A DNA stretch of 64,000 bases from Mobula hypostoma (Eukaryota): positions 131,938,001-132,002,000 of the forward strand of contig NC_086097.1 in assembly GCF_963921235.1 (NCBI RefSeq). The letters run 5' to 3'. Below the pieces are notes generated by a model. It worked only from the letters and a program-made list of their open reading frames with translations, did no database searches and was not told the DNA's origin. Within the stretch, counting starts at the first letter, position 1. The number at the start of each line of letters is the position of its first letter. Made by a program: the position numbers and the translations under genes. Shown here one piece after another: positions 1-64,000 of the stretch.

Positions 1-958
1 GCCAAGGTGCAGCGGCACACCAAGGCTCCGCTGCAGCAGTTCGAACCCACCCGCCGGAGGTTCGACCACATCCATGTGGATATCGTGGGGCCTCTGCCAG
101 TGTCACGAGGAGCGCGGTACCTCCTAACTATGATAGACCGGTTCACCAGATAGCCAGAGGCGGTCCCGCTCACCGACACCACCTCCGAATCCTGCGCCCG
201 AACACTAATCGCAACCTGGGTAGCCGCTTCCGGGTACCGGCCCACATTACCTCCGACAGGGGTGCCCGGTTCACCTCCAGCCTGTGGTCGGCTATGGCCA
301 GCCATTTAGGATCGCAGCTACACCACACAACTGCCTACCATCCACAGTCGAACGGACTAGTGGAGCGTTTCCACTGTCACCTGAAGTCGGCTCTCATGGC
401 CCGCCTGGAAGGGCCTAACTGGGTGGACGAACTTCCCTGGGTCCTGCTCGGAATCCGCACGGCGCCCAAGGAGGATCTACACACCTCGTTGGCCGAGTTG
501 GTGTACGGCGCATGCCTGGTCGTCCCAGGAGAGTTCATACCAGCCCCAAGGGGGCAAGAGGAAGAACCCACAGCAGTCCTGGACAGCCTACGTGACAGGC
601 TCAGTAACTTGGCCCCCATACCCACTTCACAGCACGGACAGAGCCCAACCTGCGTACCCAAAGACCTGCAGAACCGTAAGTTTGTTTTCGTACGACGGGG
701 CAGACACTGGACACCACTACAGCGGCCCTACGAGGGGCTGTTTAAGGTGATCAGGAACAACGAGTCCATGTTCGTGCTGGACATTGGGGGAAGAGAGGAG
801 GTTTTCACGGTGAACCGACTCAAACCGGCCCATGTGGACTTGGCACAGCCGGTCCAGGCTCAGGCACCACGGCGCAGGGGCAGACCTCCCAAACAGAGGC
901 TGATCCAGACTGTGGACATTGGGGGAGATATCGCCGGTTCTGCGGGGGGGGGGGTTAA
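1..958 (+). pseudogene. Gypsy/Ty3 LTR retrotransposon pol 3' end (integrase), disrupted
   Basis: Frame 1 reads FDHIHVDIVGPLP..YLLTMIDRFTR*PEA with a TAG at 151-153 where W is expected. A frameshift near 225 leads to HITSDRG..HTTAYHPQSNGLVERFH..W..LP.VLLG.RT (rve core) and a GPY/F-like RPYEGLFKV. Poly-G polypurine tract at about 944-954. Confidence 0.93.
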
Positions 959-1244
959 TGTGGTGACCCACTTTCTAGCACACACGAACCGGCTTACGAA
1001 ACAGTGCGCACAGGCAGAGGGCTGGCCCCAAAAAGGGTGCCAGGCCATCTTCACCGCTGGGGGAAAATCCCGCGCGCGGAAAAGATCTGGGAATATGCAT
1101 TCCCCACAGCAGTCCCACCCAGGGAGGGCGGGAACGGGAAGGCTTTAAAGCAGGCCATGAAGTTTGAATAAATCTCTTTCATCGCAACTCCAACTCACCA
1201 ACTACGTGTGGTTATTTTAGCGCTGTGTGTAGCACACCGCTACA
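959..1244 (+). mobile_element. 3' LTR of the Gypsy element
   Basis: Starts TGTGG just after the polypurine tract and ends GCTACA. TTTAAA at 1144-1149 and AATAAA at 1167-1172. Confidence 0.8.
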
Positions 1245-1399
1245 CATCACGATATTTGTGCATATGACAATGCACTCATCTGAGCTCAGGATTTTTATTC
1301 CAGAACTATTTATTGAAATTAAAGTACATGCATATACATGAAGCATCTCTGGTTCAGTAACCTAATCATTCGATTCTTCATTTGAATCAACTTTTGGCT

Positions 1400-2548
1400 C
1401 TCATTGAGTTTCTCACCACCAGCAACTTCTTCCAATACACTGGAAACAAAGAGGCTACAGAGGGTATTGAACTCAGCCAGTTCCATTGTGCGTTTTGCCC
1501 TCCCACCAGCAAGAAATTCCACAAGAGGCAATGCCTCAGGTGGGCGACGTTCTTCATCAGAGACCCACACCATCTGGCTCATGACCTCTTCTCAATGCCA
1601 CCACAAGCAAGAGGTACAGGAACCTGAAGGCCAACTCCTCAAGGGTCAACAACAGCTCCTTCCCCATTGATATCAGGCTCTGGGATGAACCTGTAAAACA
1701 ATAACACCATCTTGGATTACATTTCTTTTTTTCACTCTCAACTTGCACTGGTATTGTTATGCTGTGTGTGTGGCCTCTCCGGTGAAATGATATCGTATTT
1801 GTTAAATAGGGGCCATGCACAATTCTGATTTGATGGAGACAGACATGAGAAGCATGGAGGAACATCTGGAGAAACTTCTGAAATGCCTGGTTCACTGCCA
1901 CTGCTACCGTGCAGTCAAGAATCTCCGGAGGGAAGGCCCAAATCCTTGGCTTTTCCTGTTTCTGGCGGCCGGGGCTGGGGTCAAAACGCTCAGCAAAGAT
2001 GGTGCTCGGTGTTCGGTGTCAGAGGGCTGGGCGGATTCTTGAAGTTTTCGGACGACACAGAGTCGGACTGTGGTCAGGTGCTTCCAGGATGCTGCATCGG
2101 CAAGTTTGCGGAGCTGGAAGCTCATGGCAGGGAGCTTTTCCTTCCTTCTCCTGTCTGTGTGAGATGTGGGACTTTCGAGAGACTTTGAACTTTTTTTACC
2201 GTGTCCATGGCCTGTTCTTCATCAAGTTATGGTATTGCTTGCGCTGTTGTAACTATATGTTATAATTATGTGGTTTTTATCAGTTTTTCAGTCTTGGTCG
2301 GTCTTGTGTTTCTGTGATATCACACCGGAGGAACATTGTATCATTTCTTAATGTATGCATTACTAAATGACAATAAAAGAGGACTGCGTGTCCTCATAAT
2401 CTAATCTAATGCTTACTTTGTTTTATATAATTTATGTTAATCTAATCTTAATTTATTTGCCCTCATCTTGCGATGAACCGTGGTGCTGCCACAAGAAGTT
2501 AACTTCCCTGTAATTTATACCTTATGACAATAAATTTAAACTTAAATA
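1400..2548 (+). mobile_element. Degenerate Rex1/Babar-type LINE 3' end, interrupted by a family A element
   Basis: Remnant KRLQRVLNSA..IRDPHH..HDLF..RY C-terminal motifs. The 3' UTR resumes after 2410 and ends GACAATAAA. Confidence 0.65.
1764..2408 (+). mobile_element. Non-autonomous retro-element family A, copy 1 (5'-truncated)
   Basis: Collinear with 25231-25855 (-) and 58313-59004 (+). Ends AATAAA, GAGGAC-loop-GTCCTC, (TAATC)n. Possible ATGCT TSD. Confidence 0.85.
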
Positions 2549-2724
2549 AAAAACTTTAACGACAGTCTACTTCGTGCTCAGATTGGGTTATTTTTCAGGT
2601 GTTCCAGCATTCCTCGCTTTCTCAGTGCTCTGAGCCCTAGATCAACTTCGCTGGCATCCTTGCTGACAGAAAAGAGGAAGAATTCTCAGTGAAATGGGGA
2701 TTTCAAAATCTAGCAGTTCAGGAG

Positions 2725-3140
2725 ATGGAACTGGAATAGCTTTATTATTGCCACATGTACCAAGGCACAGTGAAGACCTTTGTTCTGCGTGCAATCCATA
2801 CAGATCATTTGATCACATCAGTACATCAAGATAGTACAAGGGAAAAACAACAACAGAATGAAGAATGTGGTTACGGTTACAGAGAAATTGCATTGCAAAG
2901 CAGATGCAAAGATGCGACGGCCAAGATGAGGTAGATTGTGAAATCAGGAGTCATCATATGGCCATTCAATAGTCTTATAATAATAGAATAGGACAGCTTC
3001 TTATAAGACCATTGAATGACTATATGACGAGCTTGATGGTGCATGCTTTCAGGCTTTTGTATTGTCTCCACAATAGGTGGGGGAGGTGGGGTGGAGAAGA
3101 GCAAATGTACTGGGTGGAAAGGTACTGATTATGTTGGCTT
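2725..3140 (-). mobile_element. Rex1-type LINE 3' UTR fragment
   Basis: TTTATTATTG.CACATGTACC..CAGTGAA tail block shared with the copies near 49900, 53815 and 59020. Confidence 0.55.
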
Positions 3141-3142
3141 TG

Positions 3143-3510
3143 TAAGACCATAAGACCTTAAGACATAGGAGCAGAACTAGGCCATTCAGCCTATCCACTC
3201 TTGTCTGCCATTCCATCGTGCTGATCCCACTCAACCCCATACACCTGCCTTCTCGCCATATGCTTTGATGCGCTGACTGATCAGGAAACTATCAACTTCC
3301 ACCTTAAATATACCCACAGACTTGGCCTCCACCAAGTCTGTGGCAGAGTATTCTATGGGTTCATGACTCCCTAGCTAAAAGAGAAGTCCTTCTTACCTCT
3401 GTTCTAAAAGGTCACCACTCAATTTTGAGACTGTGTTCTCTAGTTCTGGATACTCCCACCATAGGCAACCTCCTCTCCACATTCACCCTATCTAGTACTT
3501 TCAACATTAA
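3143..3510 (-). mobile_element. CR1 (HER1-like) LINE 3' end
   Basis: AAGACCATAAGAC..ATAGGAGCAGAA tail. Homologous to the reverse complement of 23900-24235. Confidence 0.75.
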
Positions 3511-3545
3511 GCCTTAATTCGTAGAGGTTTTAGAAAACAAAGGAT

Positions 3546-4368
3546 CAAAGGTTCGAAGGTCCAATTTAATGTCAGAGAAATGTATACACTATAAATCCTG
3601 AAATGCTTTTTCTTCACAAACATCCACAAAGAAAGAGGAGTGCCCCAAAGAATGAGCGACAGTTAAACGTAAGAACCCCAAAGGCCTCCCCAGCTCCCCT
3701 CCCTCCTGCGCGTAAGTGGCAGCGAGCAACAATCCCCCCTCCCTCCACCAGCAAGCAGTGGCACTGCCCCAGCACACTCAAGTGTGAGCAAAGCAATAGC
3801 AAAGACACAGATCTGCAGTTACCCCAAAGATTTCGCGTTTCACCCAGCATTTGACATACCGCAGGTTCTCTCTCTGCCTAATAAGGCAGGAAGAGATGTC
3901 TCCGTTTTCCCAGTGAGTGGGGAGACATAACAAACAACTCATTGGTTTACAATGTTAAAAGTCTTTTATGTCGCTTTTTTTCTAGCTCTGTGCCTGAAGA
4001 TTGCAAAGATCTCGGATCTTTGGGCCCACAGCAGTAGATTTTCTGACTCCCCCAGTGACACACAGGTCTCCTGCCGTGACACCGACCCTCAATCCGCCCG
4101 TCTCCAGAGCCCCGAGATCTTAGGCTTCTGAATTTGAGCTGGACTCTCAGGCCGAACCCTTGGCGTGCCGAACAACAGCCAGTCCTGAAACCCTGAAAAT
4201 GGATCCCATTCCTGCAAAGAAACAACGTCAGCGTGTAACTCCAGATCAGGGTCTTCAAAAGAACGCTGAAAGGGAAAAATAAAGATATTAAAGGTGGAGA
4301 TAGCTGTTTCTGAAGATGCAGGCAAAGGAGCTGCGGTTTAGCGCCATCTTAACTTCGCTCCGCCTCCC
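3546..4368 (-). mobile_element. Non-autonomous retro-element family B, copy 1
   Basis: Collinear reverse complement of 40346-41173. Head GGCGGAGC..AAGATGGCG (GCGCCATCTT at 4341-4350). Tail ATTAAATTGGACCTTCGAACCTTTGA. Confidence 0.85.
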
Positions 4369-6103
4369 CAAAAGTGTTAGAAGCACACAAAATCCAAGTG
4401 AAGTGCCGCCTGGAGGCCTGTGAGCACTTCTGGGCTGTACTCTTTCATCTTGGAAGGAGCATAATGATACCGTAATGATACTTGATTTCGTCAATTAAGT
4501 GGCAGAGGCTGAGTCGTCTTGGCGGGATGGATGTGGGGAAGAAGCTTCTTTCATGGAAGAAATCAAAATAAGAGCTTATTTATGATGGAGATGGAGCGAA
4601 TCAATTTGCTCAGAAGAATGTGAATCTTTGGAACTCTTTTACTTGATGAATAATGGAAGCCCATTTTTGAGCTGAAGACATGTTCTTGATAAGGAAAAGA
4701 TGAATAGTTATGGGTTGGGCAAGGTAGATGGGAGTGTGAAATTGAAGTTATAATTGCATAAGCCATGATCTTATTAAATGGTACAGCAGGCATAAGGAGT
4801 TGAATGCCCGACAAATTCATGTATTTGTATTTCATTTCATAGACCAACATTTAATTCTCTGGAATTTAGAAGATAAGATTGACATTGGAAAAGCCCGGAG
4901 CTTAACAATTGGCTTAACATTATAAAGGTGAAGTTAAGAAAGACTGTCTATGCAAACTATGGTGAAAATTTGGAACTTCTCTTTACAAAAGGAACTTGGT
5001 ACCGGCTAAGAGTTTGTTTTAAACTGAATTAGTGAACTTTAGCTAACTAAAGTTACGGGAGATGTCAATGGATCAGACATGATGTCATCAAATTGCAGAA
5101 CAGATTCCTGTGTTCCAAACTATAATTCAATGTCAGTAAATGCAAACAGCAACTAGAAGAGTTAAAGAAGCCGAAGATTTTTATGAACCATCAATTGGCT
5201 CAAGACTTTACATCTCCCATATACTTGATTCTTGTTTAACCTGGGATTTGCTTGATTTCATCCTCAAGGCTGGAGCAAGGATTAGAGGAGTGCCAACTGC
5301 TGCCAATCTTACCCAACAGTTATGGGTAGTTGGTTCCATCATGATCCAGAAAATGACTTTCAGAGACTCTGCAGCTTATGTTCCATGAGTTTTTGATCAC
5401 TTTTTTTTTACTATATGCCCAATTAAATCAAGGCACTACAGCACTGAACTGGCTCTGCATCTACAGCCTGCAACAATTGGCAAAGCATTGAACTGATTCT
5501 GTGGCTGTGGTCTGCATCCATCAAGCTCCTGGACTGGCTTCACACACCTCAAAGGTTCCATGTCTGTGGATTCATTTTGCAGTTAATGTTCTGTATCTTA
5601 TTTGTTTACTTTTTATTGTTTACACAATTTTTTTTTCACTCATTGGGTGCTTGATGGTCTTTGTTGTGTGGGTTTTTTCTTTAAATTGTTTGATGTGTTT
5701 CTTTGTATTGTTACTGCCTTCAAGAAGATGAATCTCAAGTTTGTATACTGTATACACACTTTGATGATAAATGTACTTTGAACTTTGAATATACTTTGAG
5801 ATACTATTTTGACAGAACAACTATTATCTTATTATGGTTATTATCTTACTTGAAGCAGTTTTATTCGCAAAATTTTGAGCTTGACAGAAAGCTTGGAATA
5901 GGAATTGGCTAGTGTGACATGAGGTAAGTTACCTCTCGGTAACATCTCTTGGAATACAATTAGTGGTCCAGACTATGGAAAGTAGTTACCATATCACATT
6001 CAATATATATATATATCTAGGGACCGTCAAGTTTGTTTCACTATGAGTTTCTTTTCCCACATCTGATCAACTTGGCTGGAGGAATTTATTTCTTTCTTAT
6101 TCT

Positions 6104-6735
6104 ATAGAATGTAGAAAATTGAACAGTACAGCACAGGACCAGGTCCTCTCAACCACAGTGTCCACAATAAACATGATGCCAAAATGAATTAAATCTATTC
6201 AGCCAGCAAATGGTCCACATTTCTCTATTATGTGCACATTCATGTGCCTTTCTAGAAGTGTCTTAAGTACCTCTGTTATATCTACCTACACCACCACTCC
6301 TGCCAGTGCATTCCAGGCACCCACCATTCTCTGTTTGAAAAAGTTGCTCTGTGTATCTCATTTGAACTCCACACTTCTCACCTTAGCTGATGTCCCCTAG
6401 CATTAGACATTTCAACGCTGGGGAAAAAAGATGCCATCTGTCTGTCTACACCTCTCATAATTTTATAACCTTCTATCAGGTCTCCCTCTCAGCCGCCAAT
6501 GAGTGCAAGAAAGCAACCCGAGTTTGTTCACCCTCTCCTTATGGCTCATATAGTCTAACCCAGGCAGCATACCAATAAAGCTGTTCTGTACCTTTTCCAA
6601 TACTTCTACATCCTTACTGTGCCCAAAATTGCATACTATGCTTCAAGTGTGGCCAAACCAAAGTTTTTCATGGTTGCAACTCTTGACTTTTATGCCATGT
6701 AACTTCTTTACCACGTGATCTACTTACATGGACAG
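6104..6735 (-). mobile_element. Old CR1 LINE 3' fragment
   Basis: ACAGTACAGCACAGGA..GGTCC tail and typical CR1 3' sequence, heavily diverged. Confidence 0.6.
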
Positions 6736-7879
6736 TTTCGGATTAAACTCATCTCCCTCTTCCACCTTATAGAAAGCCAAAGTCTGCTGATAAAACCTGG
6801 TTTAATAACGTCACTCATCAGCTTTTGTGAATTTAATTATTGATGGGAAGGATATTTGGGATAGGTTGCTTTAGGAGTGTGTGGTTCCATAGTACAGAGC
6901 AGAATTATTCCAGCAGTAGATTTTGGAAGGATCAGTGGGAAGTTTTGTGGAGATCTGGAAAGCAAGGTCAGAAAGACTGAAAGGAGCAAATTCAACATTA
7001 AATTCCAAACAGTAGCTGATTTGTAATTGAAATGGGAACATAACAAAATGCAGTGAAACAACTGGCAAAGGGCTTGCAGAAGTACGCTGGCATGAATGGC
7101 CTCCTGTGCAGCAAAATAGTGTTCATCAGCATTCCTGGGCTGTTGTAATCGATCAAGAGAAGAAGTAACAAAGATTGCTGAAAACAAGCCTTTCAGGGCT
7201 TGACTAGCTGGAGAATTCAATTATTGTGAATGCTTCACTGTCCTATATGGGGATGGTGCCAAGACACAAGCCAGATGATCTCCAAAAGCACAACATTGCC
7301 ATCCAAGCCAGCCAAGGCAGATGGCAGACTCTCAACATTGCTCGCACAATGCCAGAGTTTCTAGGATGGGTGATAAATCAAGGCACTAACAGGTCCAGAT
7401 CATTATGAAAGCTAGTAACAGATATACACACATCCACCAGGCGATATTTTGCATAATTTTATTCAATTTTGAAGAACACATTTGCAGAAAGAACTTGGCT
7501 CGCTATTCAATCTATGGAACAAACTCCTCAGTGAGCTGTTGGAAGCAGTTAGCAAGGATTCAGTTGAAGGCAAATTACATGAAATTCTTCCAGAAAATAA
7601 CAATTTGGAATACATCGTATGAATAATTGGGTAGATAACACGTGGTAAGTAGAGAATGCCCTGTCTGGAGAATAGTTATCCAGGCTTTCAAAAGCTCTTC
7701 ATCAAGGGATCTTTTCTAGGCTTATATCTACAGAAAAATTAATGGAGAGCAACTGCTGTGATTAATCTTTTCTGTTCTGTCAATCCCCTTCCTACTCTTG
7801 AAACTACTGGCTTCGAACTTAAGAACATATGAAATAAGAGCAGGTGTAAGGCATTGGCCTTTCATTAGAATCCTTAGGA

Positions 7880-8512
7880 GTGGCATCACAGATGGACAGG
7901 GTGTGAAGAAGGGTTTTGACATGCTAGCCTTCATCCATCGGGGCATTGAGTATAAAAGTTGGGGTGTTGTTTTTTTCAGTTGTACAAGACATGAAGCTGT
8001 TTTTGGAGTATTGTTTACAGTTTAGATCACACTGCTAGGTTCCACTAGGCTGGAATGAACACAGAGTAAATTTACTATGCTGTTGCTAGGACTTGAGGGA
8101 CTGACATGTTAGGCAAGCTAGAACTTTGCTGGAGACCGAGGGGTAATTTTATAGAGAGGTATATCATCATGAGGGTAATACAAGGGAGTAAATGCACACA
8201 AACATTTTCTCAGAATTCAGAAAAGAAGAACTAGAGGGCACACACTTAAGGAGAGAGGGGGAAAGATAATGAAAACCTCAGGGTAATATTTTTCACACAG
8301 AGAGTGGTGCACATACTTAACAAGCTACCAGAGTAAGTGGTTGAGGCAGGTACATAACATTTAAAAAACAGTTGCAGTGGTACTTGAATATAAAAGACTT
8401 AGAGGGACGTAGGCCAAATGCAGGATAATGGGACTAGTGTCGATGAGAATTTTGGTCAGAGTGGGTGAATTAAACTGAAGGGCCTGTTTGCATGTTGTAT
8501 GAATCTATGACT
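7880..8512 (+). mobile_element. Old CR1 LINE 3' fragment
   Basis: VKKGFDMLAFIHRGIEYKS matches CR1 VKKANGMLAFIARGFEYRS seen at about 23570. CTATGA tail. Confidence 0.7.
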
Positions 8513-9109
8513 GTAAGATTCTGGTTGATGCTTTACCTCTGCATCTGTTCCTGCTCTCTCGTCACAATCCTCAGTGTCCTTGATATTCAGAAATCCATCC
8601 ACTCTCTTTTGAGTCAACCCAATGACTAATTCCTCACAGTCCACTGAGCTAGCAAATGTGAAAGATTCACCAACCTCTGTTTCAGGCAACTTTTACTCAT
8701 CTCAGTATGAAAGTACCTAATCCTTATTTTGAGAACATGACTACTAGCTCTAGGTCCCTCAAACAAAAATACCATCCTCCCTGCGTTTTGTAAGTGTAGG
8801 AATTTTGTAAATTTATCCTCTCATTATTTTAAACTTGTGAATCTTCCTAATACCTTTCCTATCCTGTCCCAAATATTCTAACTTTTGTACCTCTAAAATG
8901 TTGCCATTCTGATTCTCTCACCTTCTTTTCAAACTTGCTTTAGGTATTTAGCTTCAAGTTTTCTTTGAATGTTGCATATAGAAATGTATTAGAATAATTG
9001 TTTTCAAGTGATGAAAATATCACGGCAGAATTTATTGTTCATCTGTTATTGGTTGATAAAGTGCTGAGGTAACCAAGAGTCAAGCACCCTATGGATCAGG
9101 AGTTGGACT

Positions 9110-9420
9110 GGATGACACGATGCTGCAAGTGGCCTGGGTTTATTCTTGACCTCTGATGTTGTTTCAGTGGAGTCTACATATTCTCCCTAAGTTTGCATAG
9201 GTTTCCTTTAGGTGTTCAGCTTTCTTCCAACATCACAAAGATGCATGGGTTGGCAGGTAAACTGTCCTTTGTGTGCAGGTGAATAGAGGGATTCATGAGA
9301 TTCTGGGGAGAATGCAATGGGATTTGTGCAGGATTAGTGTAAATAGCTGCTTTGGTGTCAGTACAGACTTGTTTGCCTGAAGGCCTGTCTATGGCTGCAT
9401 GACTCAATCTATGGCTCCAT
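9110..9420 (+). mobile_element. Degenerate V-SINE (HE1-like) with CR1-type tail
   Basis: GTGGAGTCTACATATTCTCCC..GGTTTCC..CATCACAAAGATG V-domain, followed by GAAGGGCCTGT..CTATG tail. Confidence 0.6.
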
Positions 9421-12400
9421 GACAATTTATATTTATATAACATCCTTTACATAGTAAAGTTTGCCAACACATTTCAAAAGAGTGATATCAAACAGCATCT
9501 GGCATTGAGCCCTGAGATAAGTTAGGCAGGTGACCAAAGACTTGGCCTAATTGATAGTTTTCTAAAACATTAAAGGAAAAAGAGTGGTGGAGAAATGGAG
9601 AAATCTAGAAAGAGAATTCGGTGTTTGACCAGTGAAGTCATAGCTACCTATGGTGAAGCAAATAAAATTGGGAGAAAATGAGAAGTGACATTAGAGGATT
9701 CTGGAGCTTAAGTAGGCGGTGGAGATTTGATGAGATGGTGGTGTGGAGGAATTTGAGTTGCAGCCACTATTGTTCCCACACTGTGAAGGAAGCTGAGACA
9801 CATGATTTATCCTATTTGCCAGGACATGACTATTACATTCATATGCTAGATGGTTTGTCTTCTGTTAATCACAACCAAATTAATAATTGCCTTATGCAGA
9901 TGTTGTTCTTGCATCACTTTCTATTAGAAGCATGCACAATGTAGTCTGTTATAAAGAGGCTTGTTTCACTTATTGACTTGATGTAATTTAAAACCTTATG
10001 TAATCAAATTCATCTACATTTTGTTCAACATTTTGGTTTTAATCTGAGTGAGTATTCATGAGCACGTCTTGCTCAGTTAGTCCTTTCTTCCCCCTAAACT
10101 AATGAAGGTATCTCTTTGAAATGTGATTCATTGCGGGGATAGAGATTCACCTGCACCCAAGAATCAACAGCTAAGAAAATGAACATTACCAAATACAATG
10201 CTAGAACTTTCAACACTAAACTGAGCTCATCCTTAATATTCACTTGTGAGACGGTGGGGTATTTTGTATAAAGTTTAGCAGTTATTTTTAACAATCACAC
10301 TCCTACCAATGCCATGCTAAGACAGGGTTTGCAAAGATTAGTCTGAACTAATGGTTCGAATGCTAAAGGTGGGGTCAGTTCCCAGACTGACACTTTGACC
10401 ATGAAGTGAACAGGCAATACACTACCATCAATCTAAATTGAGACACTTTGTTCAAACTGGTAGAGGTGAATATAATTATGAAATTTAAAAGACATCTGGA
10501 CAGGTACGTGGATAGGGAAAGTTTAGAAGAATATGGGCCAAAAGGGACGAGCTCAGTGGCAACTTGATCAGCACAGGTGGCCTAGTCGAAAGGATCTGAT
10601 TTACTATGCTGTAGCTCTGTGACTCTATATTTATTTGCTGCATTTTCTTATTAATTTATAGTGTGTGGCAACCATTGGTGATGCCAGCATTCCTTATCCA
10701 TCCCTTTACAGCCTTGAGAGGGTGGTGATACTTTCTTGACCACCTTGGAGGCCAAAGAAAACTGACCCTAATGCGAAGGTTGCTGAACAATGTCTTGGTG
10801 ATTCTGGGTCAGTTTATCCTCCATTGGTGAACCTACAGGTTTATTTCAAACTCCAATCCAGTATTTCATGTTCATCATTACTGATATTAGAGCACAAGTA
10901 TATAGCAGAAGTAGCCCACTCAGTGCCTAAAGATTGCCCCACCATTCCATAAGATCTACCTCAGACCTCATCTCATTTTTTATGCAATTCTCCATAGCCT
11001 TCAATTCCAAGATGTCTCATAAAAGAACTACCTGCCTCCACTCTAAGTGCTTCTAATGAGCTATCCTCTATATCTACCTGGAGCAGAGAATTCCACCCAC
11101 TCTCTGCAAAAAGGAATTTCTACATACCTGTTTTGAATGACCACCTTGCAATGTTAAAACTATGTTGAAAATTCAAATTTCGGTCTTTTGAAACCAAATT
11201 AAAGCAATTAATTGAAATTTAATTTTTCTTGCCGCCATGATGCATTAAGTGAAACATCTGGTTAATCAGCCCAGCAGCTCACCACAATGCAACCAGTTTC
11301 CTGCTTGGTAGGCTGTGATGTGAATGGAGAGCACTTTACAACCCGCATGTTGTTCTGACTGCAAATCCCTGTGTCTGTTACTCACTCACTGCTATTCAGA
11401 CATGCAAATGATCATGAAATAAACTTTGTTTCTTGGAGGTTTGTAGTTTTGAAGTTGAACATTCAGATTGCTTACTATATAAAAAAAAGTTCAATTAATG
11501 TTTGTGCAATAAACTTAGAGATTTCACTTTTTTAAAGACCCTCTCTGTTTAATTGATGCTGCAGTTTTAATGAGATTTCCACAGACATTATTTTACCCTG
11601 GGTGAGCTGGGTGACAACTAAGCAGTAATAACAGATTCAATAATAATTAACTCGGGTCATCTGCTCATCTGTCATGGCTCATCAATTTTAGGGTAGAAGG
11701 TCCCAACAAACTTCACAGTTTCTCTCTCAATCCAAAAACTCAGCAGTGAAGCAGTTTTCATGCAACCTTGGGCTAGGTAGGCTGGGTCTGTCATGTCACC
11801 CATTGCAGGGAGCCATACTGAATTTGGGGGGAATAATCTTGTGTAAGAAAGGCATGCAAAAGCTCATTGCCAAGCTATATTGATCTCTTTGTCCATCTTT
11901 AGAACATAGACAACTGTAGAGCTATTAATCTCTTGAGCCTATTCCGCCATTCTACAATGTGAGCCTATGATTCTTAAAGAGTTGTGATTGGGTTGTCCAC
12001 TTCCCTCTGGGTGGATGATAACACAAACTAAAATGGCTGTTTTTATTGATGGTTGTGCACATTGATTGGAGCTATTATGATAGAAAATCTGGCTTACTGC
12101 TGACTTAATGTATACATCTTTTCCTCAGGTCTTTTAAAACCATGGGGTATCAAAATTCTATCAATCCCAAATTAAAATTAATGTTTGACTTTGCATTATG
12201 ACCAAATATTCCTAGAAGACTGGACTCTATTTTACTTGATGTTTTCCAATTCTAGACTTTCCAAGCAATGGAAGTAGTTTCTATCCCTCCAGTTTGGCCT
12301 TTCCAGTTCTTACTATCATGAAACTGAATAACTTGCCTCTCAACCCATTAAATTCCAGGCAGCACAATGCCATTTTATGCAATCTCTTAAAATGTATTGC

Positions 12401-12464
12401 TTAAAGCCCACGTAGTATTCTGGTAAATCAGTGCTTTTCCTCCACCAAAGCCAATAATGACACA

Positions 12465-12735
12465 GCTTACATTGAGGTACTGAGGTGATGAGGTTTGAGA
12501 GCTTCAGGTTCCTTGGAGTGACCCTCACCAACAGCCTGCCCTTGTTCAACCATTGACAAGAAAGCACAGCAGTACTTCTTCCACAGGGGGCTAAGTAAAT
12601 TTTGTATGTCCCATTTGACTCTCACCTGCTTTTACAGATGCAGCATAGAAAGCATACTAATTGGTATGGCTACTGCTCTGCCTGGGACTGCAATAAACTA
12701 CAGAAAGTTGTGGACATAACTCAGCACATCGTCCA
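12465..12735 (+). mobile_element. Rex1-type LINE fragment
   Basis: FRFLGV..WYGYCSAWDCNKLQKVVDITQHI remnant. Confidence 0.55.
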
Positions 12736-12919
12736 GCTTACATTGGGTCTCATTGGTGTAGAGGAGGCCACATTGACATGTAATTCAGTTCAATCCCCCT
12801 ACTCTGTGATCCATTGTGGTCATCCTGAGCACTTTCCTGTCAAGATCAAGGACAACTAATTGTAAAGCAAAAGTCTGGCCGACAAAGCTACCACCTTTTA
12901 TAAGCAGAATATAATGCTA

Positions 12920-13320
12920 AAGAGTTATGCTGCAAAGAAATAGGTCCTTTGACACCACTCGTCCATACCAAAGAAATTGACTGCTCGAGTTAGTCCCATT
13001 TGCCTGCTTGTTTGCCCATATCCCTCTAAACCTTCCCATCCATGTAACTGCCCAAATGTCTTTTGTTTGTTGTAATTATACCTGCGTCTATAAATTCAGT
13101 TTGCAACCTGTTCCATGTATTTACCATCCCCTGTATGAACAACTTGCTCCTCGCATCCTCCTCAAATCTTTCCCCTCTCACTTTAAATCTATGCTGTCTA
13201 GTTTTAGACTCTCCTTATTCTGGATAATAGACTATGACCAGTCATCTTATCTATGTCTCATGACTTCATATACCTCTGTAAGGTCATCCCCCCTCAGTCT
13301 CCTACATTCCAGGGAAAAAC
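12920..13320 (-). mobile_element. CR1 3' fragment
   Basis: GTCCCATTTGCCTGC..GCCCATATCCCTCTAAACC block typical of the other CR1 tails in the window. Confidence 0.65.
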
Positions 13321-14119
13321 AGTACACTTTAATTCCAGAGTTTGTAATATCATTCTATTAATTAAAATTTCATTGCTCTAAACAGACAGAAGAATTTTGG
13401 AAAGTGATTACCTCTTTTCCTGCTAAATTGGCAATGTGATAATGCATGGGCATGTGAAGTTATAGATTTCACAAGAACCCCTATTTCAGGGCTTTTGTAT
13501 TGACTGGATTACTCACGTTCATTTTTCAAGGAGAGGTTTGCACTGTTCTCACTTGTCTTAATACGAGATATATTTTAGGGTGAGAATGAAAATGATTGAA
13601 CAGGTTAAAACCGGTATACAGCTTTTGAGAGGAAACTTTTGAAAGAACAATGCCAGGAATCTCATTATTCTCGTCTGATGTTTCTTGAAATTCCTCTGAA
13701 TTATCTCCCTCAATTGTGAAATTAAAAGAAAAAGAATAAACTGAAGAAAAGAAGTAAATTGCATTTTTATGGTATCTTTCATGACCTTAGTATTTTACAG
13801 CCGATGAATCACTTCTGTAAAGTTGGCCCATGTCGAATTAATAGGAATCCATTATTAGCCTTGAATAATGATTTGATAAAGGCATTTTGCAAATTGCAAA
13901 GTAATACCCACTTGCGTCTTTCACAAGAGAGGTGGGAAGACAGTGTTATTATAGCAAGAGCTTATAACAGCTGCTGTTATAATGATACCATCTGTAGCTA
14001 GCCATTGAATTTGGTACGCTCTGCAAAATCAAAGATGCTTGCTATAAGGAAAGGTTTAATGCACACTTAAAGTGTGATGTTTTAGTCCTGAATAGGAAGT
14101 GTCAACTTCATGTTATATA

Positions 14120-14741
14120 TGAGGGGTGATCGATAAGTTCATGACCTAAGGTAGACGGAGTCAATTTTAGAAAACCTAGCACATTTATTTTTCCTACATT
14201 GACAAACTTAGTCCAGCGGTCATGCAGCATACGGACACCTTCTTTGTAGAAGTTGGCGTCTTGGCCTTCCAGAAATGGTCCACAGCCGGGGTGATTGATA
14301 AGTTTGTGGCCTAGAGTAGAAGGAGATGAGGAGAAACTTCAAACTTTCTGCATTTTCAGACAAAGAGTTGAACTATACGTGCATATAATGAGAACTGTAT
14401 AACTCATCTCCTTCTACTTTAGGCCATAAACTTATCAATCACCCTTGTTGTGGACCACCTGAAGGTCCAGGATGCTCTCGTTACATGCACGTGCAGTTCA
14501 ACTCTTTGAGTGATTATGCAGAAAGTTTGAAGTTAATAACTCATCTCCTTCTGTCTTAGGCCACAAACTTATCAATCACCCCTGTTGAGGACCACTTCTA
14601 CAAAGAAGGGATCCGTATGCTCCACGATCGCTGGACTAAGTGTGTACATGTAGGAGGGGACTATGTTGAAAAATAAATGTGCTCGGTTTTCTAAAATTGA
14701 CTCCTTCTACCTTAGGCCACAAACTTATCAATCACCCCTCG
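14120..14741. mobile_element. Mariner-derived non-autonomous element with TA TSD and five TIR copies
   Basis: TA|(C>T)GAGGGGTGAT..ATCACCCCTCG|TA termini. 14590-14676 encodes DHFYKEGIRMLHDRWTKCVHVGGDYVEK*, the mariner transposase C-terminus. Confidence 0.9.
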
Positions 14742-14884
14742 TATACTAATCCATTTATTGGTTGATGATCTACTGCTGAAAAAATGTTGGACTATGATAC
14801 CTTGAAGATATGAGGATCAATCCACTGTTTGATCATGTATCATTGGCCTTATAGACATGAGGTGATCTAAATTCAATGTTTTTA

Positions 14885-15550
14885 CTCTGCAGTTGTACAA
14901 AATATTGGTAAGGCTGCACTTAGAATACAGTGTTCAGTTTTGGTCACCCTGTCAATAGAAAGATGCCATTAAGCTAGAAAGAGTGCAAAGAAGATTGATG
15001 AAGATGTTGCCAGGACTCGAGATATCGAGTTATAGAAAGGGGTTGAGCAGCCTGGACTTTATTCATTTGAACATAGGAGAGTGAAGTATGATTTTATTGT
15101 GGTATATAAAGTCATGAGGGGTATGGATAGGCTGAATACATTCATTCTTTTCCCAGGTGTAAGCAATCAAAAACTAAAGGGCATAGGTTTAAGGTGATAA
15201 GGGAACGATTTAACTGGAACCGGAGGGGCAACATTTTCACCTAGACACAAGGTTTCCCAGCCTAGGGTCCATGAATCCCTTGCTTAATGGTATTGGTTCA
15301 TGGCATAAAAAAAGGTTGGAAAGCCTTGACTGAGAGGGTGGTCCGTATGTGAAATGAGATGCCTGAGGAAGAGGTTGAGGCAGATACATTAAGAGTATTT
15401 GAAAGACTTTGAACAGGTAAATAGATAACAATGTTTGAGAGAGGTATGGACCAAGCATGGGCAAATGGGTTTATCTTAGCTGGGCATCATGATCAGCATG
15501 GATTAATTAGGCCATAGGGCTTTACTCATGCTATATGACGCTATGATTCT
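14885..15550 (+). mobile_element. CR1 3' fragment interrupted by a hAT MITE
   Basis: LQLYKILVRLHLEYSVQFWSP remnant and CTATGA tail. Confidence 0.7.
15248..15328. mobile_element. ~80-bp hAT-type MITE, copy 1
   Basis: CAAGGTTTCCCAGCCT..AGGTTGGAAAGCCTTG TIRs. Homologous to 46182-46261 in the opposite orientation. Confidence 0.7.
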
Positions 15551-15565
15551 GTGTTATCCGGAGTA

Positions 15566-15870
15566 AAGTAAAGGCATCCGTTAGTCTTGCGAGACCATGG
15601 ATCTGCGCCTGGCAAATCTTCACTCTCCAGGGCGCAGGCCTGGGCAAGGTTGTATGGAAGACAGGCAGTTGCCCATGCTGCAAGTTTCCTCACTCCACGG
15701 CACCGATGTTGTCCAAGGGAAGGGCATTAGGACCCATACAGCTTGGCACCAGTGTTGTCGCAGAGCACTGTGTGATTAAGTGCCTTGCTCAAGGACACAA
15801 CATGCTGCTTCGGCTGGGGCTCGAACTCACGACCTTCAGATCGCCAGTCGAGCACCTTAACCACTTGGCC
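15566..15870 (-). mobile_element. tRNA-derived SINE with RTE-like tail
   Basis: Minus strand has A-box GGCCAAGTGG and B-box GTTCGAGCC, a GTGTCCTTGAGCAAGGCACTTAA core-like block and a CCATGGTCTCGC tail. 8-bp TSD CCGGAGTA at 15558-15565 and 15869-15876. Confidence 0.8.
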
Positions 15871-16756
15871 GGAGTAGATCATATCAAACATAGCTTCCTG
15901 GTGAAATTACAGTGGATGTGAAATTAGGCTTGAATATTCGAGTGCACTCTATATGTTTGCATGTCTGATGACTTCTTGGGAATGTCATCGTGTCAATAAT
16001 GTGTTTGCATCTCGCTGAGTTTGCAGGCTTCAGGCAGACAGGTTAAAATGGACTCTATTGGTGAAAGGATATTCCAAAGGAGCCGACAAATTTAAACTCC
16101 TCACTGCAAACAGAGTGAATCACTCCTCACCTTAACCCTTAGCACTAATATAGTACACAAATAACCAGTGGGTGACACATAAAATCTTCTCACATCCTGC
16201 TGTGTAGCTCTGAATATATAAGTAAACGAATCCCTGCTCCGAGAACTTTAACTGTGCACCACAACATTTCGTGCTGGGTGGCACCACCTTTAAAGTATTC
16301 ACTGCCTTACAAAAATATACTTTCCTGTGAGGATCTCCACTCTGCTGATGGGCATGATACCTTGATGCTTAATGTGAGACAATTAAATTCCTTTGCACAT
16401 GGCCCCATTGTGGAAGAGGCATCTGCCATCACTAAAGACATGACTCCTCTATGGTTGCCCGAGTGACCTTCCTTTTTCCCTGTGCTCATGAGACCCTTTG
16501 GGTCCGTACATGAACGTCTGAGTAATTTTGAAACTGTCTCCCTCTTCCCACCAGTCTCTCTCTCCATTTTAATGAAAAATGACCCTTAAAAACATATTGC
16601 CCATGGCAATTAAATATCCGTTCATTAAAACTTATCCAACTAACTCACTTATTCAATCATATTTCAAACCTTACAACTAACATCAATTTAAGTGCATTCC
16701 CATCACTTTTTCCCAACTGCGTATTTATTCACAGGGAAGAATGTTGCAAATGACTG

Positions 16757-16900
16757 TGGGTGGCTTTGTGACACAAGTAGTAGAGCTGCTGCCTCACAGT
16801 GCCAGAGGTCCAGGTTCAAACCTGACCTTGGGGGCTGTCTGTCTGAAAATTGCACATTCTCCTTGGAAATGTGTAGGTTTTCCTTTGCACGTTCCAATTT
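16757..16900 (+). mobile_element. V-SINE (HE1-like) 5' part
   Basis: GCTGCCTCACAGTGCCAGAG..CAGGTTCAAACC tRNA-like head and start of the V-domain. Confidence 0.65.
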
Positions 16901-16914
16901 CTTTGTCATGATAA

Positions 16915-18975
16915 AGGCAGACATATCGGTACATTTAGGCCCTTCTAGTCGATGCTGAGCTATCTAAACTGCTTAGTCCCATCAACCTGCACCCGGGCCG
17001 TAGCCCTCCATTCCCCTGCCATCCATGTACCTATCCAAACTTCTCTTAAACTTTGAAATCGAGCTTGCATGCAACATTTGGGCTGGCAACTCATTCCACA
17101 CTCTCACAACCCTCTGAGTGAAGAAGTTTTCCCTCAAGTTCCCTTAAAGTTTTTACCTTTCACCCTGAACCCATTACCTCTAGTTGTAGTTCCACCCAAC
17201 CCCATGGAAAAAGCCTCCTTACATTTACCCTATCTATATCCCTCATAATTTTGTATACCTCCATCAAATCTCCCATCAATCTTCCACGTTTCAAGGAATA
17301 AAGTCCAAACCTATTCAACCTTTCCTTATAACTAAGGTCCTCCAGTCAGACAACATCCTTGTAAATTTTCCGTGTACTCTTTCAACCTCATTTATATCTT
17401 TCTTATAGGTAGGTGAGCAAAGTTTTACACAATGCTCCACCTTAGGTCTCACTAATATCTTATGCAACTTCAACATAACATCCCATCTCCTGTACTAAAT
17501 ACTTTGGTTTATGAAAGCCAGTATGTCAAAAGCTTTCCTTACAACCCTATCTACCTACACTTCCAATGAATTATGGACCTGTATTCCCAAATCCCTTTGT
17601 CCTACCGCACTCTTCAGTGTCCTATCATTCACTGTGTAGACCTATCCTGGTTGGTCCTACGGAAGTGCAACACCTTGCACTTGTCTGCAATAACTTTATC
17701 TGCCATTTTTCAGCACATTTTTTCAGCTGGTCCAGATCCCTCTGCAAGCTCTGATAGCCTTCCTCACTGTCCACTACACCCCCAGTCTTGGTGTCATCTG
17801 CAAATTTGCTGATCCAGTTGGCCACATTATCATCCAAATCATTGACATAGATGACAAACAACAATGGACCCACCACTGGTCCATGCAGCATACCACTATT
17901 CAGAGGCATCCAGTCAGAGAGGCAAACATTCTCTTTCATCTTCCACAAAGCCAATGTCTAATCAAATTTACTACTTCATTATGCATGCCAAACGACTGAA
18001 CCTTCTCCATCAACAGAAAGTCGCAAAGCAAGGAACGCTAAAGAACCCACTTAAAAAAATAAGACCAACCCCTCAGTGCCCACAGAGAAAGGGAAAAAAT
18101 ACTAAACAAATCATGCAAACAATAACAGCAAGCAACAACAACAGCATTCTGAACCAAATTCTCGGAGCAGCTCAGAGCAGATCCATACCCTCGGTATTCA
18201 GTTCATCATATTAGCGGGGCAAGTCATGGCAAAGTTCACAGACACATAGCATGGCAGCTGGAGGCAATCTCACACCCGTAGCGTTGCGGAGAGAGGAGTC
18301 CCTAGGCTATCTGGGCTGGCATTTAAATTGTCCGAACTGTGGTGAATCACTGTAGGGCCTGGATTTCAATGCCGGAGAAGCTGTTCTTTCCAAATTGGAT
18401 CAGTGCTTAGGATGATCCAACCTCGCCCGACTCTCGACACCCTGCTTTTCCAGTGTATCTGGAAAAGTCCATGCGGACAACATCCATTGCCTTGCCTTTA
18501 TCAATTTTCCTAGTAACTTCCTGAAAAAAAACACTATGAGATTGGTTAGACATGACGTACCATATTCAAAGCCATGTTGACTATCCAATAGTTACATATC
18601 TGGTCCCTTAGAATACCTTCCAATAACTTTTCCACTACCAATATCAGGCTCACCGGCCTTGAATTTCCTGGTTTATTTTTACAGCCTTTCTTAAACAGTG
18701 GAACAACATTAGCTATCCTCCAATCCTCCAGTACCTCACCTGTCCTTAAGGATGATTTAAATATCTCTGCTAGGGCGCCTGCAATTTCTACACTTGTCAC
18801 CCACAGGGTCCAAGAGAGCACTGTGTCAGGCCCTGGGGCTTTATTCACCCTAATTTGCCTTAAGTCAGCAAATACCTCCTCCTTTTTAATCTGTATAGTG
18901 TCCATGAATTTGATGTTACTTTGCTTCACTTTGATAGATTCTGTGTCTGTCCCTTGAGTAAATATAGATGCAAAA
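16915..18975 (-). mobile_element. CR1 LINE (RT to 3' end), disrupted, with a ~450-bp insert at about 18010-18460
   Basis: KAPGPD..EDWRIANVVPLFKKG..RPVSL, SQHGF..SCLTNLI and [22 protein letters not shown] are collinear across the insert. Confidence 0.85.
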
Positions 18976-19039
18976 ATTGTTACTCTGGATCTGATGCAGC
19001 ACAAAAAAACACAGTAAGATAAGGAACGAAATAATAAAA

Positions 19040-19790
19040 AGACACAATAAATATATGGCCCTTCATGGTTATATCATATACCAACAGAGCAGAATCCAGC
19101 CATCCATTTCTGATTGTACAAGGAGCAGAGGAGGGGTTCTATAGACACAACCTTGTGAACCGTTGAGAATAATCATGGCGGAGGTGTTGCTGCCAATCCT
19201 TACTGATTGCGGTCTGTTGGCCAGGAAGTCAACAATCCAATTTCAGAGAGATGCATTAACTCTGGGGTCCAGAATTTGGTGGTCAGTTTGTTTGGATTTG
19301 TAATACTAAAAGGTAGAGTTGTGGTCAATAAACAATAGCTTAATGTGGATGTCTACTGCCCAAATGCTCCAAAGATAAGCATAAGCTAGGGAGATTGTGT
19401 CCACTGTAGACTTGATTGAGTAGTAGGCGAATTGCAATGGGTGAATGTTGTCTGGAAGGCTGGAGTTGATGTATGCCTTTACCAGACTTTCAAAGCACTT
19501 CATGATGATGGATACCAAAGCCACTGGGCAGTAGTCATTTAGGCATGTTGGTTTGTTTTTCTAGGTGCTAGGATGATAGTGGTTTTCTTAAATCAAGTGG
19601 GAATTTCAAATTGAAGCAGGAAAAGGTTAAGGATGTCTGCAAATACCCCCACCAGTTGATCTGCACAGGATCTAAGAACACAGTCAGAGACACCATCTGG
19701 ATCAAATGCTTTCCATGAGGTCAGTCTGTGGAAGAATGATCTTATGTACACAATGGTGACTATGAGTTCAGGTGTATTGGAGATCTTCAG
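19040..19790 (-). mobile_element. Rex1-type LINE RT fragment
   Basis: KAFDPDGV..VLRSCADQLVGVFADILNL and PVALVSIIMKCFESLV..PLQFAY..LLFID. Confidence 0.8.
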
Positions 19791-19888
19791 AGGGTCATAA
19801 TATCCCAATCCTCTTCTGTTCAAAACATATTCTCTATGATACACTAAGCTCCATGAGAAGGGATATGCTGCAGTTCGTGATGTTGCCT

Positions 19889-20421
19889 GTCTGTCTGTCT
19901 AGGTACCATATCCGATGCGGACTTTAGTGACCATGGTTTTCCATATAGATCTATCCTTCGTTTTTTGGATGACTTCCATTTCCTCGATGTGTAGCCACCT
20001 GGCTACGCTTTTGATCTACATAAGCCGAGGTCTTCCTCTAGGTTTGCTCCCCTCAATCTTTCCAGAGAGTATGAGTTTTTCTAGTTCATCTTTCCACATG
20101 ATGTGTCCTAGGAATCTGAGTTGTCTTTCTCTTATTGTTGGTATAAGTGATCGAACTACTTGGGCTTTTCTGAGAACTTCTTCATTTGATGTGTGTGTGT
20201 GGTCCATGATATTTTTAACATTCTCCTGTAGAACCATAATTCAGCTGCTTCTAGTCTCTTTTCCATTGCTGGAGAAATGGTCCAGCATTCACTTCCACAA
20301 GTCAGGATAGAAAAAATGTAGCACTGCAGTGTTCTGTCTACGTGCTCATCTTTCTGTCTGTTAATATGGTCTTCAGTTTTTGGAAAGCTTCTTTCACCAT
20401 TGTTGTTCTGTATTTGATATC
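19889..20421 (-). mobile_element. RTE-clade LINE 3' end with 11-bp TSD
   Basis: SNEEVLRKA..IRERQLRFLGHIM..GKIEGSKPRGRPR and a (CAGA)n tail. TGATGTTGCCT at 19878-19888 and 20422-20432. Confidence 0.9.
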
Positions 20422-21191
20422 TGATGTTGCCTAACTTTGTTTATTAGCCCGTTATCAAATATAATCCCTGCCATAACTAATGATTGGTCTGGGACTCAGT
20501 CATAACTTCCTCATTTCTCTTCTAATTGTGACGAGGGAACTTTTTTGCACAATTGAGAGGACAGTTTGAGGTTCTTGGAGATCGCAGCACTCCCTCAGTA
20601 GTACATTACAAGTTTCTGTCCAGATCTTCTGATACTTAATTAGGCTGATTATTCTTCTGCCGTGGTCCTTGAGCAGCGATGCATACCTTGTGGTCACTAA
20701 TTGCTTGACATTTAAGTGCTAACAGAGCTTCAAATAAATAAGCAAATGCACCTTTTTAATATCAGTAATTATACTGTGAGAGCCTGGGAAATATCAACAA
20801 GAGACTACAGACAACTAAGACAACCAATTAGGCATTTTGGTGTCTATAATGACTTAACGTGTATGAAAGTTCCTTGAATAACAATTAAGCCCTGTGACAT
20901 GTTGCACAGGGAGTACATGAATGACCGGTAATTAACTACACAATGAGACAAAACACCTGTATTAATCTCAACTCCAAACCCCAGTGAGGGTTTACATTAA
21001 AATTTAGGGTTGCAAGAAACATTTCAAACATGAGCAAAAATTAAATGGTTTGAAACTTCAGCTATGAGGAGAAAAGAGCTGTGGAAATAGGGAAGAAAAA
21101 TATAAGACCAGCCATAATCTTTTTGAATACTGTCAACTTCAGGAATTTCAACATGAAAGTCAAATTTATTGTGATTTACACACATAGGGTA

Positions 21192-21733
21192 CACTTAGTG
21201 GCCACTTTATTAGGTACTTCTGGTACATGGTCTTCTGCTGCTGTAGTCCATTTATCCCAAGGTTTGATGTGTTGAGCATTCAGAGATGTTTTTCTGCACA
21301 GCATTATTTTAATTTATGGTCAATTGAGTTACTGTCACCATGCTGTCAGCTTCAACCAATCTGGCCATTCTTCTCAGACCTCTCGTTAACAAGGTGTTTT
21401 CACCCACAGAACTGCTACTCACTGTATGGTTTTTGGGTTTTTTTTTTGCACCATTCTCTGTAAACTCGAGAGACTGTTGTGTTTGAAAATCCCAGTTAAT
21501 CAACAGTTTCTGAGATACTCAAACCACTCTGTCTGGCACCAACAATCATTCCACGGTCTAAGTCACTTACATTAAATGTTTTCCCTATGCTGATGTTTGG
21601 TCTGAACAACAACCGAACCTCTTGATCATATCTGCATGCTTTTATGCATTGAGTTGCGACTACGTGATTGGCTGATGAGATTTGTATTAATGAGCAGGTG
21701 TTCAGGTGTACCTAATAAAGTGGCCACCGATTG
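21192..21733 (-). mobile_element. Tc1-family internal-deletion derivative
   Basis: TA|CACTTAGTGGCCACTTTATTAGGTAC..GTACCTAATAAAGTGGCCACCGATTG|TA. Minus-strand transposase remnant RGLRRMARLVEADSMVTVTQ. Confidence 0.88.
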
Positions 21734-21779
21734 TATGGAGTCTTCAATACGCAGGATCTAACAAATCTGCAGAGGGTTA

Positions 21780-24480
21780 GAAACATAGTACCATAGAAAT
21801 CTACAGTGCATTACAAGCTCTTTGGCACAAAATGTTGTGCTGATCATGAAACGCTAGAAACTGCCTAGAATTTCCCTACTGCACAGCCCTCCATTTTTCA
21901 TGTAGCTATCCAAGAGTTTCTTAAAAGATCCTACTGTACCCGCCTCTATCACTTTCACTGACAGCGCATTCCATGTACCCACCACGCTCTGTGTGAAAAA
22001 CTTACCTCTGTCATCCCAAAAGTTCTGAACTTAAAGAGGGGAAACTTTGAAGGTATGAGACGTGAATTAGCGAAGATAGACTGGCAAATGACACTTAAAG
22101 GATTGACGGTGGATATGCAATGGCAAGCATTTAAAGGGTGCATGGATGAACTACAACAATTGTTCATCCCAGTTTGGCAAAAGAATAAATCAAGGAAGGT
22201 AGTGCACCCGTGGCTGACAAGAGAAATTAGGGATAGTATCAATTCCAAAGAAGAAGCATACAAATTAGCCAGAGAAAGTGGCTCACCTGAGGACTGGGAG
22301 AAATTCAGAGTTCAGCAGAGGAGGACAAAGGGCTTAATTAGGAAGGGGAAAAAAGATTATGAGAGAAAACTGGCAGGGAACATAAAAACTGACTGTAAAA
22401 GCTTTTATAGATATGTAAAAAGGAGAAGACTGGTAAAGACAAATGTAGGTCCCCTACAGACAGAAACAGGTGAATTGATTATGGGGAGCAAGGACATGGC
22501 AGACCAATTGAATATTACTTTGGTTCTGTCTTCACTAAGGAGGACATAAATAATCTTCCAGAAATAGTAGGGGACAGAGGGTCCAGTGAGATGGAGGAAC
22601 TGAGCGAAATGCTTGTTAGTAGGGAAGTGGTGTTAGGTAAATTGAAGGGATTGAAGGCAGATAAATCCCCAGGGCCAGATAATCTGCATCCTAGAGTGCT
22701 TAAGGAAGTAGCCCAAGAAATAATGGATGCATTAGTGATAATTTTTCAAAACTCGTTAGATTCTGGACTAGTTCCTGAGGATTGGAGGGTGGCTAATGTA
22801 ACCCCACTTTTTAAAAAAGGAGGGAGAGAGAAACCGGGGAATTATAGACCGGTTAGCCTAACGTCGGTGGTGGGGAAACTGCTGGAGTCAGTTATCAAAG
22901 ATGTGATAACAACACATTTGGAAAGCGGTGAAATCATCGGACAAAGTCAGCATGGATTTGTGAAAGGAAAATCATGTCTGACGAATCTCATAGAAGTTTT
23001 TGAGGATGTAACTAGTAGAGTGGATAGGGGAGAACCAGTGGATGTGGTATATTTGGATTTTCAAAAGGCTTTTGACAAGGTCCCACACGGGAGATTAGTG
23101 GGCAAACTTAAAGCACAAGGTATTGGGGGTAAGGTATTGATGTGGATAGAGAATTGGTTAGCAGACAGGAAGCAAAGAGTGGGAATAAAGGGGACCTTTT
23201 CAGAATGGCAGGCGGTGACTAGTGGGGTACCGCAAGGCTCAGTGCTGGGACCCCAGTTGTTTACAATATATATTAATGACTTGGATGAGGGAATTAAATG
23301 CAGCATCTCCAAGTTTGCGGATGACACGAAGCTGGGTGGCAGTGTTAGCTGTGAGGAGGATGCAGGGTGACTTGGATAGGTTGGGTGAGTGGGCAAATTC
23401 ATGGCAGATGCAATTTAATGTGGATAAATGTGAAGTTATCCACTTTGGTGGCAAAAATAGGAAAACAGATTATTATCTGAATGGTGGCCGATTAGGAAAA
23501 GGGGAGGTGCAACGAGACCTGGGTGTCATTATACACCAGTCATTGAAAGTGGGCATGCGGGTACAGCAGGCGGTGAAAAAGGCGAATGGTATGCTGGCAT
23601 TTATAGCAAGAGGATTCGAGTACAGGAGCAGGGAGGTACTACTGCAGTTGTACAAGGCCTTGGTGAGACCACACCTGGAGTATTGTGTGCAGTTTTGGTC
23701 CCCTAATCTGAGGAAAGACATCCTTCCATAGAGGGAGTACAAAGAAGGTTCACCAGATTGATTCCTGGGATGGCAAGACTTTCATATGAAGAAAGACTGG
23801 ATGAACTGGGCTTGTACTCGTTGGCATTTAGAAGATTGAGGGGGGATCTGATTGAAACGTACAAAATCCTAAAGGGATTGGACAGGCTAGATGCAGGAAG
23901 ATTGTTCCCGATGTTGGGGAAGTCCAGAACAAGGGGTCACAGTTTGAGGATAAAGGGGAAGCCTTTTAGGACTGAGATTAGGAAAAACTTCCTCACACAG
24001 AGTGGTGAATATGTGGAATTCTCTGCCACAGGAAACAGTTGAGGCCAGTTCATTGGCTATATTTAAGAGGGAGTTAGATATGGCCCTTGTGGCTATGGGG
24101 ATCAGGGGATATGGAGGGAAGGCTGGTGCAGGGTTCTGAGTTGGATGATCAGCCATGATCATAATAAATGGCGGTGCAGGCTTGAAGGGCTGAATGGCCT
24201 ACTCCTGCACCTATTTTCTATGTTTCTATGTTTCTACCCCCTTTCTACCTACTTCCACGCACCTTAAAACTGTGCCTCCTTGTGATAACCACTTCAGCTC
24301 TGGGAAAAAGTCTCTGGCTATCCACATGATTAATGCCTCTCATCATCTTATACACCTCTATCAGGTCACCTGTCACCTTCTGTCACTCCAAGGAGGAAAA
24401 GCCATGTTCACTCAACCTATTCTCGTAAGGCATGTTCTCCAATCCAAGCAACATCCTTGTAAATCTCCTCTGCACTCTCT
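21780..24480 (-). mobile_element. Old CR1 3' fragment split by the younger CR1 at 22018-24236
   Basis: AAAAACTTACCTCTGTCATCCC at the left resumes as CCCC..CACCTTAAAACTGTGCC at the right. Confidence 0.65.
22018..24236 (+). mobile_element. Young 5'-truncated CR1 LINE (ORF2 RT plus 3' UTR) with a few frameshifts
   Basis: [56 protein letters not shown] and KFADDTK motifs. (TTTCTATG)n tail. Frameshifts near 22513, 23362, 23725 and 23998. Confidence 0.95.
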
Positions 24481-24499
24481 TTCTGTAGTAACCACAGTT

Positions 24500-24880
24500 G
24501 TAGTCTCAGTCAGCTCCTTTGGAGACATAAACCTTCTCAACACTGAGTATATCCTCGTATGGAGGTACCTTTAAGGTGACGGCATCTGTAATTAAGGATC
24601 CTTACCATCTGAGACATGGTCTTTACTCATTACTACCACCAGGGAGGGGGCATGGGAGCAGAAAGCTGCACACTCAAAATTTTAGGAACAGCTTCTTTCT
24701 TCCTGCCTCAGATTTCTGAGCGGTCCAGAGAGCCATGAAGATTATTTTTCCTTTGAGTTATTTATTTAATTTATCTTTTATTGCAATTTATAGTATTTTT
24801 ATGTCATGCACTGTACTGCTGCCACAAAACAACAATTTTCAAGACATATGTCAATGATAATAAAGATGATTCTGATTCTG
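24500..24880 (+). mobile_element. Rex1-type 3' end
   Basis: IKDPYH..FRNSFF remnant and an AATAAA..(CTGATT)n tail. Confidence 0.6.
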
Positions 24881-25230
24881 TACATGTAGTGTATGCATAG
24901 AGGCAATGAAAAACGTACTTGCAGCAGTATACAGGCATCTAGCATCAGATAAGCAGCATTCACAAGAAAGACATATATTAAGCATAAATGAAACACAATG
25001 TTTACAAGAACATAATTAGGGACAAAGTTGTTTTCTTCTTATTCTTAACTTTAACTGAAATGCATTCCTTCCAGGGAAAATTCCATTAACAAAAAGAGTG
25101 GGAAAATTGGAGCCTGCTATCCAAAAGGACCTTGTGTTGCTGCTGGTAGGTTAGAAATTTGTCAATCTCTCAGACAAGATTTTGCCATTCAGGAGGTTAA
25201 GAGGGAGTAGAAAAATATTGCAAGGATGTC

Positions 25231-25855
25231 TTAGATTATGAAGACACACAGTCCTCTTTTATTGTCATTTAGTAATGCATGCATTAAGAAATGATACAAT
25301 ATTTCCTCCGGTGTGATATCACAAATCACAGGACAGACCAAGACTGAAAAAACTAACAAAACAACATAATTATAACATATAGTTACAACAGTGCAACAAT
25401 ACCATAACTTGATGAAGAACAGTCCATGGCACAGTAAAAAGTTCAAAATCTCTCAAATGTCCCACATCTCAAGCAGACGGGAGAAGGAAGAAAAACTCTC
25501 CCTGCCATGCCCGACCACAGTCCGATGCTGAGCTGTCTGAAAACTTCGAGCCTCCGATCAGCCCTCCGACACCGAGTACCGAGCACCATCTCTATCCTAA
25601 CAATTCGACCTCAATCTCGGTTGCCAGCAGCAGGCAAAGCCGGGGATTTTGAGGCCTTCCCTCCGGAAGATTCTCGATCGCGATGTAACAGCGGCAGCGA
25701 ACCTGTGTTTCAGAAATTTCTCCAGATGTTCCTCTGTGCTTTCACATCTGTCTCCATCAAATCAGAATTGTTCATGGCCCCTATTTAACGGATACGATAT
25801 CATTTTCACCAGAGGGCTGCGCAAGCACGGCGCGCTGCTATCTTCTCCTCCCGCC
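25231..25855 (-). mobile_element. Non-autonomous retro-element family A, copy 2
   Basis: Reverse complement of 58313-59004 from the GGCGGGAGGAGAAGAT head to the TAATCTAA tail. Confidence 0.85.
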
Positions 25856-25929
25856 CTGTTAGTCAGTGAGTCATAAAGTCATACAGAATGGTAAAAGGCC
25901 CTTTGGCCCAACTTCTTCAAGCTGACTGC

Positions 25930-27066
25930 CTGCCACATCTGCTCTCAGGATGAGGTTTTTCATTCCAGGCTAATGAGATGTCCTCCTTCTTCTAAGAAAG
26001 GGGCTTCCGTTCCTCCACCATCAATGCTACCCTCACCTGCATCTTTTCCATTTCATGCATGTCCGCCCTCATCCCATCCACCTACCGCCACACCAGTGAC
26101 AGGATTCCTCTTGTCCTCACCTACCACACCATTAGTCTTCGCATCCAGCACATAATTCTCCGTTACTTCCGCCATCTCCAACAGGATCCCACCACAAAGC
26201 ACATCTTTCCCTCCACACTCAATTTCCACTTTCCACAGGGATTGCTCCTTACATGACTCGCTTGTCTACTTGTCCCTCTCTACTGATCTCCCTTCTGGTA
26301 CCTACTCTTGCAAGCAAAACAAGTGCCTTACCTGCCCCCACACCTCCTCCATCACTATCATTCAGGGCCCCAAACAGTTTCCACCGATGAAGCGACTCTT
26401 CATATGTATGTCTGTTGGGGTCATCTATAGTATCTGGTGTGGCCTCCTGTATATCCAAGAGACCCGACATAGATTGGGAGACTGCTTCACTGAGCACCTA
26501 CGTTCCATCCAGAAAAAGCGGGATCTCCCAGTTCGATTCCACATCCCATTCCCATTCTGACATGTCAGTCCATGGCCTCCTCTATTGTTGTGATGAGGCC
26601 ATACTCAGGTTGGAGGAGCAACTCCTTACATTCCTTATATTCCTGGATAGTCTCCAACCTGATGGCATGTACATCAAATTTCTTGAATTTTCAGTAACTA
26701 TCCCCCAACCCTTCACCATTCCTCGTTTATGTCTCCCTCTCTCACATTTTCTGCCCATCACTTCCTTCTGGTTCTCCTCCTCTTTTCCTTTCTTCCATGG
26801 TCTTCTATCCTCTCCTATCAGATTCCCCCTCCTCCAGCCCTTTATCTCTTTCATCAATCAACTTCCCTGCTCTTAACTTCACCCCTCCCCTTCCCAGTTT
26901 CACCTATCACCTACCGCCTTGTACTTCTTCCTTCCCTCCCCCACTTTCTTACTCTAACATCTCATCTTTCTTTCCAGTCCCCATGAAGGGCCTCACCCAA
27001 AACGTAAACTGTTTACTCTTTTCCATAGATGCTGCCTGGCCCAATGAGTTCCTCCAGCATTTTGTG
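25930..27066 (+). mobile_element. Penelope-like element 3' half (RT thumb remnant, GIY-YIG endonuclease, terminal repeat)
   Basis: DRIPLVLTYH, then GTYSCKQNKCLTCPH..VIYSIWCGLLYIQETRHRLGDCFTEHLRSI..DLPV. Pyrimidine-rich tract and a degenerate hammerhead at about 26975-27011. Confidence 0.9.
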
Positions 27067-27480
27067 AGGTTGGACGGGCTTGGACCTTTTACCTTGGAGC
27101 AGAAGAGACTGACAGGTGATCTTACAGATGTGTCCAAATCTTGAGGGGCATAGATATAGATGGATTGAATGCACTCAATCTTTTCCCCAGGGTTAGGGAA
27201 GAAAGAACATTTACAATAAGAGTTGAAATATTCAAGAAGAGCTTGAGGGGTAAATTTTTTACACAGTGGTGAGTATGTGGAATGAGCTGCCAGAGGAAGA
27301 CACTGAGGCAGGTACAGTTACAACTTTTAAACGCAATTGGACAGCCACATGGATCGGATGAATTTGAGGAATGAGCCTTAGACGGGCAAATAGAAATGGT
27401 TTGGACAGGAATATTTTTGGCATGGACCTTTCGAGCCGAAGGGCCTATTTCTGCATTGTATGATTCTGTAACTCTATGAT
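27067..27480 (+). mobile_element. CR1 3' fragment
   Basis: LDGLGPFTLEQKRLTGDL remnant and CTATGA tail. Confidence 0.65.
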
Positions 27481-28609
27481 GTTAGTAATTTAGGAGTACT
27501 GCATAAAACCTCCACCTGTTGTCAGTTAAAGGATCGGAATTGTTGGAGGTATGATGATTTAGCCAATGTAAAGTGCACAGTGAGTCAGTGGAGACATATT
27601 AATTTGGGATCAACCCCCAATGCCATGGCTTTTGTTGGGACTCCAAAAGCATTATGACCGCTAGCAAGGTTAAGCGCAACGAGCACATGGAACCATCACT
27701 GTCTGCCACTCTTCCTCCAAACCTTACCTCACTGGAATACATTGTGTAAGAGGTAGCACAGCTAGCAGCTGGTATGACTGTATGTACTTAGTACTGGTGA
27801 CTAAAGATTAATCCCTCCCCTGATGCCTATGAAAATCACTGTAAACTGTGACAAAAGCTGAACTTGCTCTGGATGTGACCTTGCCTTTGACATTGTTTTC
27901 ATCGGTTTGGCATATTTTGTTCAAGAAGTACCTCCCATCCAACCTTCAACACCTATCTACAATTGGTGGTCATTAATTTGGTCTAATCCAATTACAATTA
28001 TTTTAGATTCATGTATTACTTACCTTATGGAAAAACTTTGAAAGATAGAAGGCTTTGTTTTGCAGTAAACAGTCATTATTAACATGAAATGCATGGGACT
28101 AACATATCACATGTATAATTTTATCTCAGTCTTTGCCATCTGCTGGGTAATATATCATATAATTTACCTGTCTAAATCGGATTCCATTGTACTCTGAAGA
28201 TTTAAGCTGGTTTTTGGTGAGAGCTATGAGTACAGTAATTAGCATACATCACAAAATGACTTAACATTTTAAAGGCGCTAACTTTTAGTGGTGAAGGACA
28301 AGCAGTACAATGAATTCTCAGACAGAACTCCCTAAATGTACATTAAACATGATTAATATTTTGCTGTTTATGTGCTACCTCATTTATACAGTGCAGAAAT
28401 GTTGAAGGATTGCAGTTATGTGTGAGTCAGCTCCACGAACAGCAGTCTAATCCTCATTATGCCAGTTCATTGTATTCACAAGACAGGTTGATTTTAAAAG
28501 CAGTTTGATCAATGATTAGCAAACTCGATTCCTTCAGAGTAAAGTGTCAAAAGCTGATCATTTTGGTTCAAGCATTTACAAAAAATGCAATGCAGGGTAT
28601 ATACTATTT

Positions 28610-29480
28610 CACTGGGTCAAGTCTAGTTTTTTGTCGTATGCACAAGTACAGTGAGGTGCAAGTACGATGAAAGACTTACAGCATCGCAGATACAAGCAGC
28701 TCACAAAATATAAATTACTTTGTACATACATTGTACAGGACATTGAAGAGAAAAAGAAATGCAGACAAGTCCACGTAGTGCAAGAAGTTGTCCGTAGTGA
28801 TCTGTTGCTGAGGTACAGTTAGGTTTGTGCAGGTTGGTTCATGCTTGTAAGTAAGTAGCTGTTCCTGAAACTACAAGACCTTAAAACCATACAAAGTAGG
28901 AGCAGAATTGTGCAACTCAGCCCATTGAGTAGTCTCTGCCATTTAATCATGGTTGATTTCCTTCAACCCCATTCTCCTGCTTCCTCTGCATAACCTTTAA
29001 TGACTTTATGAATCAAAAACCCATCAAAATTTATCTTCAATACACTGACTTAGCCTCCACACCCTTCTGTGGCAACAGATTTCACAGATTCACCACCTTC
29101 TGGCTGAAGAAATTCACCCTCATCTCAGTTTTATAGGGCTATGCCCTGGATTGTATTAACAGACACATCCAGACCCTTCAGTATCTGGTTAGATTCAGTG
29201 AAATCCCCATTCATCCTTCTGAACTCCATCAAGTATGGGCCTAGAGATGTCATATGCTCCTCATACATTAAGCCTTTTGTCCAGGGGTACCTGAAGGTGT
29301 CAAGCGTCAGATTTCTATCACTCCTAGCCGACTGTAGTAGCAGAAAGAAGGCATGACCCCAGATGGTAGGGATACTTGAAGATTGACACTGTCTTCTTGA
29401 AGCAACATCTCTAGTACATATTGTCAATGATGGGGAGAAGTCAGCAAACCATGGATACTTCTGCAGTTCAGAGCTCAGTG
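28610..29480 (-). mobile_element. Rex1-type 3' end with a nested CR1 3' end (about 28872-29290)
   Basis: Rex1 sequence GCTGTTCCTGAA resumes after a CR1 AAGACC..GGAGCAGAATT block. Confidence 0.55.
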
Positions 29481-29964
29481 ACCCAGTTATAGTCATGGCC
29501 ACGAGATCAGATCCAGTCTCATAGTCTACATTGTGGCCTTCTGAAGTCATAAAATGGACACGTAAGGATCCAGTGCACACTCATGCTGTACCTTAGTGCA
29601 GCCTCCACTGTACCAGACCTCCCACTCTCTGGGCATTAGTGAAGAACAGCAAGAGTAAAAATAGAAAATGCAGAAACAATCAATGGGTCAGGTTGCATTT
29701 GTGGGAAGAAAATTACAATTTCATTTCTAGTCAGAGAACATTTATCAGAACTGAGATTCTCTGCTTTAATTTCAAACTGTCAGCATCTGCAACAAGTTTT
29801 TTTAATGTTTGAATAGGCTTGTTATCAGTTATTTTAAAGAAATGGGTCTGACCCAATGCCTGAGTTGCCTGGTAAGGCACTCTCTCAGTACCAAGGAGGA
29901 TCCTCTTCCTTCAATATTTAAAGGCCATGTCTTGGTTAATGCAGCTTAGTAGTGACAAAGAAGA

Positions 29965-30182
29965 ATGCACGTGCTGGAATCTGAAGCAAAACACAGTCTC
30001 CAGATTTGAACTCAGCAGGTCAGCCAGCACATTTGGGAGGAGAGGAATTGACAACTTTTCAGGTCAAAACCACAAGTCATGATGCACGCTTCAACTGAAA
30101 ATTCATGACTCCACCCCCCCCCCCACCAAGCCCCCACAAGTGCTGCTTGATCCACTGAGTTCTTCCAGAAACTGGTTTGTTG
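29965..30182. mobile_element. Old self-inverted Penelope terminal-repeat pair
   Basis: GAACTCAGCAGGTCAG left arm and GCTGCTTGATCCACTGAGTTC right arm around a degenerate hammerhead. Confidence 0.5.
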
Positions 30183-30759
30183 AATGCAATTAGTAGCTGA
30201 TTTTGTCTGCTAGACTTCGGTTCCAGAATGTATTTCTAAGCTCTGTCACTGGATTTTGTCTCTGCTACTCTGCTCCTGAGTTCATTAGTCCAGACTGACT
30301 ACAGTTCAATGCTGATGGGGTCCCACATTGCTAGAAGTAGCATGTTTAGAACTAGTGCAATCATGCTCCTGTCTGCTCTTTCAAATAGATGTAGAAAATC
30401 ACATTCATTAATTTGAAGAATTGAGGAGTTATCCTTGGTGCCCCAGTCAATCCTTCTGTTCAACCTTCATCACTAATACAAATTCTTTCTTTATTGACAC
30501 ATTTCTGTGTATGGGAAGCAGATCACCTGGTGCATTAAAAAGATGCTGGAAGATCTCAGTGGGTCAGGCAGTATCTGTGGAGGGAAATGGACAGTTGATG
30601 TTTCAGGTCAAGTCTTTTCATCCGGAACCTATATAAGAAACAGGACTGTGCTGGTCCTGTTCTAGCCCCACTAAACTTATCTCGTCATACCTCCATCTTG
30701 ACAAAAGAATTGGGCATTTCTCTGTATCCTGTTCTCTTTCATGTGGCCATGGCCATTAA

Positions 30760-30985
30760 CTCCACCTTGATCCTTCAACATCCCATCTCCATTTGGAGCT
30801 ATTTACAGCGGCCAATTAATCCAACACATTCCAATGCACGTCTCTGCAATGTGGGAGGAAACAGAAACATTTGGAAGAAATCCATGAGGTCACAGGAAGA
30901 GAATGTAAACTCCCCACAGAGAGCACCCGAGGCAAGGTTCAAGCTTAAGTTGTGTGACTGAGAGATAGCTGAGGTATCTGCAGTG
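30760..30985 (-). mobile_element. V-SINE (HE1-like)
   Basis: GTGGGAGGAAACAGAAAC..GAGAATGTAAACTCCCCACAGA is the reverse complement of the V-domain. Confidence 0.6.
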
Positions 30986-31269
30986 CTCTACAACCCTTAA
31001 GTGGATTCATTGTGTTAAACAGCATGGAAATAGGGCCTTTGCTTCAATTCATGCATGCCAACCAGGTTACTACCAGCATAGTCCTATTTGCCTGTGTTTG
31101 GCCCATAATGGAGAAACTCTTGTTTGATGTATATGTGTATATAGTTAAATGACAATAAGCTTGACTTGACTTGACATCTCCTATCATGTATCTGCCTAAA
31201 TGCCTTTACAATATTCTTATTGCAATATCCACAGTTTGGAACTTCCTCTGAGGTCGCCGTCCATTCATT

Positions 31270-31600
31270 GGGATGGCACAGTAGCATGGCTTGTCCAGCC
31301 TCTGCCTCACAACTCCAGTGACACTGGTTCAACCTTGACCTCTAGTGCTATCTGTATGGAACTTCCACCTTCTGCATGGGTTTCCTCCCCACGTCACAAA
31401 TTTAAGAGGTTAGGTAACCACAGTTAATTATCCCTCATATGTAGGTGAGTTGTGGAATCTTTCGGAGCCGATAGGAAGATGTGGAGAATAATGTAATGGA
31501 ATTAGTGTAGGATTAGGGTGAGCTGGTGGTTGATGGTCCATATGGATGTAGTGGACCAAAGGGCTTGTTTCCATGATGTATCTTCCTATGACTCTATGAC
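31270..31600 (+). mobile_element. V-SINE (HE1-like) with CR1 tail
   Basis: GGCACAGTAGC..GCCTCACAACTCCAG..GGTTCAA head, V-domain, and AAGGGCTTGTTTCC..CTATGACTCTATGAC tail. Confidence 0.7.
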
Positions 31601-33089
31601 TGGATGTCAAATACTTTGCAATATGATAAGCTTTCTAGAAATGGATTCCTTGTTCCTTTTGTCACTTGCTGGCCTCTTTAGTTTCTGGGTATGAAACTGA
31701 TTCTCAACGGGAGTTTTTATCCAGGCTGCTCTGATCTGGCTTGCCTTCACTAAAAGTTCAGGTTGAACTGCTGGATTTTGCAACGGGGAGAGCAGACAAG
31801 AAAAATCAAGGTTACAAGAGGGAGAAAAGGCAGCAATGGGAAGAGTTCTGTGAACTAATGTGATGGGACCAGCACTCAACGCTGGGGGCCCTGGGGCCAA
31901 TGTGTTCTCCCAGTGGAAATGGAACCCGGGTTTGTGCTCCGCCTCACCCCATCCAATGTAGGTACTCACAGTCTCCCAGACAATGAATAACCATTCTGTG
32001 TTAACCACAGCAAATTCTCAGTGTGCTGTCTGATGACAAGGTAATTGGCAAAGTAATGCTTTAAGAGTGAAAAATACTGACCAGTATGCTGTGAGTGGGG
32101 GTGAGATGGGGGTAGCGGGGTGTAACACCATTGCTTTCTAAAGTAGTGTTCTTATATGCAAAAGAAACTATTCCTTGATTTAACATCACAACCGAAACGC
32201 AGAATACCTGACAGTGTGACAGTTCCTCCGCACAACCTCGGCTTCAATGCTTCAATGCTTCAATTTTAGGTGATACATAACCCCCCGAACCATAGGCCGT
32301 GGTAACACCTGCTGAGGTAACATATGAACCTTCTTTGTTGGCTGTGTTTCACTCAGCCCTTTGCCTGTCACGGGGTCAACAAATGTCATGCTGCTGAGTG
32401 TTCTTGACACTGGCATTTTTCCCTCTCTTGCCTTCGAGTTGCATTGGCACGCCCACGCACCATGCTGCTCAGAGAGCCAGCTAGGGCTTCACCCTACAAC
32501 TTGAACAACAGCTGCCCCTGCTTTGCCAAGCTCACAACAGGAAGCCTGTTCTCTGGACACACTTCAACCCATAGAACCAGTTGGTGTCCTTCGTGTCGAT
32601 ACCTTTGTGCACTGACTTGTCGCAATCAGTGGCAGTCCATTTCCTGGTCCAGGTTCGCCTGGTTGCTCAATCCCCTCCCTCCATCACAACTTTTCCTTTT
32701 GTTCGTCAGAAAGTTACAGAATGCAGAGTTAGCATTCTCTCCCTCTGACACCAGAACATTATTGCCACAGCAGTATTGTAAAAATCAACTCATCTGGACC
32801 TAATAGCATCTGAATGGTCTCCTGGTAACCCCTCCTGGGAAGCTTCATATGGCCTGTATTTGTAAACATTGAGAAAGGATGGAGAGGGGAAGGGAGGGGG
32901 TTGTCATTGGTGAAGAAGCCTCTTGTTTGAAATCTTGCTGCACACTACAAGCTGGACAAGTGTGTTTGCCAACATGCCATATGGGAGCCATAGCACAGAC
33001 TTTAATTTCTTTTCTCTCCGAAAATAATTAAATCTTGATGGCACAGTTCAAATGATTCATTTAAATTCAAAAGTATTACAGAGCCAGAT

Positions 33090-33094
33090 TTGTG

Positions 33095-33127
<33 letters not shown>

Positions 33128-33182
33128 ATGTGCATGTGTATGTGTGTTTGTGTGTGTGTGTCTGTGTGTGCGTGCGCGCGCG
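33090..33182. repeat. (TG)n microsatellite ending in (CG)n
   Basis: About 90 bp of near-continuous purine/pyrimidine alternation, read directly. Confidence 0.95.
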
Positions 33183-34149
33183 CTTGCCAAATACACCACA
33201 CAGTAACATCTCAGCAGAAGTTAAAACCACTTTGCAACAGTGATCAGTGTGCGTAACCATGGTACTAATTTGATCATAATATAGTCATCTCTGAAGATTA
33301 CAGCTATTCAATTAAATATTCTAATTAACCTGAAGTATTAGGCAAATGATACTAATTACAAATATTCTCCTGAGAGTCGCAGCAATGAAAAGCCCGCTTG
33401 CAACCGATAATTCCAGCCAATGTTCGTTGCACAATGTCCTGTGTCATAGTCTTGTGGAATATTAAAATGCAGTTAATTTGCGTAAACCTCATTTGTTTAA
33501 TGACATTAGCATTTTGCTTGAAATTGTTATAAACATGTACATTCTCGTTTCCAACCAAAATTTAAAATGAGTACACTCTTGGGGTAACTGAGCAGTTCCG
33601 TTTACGGATCTGGCACTTTACTCAGTGAGTGGAACAGTTTAGCTTAACTTTGGACCATTAAACATATTGAAATTGTTTAAGATAGCTTATAATTTGTCTC
33701 CACCAATAAGAGAGGGAGAGCATGGCTAAAATTTTATTACGCGACACTTTTTTTAATCAGTACCCAGAGAGCTGGCAGTCTCAATGGTGAACTTTCATCG
33801 CAGTTTAGAAAATAATCAAATCTTTTAAACTCAAAGTGCAGGGAATTACTTTTTTTCCCTCTTGCATGCTGCTTCTCATTTAACCCTGCTCAGTCTAAGC
33901 AGATCCAACCATCTCTTGAACCTAAAGATTACATATATTGACCACCAGTGTTTCTGCTCCTGTGAATTCAGCAGATGAGAAGTGTCAATGTTACACAGAG
34001 ATCCAAATAATCAAGAAGCATGCTAGTTCTTAAGGATGTGCCTCAGCTGGGTTACGGGAGGCTTACACCAACATCTGCGTGTAGAAGGATGGTGGAGGAG
34101 GATGGCCAAGGGGTCAAGGAGCAGGAACTCTCCTTGTTTTGTAACGTGA

Positions 34150-34700
34150 AGACTACTCTGATCAATCAACTGTGTGGATTTGGCATGTCATCAAAAACTT
34201 TGACAACTCCTAGGGGTGCACAGTGGAGAGTATCCTAACTGGTTGTTTCATGGCCTGGTATGGAAACACCAATACTCAGGAACAGAAAAGTCGACAGAAA
34301 GTTGTGGGTACAGACCAGTCCGTGACAGGCCATTGAGTACACTTACATGGACTGAGGCAAAAGGAAGCAGAAACCAAGAACACCCACTGTCCAGGTTGTG
34401 TTAGCGTCTCACTACTACCATTGGGTAGGCAGTACAGCAGTCTTAGGTCACACACCACCAGGCTCAGGAACAGTTGTTACACTACAACCATCAGTCTTCA
34501 GAGACGGTGTGTACAACTTCACTCTCCACAATTCTGAACTGATTTTACAACATGTATGCTCATTTTCAAGGACTCTTTACAACTCATGTTTTCAGTACTT
34601 TTTTTTATTTACATAATTTGTCTCCTGCACATTAATTGTTTGTCAGTCTTTATGTATAGGTTTTATTTGTAAATTGCATTGTATTTCTTTATTTTCCTGT
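34150..34700 (+). mobile_element. Rex1-type 3' end
   Basis: FGMSSKTLT and related C-terminal remnants followed by 3' UTR. Confidence 0.65.
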
Positions 34701-34704
34701 AAAT

Positions 34705-37050
34705 AATGGCACCATTAAGTGGCAAAATTTTGTATATAGCTCTGAGGAGAATCATCAAATATTCCTATTTAGGAATACTACAGCTGAAACCCACAGTCAC
34801 ACCCATGGCTACTTCAGTAAGCAACATCATTTTAAGGCACTTAAAAAAATCTATTGATACTCAAAATCAATGAACCTCGGATGGCAGACTTGGGTCACGA
34901 GTGCACTTCCCTTTTAAAAAACGCTTTGCTGGTACACTTGAAACACAGAGGCCTTAGACTCCCACTCCTGACTATCCTGCTGGAAAATAAAATTGAAGAC
35001 CTCAGAGCAAGATTGCTGGACCAGAAGGGCATCTGGGACTGCTGTGAACTCAGCTTTATGGAAATATAGCTCACACTGGCAATTTTCGGCACAGCTCTGC
35101 AGCCCGATATCTTCACCATTCTCTGCAAAGACAGGACACCTCAGTCTTTTAAAGGCACAGGAGGTAGAGTATGCCTTATGGTTAACCCATCGTGGTGCTC
35201 AAATGTGGCAGTACTGCTTCAGTCCTGCACACCCGAGCTGGTCAGATGTCATCCATTTTAGCTGCTGAGGGTGGTTTCCACCATTATCCTGGTAGTGGTG
35301 TATATTGCACCTCAAGCAAACATCAGGCAGGCACTGGAGGAGCTGAGCACTATGATCAGCAGGCGTGAAACTACACACCCTGATGCCTTCCCTCTCGTTG
35401 CGGGAGATTTCAACCAAGCTAGCTGAAGAAATCTCTGAACGATTACCCACCAATCTATCATCTGTGGAACCCGACCTCTGTTATACTACCATCAAAAACA
35501 CTTACCATGCCATTCCACGCCCACACTTTGGAAAGTCCAATCATCTGGCTATACCTCTGCTCCCAGCATATAGGCAGAGACTAAAGACTGTAGCACCAGT
35601 GGTGAGGACAAAAAAATGGTTAAGAGAAGTGGCTGAGCACCCATAGGACAGCTTTGAGTCGGTCGACTGGGCAATATTCAGGGATCCATTTTCAAGTCCA
35701 AATGAATACATCACAGTTGTCATTGATTTCATCAAGACTTGTGTGACTGTGCGTGTGTCTTTGAGAACATTCCAGACCTACCCAAAGCAAAAGCCGTGGA
35801 TGAAGCAGGAGATTCATAGTCTGCTGAGAGCTGGATCTGTGAAACTCAAGACTGGTGGTCCAGAAATGTACAAGAAGTTTAGGTATGACCTACAGGAAGC
35901 TATTTTAAGGATGAAATAAAAATTCCAATCGAGGTTAGAGATGTAATCAGATGCACGTTATCTTTGGCAGTGTTTGCAGGCCGTTATTTCCTACAAATCA
36001 AAACCTAACTCCATGTAGGCTTCGATGTTTCACTCCCGGATGAGCCCAACGCCTCTTATGCACGCTTTGAAAGGGAGAATAAAACTATACCTGTGCAACT
36101 CCCTGCAGCATCTGTTGACCCTGTGCTCTCTGTCTCGGAGTCTGACATCAGAGCATCTTTCAATAGAGTAAACCCTCACAAGGCACCAGGCCCTGATGCT
36201 GTACCTGGTAGGGCTCTGAAAACCTGTGTCAATCAACTGGCAGGAGAGTTCCAGGACACCTGCAATCTCTCACCGCTGCTGTCAGAGGTTCCCAATTGCT
36301 TCAAAAGGGCGCCAATCATACCAGTGCCCAAGAAAAGCAGAGTGAGTTGCCTCAATGACTGTCACCCAGCGACACTCATATATACTGTGGTGAAGTGCTT
36401 TGTGAGGTTGGTCATGGACGGAATCATCTCCTGCCTATGCAAGGAACTGGACCTGCTGAAATTTGTCAATTGCCACAATAAGTCTACAGTGGATGTACTC
36501 TCACTGGCTCGCCACTCGGCACTGGATCACCTGGACAATTGTAATACCCACTGTATGTCAGGCTGCAGTTTGTTGACCACAGCGCAGCATTCAACACAAT
36601 CATACCCTCAGCTCTGATCAACAAGCTCCAAAACTTGAGCCTCTGTACCTCTCCCTGCAACTGGATCTTTGACTTCCACAGACTGGTCGGATTGGAAATA
36701 TCATCTCCTCCTCGCCAGCAATCAACACTGGCGCACCTGAAGGATGCATGCTTAGCCCACTGCTCTACTTTTCCTGCACCCACGATTGTGTAGCTCCAAC
36801 GTCGTCTATAAATTTGCTGATGACACAACAATCGTTGGCAGAATTTCAGATGCACAGAAGGTGGCATATAAAATGAGATAGATCAGCTGGTTCAGTGATG
36901 TTGCAGCAAGAAACTTGTACTCAACGTCAGCAAGACCAAGGAATTGGCTGTAGTCTTCCAAAAGGGGAAGTTGAGAGAAAGTACACCGATCTACATCGAG
37001 GGATCAGGAGTAGACAAAGTGAGCAGTTTCAAGGTCCTGGGTGTCAGTAA
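34705..37050 (+). mobile_element. Degenerate near-full-length Rex1/Babar LINE ORF (APE plus RT)
   Basis: LPLLTILLENKIEDLRARL..DCCELSF (APE N-terminus), [42 protein letters not shown] and KFADDT. Many stops and frameshifts. Confidence 0.88.
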
Positions 37051-38465
37051 CTACATGGCAGGTCAGAAGGCATCTGTGGTGGCAGAGAGATTGTTGAAAC
37101 ACCACATCAGGGAAGTGATGTAGGTTCTCAACTGAGAACTTGAAAAGCCTCCGCAGATGCTGCCTGACCTTTTGTTCCTCCAGCACTTTTTCCAGATTCT
37201 AGCATCTCCATTCTCTTGTATCTCAGGATGGTCTAATTCCAAAATAAGCTCTGGAAGGAATGTAGCAACACATGGCATCAACTATCAACCTGAGCCCATC
37301 GAAAGTGTGTAAGTGTATCACATTAGGGTGTACATAACTGAGTTTGGCTCTACAAATATAAACATATAATACCAATTGTTTAATGATGAAATGAAGAGCA
37401 CAATGTGACCATTTTGTTTTATGGAAAGTTGTTGAGTTCCCTGTGTTAGCCTCTGAAGTTTTTGTAGCCTGAGAAGTGAATTGATTTAAATGCAGCCAGA
37501 GCTCACAAAGAGCAATGCAGCAAATGGTTAATTCAGTTTTTCTGTTTGTGGGGCTCGGCAAGGGATGATTTCTTTAAAGTACTGTAAATGTTACTGAAAG
37601 GTACTAGTTTAAAATTCATTTTTCAGAGAGTTTGTGAGGTAAAAATTAATTCTGCATACGCATATTAATTCCCACTTTGCTCTAAATTGGTTAACCTCAC
37701 AGAACACAGAATTTCTCAAGTTTTAAGCATCAGCGTTTTGATCTGTTTTCGTATACCTGCATGTGTATGAACAGAAGTTTATTTAAGACAATTAAATACA
37801 TTTTTTAATGGGGTAGGCAAGAGTGAAAAAGGTCAGTTTGACCAGAAATGAGAGGGGAAAGTGCAATGGTTGGTATAAAACCAGTTTGACAATGTTGGGA
37901 GATTAATTAAATATCTGATTCTTTTCGCATGATAATGTTGATAAAGGTTTATTCAAGGCACTGAGCAATAGCCATTCAGTTACTTCACACTAGTAACAAA
38001 AGCTCCAATTGCATTTTCATGTCAAATGCAGGTTGAGAATTATCCTTTGAAATAGGATGTGTGTTATCTCTTCACTAATTTCAACAAATTATGTCCAGGT
38101 CTTTGAAATATCACAATCCCTGACCCTATTCTTTTAATATGTTGCCTGTGGTTTAGTGTGGGTATGGATTGAGAAGATTGTAAATATAATTCTCCCTTCT
38201 TTCTCTCCCACTACTCAGGTCACCAAACTTCATGAGCAACAATTTATTGGAGGAGCTCAGCATCTGTCCAAGAAAAGAATTGTTGATATTTTGTGTGCTT
38301 CTTTGGGTAGGGCTTTCTGCATTCACTTCCCAAAAGATGTGGTCTCCTCACATCAGCTGAGGGCTTTGTAGAAAGCCTTCATGCATTTCGCAACCATGAT
38401 CTAATCTTCCAACTTCTTTTCACCTTAATTCTCTGCTCCCAAATTGACCTTAAGCCTTTCTCTCC

Positions 38466-38950
38466 TACCTGTTAAACAGGCTTGAGGAACAACATGAACA
38501 CAAGAGATTCTGCAGATGCTGGAAGTCTGGAGAACTTCCGATATATAAAAAAAGTGGAGGCAAAAACTGGCAGGTAATATGTGAGGAGGGTAATACGCAG
38601 ATGGGGGAAGAGTGTAGTGGCAATGATGCCAGAAGTTGGGAGGGGATAGGTGGAAGTGAAGAACAACTGAAGATAATGGAATTTAATAGGAGATGAAGCC
38701 TTTCCATGATCCCATTTTCCCTCATTCCTCCTCTGCCAATCAACTCATTCCTCCCCTCAACCCCCCATAGTCACCTGGAGCTATCTATCACCTGCCAACT
38801 CTTGCTTGAGCCCTTTTTCTACTGGCTATCTCCCCTCTGTTCTTTCAGTACAGATGAAGGATTTCAAGGATGTCAGCTGATCATTTCCCTCCAGGCATTC
38901 TGTCTGACCCCCTGAGCTCCTCCAGCTCTTTGTGTTGCCAAAGATTTCAC
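38466..38950. mobile_element. Degenerate inverted pair of Penelope terminal fragments
   Basis: ACACAAGAGATTCTGCAGATGCTGGA arm (-), then a pyrimidine-rich arm ending CAGATGAAGG..CTGAGCTCCTCCAGC (+). Confidence 0.55.
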
Positions 38951-40074
38951 CGGCGCCTATCATGAAATTGCAGAGGAGGTATCAAAAACAAAATTAAGAA
39001 AACCCTGCAGATGTCTACGAGGAGTTTAAAGAGCTCCTGAATGTAGGGGTATATTGGTCATGTGCAGGAAAAATAAGTTAGGTCATCTGCTTAATTGTTT
39101 GCACAACACAACAGCCAAATGTCCTGTTCATGTGCTGGACTATTCTACGTTCCAAATGAAGGAATTCTGAAATATAACAGAAACTACAGGAAGTACTCAG
39201 CAGCTCAGATGGCATCAATGCAAAGAAAACCCCTGAAAGTTTAGATTGCAAGTTGATATCCTTAGTCAATTCTAATACAAACTGATTTGAAGGTTGGGAA
39301 AAAACAATCTGGTGGAGGAACTCTGGGTTAGCCGCATTTGTGGGATGAAAGTATTTGCTGGATAGACAGGTTATCTGGCCTTATCTGAATCACCAATTTC
39401 ACGTCATTCATGAAGGATGGAAAAGGTACTTTTTCCCTTCAGAAGGTATGAAGGTGGCTTCCAGTCACAGCCCCACAATATTTCTTTCTCCAGTGTAGTC
39501 AAACTGCCAGAACATTTGTGTTGGAAGTCCGTACAGATGTGGCTCATCACACTTGGGTTCAAGCCTAAATGTTTACCAGCTTGAACAGCCCTGCTGCTTT
39601 AACATTTGTTTAATTTTCAAACAATCAAAAATTCAAAATCTCATTATTACCCAGCAGCATATGCTAGCCTCATCAAAATGCTTCCCATATTTAGTTAAAT
39701 GAGTGCGGCAGTGTGTTCCTTGATGATCTCCTGTTTACACACAAACCATGCCATTTATTTGCTTTAGTGTAAGTGATGGCAATAGCAGCTCGGCATCAGA
39801 ATTCATTCCGGGTTGCAGGAGACAACTGGCTGACAACTGTGAGAATTTGAAATAGTGAGATCGCTTCTCTCCACTGCAAGAGTGAGAACAATTCACCCTC
39901 AGTCAGGTAGAATTCTGTCAGTGTTGTACACTCCCCCAATTTCCATTCCACTCAGGTAAGTATGAGAAATACATCTGACAAAGTTGCCCCTCAGGTCCTC
40001 TTTAAATCTTTCCTCTGTCACCATAAATCCATACTGAGTAAGATTTACTTAACACAAAACATCGAAAGTAGAAC

Positions 40075-41515
40075 TTAAAACATGGAACAATAATGGACAG
40101 GAATAGGCCATTCGGCCCACCATGTCTGTGTTGACCAATCTAAACTAATCCTATCCATCTCTCCACCGTTTATATCTCTCCGTTCCCTGCCTGTTCATAT
40201 TTTTGTCAAAATGGCTCTTAAACATTGCTATTGTACTGTGTTTGCTTTCACCACCCGCCGTGACAGAGTGTACCAGGTGCCTACTATTCCCAGCATAATA
40301 AATTTGTCTTCAGTTTCCTCCTCTCAACTTAAATCTATGTTTTCAAGGCGGAGCTTAGGAGGATAATGGTGCCTAACGGCAACTCCTTTGCTTGCATCTT
40401 TGGAAACAGCTCTATTTCTACCTTTAATATCTTTATTTTGCCCTTTCAGGATTCTTTTGAAGACCCTGACCTGGAGTTACATGCAGGCTTCGGTTCTTTG
40501 CGGGAATGGGACCCGTTCTCGGGGTTCCACGATTGGCTGTTATTCGACATGCCAAGGGTTTGGCCTGAGAGTCTCGATCGTGTTCGGAAGCCTCAGATCT
40601 CAGGGCTCTGGAGACGGGCGGATCGAGGGTCGGTGTCAGGGCAGGAGACTCGTGAGTCGTCGGGGAGGCCGAAAAATCTTTCACTGTGGGCCCGAAGACC
40701 CAAGGTCTTTGCAATCTTCGGACACAGAGCTCGAAAGAAAATGACGAAACGGACTTTTAACATCATAAACCAGCGGGTTGTTGTTATGTCTCCCGCTCGC
40801 TGTGAAAATGGGGGACACCTTCCTCTCCCTTGATAGGGAGAGAGAGAGAACCTGTAGTTTGTTGAACGTTGGACGCAATGCGAAGCCTGTGGGGTAACTT
40901 TGGTCTGTGTCTTTGCTATTGCTTAGCACACGTTTGGGCTCGGTGATGGTATCAATGCACTTTTTTGTGCCGGTGGGGTGAGAGGGATCGTTGCTCGCCG
41001 CTGCTTACATGCGGGAGGGGAGATCTGAGGGGTTCTTTGGGGTTCTCACGTTTAACTGTTGTTCATCCTTTGGGGCACTTCTCTGTTTTCATGGATGTTT
41101 GCGAAGAAAAACCATTCCAGGATGTATATCGTATACATTTCTCTGACATTAAATTCGACCTTTGAACCTTTGAAGTATTGATATTTCCACCTGGGCAAAA
41201 AGACTCTGACTATCTGACTTGTCTATGCCTTTCATGATTTTAATTATTTTTATCAGATCACCCTCAGCCTCTGACACTCCAGAGAAAACAATTCAAGTTT
41301 ATTCAACCTCTAATTACAGTGAATCTAGGAAACATCATGGCAAATTTCTTCTGCATCCTCTCCAAAGCTTTCGCATCCTTCCTGTAATGAAGTGACCAGA
41401 ACTGCACACTGTAATTGAAATGCGGCCGAACCAAATTTTTAGACTGTCCAACTTCTATACTCAGTGATCTGACCAATGAAGCCAAGCATGTGGTACACTT
41501 TCTTTATGGCCCTAC
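40075..41515 (-). mobile_element. CR1 3' fragment split by family B copy 2
   Basis: CTTAAATCTATG at the left resumes as GTATTGATATTTCCACCTGGG at the right. LVRPHFNYSVQFWS remnant. Confidence 0.7.
40346..41173 (+). mobile_element. Non-autonomous retro-element family B, copy 2
   Basis: Collinear with 3546-4368. Tail ATTAAATTCGACCTTTGAACCTTTGA. Confidence 0.85.
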
Positions 41516-41810
41516 TTTTATGCCTTATGAGGATAGGTTGATCGAGCTAGGGCTTTTCTCTTTGGAGTGAAGGAGGATGAGAGGTGACCTGATAGTGGTG
41601 TACAAGATGAAAATATACATAAATAGAGTGGACAGCCAGAAGCATTTTCCAAGAGTGGAAATGGCTAATGTGAGGGGGCATAATTTTAAAGTGACTGGAG
41701 TAAGGTATAGCGGGCAATCAGAGGTAAGTTTTTTTACACAGAGTGGTGAGTGTGTAGAATATTTTGTCGGGGTGGTAGACCTATTCTGGTGTTATCTTCC
41801 ATGGCAAGGT

Positions 41811-41964
41811 ATAAACACAAGAGATTCAGCAGATGCTGGAAATCCAGAGCAATGCACACAGTGTCCTGATGAAGGGCCTCGGCCTGAAAAACTGACTGTT
41901 TATTCATTTCCACCGATGCTGCCTGACTTGCTGATCTCCTCTAGCATTTTGTCTGTGCGTGGCT
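41811..41964. mobile_element. Mini Penelope insertion (short inverted arm plus terminal repeat) with 14-bp TSD
   Basis: TTCCATGGCAAGGT at 41797-41810 and TTCCAAGGCAAGGT at 41965-41978. Contains CTGATGA..GAAA. Confidence 0.8.
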
Positions 41965-42509
41965 TTCCAAGGCAAGGTGTTAGGTTGAGCCTGTTATCAC
42001 TCCTGTGTTAACTGCACGATGTGGCTGCACGCAATGTTAAGTACTTGCTATTCCCCCTGAATAACTTCTGTGCCCTGCCTAACATGGTGAATGAAATGAA
42101 AGAAACACAAAATGTGTGACAACGAATCATTGGGATTCACAGTGGGTGACCAAACCACAGATGTAACAAAAGATAATCTGGAACAATATTAGCTTTGCAA
42201 AATTGCAGCAGCTACCAAAGCTGCTGGTGCCATCTGTACCCACTCAAGCTGCGGGACAGATGTCCCATCAAACCCCTATCACTTCACATTTTAAGTTTAT
42301 TTTAAAGATAATTTTCATTGTGATTTTGCACACCCGTATTTGTTTCAGTCCTCAAATAACTGAAGTCTCATCAAGTGGATGGTGTGAAGCAAATCTGATG
42401 ATCAAACAACTTACATGTGTGTGCTGCCCAGGTAACATTTTCCATGTGGACACATGGGACTGCAGGTGCTGGAACCTGGATCAAAAATATTTATTACGTC
42501 GTGATATAA

Positions 42510-42960
42510 ACATTGAATTAACAAACCCTTGGCAAGTATTCCCGCTCTGTCCCTTTCTCCTTATTCTCTCCCACTGGCTCCCATCATCCTCTCTCTTTCC
42601 CACCCCCCCCCCCATATGTTTATCATCCACACGCTCCTCCAACTGGCTCCCTTGCCCATCGCCTTTCTTTTGTTCCTTGCTTCATCTTCTTGTGCCATCA
42701 GATTTCATCATCTAGTGACTTCTGCCTGTCATCTTGCAGCTTGCGATCTCATTCCCTCCCTCATCGCCTGACAGAGACCCTCACCTGGACCCATCTGACA
42801 GCTCTTGCTCCACCTCTTCCTCTCACTTCTTTATACTGGCTACTTCGCTTCTGTTTTCTGTTGCAGATGAAAGGTCTCGACCCAAAACATTCACTGTCCT
42901 TTTCCTTCCAGAGACTGTTGTCTTAGCCAGAGCTCCTCCAGCGATACGCGTGTGGTAGCA
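42510..42960 (+). mobile_element. Degenerate Penelope terminal region
   Basis: Pyrimidine-rich tract followed by CAGATGAAAGGTCTCGACCCAAAAC, a decayed hammerhead. Confidence 0.55.
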
Positions 42961-43726
42961 TGGTAAAAAATGAAATGGAGAAGGAGAAGGGAGAGGAAAA
43001 TGTATATTTAAATACACACTGACATCACAATGTTCATTACCACAGTTAATGGTACACCAAATGCTTCTTGAACTGCTTGTACTGTAGATGATGTTAGTCA
43101 GGGTGGCATTCACAGACCGTTCCTACGTAACCTAAGAAGAGTCGTCATGTTGCGAAGGAAATCTCAGGATGTGTAAAACTAGGAATTCCAGGGTTTGGCT
43201 CGTGTAGATCAAAGAGAATTTTGTTTCTTTCATGGGACACAGATGCTGCTGTTGAGGCCGGCATTTATTGCTCATCCAGCTAACTCTTGAGAAGGTGGTG
43301 GTGGGCACTTTGCTCTTGAGAACCTCACATTCCACTCTTAGGATTCCCATCGTGCAGCCAAATGCAGAACTTGAGGAATTTGATGCAGCAATGATGGCAA
43401 TTGCGCTTGACTGGCTATGATGATGGTTACTGCTGCTACCTCACAAATCCAGGAACCTGCTCTTCATCCTGAGCTTGGGCGTAGAGGTTATGGGCTTTAT
43501 TTCGTGACTGCATGGGTTCCACGCACATACTGGAAGATCAAACGGCAAATGTAAGTTACAACTAGTCGTCTAGTGGTCAAACGAGTTGAAGGGAGAGAAT
43601 AAGTTGAAAGGGTATGGGTGAAAATAAATGTGACAGAGGTTGGGATTCTTGGTACTACTACCCTGGGAGCTGACATGCTTACAATGGAACGAATGGTCTC
43701 CTGTGTTATGTTAATTTCCGAAAGAT

Positions 43727-44018
43727 AACACAAAATAATCTGCAGATTCTGGGGTCAAAGCAACACTCACAACATGCTGGAGGAACTCAGCAGGTCGGGC
43801 AGCATCCATGGAAAAGATGGGTCGACGCTTCGGGCCGGAACCCTTTGTCAGGACTGTAGAGGGAAGGGGCAGAGGCCCTGTAAAGAAGGTGGGGGGAGGG
43901 TGGGAAGGAGAAGGTTGGCAGATTCCAGGTGAAAAACCAGTAAGGGGAAAGATCAAGGGGTTGGGGAGGGGAGGCAGGGAGGTGATAGGCTGGAAAGGTG
44001 AAGAAAGAATAGGGGAAA
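43727..44018 (-). mobile_element. Penelope terminal repeat (same subfamily as 46594-47172)
   Basis: Highly similar to 46594-46885. Hammerhead core mutated (CTGACAA, GAAG). Confidence 0.85.
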
Positions 44019-44333
44019 CCTGCCTCTCCACCAATCTTCATTGCAAACTTGGCAACAAAGCCATCTATTCCATCATCTAAACCATCTATATACAGCATAA
44101 AAAGAAATGGTCCCAGCACCGACCCCTGCGAAACACCACTAGTCACTGGCAGCCAACCAGAAAAGGCTCCTTTTATTCCCACTTGCTGCCTTCTTCCAAC
44201 CAGCCACCATGCCAGTAACTTTCTTGTAATACCATGGGCCCTTAACTTGGTAAGCAGATTCATGTGTGGCACCTTGCCAAAGGCCTTCTGAAAGTCCAAA
44301 TGTACAACAACCACTGCATCCCTTTATCTACCC
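44019..44333 (-). mobile_element. Internal CR1 RT fragment abutting the Penelope repeat
   Basis: VVHLDFQKAFGKVPH..VTSGVSQGSVLGP..FVAKFA. Confidence 0.85.
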
Positions 44334-44699
44334 TAAATTAATACACCAATTACCAATTAAGGTGGGAGCGGATCAGTGAACTGCCTCAGTCTCTTCCCCC
44401 TCCATCACCTCTTTATGCTAGGTATCAATGTGTTTTTTCTCCGTGGAAAGTCATGGAAAGCCATCAGTGGGTTGTGCAGCCTCTGTGGAGGAAGAGGAAG
44501 GAATTGTCCGTATTTTAGGTCAAAACCCTGCATCAGGGCGTTTTACATAAAATTTGGCATGAAAATCTTCAAGGTTGGTTAGAGCTCATCCTGTCTGGTT
44601 ACTGTTTCAAAACCTGAATCTCTGCCTGCTCCTGATGGGCAAAACTTGTTTCTGCGCTCAATCCGGAAATGCGCATGTGTCATTATTCAGATTGAAGCT

Positions 44700-45012
44700 C
44701 CCGCTGGAGCATTGACTGTCTGAGTTAGGGCGTCTCTAGTCAGAGATTAAACTGAGGTCTTTCATGCAGGGGATCAGGGGACATCCCAGTGTTGTGGCCA
44801 AGATATATCCCAGTCACCAATATAAACAGCAGATTATCCGGTTATTATCATATTGTTGCACAGGGGAGCTCGTTCCCTGTGAGTTGGCTGTTGTGCGTTT
44901 CCACATTACCACAGTGAGTAAGTACACTTCAGCATTGTTCATTGGATGTAGGGTGCTTTGGAATGTCCTCGGGTCATGAGAGGTGTAATATAAAAGCATG
45001 TCGTTCTTTTGT
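44700..45012 (+). mobile_element. Ancient DeuSINE (SacSINE1/AmnSINE1-like) body and tail
   Basis: TTAAACTGAGGTC..GTGGCCAAGATATATCCC..CAGATTATCCGGTTATTATCATATTG..TTCATTGGATGTAG..GCTTTGGAATGTCC resembles the recalled Deu-domain and SacSINE1 tail. Confidence 0.65.
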
Positions 45013-46181
45013 TTTCTTCTGTTTATATTACTCTCTGTTCAACAGACGAGATGGCTGCTAATTAAATCTGATGAGCAGCCTAAATCGGAAACTTGCCAAG
45101 GCAAAGGGTGCGAGAAGTTCACTGAGACACATTGCTTATTATGTGCAGTCTTTCAGGCAATAGCACCAACATCAACATTTTAATCGCCTTTTGTCTGGGC
45201 CTAATTTATTAAAAATGTGTACCGTTTTCTTTAAACCTCTGGCATTTAAAGGGGTTCTTTTCTTTTCAGTGGAATGCCACAGGTCAAATATTCCCAAAAG
45301 ATAACCATTGGGTATAGGATTCCCTGCATCCAGTTAGAAATGAGTTATCAATATATGTAATTAACACACAATTATCATTTGCTCTTCAGCTTTGTCAATG
45401 ACTTGAAGTGTAATTGTAGTCAATAAATGCAAGACAATCAGTTCCTGATATTAAGAGATGTAAAATATGAATAATTTATACCATATGTCATAAAAGTATG
45501 AGAGGCTCCAAGACAGTTATCTACCCTTGGGAACTTAGCTTCAGATTGATCTTTGGAGCCTCTGAACCTTTCAATCAGGTCAATGATCTCTCTACACTCA
45601 CATATCAATTGCTATCATATTATCCTTAATTAAAGCAATTGAGTACTCCCTGTTACAAATAGTGGTTGTGCAGATGAAGCTTTCTCTAGTGTTTGCTGTG
45701 TTGCTCCCCTCATAGAGCCCTCAACACCACATTAGTTTTCCTAATTGACATCACCTTAATGCATTGACTCAAAAGTGTGCTAGACTTTATCGTAAAAGTC
45801 ACTCACCTGAAAAGTTTCCTGTTTAGTAGCTGGGATCCTTTTTCCTGTGTGGGGGTTGTTGGTGGTGGGTGGAGACATCATGTAGATATTTTTTCCCTAT
45901 GAACTAAGGCCTTACTAACTCTGACTTAAGATTGCCTGAGTGGGGGAGACATTTCTGCAAACATGGTGAAGATTTGTCCAAGTTCATTCAAACTTTGCAT
46001 GACTAGGCTGTCTGGAGCGGGAAACAACGGGAAACCACTTTAAAATCAAGCAAATTCTAAGATCAAATATCCCAGTGTATCAGCATCTGGAATGAGCTGC
46101 CAGAGGAAGTGGTTGAGACAGGAGTAACAACTGTATTTTTAAAGACATTTTGTTAAGTATATAGATAGGGAAGGGTTAGAG

Positions 46182-46261
46182 CACAGTTTCCCAGCCTTTA
46201 TTGTGCCAAGGACCCCTACCATTAACCGAGGAGTCCGTGGGCCGCAGGTTGTGAACCCCTG
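46182..46261. mobile_element. 80-bp hAT-type MITE, copy 2, inside a CR1 3' end (about 46075-46395)
   Basis: Imperfect CAGGGGTTC.CAACC-type TIRs. Perfect 8-bp TSD GGTTAGAG at 46174-46181 and 46262-46269. Confidence 0.88.
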
Positions 46262-46593
46262 GGTTAGAGGGATATGAGCCGAACTTGGGAAATGGAACTA
46301 GCTTAGTTTGGCCCCTTGGTTGGTGTGAATGAGTTGGGCCAAAAGGCCTGTTTCCATCCTGTTGAACTCTATGACTTAATGACACTATGACTCTGTCTGG
46401 CAAATATCATCTAGCGCAGTCATTATATAATTCATAAACTATTATTTCCTTCCAATCAGTTCCTTCCTCAAATCCCAATATTTTCAAAAAGTTAAGACTT
46501 TCAAGAAAACTTTAGACAATAATCTCATCTTTTCCTCAGTTAGCCCCAGAGGAAGGTGTTGAGGAAATTCAGCCATTTTGCCTTTTATGGGAA

Positions 46594-47172
46594 ACACAAA
46601 ATACTCTGCAGATGCTGGGGTCAAAGCAACACTCACAACATGCTGGAGGAGCTCAGCAGGTCGGGCAGTATCCGTGGAAATGATCAGTCAACGTTTCGGG
46701 CTGGAACCCTTCATCAGGACTGAAGAGGGAAGGGGCAGAGGCCCTATAAAGAAGGTGGGGAGAGGGTGGGAAGGAGAAGGCTGGTAGGTGCCAGGTGAAA
46801 AACCAGTAAGGGGAAAGATCAAGGGGTGGGGGAGGCAAAGCAGGGAGGGAATAGGCAGGAAAGGTGAAGAAGGAATAGGGGAAAACACAATGGGTAGTAG
46901 AAGGAGGCGGAACCACGAGCGAGGTGATAGGAAGCTGGGGGAGGGGGAGGGAATTACCGAAAGTTGGAGAATTCAATGTTCATGCCAAGGGGCTGGAGAC
47001 TACCCAGATGGTATATGAGGTGTTGCTCCTCCAACCTGAGTTTAGCCTCATCATGGCAGTAGAGGAGGCCATGTATGGACATATCCGAATGGAAATGTGA
47101 AGCAGAGTTGAAGTGGGCGGCAACTGGGAGATTCTGTCTGTTGTGGCGGACGGAGTGGATGTGCTCGACGAA
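46594..47172 (-). mobile_element. 5'-truncated Penelope-like element with 14-bp TSD
   Basis: GIY-YIG C-terminal remnant (DMSIHGLLYCHDEAKLRLEEQHLIY) plus terminal repeat. GCCTTTTATGGGAA at 46580-46593 and GCCTCTTATGGGAA at 47173-47186. Confidence 0.9.
46685..46722 (-). ncRNA. Minimal type-I hammerhead ribozyme motif (intact core)
   Basis: Minus strand reads CAGUC-CUGAUGA-A-GGGU(UCCA)GCCC-GAAA-CG-UU-GACUG: 5-bp stem I, stem II and palindromic AACGUU helix III. Confidence 0.8.
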
Positions 47173-47489
47173 GCCTCTTATGGGAACATGTGAACACTAT
47201 CTCTACCAATCCACATTGATTCACCTTTCCTCCCCACTCTTAATAACAAAAAAACTATCAGACTCTGAATTAATATTTTCAATTTATTTCCGTATCAGAT
47301 TTCAGATCTCCAATATTCTTTGTGTGAATTTTTTTTTAAAAAGGCAGAAACTCTCAGCAGGTCAAGCAGCGTCGGTGAAATGAGAAACAGTTAATGCTTC
47401 AGGTCTCAAATGAAGAGAAAAGCAAGTTAGTTTTCAGTTTCAAAGAAGATGGGGGAGGGATGGGTAGAACAAAGAGATTATCTCTGATA

Positions 47490-47661
47490 TAGTAGTAGTA
47501 GTAGTAGTCATACTTTATGATCCCAGGGGAAATTGGTTTTCGTTACAGTTGCACCATAAATAATAAATAGTAATAGAACCACGAATAGTTAAATAGTAAT
47601 ATGTAAATTATGCCAGTAAATTATGAAATGAAATAATGCCAGTAAATTATGAAATGAAATA
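47490..47661 (-). mobile_element. Rex1-type 3' tail with (CTA)n end and a 26-bp tandem duplication
   Basis: (AGT)n at about 47490-47508. ATGCCAGTAAATTATGAAATGAAATA occurs at 47610-47635 and 47636-47661. Confidence 0.6.
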
Positions 47662-48930
47662 GTGGAAACCAAACTGACTAATGTCGCAAGTAGATGCAGA
47701 TTATGCTTCTTTGTCTATGTTATATGTTGATTATAGCAGGGTTATGGGATATGCTTAGTGATTCACCTATACTAATAGAGAGGATAAAAATTGAAAATAG
47801 ATCACTGTCAGAAATGATTAATTTTGACACAGGCAGAAATAAACAGTGAGCCACCAAAAGTGTGAGAATCTGATATTTGTTCCTTGCGTCAAAAAACATT
47901 CCCAGCATTGGTCTAATAACCTTGTTCTAATCTTGAATAGTTCCACATTAAGAAGAAATAAAGTCTAAACATCAAAATTTACCTCATGAGAACTTGCACC
48001 TTAGTGTCTGCCTGTACTGCACTTCCTCTGTAACTGTTACACTTTATTCTGCATTCTATTATTGTTTTCCCCCGTGCGCTGTAGGAATGAAATGGTCTGT
48101 ATGGATACTTGCAAAATAAATTTTTTACATGTACTCTGGTGGATGTAACAATAATAAACCAATTTACCGATTCACTAGTTTGCACTTTTCGGAAACTCTT
48201 CTGGATACCTTAGTTTCTGTCCATCTTTCCCTTAATGGATGAGATCTTAAGTAATACAATAAGAAGCAGACTATTTGGCTAAATTCAACCAAGAGGTAGC
48301 CCAATTTGCTTGGACTTCATCCATATCCTTCTAAACCTTTCCTATCCATATCTATATATAGTGAACTTATTTTATCAGATCTGCTGACATTGAACTGCAG
48401 GTATGTTTCATCTCAATCTAAAGTGCATGACACTGGATAGTGGCAGGATCTTACCTGACATAACGCTAGCCCATGAGAAGGCCAGAACAAGCATTGTGTC
48501 CTTACTTTGCAAGCCAACAGATATATCAGTTATTTTGAGTGCCCCTGAATTCAGTAAACATTAAAAAAAACTATTAATAAAATGTAAGTTATAATTTTCA
48601 AATCACTAAAAATCAAATCACAAGTATGATTTAAAAAAACTTAAAAGTATTAGAACTAACTCAATTAAATAGCAAAATATATTCTACCATTTTACCTTGC
48701 TGCCATTCCTCTTTAGCTGAAAATTCCTGGGCCAGGTTCACCATCCAAGGTCCAATGTAGAGACATAATTGTGTACTTGCTGCGACATCAGAGCCAGCTG
48801 GTTTGGGACTAGCACGTTTAATCCTGAATTATTGGGAAATGGGCAGTTCTGTTTGGAAATGCTGGCATTTTGGTGTAGAGAGCATATGGCATAACCCAGC
48901 AAGTTTCAAACTGTATGTTTCAATGGCTTG

Positions 48931-49166
48931 CAACACATATAAAAATTGCTGGTGAATGCAGCAGGCCAGGCAGCATCTATAGGAAGAGGTACAATCGACG
49001 TTTCGGGCCGAGACCTTTCGTCTTGACAGACCATCCTGATGAAGAGTCTCAGCCTGAAACGTCGGCTGTACCTCTTCCTATAGATGTTGCCTGGCCTGCT
49101 GCGTTCACCAGCAATTTTTATATGTGTTCCTTGAAATTCCAGCATCTGCAGATTTCCTCCTGTTTG
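48931..49166. mobile_element. Palindromic mini Penelope insertion with 15-bp TSD
   Basis: About 95-bp inverted arms with back-to-back hammerhead motifs. TGTTTCAATGGCTTG at 48916-48930 and 49167-49181. Confidence 0.9.
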
Positions 49167-49294
49167 TGTTTCAATGGCTTGATTAGATTGCTCCTTTATA
49201 TTTCTCTGCAAGCTTCACCCAGGCAATTTAACCAGGTAGGGTCTCATTTTAAAGAATCTATGCTCAAACACCCCCAAACAGTGTAGATTATTTG

Positions 49295-49920
49295 CTAATT
49301 CCATCTACACGTTTGCAGATGATACCACTATAGTGGGCTACATGTCAAATAACAATGAGTCAGAGTCCACAAACAAGCTGGTGTTTGACTTCAGGAAGGG
49401 GGCTGTCCACATCCTCATGTCTACATCAACAGTATTGAGGTTGGGAGCTTCAAGTTCCTAGGTATGAACATCACCAATAGTCTGCCCTGGTCCAACCATA
49501 TGATGTCACAGCCAAGGAAGCTCATCAACGCCCCTACTTCCTCATAAGGTTAATGTTGACTCATCAATTTTTGTTTATACTTCCCAGAAAGCACTCAGCC
49601 TTGATGCATAACGGCTAGGTTTGGCAACTGCTCTGCAAGTGACCACAAGAAACTGCAGATTAGTGTGGACACAGCTCAGCACACTGGAGGAACCAGCCTC
49701 CCCACTATGGACTCTATCCATACTTCCTGCTGCCTCACTGAAATAGCCACCATATTCAAAATCCATCCTCTTCTCTTCTCTTCTCTTCTCCCCTCTCCCA
49801 TTGGGCAGAAAATACAAAAGCCTGAAGACACATACCTGCAAAGATTTGATCTGTATAAACAGTATGCAAGCTAGCTTTTCACTGTGTCTTAGTACATATG
49901 ACAATAATAAACCAATACCA
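49295..49920 (+). mobile_element. Rex1-type LINE 3' part
   Basis: IYTFADDTTIVG..VFDFRKG remnants and a GACAATAATAAACC tail. Confidence 0.75.
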
Positions 49921-50084
49921 AGCAAAACACCCTTTTCCGAACTTCTCATCACCTTTCTGAACCAAGACTAACACGTTCTTCCAGAGAAATGCCCAGAACC
50001 AAATGTTGCATTTTAAATAAAATCAGGTATTTGGAACTGTGCCAGGGAATAATCTACAGTACTGAGAGACCGCAAGTCAATCCG

Positions 50085-50662
50085 ATGCAATCTCCACTAC
50101 ATTGGCGTGATCCAACATAAATCGGGGGACTGCTTTATTGAGCACCTCCACTCCATCCACCCAATGTGGAATTTCCTGGTAGCCAACCATTTTAATTCCT
50201 ACCCCAATTACCATTCTGACATGTCAGTCCATGTCATGATGAGGCCGTTCTCAGGGTTGAAGAGCAACGCATTTTATTCTGTGCAGGTAGTAATTTTTTT
50301 GTTCCCTTCCCTCTTCTTATATTCCCCACTCTGACCTCTTACCTCTTCTCTTCACCTACTTATCACCTCCCCCGATGCCCCTCCTCTCCCCTTTCTCCCA
50401 TGGTCCACTCTTCCCTCCGAACAGATTCCTTCTTCTCCAGTCCTTTACCTTTCCCACCCACCTGGTTTCACCTATCACCTTCTAGCTTGTCCTACTTCTC
50501 CTTTACCCATATTTTTATTCTGGCATCATCTCCATTCCTCACCAGTCCTGAAGAAGGGTCTTGGCCCAAAGTATTGACTGTTTATTCATTTCTAGCTGGA
50601 GTTCTTCCAGCATTTTGTGGGCGTTGCCCTGGATTTTCAGCATCTGCGGAATCTGTTGTGTT
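50085..50662 (+). mobile_element. Penelope-like 3' fragment
   Basis: YIG..GDCFIEHLHSI..VANHFNS..HSDMSVH, plus a terminal repeat with a decayed hammerhead at 50543-50580. Confidence 0.8.
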
Positions 50663-51789
50663 TAGGATTAATGACTGTGCTTGGAGGCTGCATTGTATTG
50701 ACAAGTGAGAGTGCTAGCCCTCATTTCGTCCACTTTATCCAGCAAGAAATTGGAATGGTTCTGTTCTTCCTGGTTAAGCAAATCGATCTCAGTTCCTCCC
50801 TCCTGTTGTGTGCCTGCCCTTCCCCCAGTCCGCAGAGGTGGCCGGATTGTAACTGATACAGTTGGCAGGATGCATGAGCAGCTTCAGCAGCAAGGCGCCG
50901 TGTAAACACTGAAAGAAGATCAAATCCACTTCAGATCAATAGGCACCAGACTTGCAGGCCTTTAGCATAGGGAGATTCTCCAGAGGACAATTATATACAT
51001 AAACAGAACTCAGAAACACTCGTCACACAAATACACTTGAAAAGTCCAGTAAGACACAGAAGTAAAATGTTGCATGCATTGTCTTTGCATAGATTGAAGT
51101 ATAGAATGCACACCACTGCTTGAGAAACCTGACTACAAAGACGTCTCCTCCATGGTTTTAGCTATAATTCAAGGCTGTAAACTATCTTAGATATGACTGC
51201 ATCAAATAAACTTGATAACAAAATGATTAAGTTGTCTCTTGGATTTTGTCTCCATTTTCTCCCTGCTCTTCAAAATAAAATGTTTGACAAATGTTTCCCA
51301 CCGCTGTTTCGAAGGAGTTTGTACATTCTCCCTGTGACTGTGTTGGTTTCTTCACACATTAAAAAGATATATGGGTTAGTAGGTTAATCTGTCAAATGGT
51401 GTAATTGGGCGTAGTGGGCTCAGTGGGCCAGAAGGGTCTGTTACTATGCTGTATCTCTAAAATATTATTGAAGCAGGATACTGTGGAAGGATGGATATTG
51501 GAGGGAAAAAGAGGGATGACGCAACAAATGCTCAACAGGTCAAGCAAAATTTGTGACGATTGGAAGAGAGTGTGAGCATCAGGTCAGTGAATTTCCATCA
51601 TAAGTAGGCAACACTCAAGGTAAGCATTCTTTAAGAGAAGAAGGAAGTGGAAGAGAAAGTTCAAAGAGAGTAAAAAGATGATGATAAAAAGGTAGGAACG
51701 TCTCTGTGGCTCTGCTTTGTGATTGTTTCCACTCATGGATCTCTCTGCTACTTTCCAGGTAGAATCGATGCCCACTGGGGCTTTATAAG

Positions 51790-52220
51790 GAATCCAGGGC
51801 CTCTACTTGATAGAGTTCAAAAGGATAAGGGGATATCTAATTGAAATCTACTAAATACTGAAAGCCCTGTATAGAATGGACATGGAGAGGGTGTTTAATC
51901 CAGAAATATGCCTTAGAATAAAAGGATGTCTCTTTAGAATTGAGATAAGGTGGACTCTCTTTAGCCAGAGGGTGGTGAATCAATGGAATTCCTTGCCGTG
52001 GAGGGTTATGGAGGCCAAGGCATTAGGTATCTTTAAGGCAGAGATTGACAGATTATTGATTGGTAAACCTGTTAAAGGTAAAGGTAAAGGTGGTAAAGGT
52101 GGTAAAGGTAAAGGACAGAAGGTGAGAGCATGGCTTTGAGAAAAAAATCAGCTACAATTGAATGACAAAGCAGACTCGATGGTCTAAATGGCCTAACTCT
52201 ATTCATATTTTATGGTCTTA
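51790..52220 (+). mobile_element. CR1 3' fragment containing a (GGTAAA)n expansion
   Basis: FSQRVVNQWNSLP..GIFKAEIDRLL, with a tandem repeat at about 52074-52113. Confidence 0.7.
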
Positions 52221-52299
52221 ACGGAAAGGATGAACTAAGTTTGCAAGGTGAGATCAAACCATTTTAATTCAAAAGACAGCTTACTACAACATGAGTACA

Positions 52300-52592
52300 T
52301 CCTAGAACACAACAAAAGGAAAGAGATAAGGGTGACATAATCTATCTTGATATCTTACCAGAAAGATAAATATTACCCAGAAAATCTCATGTTCCTTTCT
52401 CTTTGCAATAGGATTTTTGTACTAACCTGAAAGACCAACCTGGAGCTCAATTTAACATTTCATCTCTTATAGTGCAGTATTTCTTGATCACATTACATGA
52501 GTAACAGCTTTAACTTCTCAGCTCAACTCTCCAGAATGGAACTTGAACCCATAACCTTCAACCTGGAAGCAGGAATGCTGCCAGCTGAGCTA
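52300..52592 (-). mobile_element. Degenerate DeuSINE
   Basis: ACTTGAACCCATAACCTTC..CTGAGCTA head on the minus strand, with GATAAATATT and TTTAACATTTCATC Deu blocks. Confidence 0.45.
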
Positions 52593-54188
52593 AAAGTGAC
52601 CCTGCAACACACTTACATTATCTTAGCAATTCATTTCGGAGGTATTGGAATTGACAAGCCACCTCCACATAATATGTATCAACTCATTTCATCAGTGTGC
52701 ATTGAAATAAAATACAGCAGAGGTTCCCTATGCAGTTTGCCCATTGTACTCGACACGTGGGTAACTCAGGACAGGACATCCTCAGAGAGGCTGACAAAGG
52801 CTTGATTATAGAATCCAAGTTAACGGAGTTAGGTAAATGAGAGATTGTGCAATTCAGTGTTAGTACACTCCCAGCCACAACGTGAAGGCACTCAGTTCCA
52901 TGAAGTTGAGTTTAATAAATTTTCCATCCTCTTCAGTTTTCTTCAGATCTTAATTACTTATTTCTTTTGTTATATGTTGTTTTCCCATCTTCTGACTGCA
53001 TGCTTTAATTCTCCTCCCTCTCTTTAACTGTCAGTACCTTAGACTGAAAACCCTGATCATATCAGGCTCAAAGCCACCATTGTGACTGTAGTTCTGTAGA
53101 AAAGGGTGTTTAACTAAAAGGTTATTTTCCTTTTGCCTGGAAACATCAGCAGGGTGCAATCTTGAACAAAAACAGACTATGACATCTTATTACAGCATAA
53201 ATCTAACAGATGAAACTATACTCTATTAAAACAAATAGGAATTCAGACTGTTTTGACAAGCACTTAATACAAATGTCTGAGTTTGTGTGCGGATTTTGAA
53301 ACCATGTAGGAATATTGTCTAACACAGGGCAGTGTTACTTTACAGCACATTGCTATTGCTAATACTATTGTCTGACAGGAGAAAGCTTTTCATGGGATGG
53401 ATGGTTCAGTTTGCCAGTTAGTGGGTTGGAAAAGCAGAGGCCATCATTATGCTGTCTTGATTAACATGTCGAAATGTCATATTCCACTGTAAATGAGTTC
53501 ATAGCCACAATAATGCTGGGAATCTTACCTCATTTTCTAGTCAGACGGTAGATTTCCATACGTTGTGTTATTTCCATACCTTGTGCTAACTTAGTATTCA
53601 CCATACCCTCTTGTAGGTTGGTGAAGAGTGGAAAAGTTCGAGTGCTGAATCAATCACAAAAACGTTGATATTTCATCTTGCACACATCCCATAATGGGCC
53701 CAAGGAAGATAGGGATCAGCAGCAAGAGTTGGTCAAGTGATCTCTCTTGACCTGCTTCATCATTCAGTAATGATCTTCTCTAACCTTGGCCTCAATAGCA
53801 TGTTCTGCACAATCGGTATTTGGTTTATCATTATTACACGTAATTACAGTGAGAATCTTTTGTTTGCATGTCATCAAGGCAGATCATGCCATATGCAAAT
53901 ACACCGAGATAGTAAAAAGGAGGGCAGAATGCAAAATATAATGTTACAGTTACAGAGGATGTGCAGTGCAGGTAGACAAACGAAGTGCAAGGGTCATTAA
54001 AAGTTCATCTTTAGCAAGTCCCCTCAAGTTTCTGATAACAGTGGGATAGAAGCTCTTCTTGAACTTAGTAGTACATGCTCTCAAGCTTTGTATCTTCTGC
54101 CTGATGGGAGAGTGGGAGGGGTCCTTGATTATGCTGGCTGCTTTCCTGAGGCAGTGAGAAGTGTAGACGGTGTCAATGGAGGGAATCC

Positions 54189-54397
54189 TAAACACAAGAG
54201 ACTTCCGCAGATGCTGGAAATCCAGAACAACACACACAAAAGGCTGGAGGAGCTCAGAAGGTCAGGCATTATCGATGGAGAGGAATAAACAGTTGACATG
54301 ATGAGGCGAGACCCTTCAACTCAAAACATTAACTGTTTATTCCTCTCCATTGATGCTGCCTGATCTGCTGAGTTCCTCCAGCATTTTGTGTGTGTTC
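54189..54397. mobile_element. Palindromic mini Penelope insertion
   Basis: AACACACACAAAAGGCTGGAGGAGCTCAG..GGAGAGGAATAAACAGTT left arm and AACTGTTTATTCCTCTCC..GTGTGTGTT right arm. Confidence 0.8.
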
Positions 54398-54467
54398 TCA
54401 ACAGAGGAGAGGCTGGTTTGCATGATGGTCTGAGCTGTGACCACAACTCTCCGCAATTACTTTGGGT

Positions 54468-54750
54468 CTTATTTATTAATTTAAAGATACAGTGTGTAAT
54501 AGGCCTTTCCAGCTCTTTGAGCCACGCCGCCCAGCAATCCCCCGATTTGATCCTAGCCTAATCATGGGACAATTTACAATGACCAATTAAGCTACCAACT
54601 GGTGCACCATTGGATTGCGAGCGGAAACCAGAGCACCCAAAGGAAACCCGGACAGATATGGGGAGGAAGTACAAACTCCTTACAAGGCAGCAATGCGAAC
54701 TGCACTTGGGTCGCCTGTACTGTGCTAATCACTATGGCACTGTGCCGCCC
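54468..54750 (-). mobile_element. V-SINE
   Basis: GGCGGCACAGTG head, AAGGAGTTTGTAC..GGGTTTCC V-domain and (AATA)n tail. Confidence 0.7.
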
Positions 54751-55145
54751 GAAAGAGTGGTTGCCATACCAAGCTGTGATGCATCCGGAAAGGATACTTT
54801 GTATGGTGCTTCTACGAAAATGGCCAAGGGTCATTGGGAATAACACTGGATTCTTGGTTTCTTTAGTCTTGGAGAAATTTGATGATTTTACATCTGCATC
54901 TCACTAGCTGGAGGTTATCAAAGATTCTCAGCTCTTTGAGAGTTGAAATTTCACCTCATTTCTGTTGCAAATGAAAATACTTTTTACCCAAAGTCCCTTA
55001 TAGATACTTCTATCAGGAGAAATATGCTTTCAACTGCTAAGCTCCCCTAAAATCTTTTAATTTTAAACGAAATCATACTTCATTTTTTAAAACTCCAATT
55101 AACTGAGGTTCAATCTGATAATTTTTTCATCTTAAGACAGCCCAT

Positions 55146-56215
55146 TCAGAATCAGAATCAGGTTTATTATCACCAGCATGTGTTGTGAAATTTGTTAACT
55201 TAGCAGCAGCAGTTCAATGCAATACATAATATAGAAGACAAGGAAAAAGTAATTTAATAATAATAAATAAATAAATAAATCGATTACAGTATACATATAT
55301 TGAATATATTAAAAATCATGCAAAAACCAGAAATAATATATATTAAATAAGTGAGGGCGTGTTCACGGGTTCACAGCAATTTAGGAAATGGAAGAAGCTG
55401 TCTCTGAATTGCTGAGTGTGTGCCTTCAGGCTTCTGTACCTCCTACCTGATGGTAACAGTGAGAAAAGGGTCCCTTAATAATGGACACTGCCTTTCTGAG
55501 ACACCACTCCTTGAAGATGTTCTGGGTACCCAAGATGGAGCCGACTAAATTTACAACCCTCTTCAGCTTCTTTTGGTCCTGTGCAGTAGACCTCCATGCC
55601 AGACAGTGATTCAGCCTGTCAGAATGCTCTCCACGGTACATCTATAGAAGTTTTTTAGTGTATTTGTTGACATGCCAAATCTCTTCAAATGCCTAATAAA
55701 GTACAGTCACTGTTTTGCCTTCTTTATAGCTGCATCGATATGTTGGGACCAGGTTAGGTCTTCAGAGATCTTGACACCCAGGAACTTGAAAATGCCCACT
55801 CTCTCCACTTCTGATCCCTCTACGAGGATTGGTATGTGTTCCTTCGCCTTACCCTTCCTGAAATCCACAATCAGCTCTTTCGTCTTACTGACATTGAGTG
55901 CAAGATTGTTGCTGTAACACCACTCCACCAGTTGGAACATCTCACTCCTGTACACCCTCTCGTCTCCATCTGAGATTCCAGCAAAAATGGTTGTATCATC
56001 AGCAAATTTATAGATGGTATTTGAGCTACGCCTAGCCACACAGTCATGTGTATATAGAGATTAGAGCAGTGGGCTAAGCACACACCCCAGAGGTGCGCCA
56101 GTGTTGATCGTCAGCGAGGAGGAGATATTATCACCAATCCACACAGATTGTGGTCTTCCAGTTAGGAAGTCGAGGATCCAATTGCAGAGGGAGGTACAGA
56201 GGCCTTTATTCTGTA
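55146..56215 (-). mobile_element. Rex1-type LINE 3' 1.1 kb, relatively well preserved
   Basis: [43 protein letters not shown] and a (CTGATT)n tail. Confidence 0.9.
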
Positions 56216-56329
56216 ACTTAGGAATAAACCTTCTCTGAACTACCCCTTAAATAAGGAGAACAAAGCTGAATTCAGAACTCCAGATGCAGCCTTACCATAG
56301 TTATAGTGGGTCAGCATGCTAATAAGAAG

Positions 56330-58296
56330 TTCTCAAATGGTAGGGGTAGGCAATTGAGACGGACAGGGAAGTTAGGGACTGCATAAAAGCCAAGGAAAAG
56401 GCATATATGGTAGCAAAAGTGAGTGGGAAGTTGGATGATTGGGAAGCTTTTAAAATCTAACAAAAGGCAACTAAAAAAGGTAGAAGAAGGGAAAAGATTA
56501 AATATGAAGGCAAACTAGCCGATAATACAAAGCAGGATACTAAAAGAGTTTCAATCATATAAAGAATAGAAGAGAAGTGAGAGTTGGAAATGGACCACTG
56601 AAAAATTATACTGGCAGGTAGCAATGGGAGACAGAGAAGTGGCGGATGAACTTAATAAGTAATTTGCTTCATTCTTTACTGTGGAAGACTCTAGCTGTAT
56701 GCTAGAGGTCCATGAATGTCAGGGAGCAGGAGTGAGTGTCATTGCTATTACAAAGGCAAATTCAAAGGTCTCAAGGTGGGTAAGTCATCTGGACCAGATG
56801 GACTACATTCCGGAGTCCTGAAGCAGGTTGCTGAAGAGATGCATTGGTCAGGATCTTTCAAGAATCACTTGATTCAGGCATCGTCCTGGAGGACTGAAAA
56901 ATTGCAAATGTCACTCCACTCTTTTATAGACCTGTTAGCCTAACCTCAGTGGTTGGGAAAGTGTTAAAGAGTCCATTATTAAAGACAAGATTTCAGGGTA
57001 CTTGGAGACTAATGAAAAAAAATAAGTCAAAGTCAGCATAGTTTCTGCAAAGGGAAATCTTCTCTGGCAAATCTGTTAAAATTCTGTGAGGAAGTAACAA
57101 GCATTGTGGACAAAAGAGAGACAGTGGATGTCATTTACTTAGATTTTCAGAAGGCATTTGATAAAGTGCCTCACGTGAAGCTGCTTAACAAGATAAAATC
57201 CTGTGGTGTTACAGGAAATATGGCATGGATAGAGGAGTGGCTGACAGGTGAGAGTGGCAATAAAGGGGGCCTTTTTTGGTTGGCTGCCAGTGGCTAGTGG
57301 TGTTTTTCAGCGGTCAGTATTGGGACTGCTTTTCACATTGTTTGTTAGTAATTTAGATAATTGAATTGATGGCTTTGTGGCAAAGTTTTCAGATGATACA
57401 AAGATAGTTGGAGGGGTAGGTAGTGCTGAGAAAACAATACGATTGCAGCAGGACTTAGACAAATTGGAAGAATGGGGAAAAATGTGGCAGATGGAATACA
57501 GTGTTGGGAAATGTATGATAATGCATTTTGGTAAAAGGAACAATAGTGCAGGCTATTATCTAAATTGGGAGAAAATTCAAAGATCTGAGGTGCAAAGGGA
57601 CTTAGGAGTCCTTGTGCAAGACTCCCAGGAGGTTAATTCACAGGTTGTTTCTGTGGTAAAGAAGGCAAATGCAATGTTGTCATTCATTTCAAGGAGAATA
57701 GAATATGAAAACAAAGAGATAATGCTGAGGCTTTATAAGACACTAGTTGAGCCACACTTGGAATATTGTCAACAATTTTGAGCCCTTTTTTGCAGAAAGG
57801 ATATATTATCATTGGAGAGAGCCCAGAGGAGGTTCATGAGGATGATTCCGGGAATGAAGGGGTTTGCATATGTGGAGTGTGTGGAGTGTTTGGTAGCTTT
57901 GGGCCAGTACACTGGAATTTAGAAGACTGCAGGGGGATCTCATTGAAATTTACTGAATGTTGAAACGACTGGATAAGGTGGATGCGGAGAGGATGTTTCC
58001 TTTGGCACAGCCTCAAGATTGAGGGGCGACCTTTTAGAATAAAAGTAAGGAGGAACTTTTTTGGCCAAAGAGTGGGGGGTCTATGGAATGCTGTGCCACA
58101 GACTGCGGTAGAGGCCAAGTCCATGGGTATATTCAAAGTGGAAATTGATCAAGTCCTGATTGGTCGAGGCGTCAAAGGATATGATGAGAGCGCAGGTGTA
58201 TGGGGTTGAATGGGATCCGCAATCTACCATGATGAAATGGCGAAGCAGACTTGATAGGCTGAATGGCCTAATTCTGCTCCTATGTCTTATGGTCTC
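56330..58296 (+). mobile_element. Degenerate CR1 LINE (RT plus 3' UTR)
   Basis: [33 protein letters not shown] and VKKANAML motifs. TCTTATGGTC tail. Confidence 0.9.
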
Positions 58297-58312
58297 AGAT
58301 ACTAATAGAAAT

Positions 58313-59004
58313 AGGATGGCGGGAGGAGAAGATGGCGGTGCGATGCAGCTCGCAGCTGCCATTCCGGTGATGAATATCTGTTATCTGTCAAGTAGGGTGC
58401 CGTGCACAATCCTGATTTGACGGAGACAGACATGAGAGCACGAAGGAACATCTGGTGAAACTTCTGAAATGCCTGCTTCGTTGCCACTGCTACTGTGTGA
58501 TCCTGAATCTCTGGAGGAGAAGGCCCTGAGTCCTCGGCTTTGCTTGTTGCTCGATGGCCGGGGCAGGGTCGATGCGCTCAGCAGAGATGGTGCTTGGTGC
58601 TCGGTGCTCGGTGTCAGAGGGCTGGTCGGAGGCTCGAAGTTTTCGGACGGACTCAGAGTCCGCTGCAGTCGGGTGCTTCCAATGGTGCTGCATCAGCGAG
58701 TTGGCAGCACTTGGAGGTTCATGGCAGGGAGAGTTCCTCCCTTTTACCATCTGTGTGAGATGATGGGGCTATCGGGACTTGAGACTTTTTTTTTTACCTT
58801 GCCCATGGTCTGCTATTTATCAAATTACGGTACTGCTTTGCACAGTTGTAACTGTATGTTACAATTATGTGGTTTTGTCAGTTTTAGTCTTGGTTTGTCC
58901 TGTGTTTCTATGTTATCTTTCTGGAGGAACATTGTATCATTTTTTAGTGCATACATTTCTAAATGACAATAAACGAGGACTTAGTGTCCTCATAATCTAA
59001 TCTA
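58313..59004 (+). mobile_element. Non-autonomous retro-element family A, copy 3 (apparently full length)
   Basis: AAGATGGCGG at 58329-58338. AATAAA, GAGGACTTAGTGTCCTC and (TAATC)n at the end. Confidence 0.85.
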
Positions 59005-59019
59005 AAAAAAATCAACTGG

Positions 59020-59695
59020 GAATTGGTAATTGGTTTAATCATTGCCACATCTACTCAGATACAGCAAAAGATTTAGTTTTGCATGTCATCCAGACAGGTC
59101 ATTCCATGTGTAAGTACATTGATAGAGTACAAAAGGAAAACAATATCATTATGCAAAGTATAGCGTTATCCTTACAATTACTGAAAACCTGCAGTACCGG
59201 TAGACGATAAGGTACAAGTACGTTGACATGGCAGACTGAAAGATCAAGAATTCATAGAAGAGGTTCATTCAAGAGTCTGATTGCAGTCCAATAGAAGCTG
59301 TCTTCGTGCCTCAAGTTTTTATATCTTCTGCCCGATAGAAGAGGGAATAAGAGTGTGGCTGGGGGTGGTCTTTGATTACGTTGGCTGCTCTCCTGAGGCA
59401 TTGACAAGTACAGACAAAGTCAATAGAGGGGTGGCTGTTTTTTGTGATATACTGGGCTATGTATACAACTGGGCTACGTACACAAATGTATTACTGTGTG
59501 GTATTGCAGAGCATTTGCCTTATCAAACTCTGGTGCTGATGTATTGAATGCTGTCTATGGTGCATCTATAAAGTTGTGAGGATCATAAAGGATATGTTGA
59601 ATTTCCTTAGTCTTGTGAGGAGACAGAGGGACTAGTGTGCTTTCTTAGCCATAGCATCTATGTGGTTGGATCATAGTGGTGATATTTACAGGTAT
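59020..59695 (-). mobile_element. Rex1-type 3' end, degenerate
   Basis: Homologous to 53812-54840. Confidence 0.6.
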
Positions 59696-60117
59696 TTCAC
59701 AAGCAACACTCTTACAGCATTAAACCTGAACTTTTGTATATTTAGCACTAAGTGAAATCAGTTTCCCATCTATCTGAATCTGATTTACTCTTTGTTTGCA
59801 AAATGATCAGTGTACTGAGAAAAAATATTAATTTCTTTAATATCATTCTGTCTGTTTGGTGACATTTGATCACAGGCTAAGATCTTTCCTCTCAAATACC
59901 TCCTTTTAATGTGGGTTAAAGAGATTGATTTTCAACAAATTGGACTCACGTTCATGTTGAGTATCAATTATTCTATTATCATGTGATTTAGAGATTTACA
60001 TTGTCATTGTGGTTCTGTAACCAGATCCTCAAGTATTTGTGAGAGTTAAGTGGACGTAAAATCATTTGCTTGCTATTTAATTGCCTTGCGCCATGAAATT
60101 AATATTACAATCTTCAT

Positions 60118-60400
60118 ATTCTTCGACTTGCGCAGTCCTTTGGGATCGACAATGACTTGTTTCAAGTTTTGTCACTTCTGAGAAGACTAATGAGGCTAAA
60201 CCCACAGCTCTGCCACAGGTAGGACAGGAGGTGCTTGACGGGGCCAATAACGTAAGTAGTGTGCGCATGCAGTCATTTTCATTGGGCTTCTTGTGCTTCT
60301 TTAAGATTCTCAGTGCCTTTGGAAATGCTCCCTCTCCATTTTGAGCCATGAAAGGGCCAAAGATTCCCACTGTTCATGTGGATTGCTGCACTTTTCCAGG
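60118..60400 (-). mobile_element. RTE-type 3' fragment
   Basis: STSCPTCGR..GL remnant and a GTCATTGTCGATCCCAAAGGACTGC..GAAGAA tail. Confidence 0.45.
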
Positions 60401-60954
60401 GAAGGCTCCATAAAATATTAAGTATTAATTATGTATAGATCATGTATGGAATGATCTGCCTGGATGGCATGCCGAGATATCTTTCCACTGTATCTTAGTT
60501 CATAGGATAATACTAAACCAGTGACCAACTACCATTTAAAATCAACCACAAGAAAGACAAAAGACAAGAAAGAAGAATGGTAACAGAGTTATGATAGGAA
60601 TGATTGAAGCTTAGGAGGAGCACAGACCTGGTGGGATCACAAATGGCACCATTCAGTGAACGTCCACACACAGGAAGTTGTTGGAAGACATCTATGTTGC
60701 TGGTATACAAGGACAAAGTCATTCATTTGATCGAAATCCAGTTTTCAGAAGGTCCAGCTCAGACAGACGCTTACAACACCCCAGCCTAATTTCTATGCAT
60801 GCTGGTGACATTGTGTCACTTATGAAGGGTGGTGACAGTGTTATTAAACCTGATGGTTCCTCACAATTTCAGCCCACGTTTAGCTTCTTTAAGGCCTGCA
60901 CAGTATTTCCCATCTTCTCAGCACCCAATAAGTTTACCAACTCTGGTAACTATG

Positions 60955-61173
60955 TGCTATGTTCTGTAACTTCAAAACATTAAACTAATTCAAAGAAGAC
61001 ATAGAAGTCTGAAATGTGACTCTAACTTCAAGATTACTTTAAAAGAGGCATGCATGTATCATGTGGTAGTGTGATGACATATGCAATTCATGTATTTATA
61101 CATTTAATCTATGATGGATATCTTAAATGAACAAGAATGCTTAATCAATCTATACACACACACACACACATAA

Positions 61174-61210
<37 letters not shown>

Positions 61211-61275
61211 TGTATATAGGTTGATTAAGCATTACAAGATTATTCAAATATAGCTGAAATATTAAATACACAACA
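60955..61275. mobile_element. Candidate solo LTR with 5-bp TSD
   Basis: TG..CA termini (TGCTATGT / ACACAACA, imperfect inverted repeat). CTATG at 60950-60954 and 61276-61280. Confidence 0.6.
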
Positions 61276-61418
61276 CTATGTGTCAGCCCAAAGCTGTCTC
61301 TAATTGCACAAAATGGCAGACTTTGTGGACCAACCCTGTCACCACTAATCAGAAGACGAATATACTAGTTAATGCCCAATGAATGAACCAGAGTTATGAA
61401 TATCATAATTCCTACCTA

Positions 61419-61491
61419 CAGTACCGTTGAAAAGTCTTAGGCACATAGGCGTACATATAGCTACGGTGCCTTTGACTTCTGCACAGTACAA
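61419..61491. mobile_element. 73-bp Tc1-type MITE
   Basis: TA|CAGTACCGTTGAAAAGTCTTAGGCAC..GTGCCTTTGACTTCTGCACAGTACAA|TA. Confidence 0.65.
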
Positions 61492-61664
61492 TAGTAATTT
61501 TATGTATTACACTGTACTGCTGCTGCAAAAAAAATGAGATATGTGAGTGATGATTAGCCTGATTCTGATATGGGTCTCTATTGTGGACTGAGAGTGAGAT
61601 GGGGAATCATAGTTGGGAGGGAGTGGGAAGCACCAGAAAGATATTCTGTAATGATCAAAAAACC

Positions 61665-62140
61665 CTGTCCAAATGTCTTGTTAACATTATAGTGGTACCC
61701 ACACCTACCACTTCTTCTGGTAGCTCATTTCATATATGCACCACCTTCTAACAGAAAAAGCTGCCCATCATGTTTCCTTTTTCACCTTAAGCTATGCCTT
61801 TTAGTTTTAGACCCATGCCCTGGGGAGGGGGAAGACTGTAAAAGTTGTTTATTATTTTGATCCTGTCTGTTATAAACTTATTGGGAAATTGCCATCACCT
61901 TATCTATGTCTATCATGTTTTTATATACCTCTATAAGGTCATCTTTTTTTCTCTTATGTTTCAAGAACAAAAGCCCCAGTCTCTCTTACTCTTCTAACAA
62001 CTGAAGCCCTCCAGTCCAGGCAACATCGTTGTGAATCTTTTCTTCAACTTTTCTAGTTTAAAGCCATCGTTCTTCTATCTAGGCAACCAGAATTGCAAAC
62101 AATACTCCAAGTGTGGTCTCACCAATGTCTTGTACAGACT
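61665..62140 (-). mobile_element. CR1 3' fragment
   Basis: CCAGAATTGCAAACAATACTCCAAGTGTGGTCTCACCAATGTCTTGTACAG is the reverse complement of LYKTLVRPHLEYCLQFW. Confidence 0.7.
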
Positions 62141-62985
62141 TGTTTTGCAATTTCCCAATAAGTTTATAACAGGCAAGGTTAAAATAATAATCATCTTTAT
62201 TATATATAATGGTGTTTCTTTATACAAACAGTTTTAGTGTCAAGTTCTGGTCCTCCTGAAAAGATTTCCAATGCATTAACTAAAATGCCTCTTCTGAGGC
62301 CTTTAAAGCTTATAAACAACCCTACCCTGTTAAAGTGTCCTGTGTCTCAATACACTTCTCCCTCCACCTTCACCCCCACACTTCCAATGTTTCTGCTGCA
62401 GGATGAGAAACTGTTTGTGGTCTTAGTTACTGGATAGATGCCAGAATAGTCAACCAGGTAGGTAGACCAACGAGTTCATTTCTATTTATGAGTCATAGCA
62501 GATGTAAACATTTATACCATCTGTAAGCTTCACCAGGAGACATAACAAGAGGTGAAGCCCAACTTCAAGTCTGTCTTTGATGATGTTTATTCAGAAGTCT
62601 TCCAAAAAAAGATCTAGATGATAGCGATCTGCCTTGCTCAAATAAGATGTATCCTCCAATAATTGCTTTAATTGATGTGTTAGTCAACTTGTTTTATTTA
62701 ATTAAACCGATGTTTGAGACTATGTGGACAATGTCGTACAGCAATAATTGCTGTACATATTGGCACACTGTCAGCAAGCAATGGGAAGGATGTGACAATG
62801 TTACCCCACACATGGCAATTTAGGTATAATTGGGCAGATAACAATATTTAGAAAGAAATCAACAACGAGGCAAATAAATAATACTAGGCCAATACGAGAA
62901 AATCTGCAGGTGCTGGAAATTCAAGCAACACACACAAAATGCTGGTGGAACGCAGCAGGCCAGGCAGCATCTATAGGAAGAAGTA

Positions 62986-63023
62986 CAGTTGACGTTTCAG
63001 GCCGAGACCCTTCGTCAGGACTA
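62986..63023 (-). ncRNA. Minimal hammerhead motif, core intact, one stem I mismatch
   Basis: UAGUC-CUGACGA-A-GGGUCUCGGCCU-GAAA-CG-UC-AACUG. Confidence 0.6.
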
Positions 63024-63880
63024 ACTGAAAGAAGAGACAGTAAGAGATTTGAAAGTGGGAGGGGGAGGGGGAGATCTGAAATGATAGGAGAAGACAGGAG
63101 GGGGAGGGATGAAGCTAAGAGCTGGAAAGTTGATTGGCAAAGGGGATACAGAGTTGGAGAGGGGGAGGATCATGGGACGGGAGGCCTAGGGAGAAAGAAA
63201 GGAGGGAGGGGAGCCCAGAGGAAGATGGAGAACAGGCAAGGAGTGATTGTGAGAGAGACAGAGAGAGAAGAAAAAAAAGAGGGGGAAATAAAAATAAATA
63301 AGCGGTGGGTAAGAAGGGGAGGAGGGGCATTAACAGAAATCAATGTTCATGCCATCAGGTTGGAGGCTACCCAGACGGAATATAAGGTGTTGTTCCTCCA
63401 ACCTGAGTGTGGCTTCATCTTTACAGTAGGGGAGGCCATGGATTGACATATCAGAATGGGAATAGGACTTGGAATTAAAATGTGTGGCCACTGGGAGATC
63501 CTGTTTTCTCTGGTGGACAGAGCGTAGGTGTTCAGCGAAATGGTCTTCCAATCTATGTCTCTAACTTCCGTTAATGCCCCTCTTCCCCTTCTTACCCCAT
63601 CCCTTATTTATTTTTATTTCTCACCCTTTTTTTCCTTCTCTCTCTGTCCCTCTCACAATCACTGCTTGCCTGTTCTCCATCTTCCTCTGGGCTCCCCTCC
63701 CCCTTTCTTTCTCCCTCGCCCTCCCGTCCCATGATCCTCCCCCTTCTCCAACTCTGTATCCCTTTTGCCAAACAACTTTCCAGCTGTTAGCCTCATCCCT
63801 CCCCCTCCTGTCTTCTCCTATCATTTTGGATCTCCACTCCCCCTCCCACTTTCAAATCTCTTACTGTCTCTTCTTTCAGT

Positions 63881-63918
63881 TAGTCCTGATGAAGGGTCTT
63901 GGCCTGAAATATCGACTG
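63881..63918 (+). ncRNA. Minimal type-I hammerhead motif (intact core)
   Basis: UAGUC-CUGAUGA-A-GGGUCUUGGCCU-GAAA-UA-UC-GACUG. Confidence 0.7.
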
Positions 63919-64000
63919 TACTTCTTCCTATAGATGCTGCCTGGCCTGTTGTGTTCCACCAGCATTTTGTGTGTGTTGCTTGAATACTAGGTCAATGTTT

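Follow-up and report, generated by a model that had tools for sequence, protein, structure and literature searches.

The sequence at 46685..46722 on the minus strand is best read as a minimal hammerhead ribozyme motif of a Penelope-like element (PLE), carried by a solo, decaying relic and inert in vivo at this copy; we put the probability of this reading at about 85%. The window is the whole stretch of DNA analysed, 64,000 nucleotides of the Mobula hypostoma genome, and all coordinates are positions within it. By every feature that can be tested on sequence, the focal motif is a PLE minimal hammerhead. The evidence comes from the anatomy of the motif, the boundaries and age of the insertion that carries it, and the state of related copies in the window.

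Anatomy of the focal hammerhead

The motif comprises the following parts.

46685..46722, minus strand: minimal type-I hammerhead motif, 38 bases, core and stems read from the sequence
46722-46718 with 46689-46685, minus strand: stem I, 5 perfect pairs
46717-46711, minus strand: core C3-A9 (C3-U4-G5-A6-U7-G8-A9)
46710, minus strand: extra A after A9, unpaired, between 9 and 10.1
46709-46706 with 46701-46698, minus strand: stem II, 4 bp, G10.1-C11.1 first, 4-nt loop
46697-46695, minus strand: G12-A13-A14
46694-46691, minus strand: helix III palindrome ACGU, loopless
46690, minus strand: U17, predicted cut between 46690 and 46689

The first-pass annotation described this copy as having all core nucleotides and a perfect 5-bp stem I. 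Both observations were confirmed on the minus strand from 46722 to 46685, where 11 of 11 hammerhead bases are present (CUGANGA, GAAA and UH in type-I order, with U as H17) and stem I has its five pairs plus a sixth, outer U-A pair. By the rules for the core, the copy does look catalytically complete, as had been proposed. The ACGU palindrome has no loop, and helix III can be formed only between two motifs; the motif accordingly appears to be of the dimer-dependent kind to which it was first assigned.

The palindrome AACGUU, originally taken as a mark of intactness, did not hold up in that role. The conserved palindrome is ACGU, the family triplet is GUC, and U17 replaces C17. Position 17, which forms a CpG with G1.1, is C in seven and T in four of 13 aligned copies. 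On this alignment, AACGUU is a by-product of CpG decay at position 17, letting A14 pair with U17. A U at this position costs roughly an order of magnitude in cleavage. GUU is listed among the cleavable triplets, with GUC and GUA the fastest (PMC3138052).

The extra A between positions 9 and 10.1 is an A in 13 of 13 aligned copies. The G10.1-C11.1 pair is intact in the focal copy; across the 12 scorable copies it is G-C in 4 and G-U in 5, because 11.1 is a CpG base. Of the 13 aligned copies, the focal one alone combines a fully canonical core with G10.1-C11.1, ACGU, and a complete set of stems.

The focal insertion and its empty site

The motif lies inside a short insertion with defined ends.

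46594..47172, minus strand: whole insertion, a solo 5'-truncated Penelope-like element of 579 bp, defined by duplication, empty site, and length
46580..46593, plus strand: target-site duplication, left copy, 14 bp with one mismatch
47173..47186, plus strand: target-site duplication, right copy, 14 bp, present once in the empty-site contig
46954..47172, minus strand: ORF end, the last 72 codons and a TAA stop (46956-46954), C-terminal end of a GIY-YIG endonuclease
46723..46953, minus strand: 3' UTR of 231 nt, pyrimidine-rich, from stop codon to hammerhead
46594..46684, minus strand: 3' terminal part beyond the motif, including a ~30-nt tail that is missing from inverted partner copies

The motif begins 231 nt past the stop of the GIY-YIG-type ORF, and the predicted cut lies 96 nt before the element end, which bears out the original assignment to the 3' end of a Penelope-like element. 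Direct repeats of the focal type were found at 0 of 400 random anchors in a chance control. The insertion carries sequence on both sides of the cut site, and its template RNA was therefore uncut or religated. Head-to-tail tandem units, a retrozyme trait, are absent: the focal copy stands solo between its duplications, and the close pairs in the window are inverted.

In a 556-nt contig from another organism (run X4), 46380-46579 runs straight into 47173-47340; over 368 positions it differs from the window at 22 letters and has 2 gaps (~6% diverged). This is a single contig with a depth of 5.8, in a run whose kind is not recorded, and it may represent a paralogous segment. If the contig is the orthologous site, the insertion would be younger than the ~6%-divergence split and not conserved. 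The empty site in this organism is the reason for regarding the copy as young. At 10 of the 27 in-element positions listed, the focal letter differs from at least 95% of the aligned X4 depth; by this measure, the focal copy carries at least 10 private substitutions.

The carrier element

Homologs of the focal ORF product were all from rays (Hypanus and Mobula), with nine matches among 16 candidates. The focal ORF end shares 75%–85% identity with the C-terminal ends of three ray proteins, P0001, P0004, and P0005, and the 85% value applies to P0001 over the focal fragment. All three match Pfam GIY-YIG below the cut-off (E value of 8e-4 for P0001). Pfam detected no reverse transcriptase (RT) domain in the three proteins, and RT-like motifs in P0001 were read by eye. 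An RT followed by a C-terminal GIY-YIG in one ORF is thus seen through relatives (P0001) and not in the focal fragment, whose 80-aa frame had no relevant Pfam match. A PDB sequence search with P0004 returned nothing relevant.

A cysteine linker (C-x4-C-xx-C) occurs in P0004, P0005, and a window relic at 26156-26557 (~26240), with C-x3-C-xx-C in P0001. The focal copy is truncated downstream of this CX2-5CxxC linker, which is known here via relatives. In Craig et al. 2021 (PMC8557442), a CX2-5CxxC linker between RT and endonuclease is given for the Neptune and Nematis clades. The carrier is probably a Penelope-like element of Neptune type, an assignment based on a linker motif that Nematis has as well. 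Further traits of endonuclease-bearing (EN+) PLEs are present in the family: 5' truncation, an inverted 5' copy, an optional tail (30–40 nt in such elements, ~30 nt here), and target-site duplication.

The ORF end of this element also occurs in several predicted ray protein isoforms that bear host-gene names (P0001, P0002, and P0006-P0009), which suggests exonization or annotation artifacts.

Family copies in the window

The motif had been reported to recur at 12 positions. A profile built from eight window copies gave 25 matches at E ≤ 1 and none on the reversed window. Seventeen of the 25 overlap the hammerhead at E < 1e-3, with every one of the 12 listed sites among them, so the recurrence stands as that of one repeat family, at a density of about one motif-bearing site per 4 kb in the window. 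The full motif does not recur to the same extent. All 11 core bases are kept at four of the 12 sites, 46721(-), 49033(+), 63022(-), and 63882(+), and the core plus all stems at only two, 46721(-) and 63882(+). A single insertion event accounts for both 49000 and 49032, and another for both 62986 and 63881, so that the 12 sites represent 10 insertions.

The bare core pattern had 12 matches against a shuffle mean of 7.5, with 7 of 100 shuffles reaching 12, which is hardly above chance. A descriptor with stems found three distinct sites, where controls averaged 0.125 per 64 kb; two are family copies with a loopless helix III, 46717(-) and 63886(+), and the third, 46539(-), is unrelated. The search with type-I hammerhead models that was proposed as a check came back empty: Rfam had nothing at the gathering score in the window, and no hammerhead model reached E ≤ 10 in 46500-46900. 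None of the 25 profile matches begins at model positions 33–36, as insertions starting at the cut site would, although local alignment starts are not true boundaries. A metagenome contig scan with the downstream-flank pattern, meant to gather copies free of any bias toward an intact core, had 0 matches.

The copies and insertions that bear on the interpretation are as follows.

43728..44018, minus strand: sister copy of the same subfamily as the focal copy, 28 differences in 291 columns, hammerhead broken
25895..27071, plus strand: most extensive relic of the family observed in the window, with an approximate 5' limit, ORF frame-broken
63881-63918, plus strand: second near-complete motif, C17 kept, G10.1-U11.1 wobble, ATAT palindrome
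48931..49166: head-to-head inverted insertion (49000-, 49032+), both hammerheads defective
48916-48930 and 49167-49181: 15-bp duplications of the 48931..49166 insertion
62894..63982: head-to-head inverted insertion (62986-, 63881+), plus copy near-complete
62880-62893 and 63983-63996: 14-bp duplications of the 62894..63982 insertion

The sister copy has G8>A, A15.1>G, and two stem I mismatches. Same-strand neighbors of the focal copy, 2.3 and 2.8 kb away, have broken cores. The longest relic carries the C-x4-C-xx-C linker, the GIY-YIG region, and the UTR, followed by a broken hammerhead at ~26976. The second near-complete motif has a double CpG transition from ACGU to AUAU, which is still palindromic. 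Older copies at 38847(+) and 42864(+) share an A at core position 4, and 30626(-) has a G. The upstream UTRs of 38847(+) and 42864(+) are alike, which hints at the spread of a subfamily with a non-canonical U4, in copies too few to set this apart from decay.

Target-site duplications of 14–15 bp were found at four of 14 insertions, with a 13-bp candidate at 30626 and none at nine. Where present (46580-46593, 62880-62893, 48916-48930, and 41797-41810, with their partners), they are consistently 14–15 bp long. Each inverted pair consists of a main copy with a ~30-nt tail and a tail-less inverted copy in head-to-head orientation, an arrangement described for PLEs (PMC8557442, PMC3846280). It had been proposed that the region, if transcribed, would carry potentially self-cleaving RNA sites on both strands. 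Motifs do occur on both strands, but the close pairs lie on opposite strands, and one transcript therefore reads only one hammerhead, folded against its antisense twin. The predicted fold of 48930-49135 is such a hairpin, at -153 to -161 kcal/mol, and opposite-strand pairs folded in this way cannot be expected to serve as a dimer.

Other small insertions have similar architecture. The very short insertion at 41797-41978, with 14-bp duplications, consists of a copy starting at the hammerhead 5' stem and, head-to-head with it, a piece of 3' tail in inverted orientation (41814-41860). Small inverted insertions at 48931-49166 and 54190-54396 have junctions at or inside the hammerhead and would form long double-stranded RNA hairpins from either strand (predicted at -114 to -161 kcal/mol).

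Conservation and CpG decay

Conservation was counted on 13 aligned window copies; five partial or weak copies were aligned and excluded. The expectation that the core is better conserved than its flank was not clearly supported, with majority-base matches at 123 of 143 core positions and 461 of 574 tail positions (P = 0.15). Omission of G12, a CpG base, gives 115 of 130 for the core against the same 461 of 574 (P = 0.03). This second result counts against the reading we prefer, but it is weakened because the copies are non-independent, the profile used to select them covers the core, and the tail mixes subfamilies. G12 is described as the general base (PMC8495972). It is kept in eight of 13 copies, the same rate as at the other seven CpG positions (P = 1.0); across the eight motif CpG positions, the majority base is kept in 6–9 of 12–13 copies.

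The focal copy itself has G>A at the loop II CpG. Its change at N7 is probably C>T; the sister copy has a C there (43855), together with G8>A. Among the positions listed for X4, three fall inside the motif, all in loop II. Stem covariation among the 13 decayed window copies was 0.239, with no excess over shuffled values (0.233). Stem cells pair in 80% of cases against 20%–39% with slid partners, a contrast that is partly circular, as the structure was derived from the same sequences. Together, these counts are what neutral decay after insertion would predict, with any constraint acting on source elements. The focal copy has probably kept its core because it is young.

Folding and dimer models

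Folding energies omit Mg2+ and tertiary contacts. In the monomer model, stems I and II form and core G5-G8 pairs with C15.2-U17, with a predicted mispairing probability of 0.6–0.7 for the motif alone and 0.4–0.55 in flanking context. The fold z-score of the focal motif is -1.67. For the focal homodimer, a 6-bp form with A14:U17 is predicted to be 2.6 kcal/mol more stable than the active 4-bp form (-21.9 vs -19.3). For two focal motifs, the active double hammerhead is predicted to be less stable than a pair of monomers by 2.9 kcal/mol and than the best dimer by 8.0 kcal/mol. When the focal motif was modeled with each of three minus-strand neighbors, the predicted active form was 4.4–7.9 kcal/mol above two monomers.

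Host context and transcription

No host exon was identified in the window, which may be part of a long intron. Pfam searches of 253 frames (mostly non-repeat, ≥55 aa) yielded retroelement RT and a few weak matches, all of the latter below the cut-off except ALKBH8_N. This match, at 12522-12716(+), has an E value of 5e-5, just above the cut-off. The ALKBH8_N model often matches LINE C-termini, and the frame is therefore probably not a host exon. Twenty-two of 31 splice-scored candidate exons were searched against Pfam, with three weak matches, all below the cut-off. No homolog was found for the best non-repeat, splice-flanked open frame, 13553-13738(-), of 62 aa.

Other retroelements are present. 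LINE-type RT relics, which we take to be CR1-like, match Pfam RVT_1 at 21962-24042(+), 43790-44323(-), 55710-56060(-), 17628-17957(-), and 19309-19560(-); the 43790-44323(-) frame lies directly against the sister PLE copy at the 5' end of the latter. Positions 1-1250 are GC-rich and contain a broken integrase-like frame and, after it, an LTR-like end; by eye, the segment looks like an LTR retrotransposon relic. Three frames from this segment had no match in Pfam.

No sequencing run recorded as RNA contained the locus. Family sequence is abundant in all four runs aligned, of seven listed, with 24,072 contigs in X4 and 3309, 1197, and 4590 in three runs guessed to be RNA, which may hold DNA and whose family abundance is not locus-specific. 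The unique flanks of the focal copy are uncovered in these three runs, which speaks neither for nor against transcription, since their species relation is uncertain and their contigs drop sequence. Depth at the cut-site bin drops about threefold in the three guessed-RNA runs versus 0.72-fold in X4. We do not read this as a sign of cleavage: parts of an element cannot be ranked by contig depth, the organisms differ, and no pile-up of ends was listed.

Interpretation and alternatives

The reading we prefer has the following steps. The family would be a highly amplified ray Penelope-like retrotransposon with a hammerhead ~230 nt after its stop codon. By analogy with known systems, an active parent would place two motifs on one transcript through a partial tandem, paired ACGU palindromes would allow the 5' half of each motif to cut the GUC site of the other, and mutual cutting would probably free or process the element RNA. 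A lone motif is predicted to fold into an inactive rod, with core G5-G8 paired with C15.2-N17. The focal copy is one 5'-truncated product of reverse transcription, inserted with a 14-bp duplication; it has since decayed, and its changes at N7, in loop II, and at position 17 are likely CpG transitions.

The focal copy is most likely inert because it is not part of a tandem with a promoter, lacks an intact partner on its own strand, and carries U17. Cervera and De la Pena 2014 (PMC4209133) saw no activity from single minimal motifs in vitro and weak activity from dimers, and a review that cites Lunse et al. 2016 agrees on this monomer and dimer behavior (PMC6765202). On the other side, the core, G10.1-C11.1, and both stems are intact and GUU is cleavable (PMC3138052). 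An engineered tandem dimer of the focal motif might show slow cleavage in vitro.

An incidental working cleavage site, to which we give roughly one chance in ten, is unlikely. Minus-strand read-through would let helix III pair in cis or in trans with another copy, either with a partner cutting the focal GUU or with the focal 5' half cutting the GUC of a neighbor, such as 48992(-), which has a dead core 5' half but still offers a GUC and a stem I 3' strand able to pair with the focal one. The complete focal core, the 17 motif-overlapping sites within 64 kb, and the abundance of the family in three runs guessed to be RNA (maybe DNA, and not locus-specific) are consistent with such a site, as is the dimer cutting reported for the class (PMC4209133; review PMC6765202). 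Against it, pairing would amount to just 5+4+5 bp across 2.3–2.8 kb, the 48992 copy is predicted to be trapped by its antisense twin in a hairpin of -153 to -161 kcal/mol, every modeled heterodimer is unfavorable, and U17 would favor A14:U17 mispairing. Designed dimers also cut weakly (PMC4209133).

A broader version of this idea, which we consider more doubtful still, is that half-broken same-strand copies in long ray pre-mRNAs complement each other as "split" ribozymes, giving dispersed, low-level cleavage of nascent RNA. An intact 5' half, for example that of the focal copy, would cut the intact GUC of a core-dead copy, and the population would be held in check by the off-fold (G5-G8 with 15.2-17) and by CpG decay of G12, helix III, and the cut site.

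It is very improbable that the motif is a domesticated regulatory ribozyme, similar to those of amniote introns and held intact by selection. Domesticated intronic hammerheads exist (PMC6155905), and the focal copy is the only fully canonical one of the 13 aligned, but the site is empty in a ~6%-diverged genome (one contig), CpG-type changes lie inside the focal motif, and chance survival of young copies is evident from another, independent copy in the window that is also near-complete. Least probable of all is a repeat end that resembles a hammerhead by chance: although Rfam had no match, the 13 window copies had no covariation above shuffles, the fold z-score was only -1.67, and the bare core pattern was near chance, three of four PLE minimal hammerhead features beyond the core are present at the place expected in a PLE, and stems pair at 80% versus 20%–39% with slid partners (partly circular).

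Relation to known systems

The decaying PLE relic that we favor agrees in most respects with the minimal hammerheads described in PMC4209133. Shared features are the type-I form, full core, unpaired base between 9 and 10.1, G10.1-C11.1, short helix I, palindromic 15.2-16.2 without loop 3, and location at the PLE 3' end. Most motifs there are solo, from truncated copies, and some pairs lie on opposite strands; in the window, too, motifs are mostly solo and from truncated copies, and close pairs are on opposite strands. Helix II is 4 bp here, in contrast to 7–8 bp in Schistosoma, the host is a cartilaginous fish, a group not named in the passages of PMC4209133 that were compared, and the focal copy has U17.

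The carrier resembles the Neptune-clade EN+ PLEs of PMC8557442 in its C-terminal GIY-YIG, cysteine linker, 5' truncation, inverted 5' partners, ~30-nt tail on one copy, and duplications. The duplications are 14–15 bp long, compared with 8–10 bp in the rotifer PLE examples of PMC3846280. Non-LTR retrozymes (10.64898/2026.07.22.740005) likewise have PLE-derived type-I hammerheads, and one chondrichthyan genome is reported among them. Here, unlike in retrozymes, there is no head-to-tail tandem and the focal copy is solo and retains coding sequence; on the sequence arrangement, without a tandem, it is not a retrozyme. The amniote intronic hammerheads of RECK, CTCL, and DTNB (PMC6155905) share a type-I motif and retroelement origin. 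Those are conserved at orthologous sites, whereas a close relative lacks the insertion at the focal site and the search for a host gene found none; judged by that empty site (one contig), the focal motif is not a conserved intronic ribozyme.

In a literature search, we found no paper devoted to PLE hammerheads in rays or sharks; subscription papers were mostly beyond its reach, and no priority is claimed. The motif class, the dimer model, and the solo scatter from truncated copies were already published in 2014, and the locus adds little there. Its value is as a clear illustration: the insertion boundaries are exact, the duplication measures 14 bp, a relative has the empty site, and there is evidence that copies decay neutrally. 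Intact partial-tandem elements would be better cleavage substrates than this solo U17 copy, and a genome with many young copies would be a good place to ask whether PLE minimal hammerheads cut in vivo.
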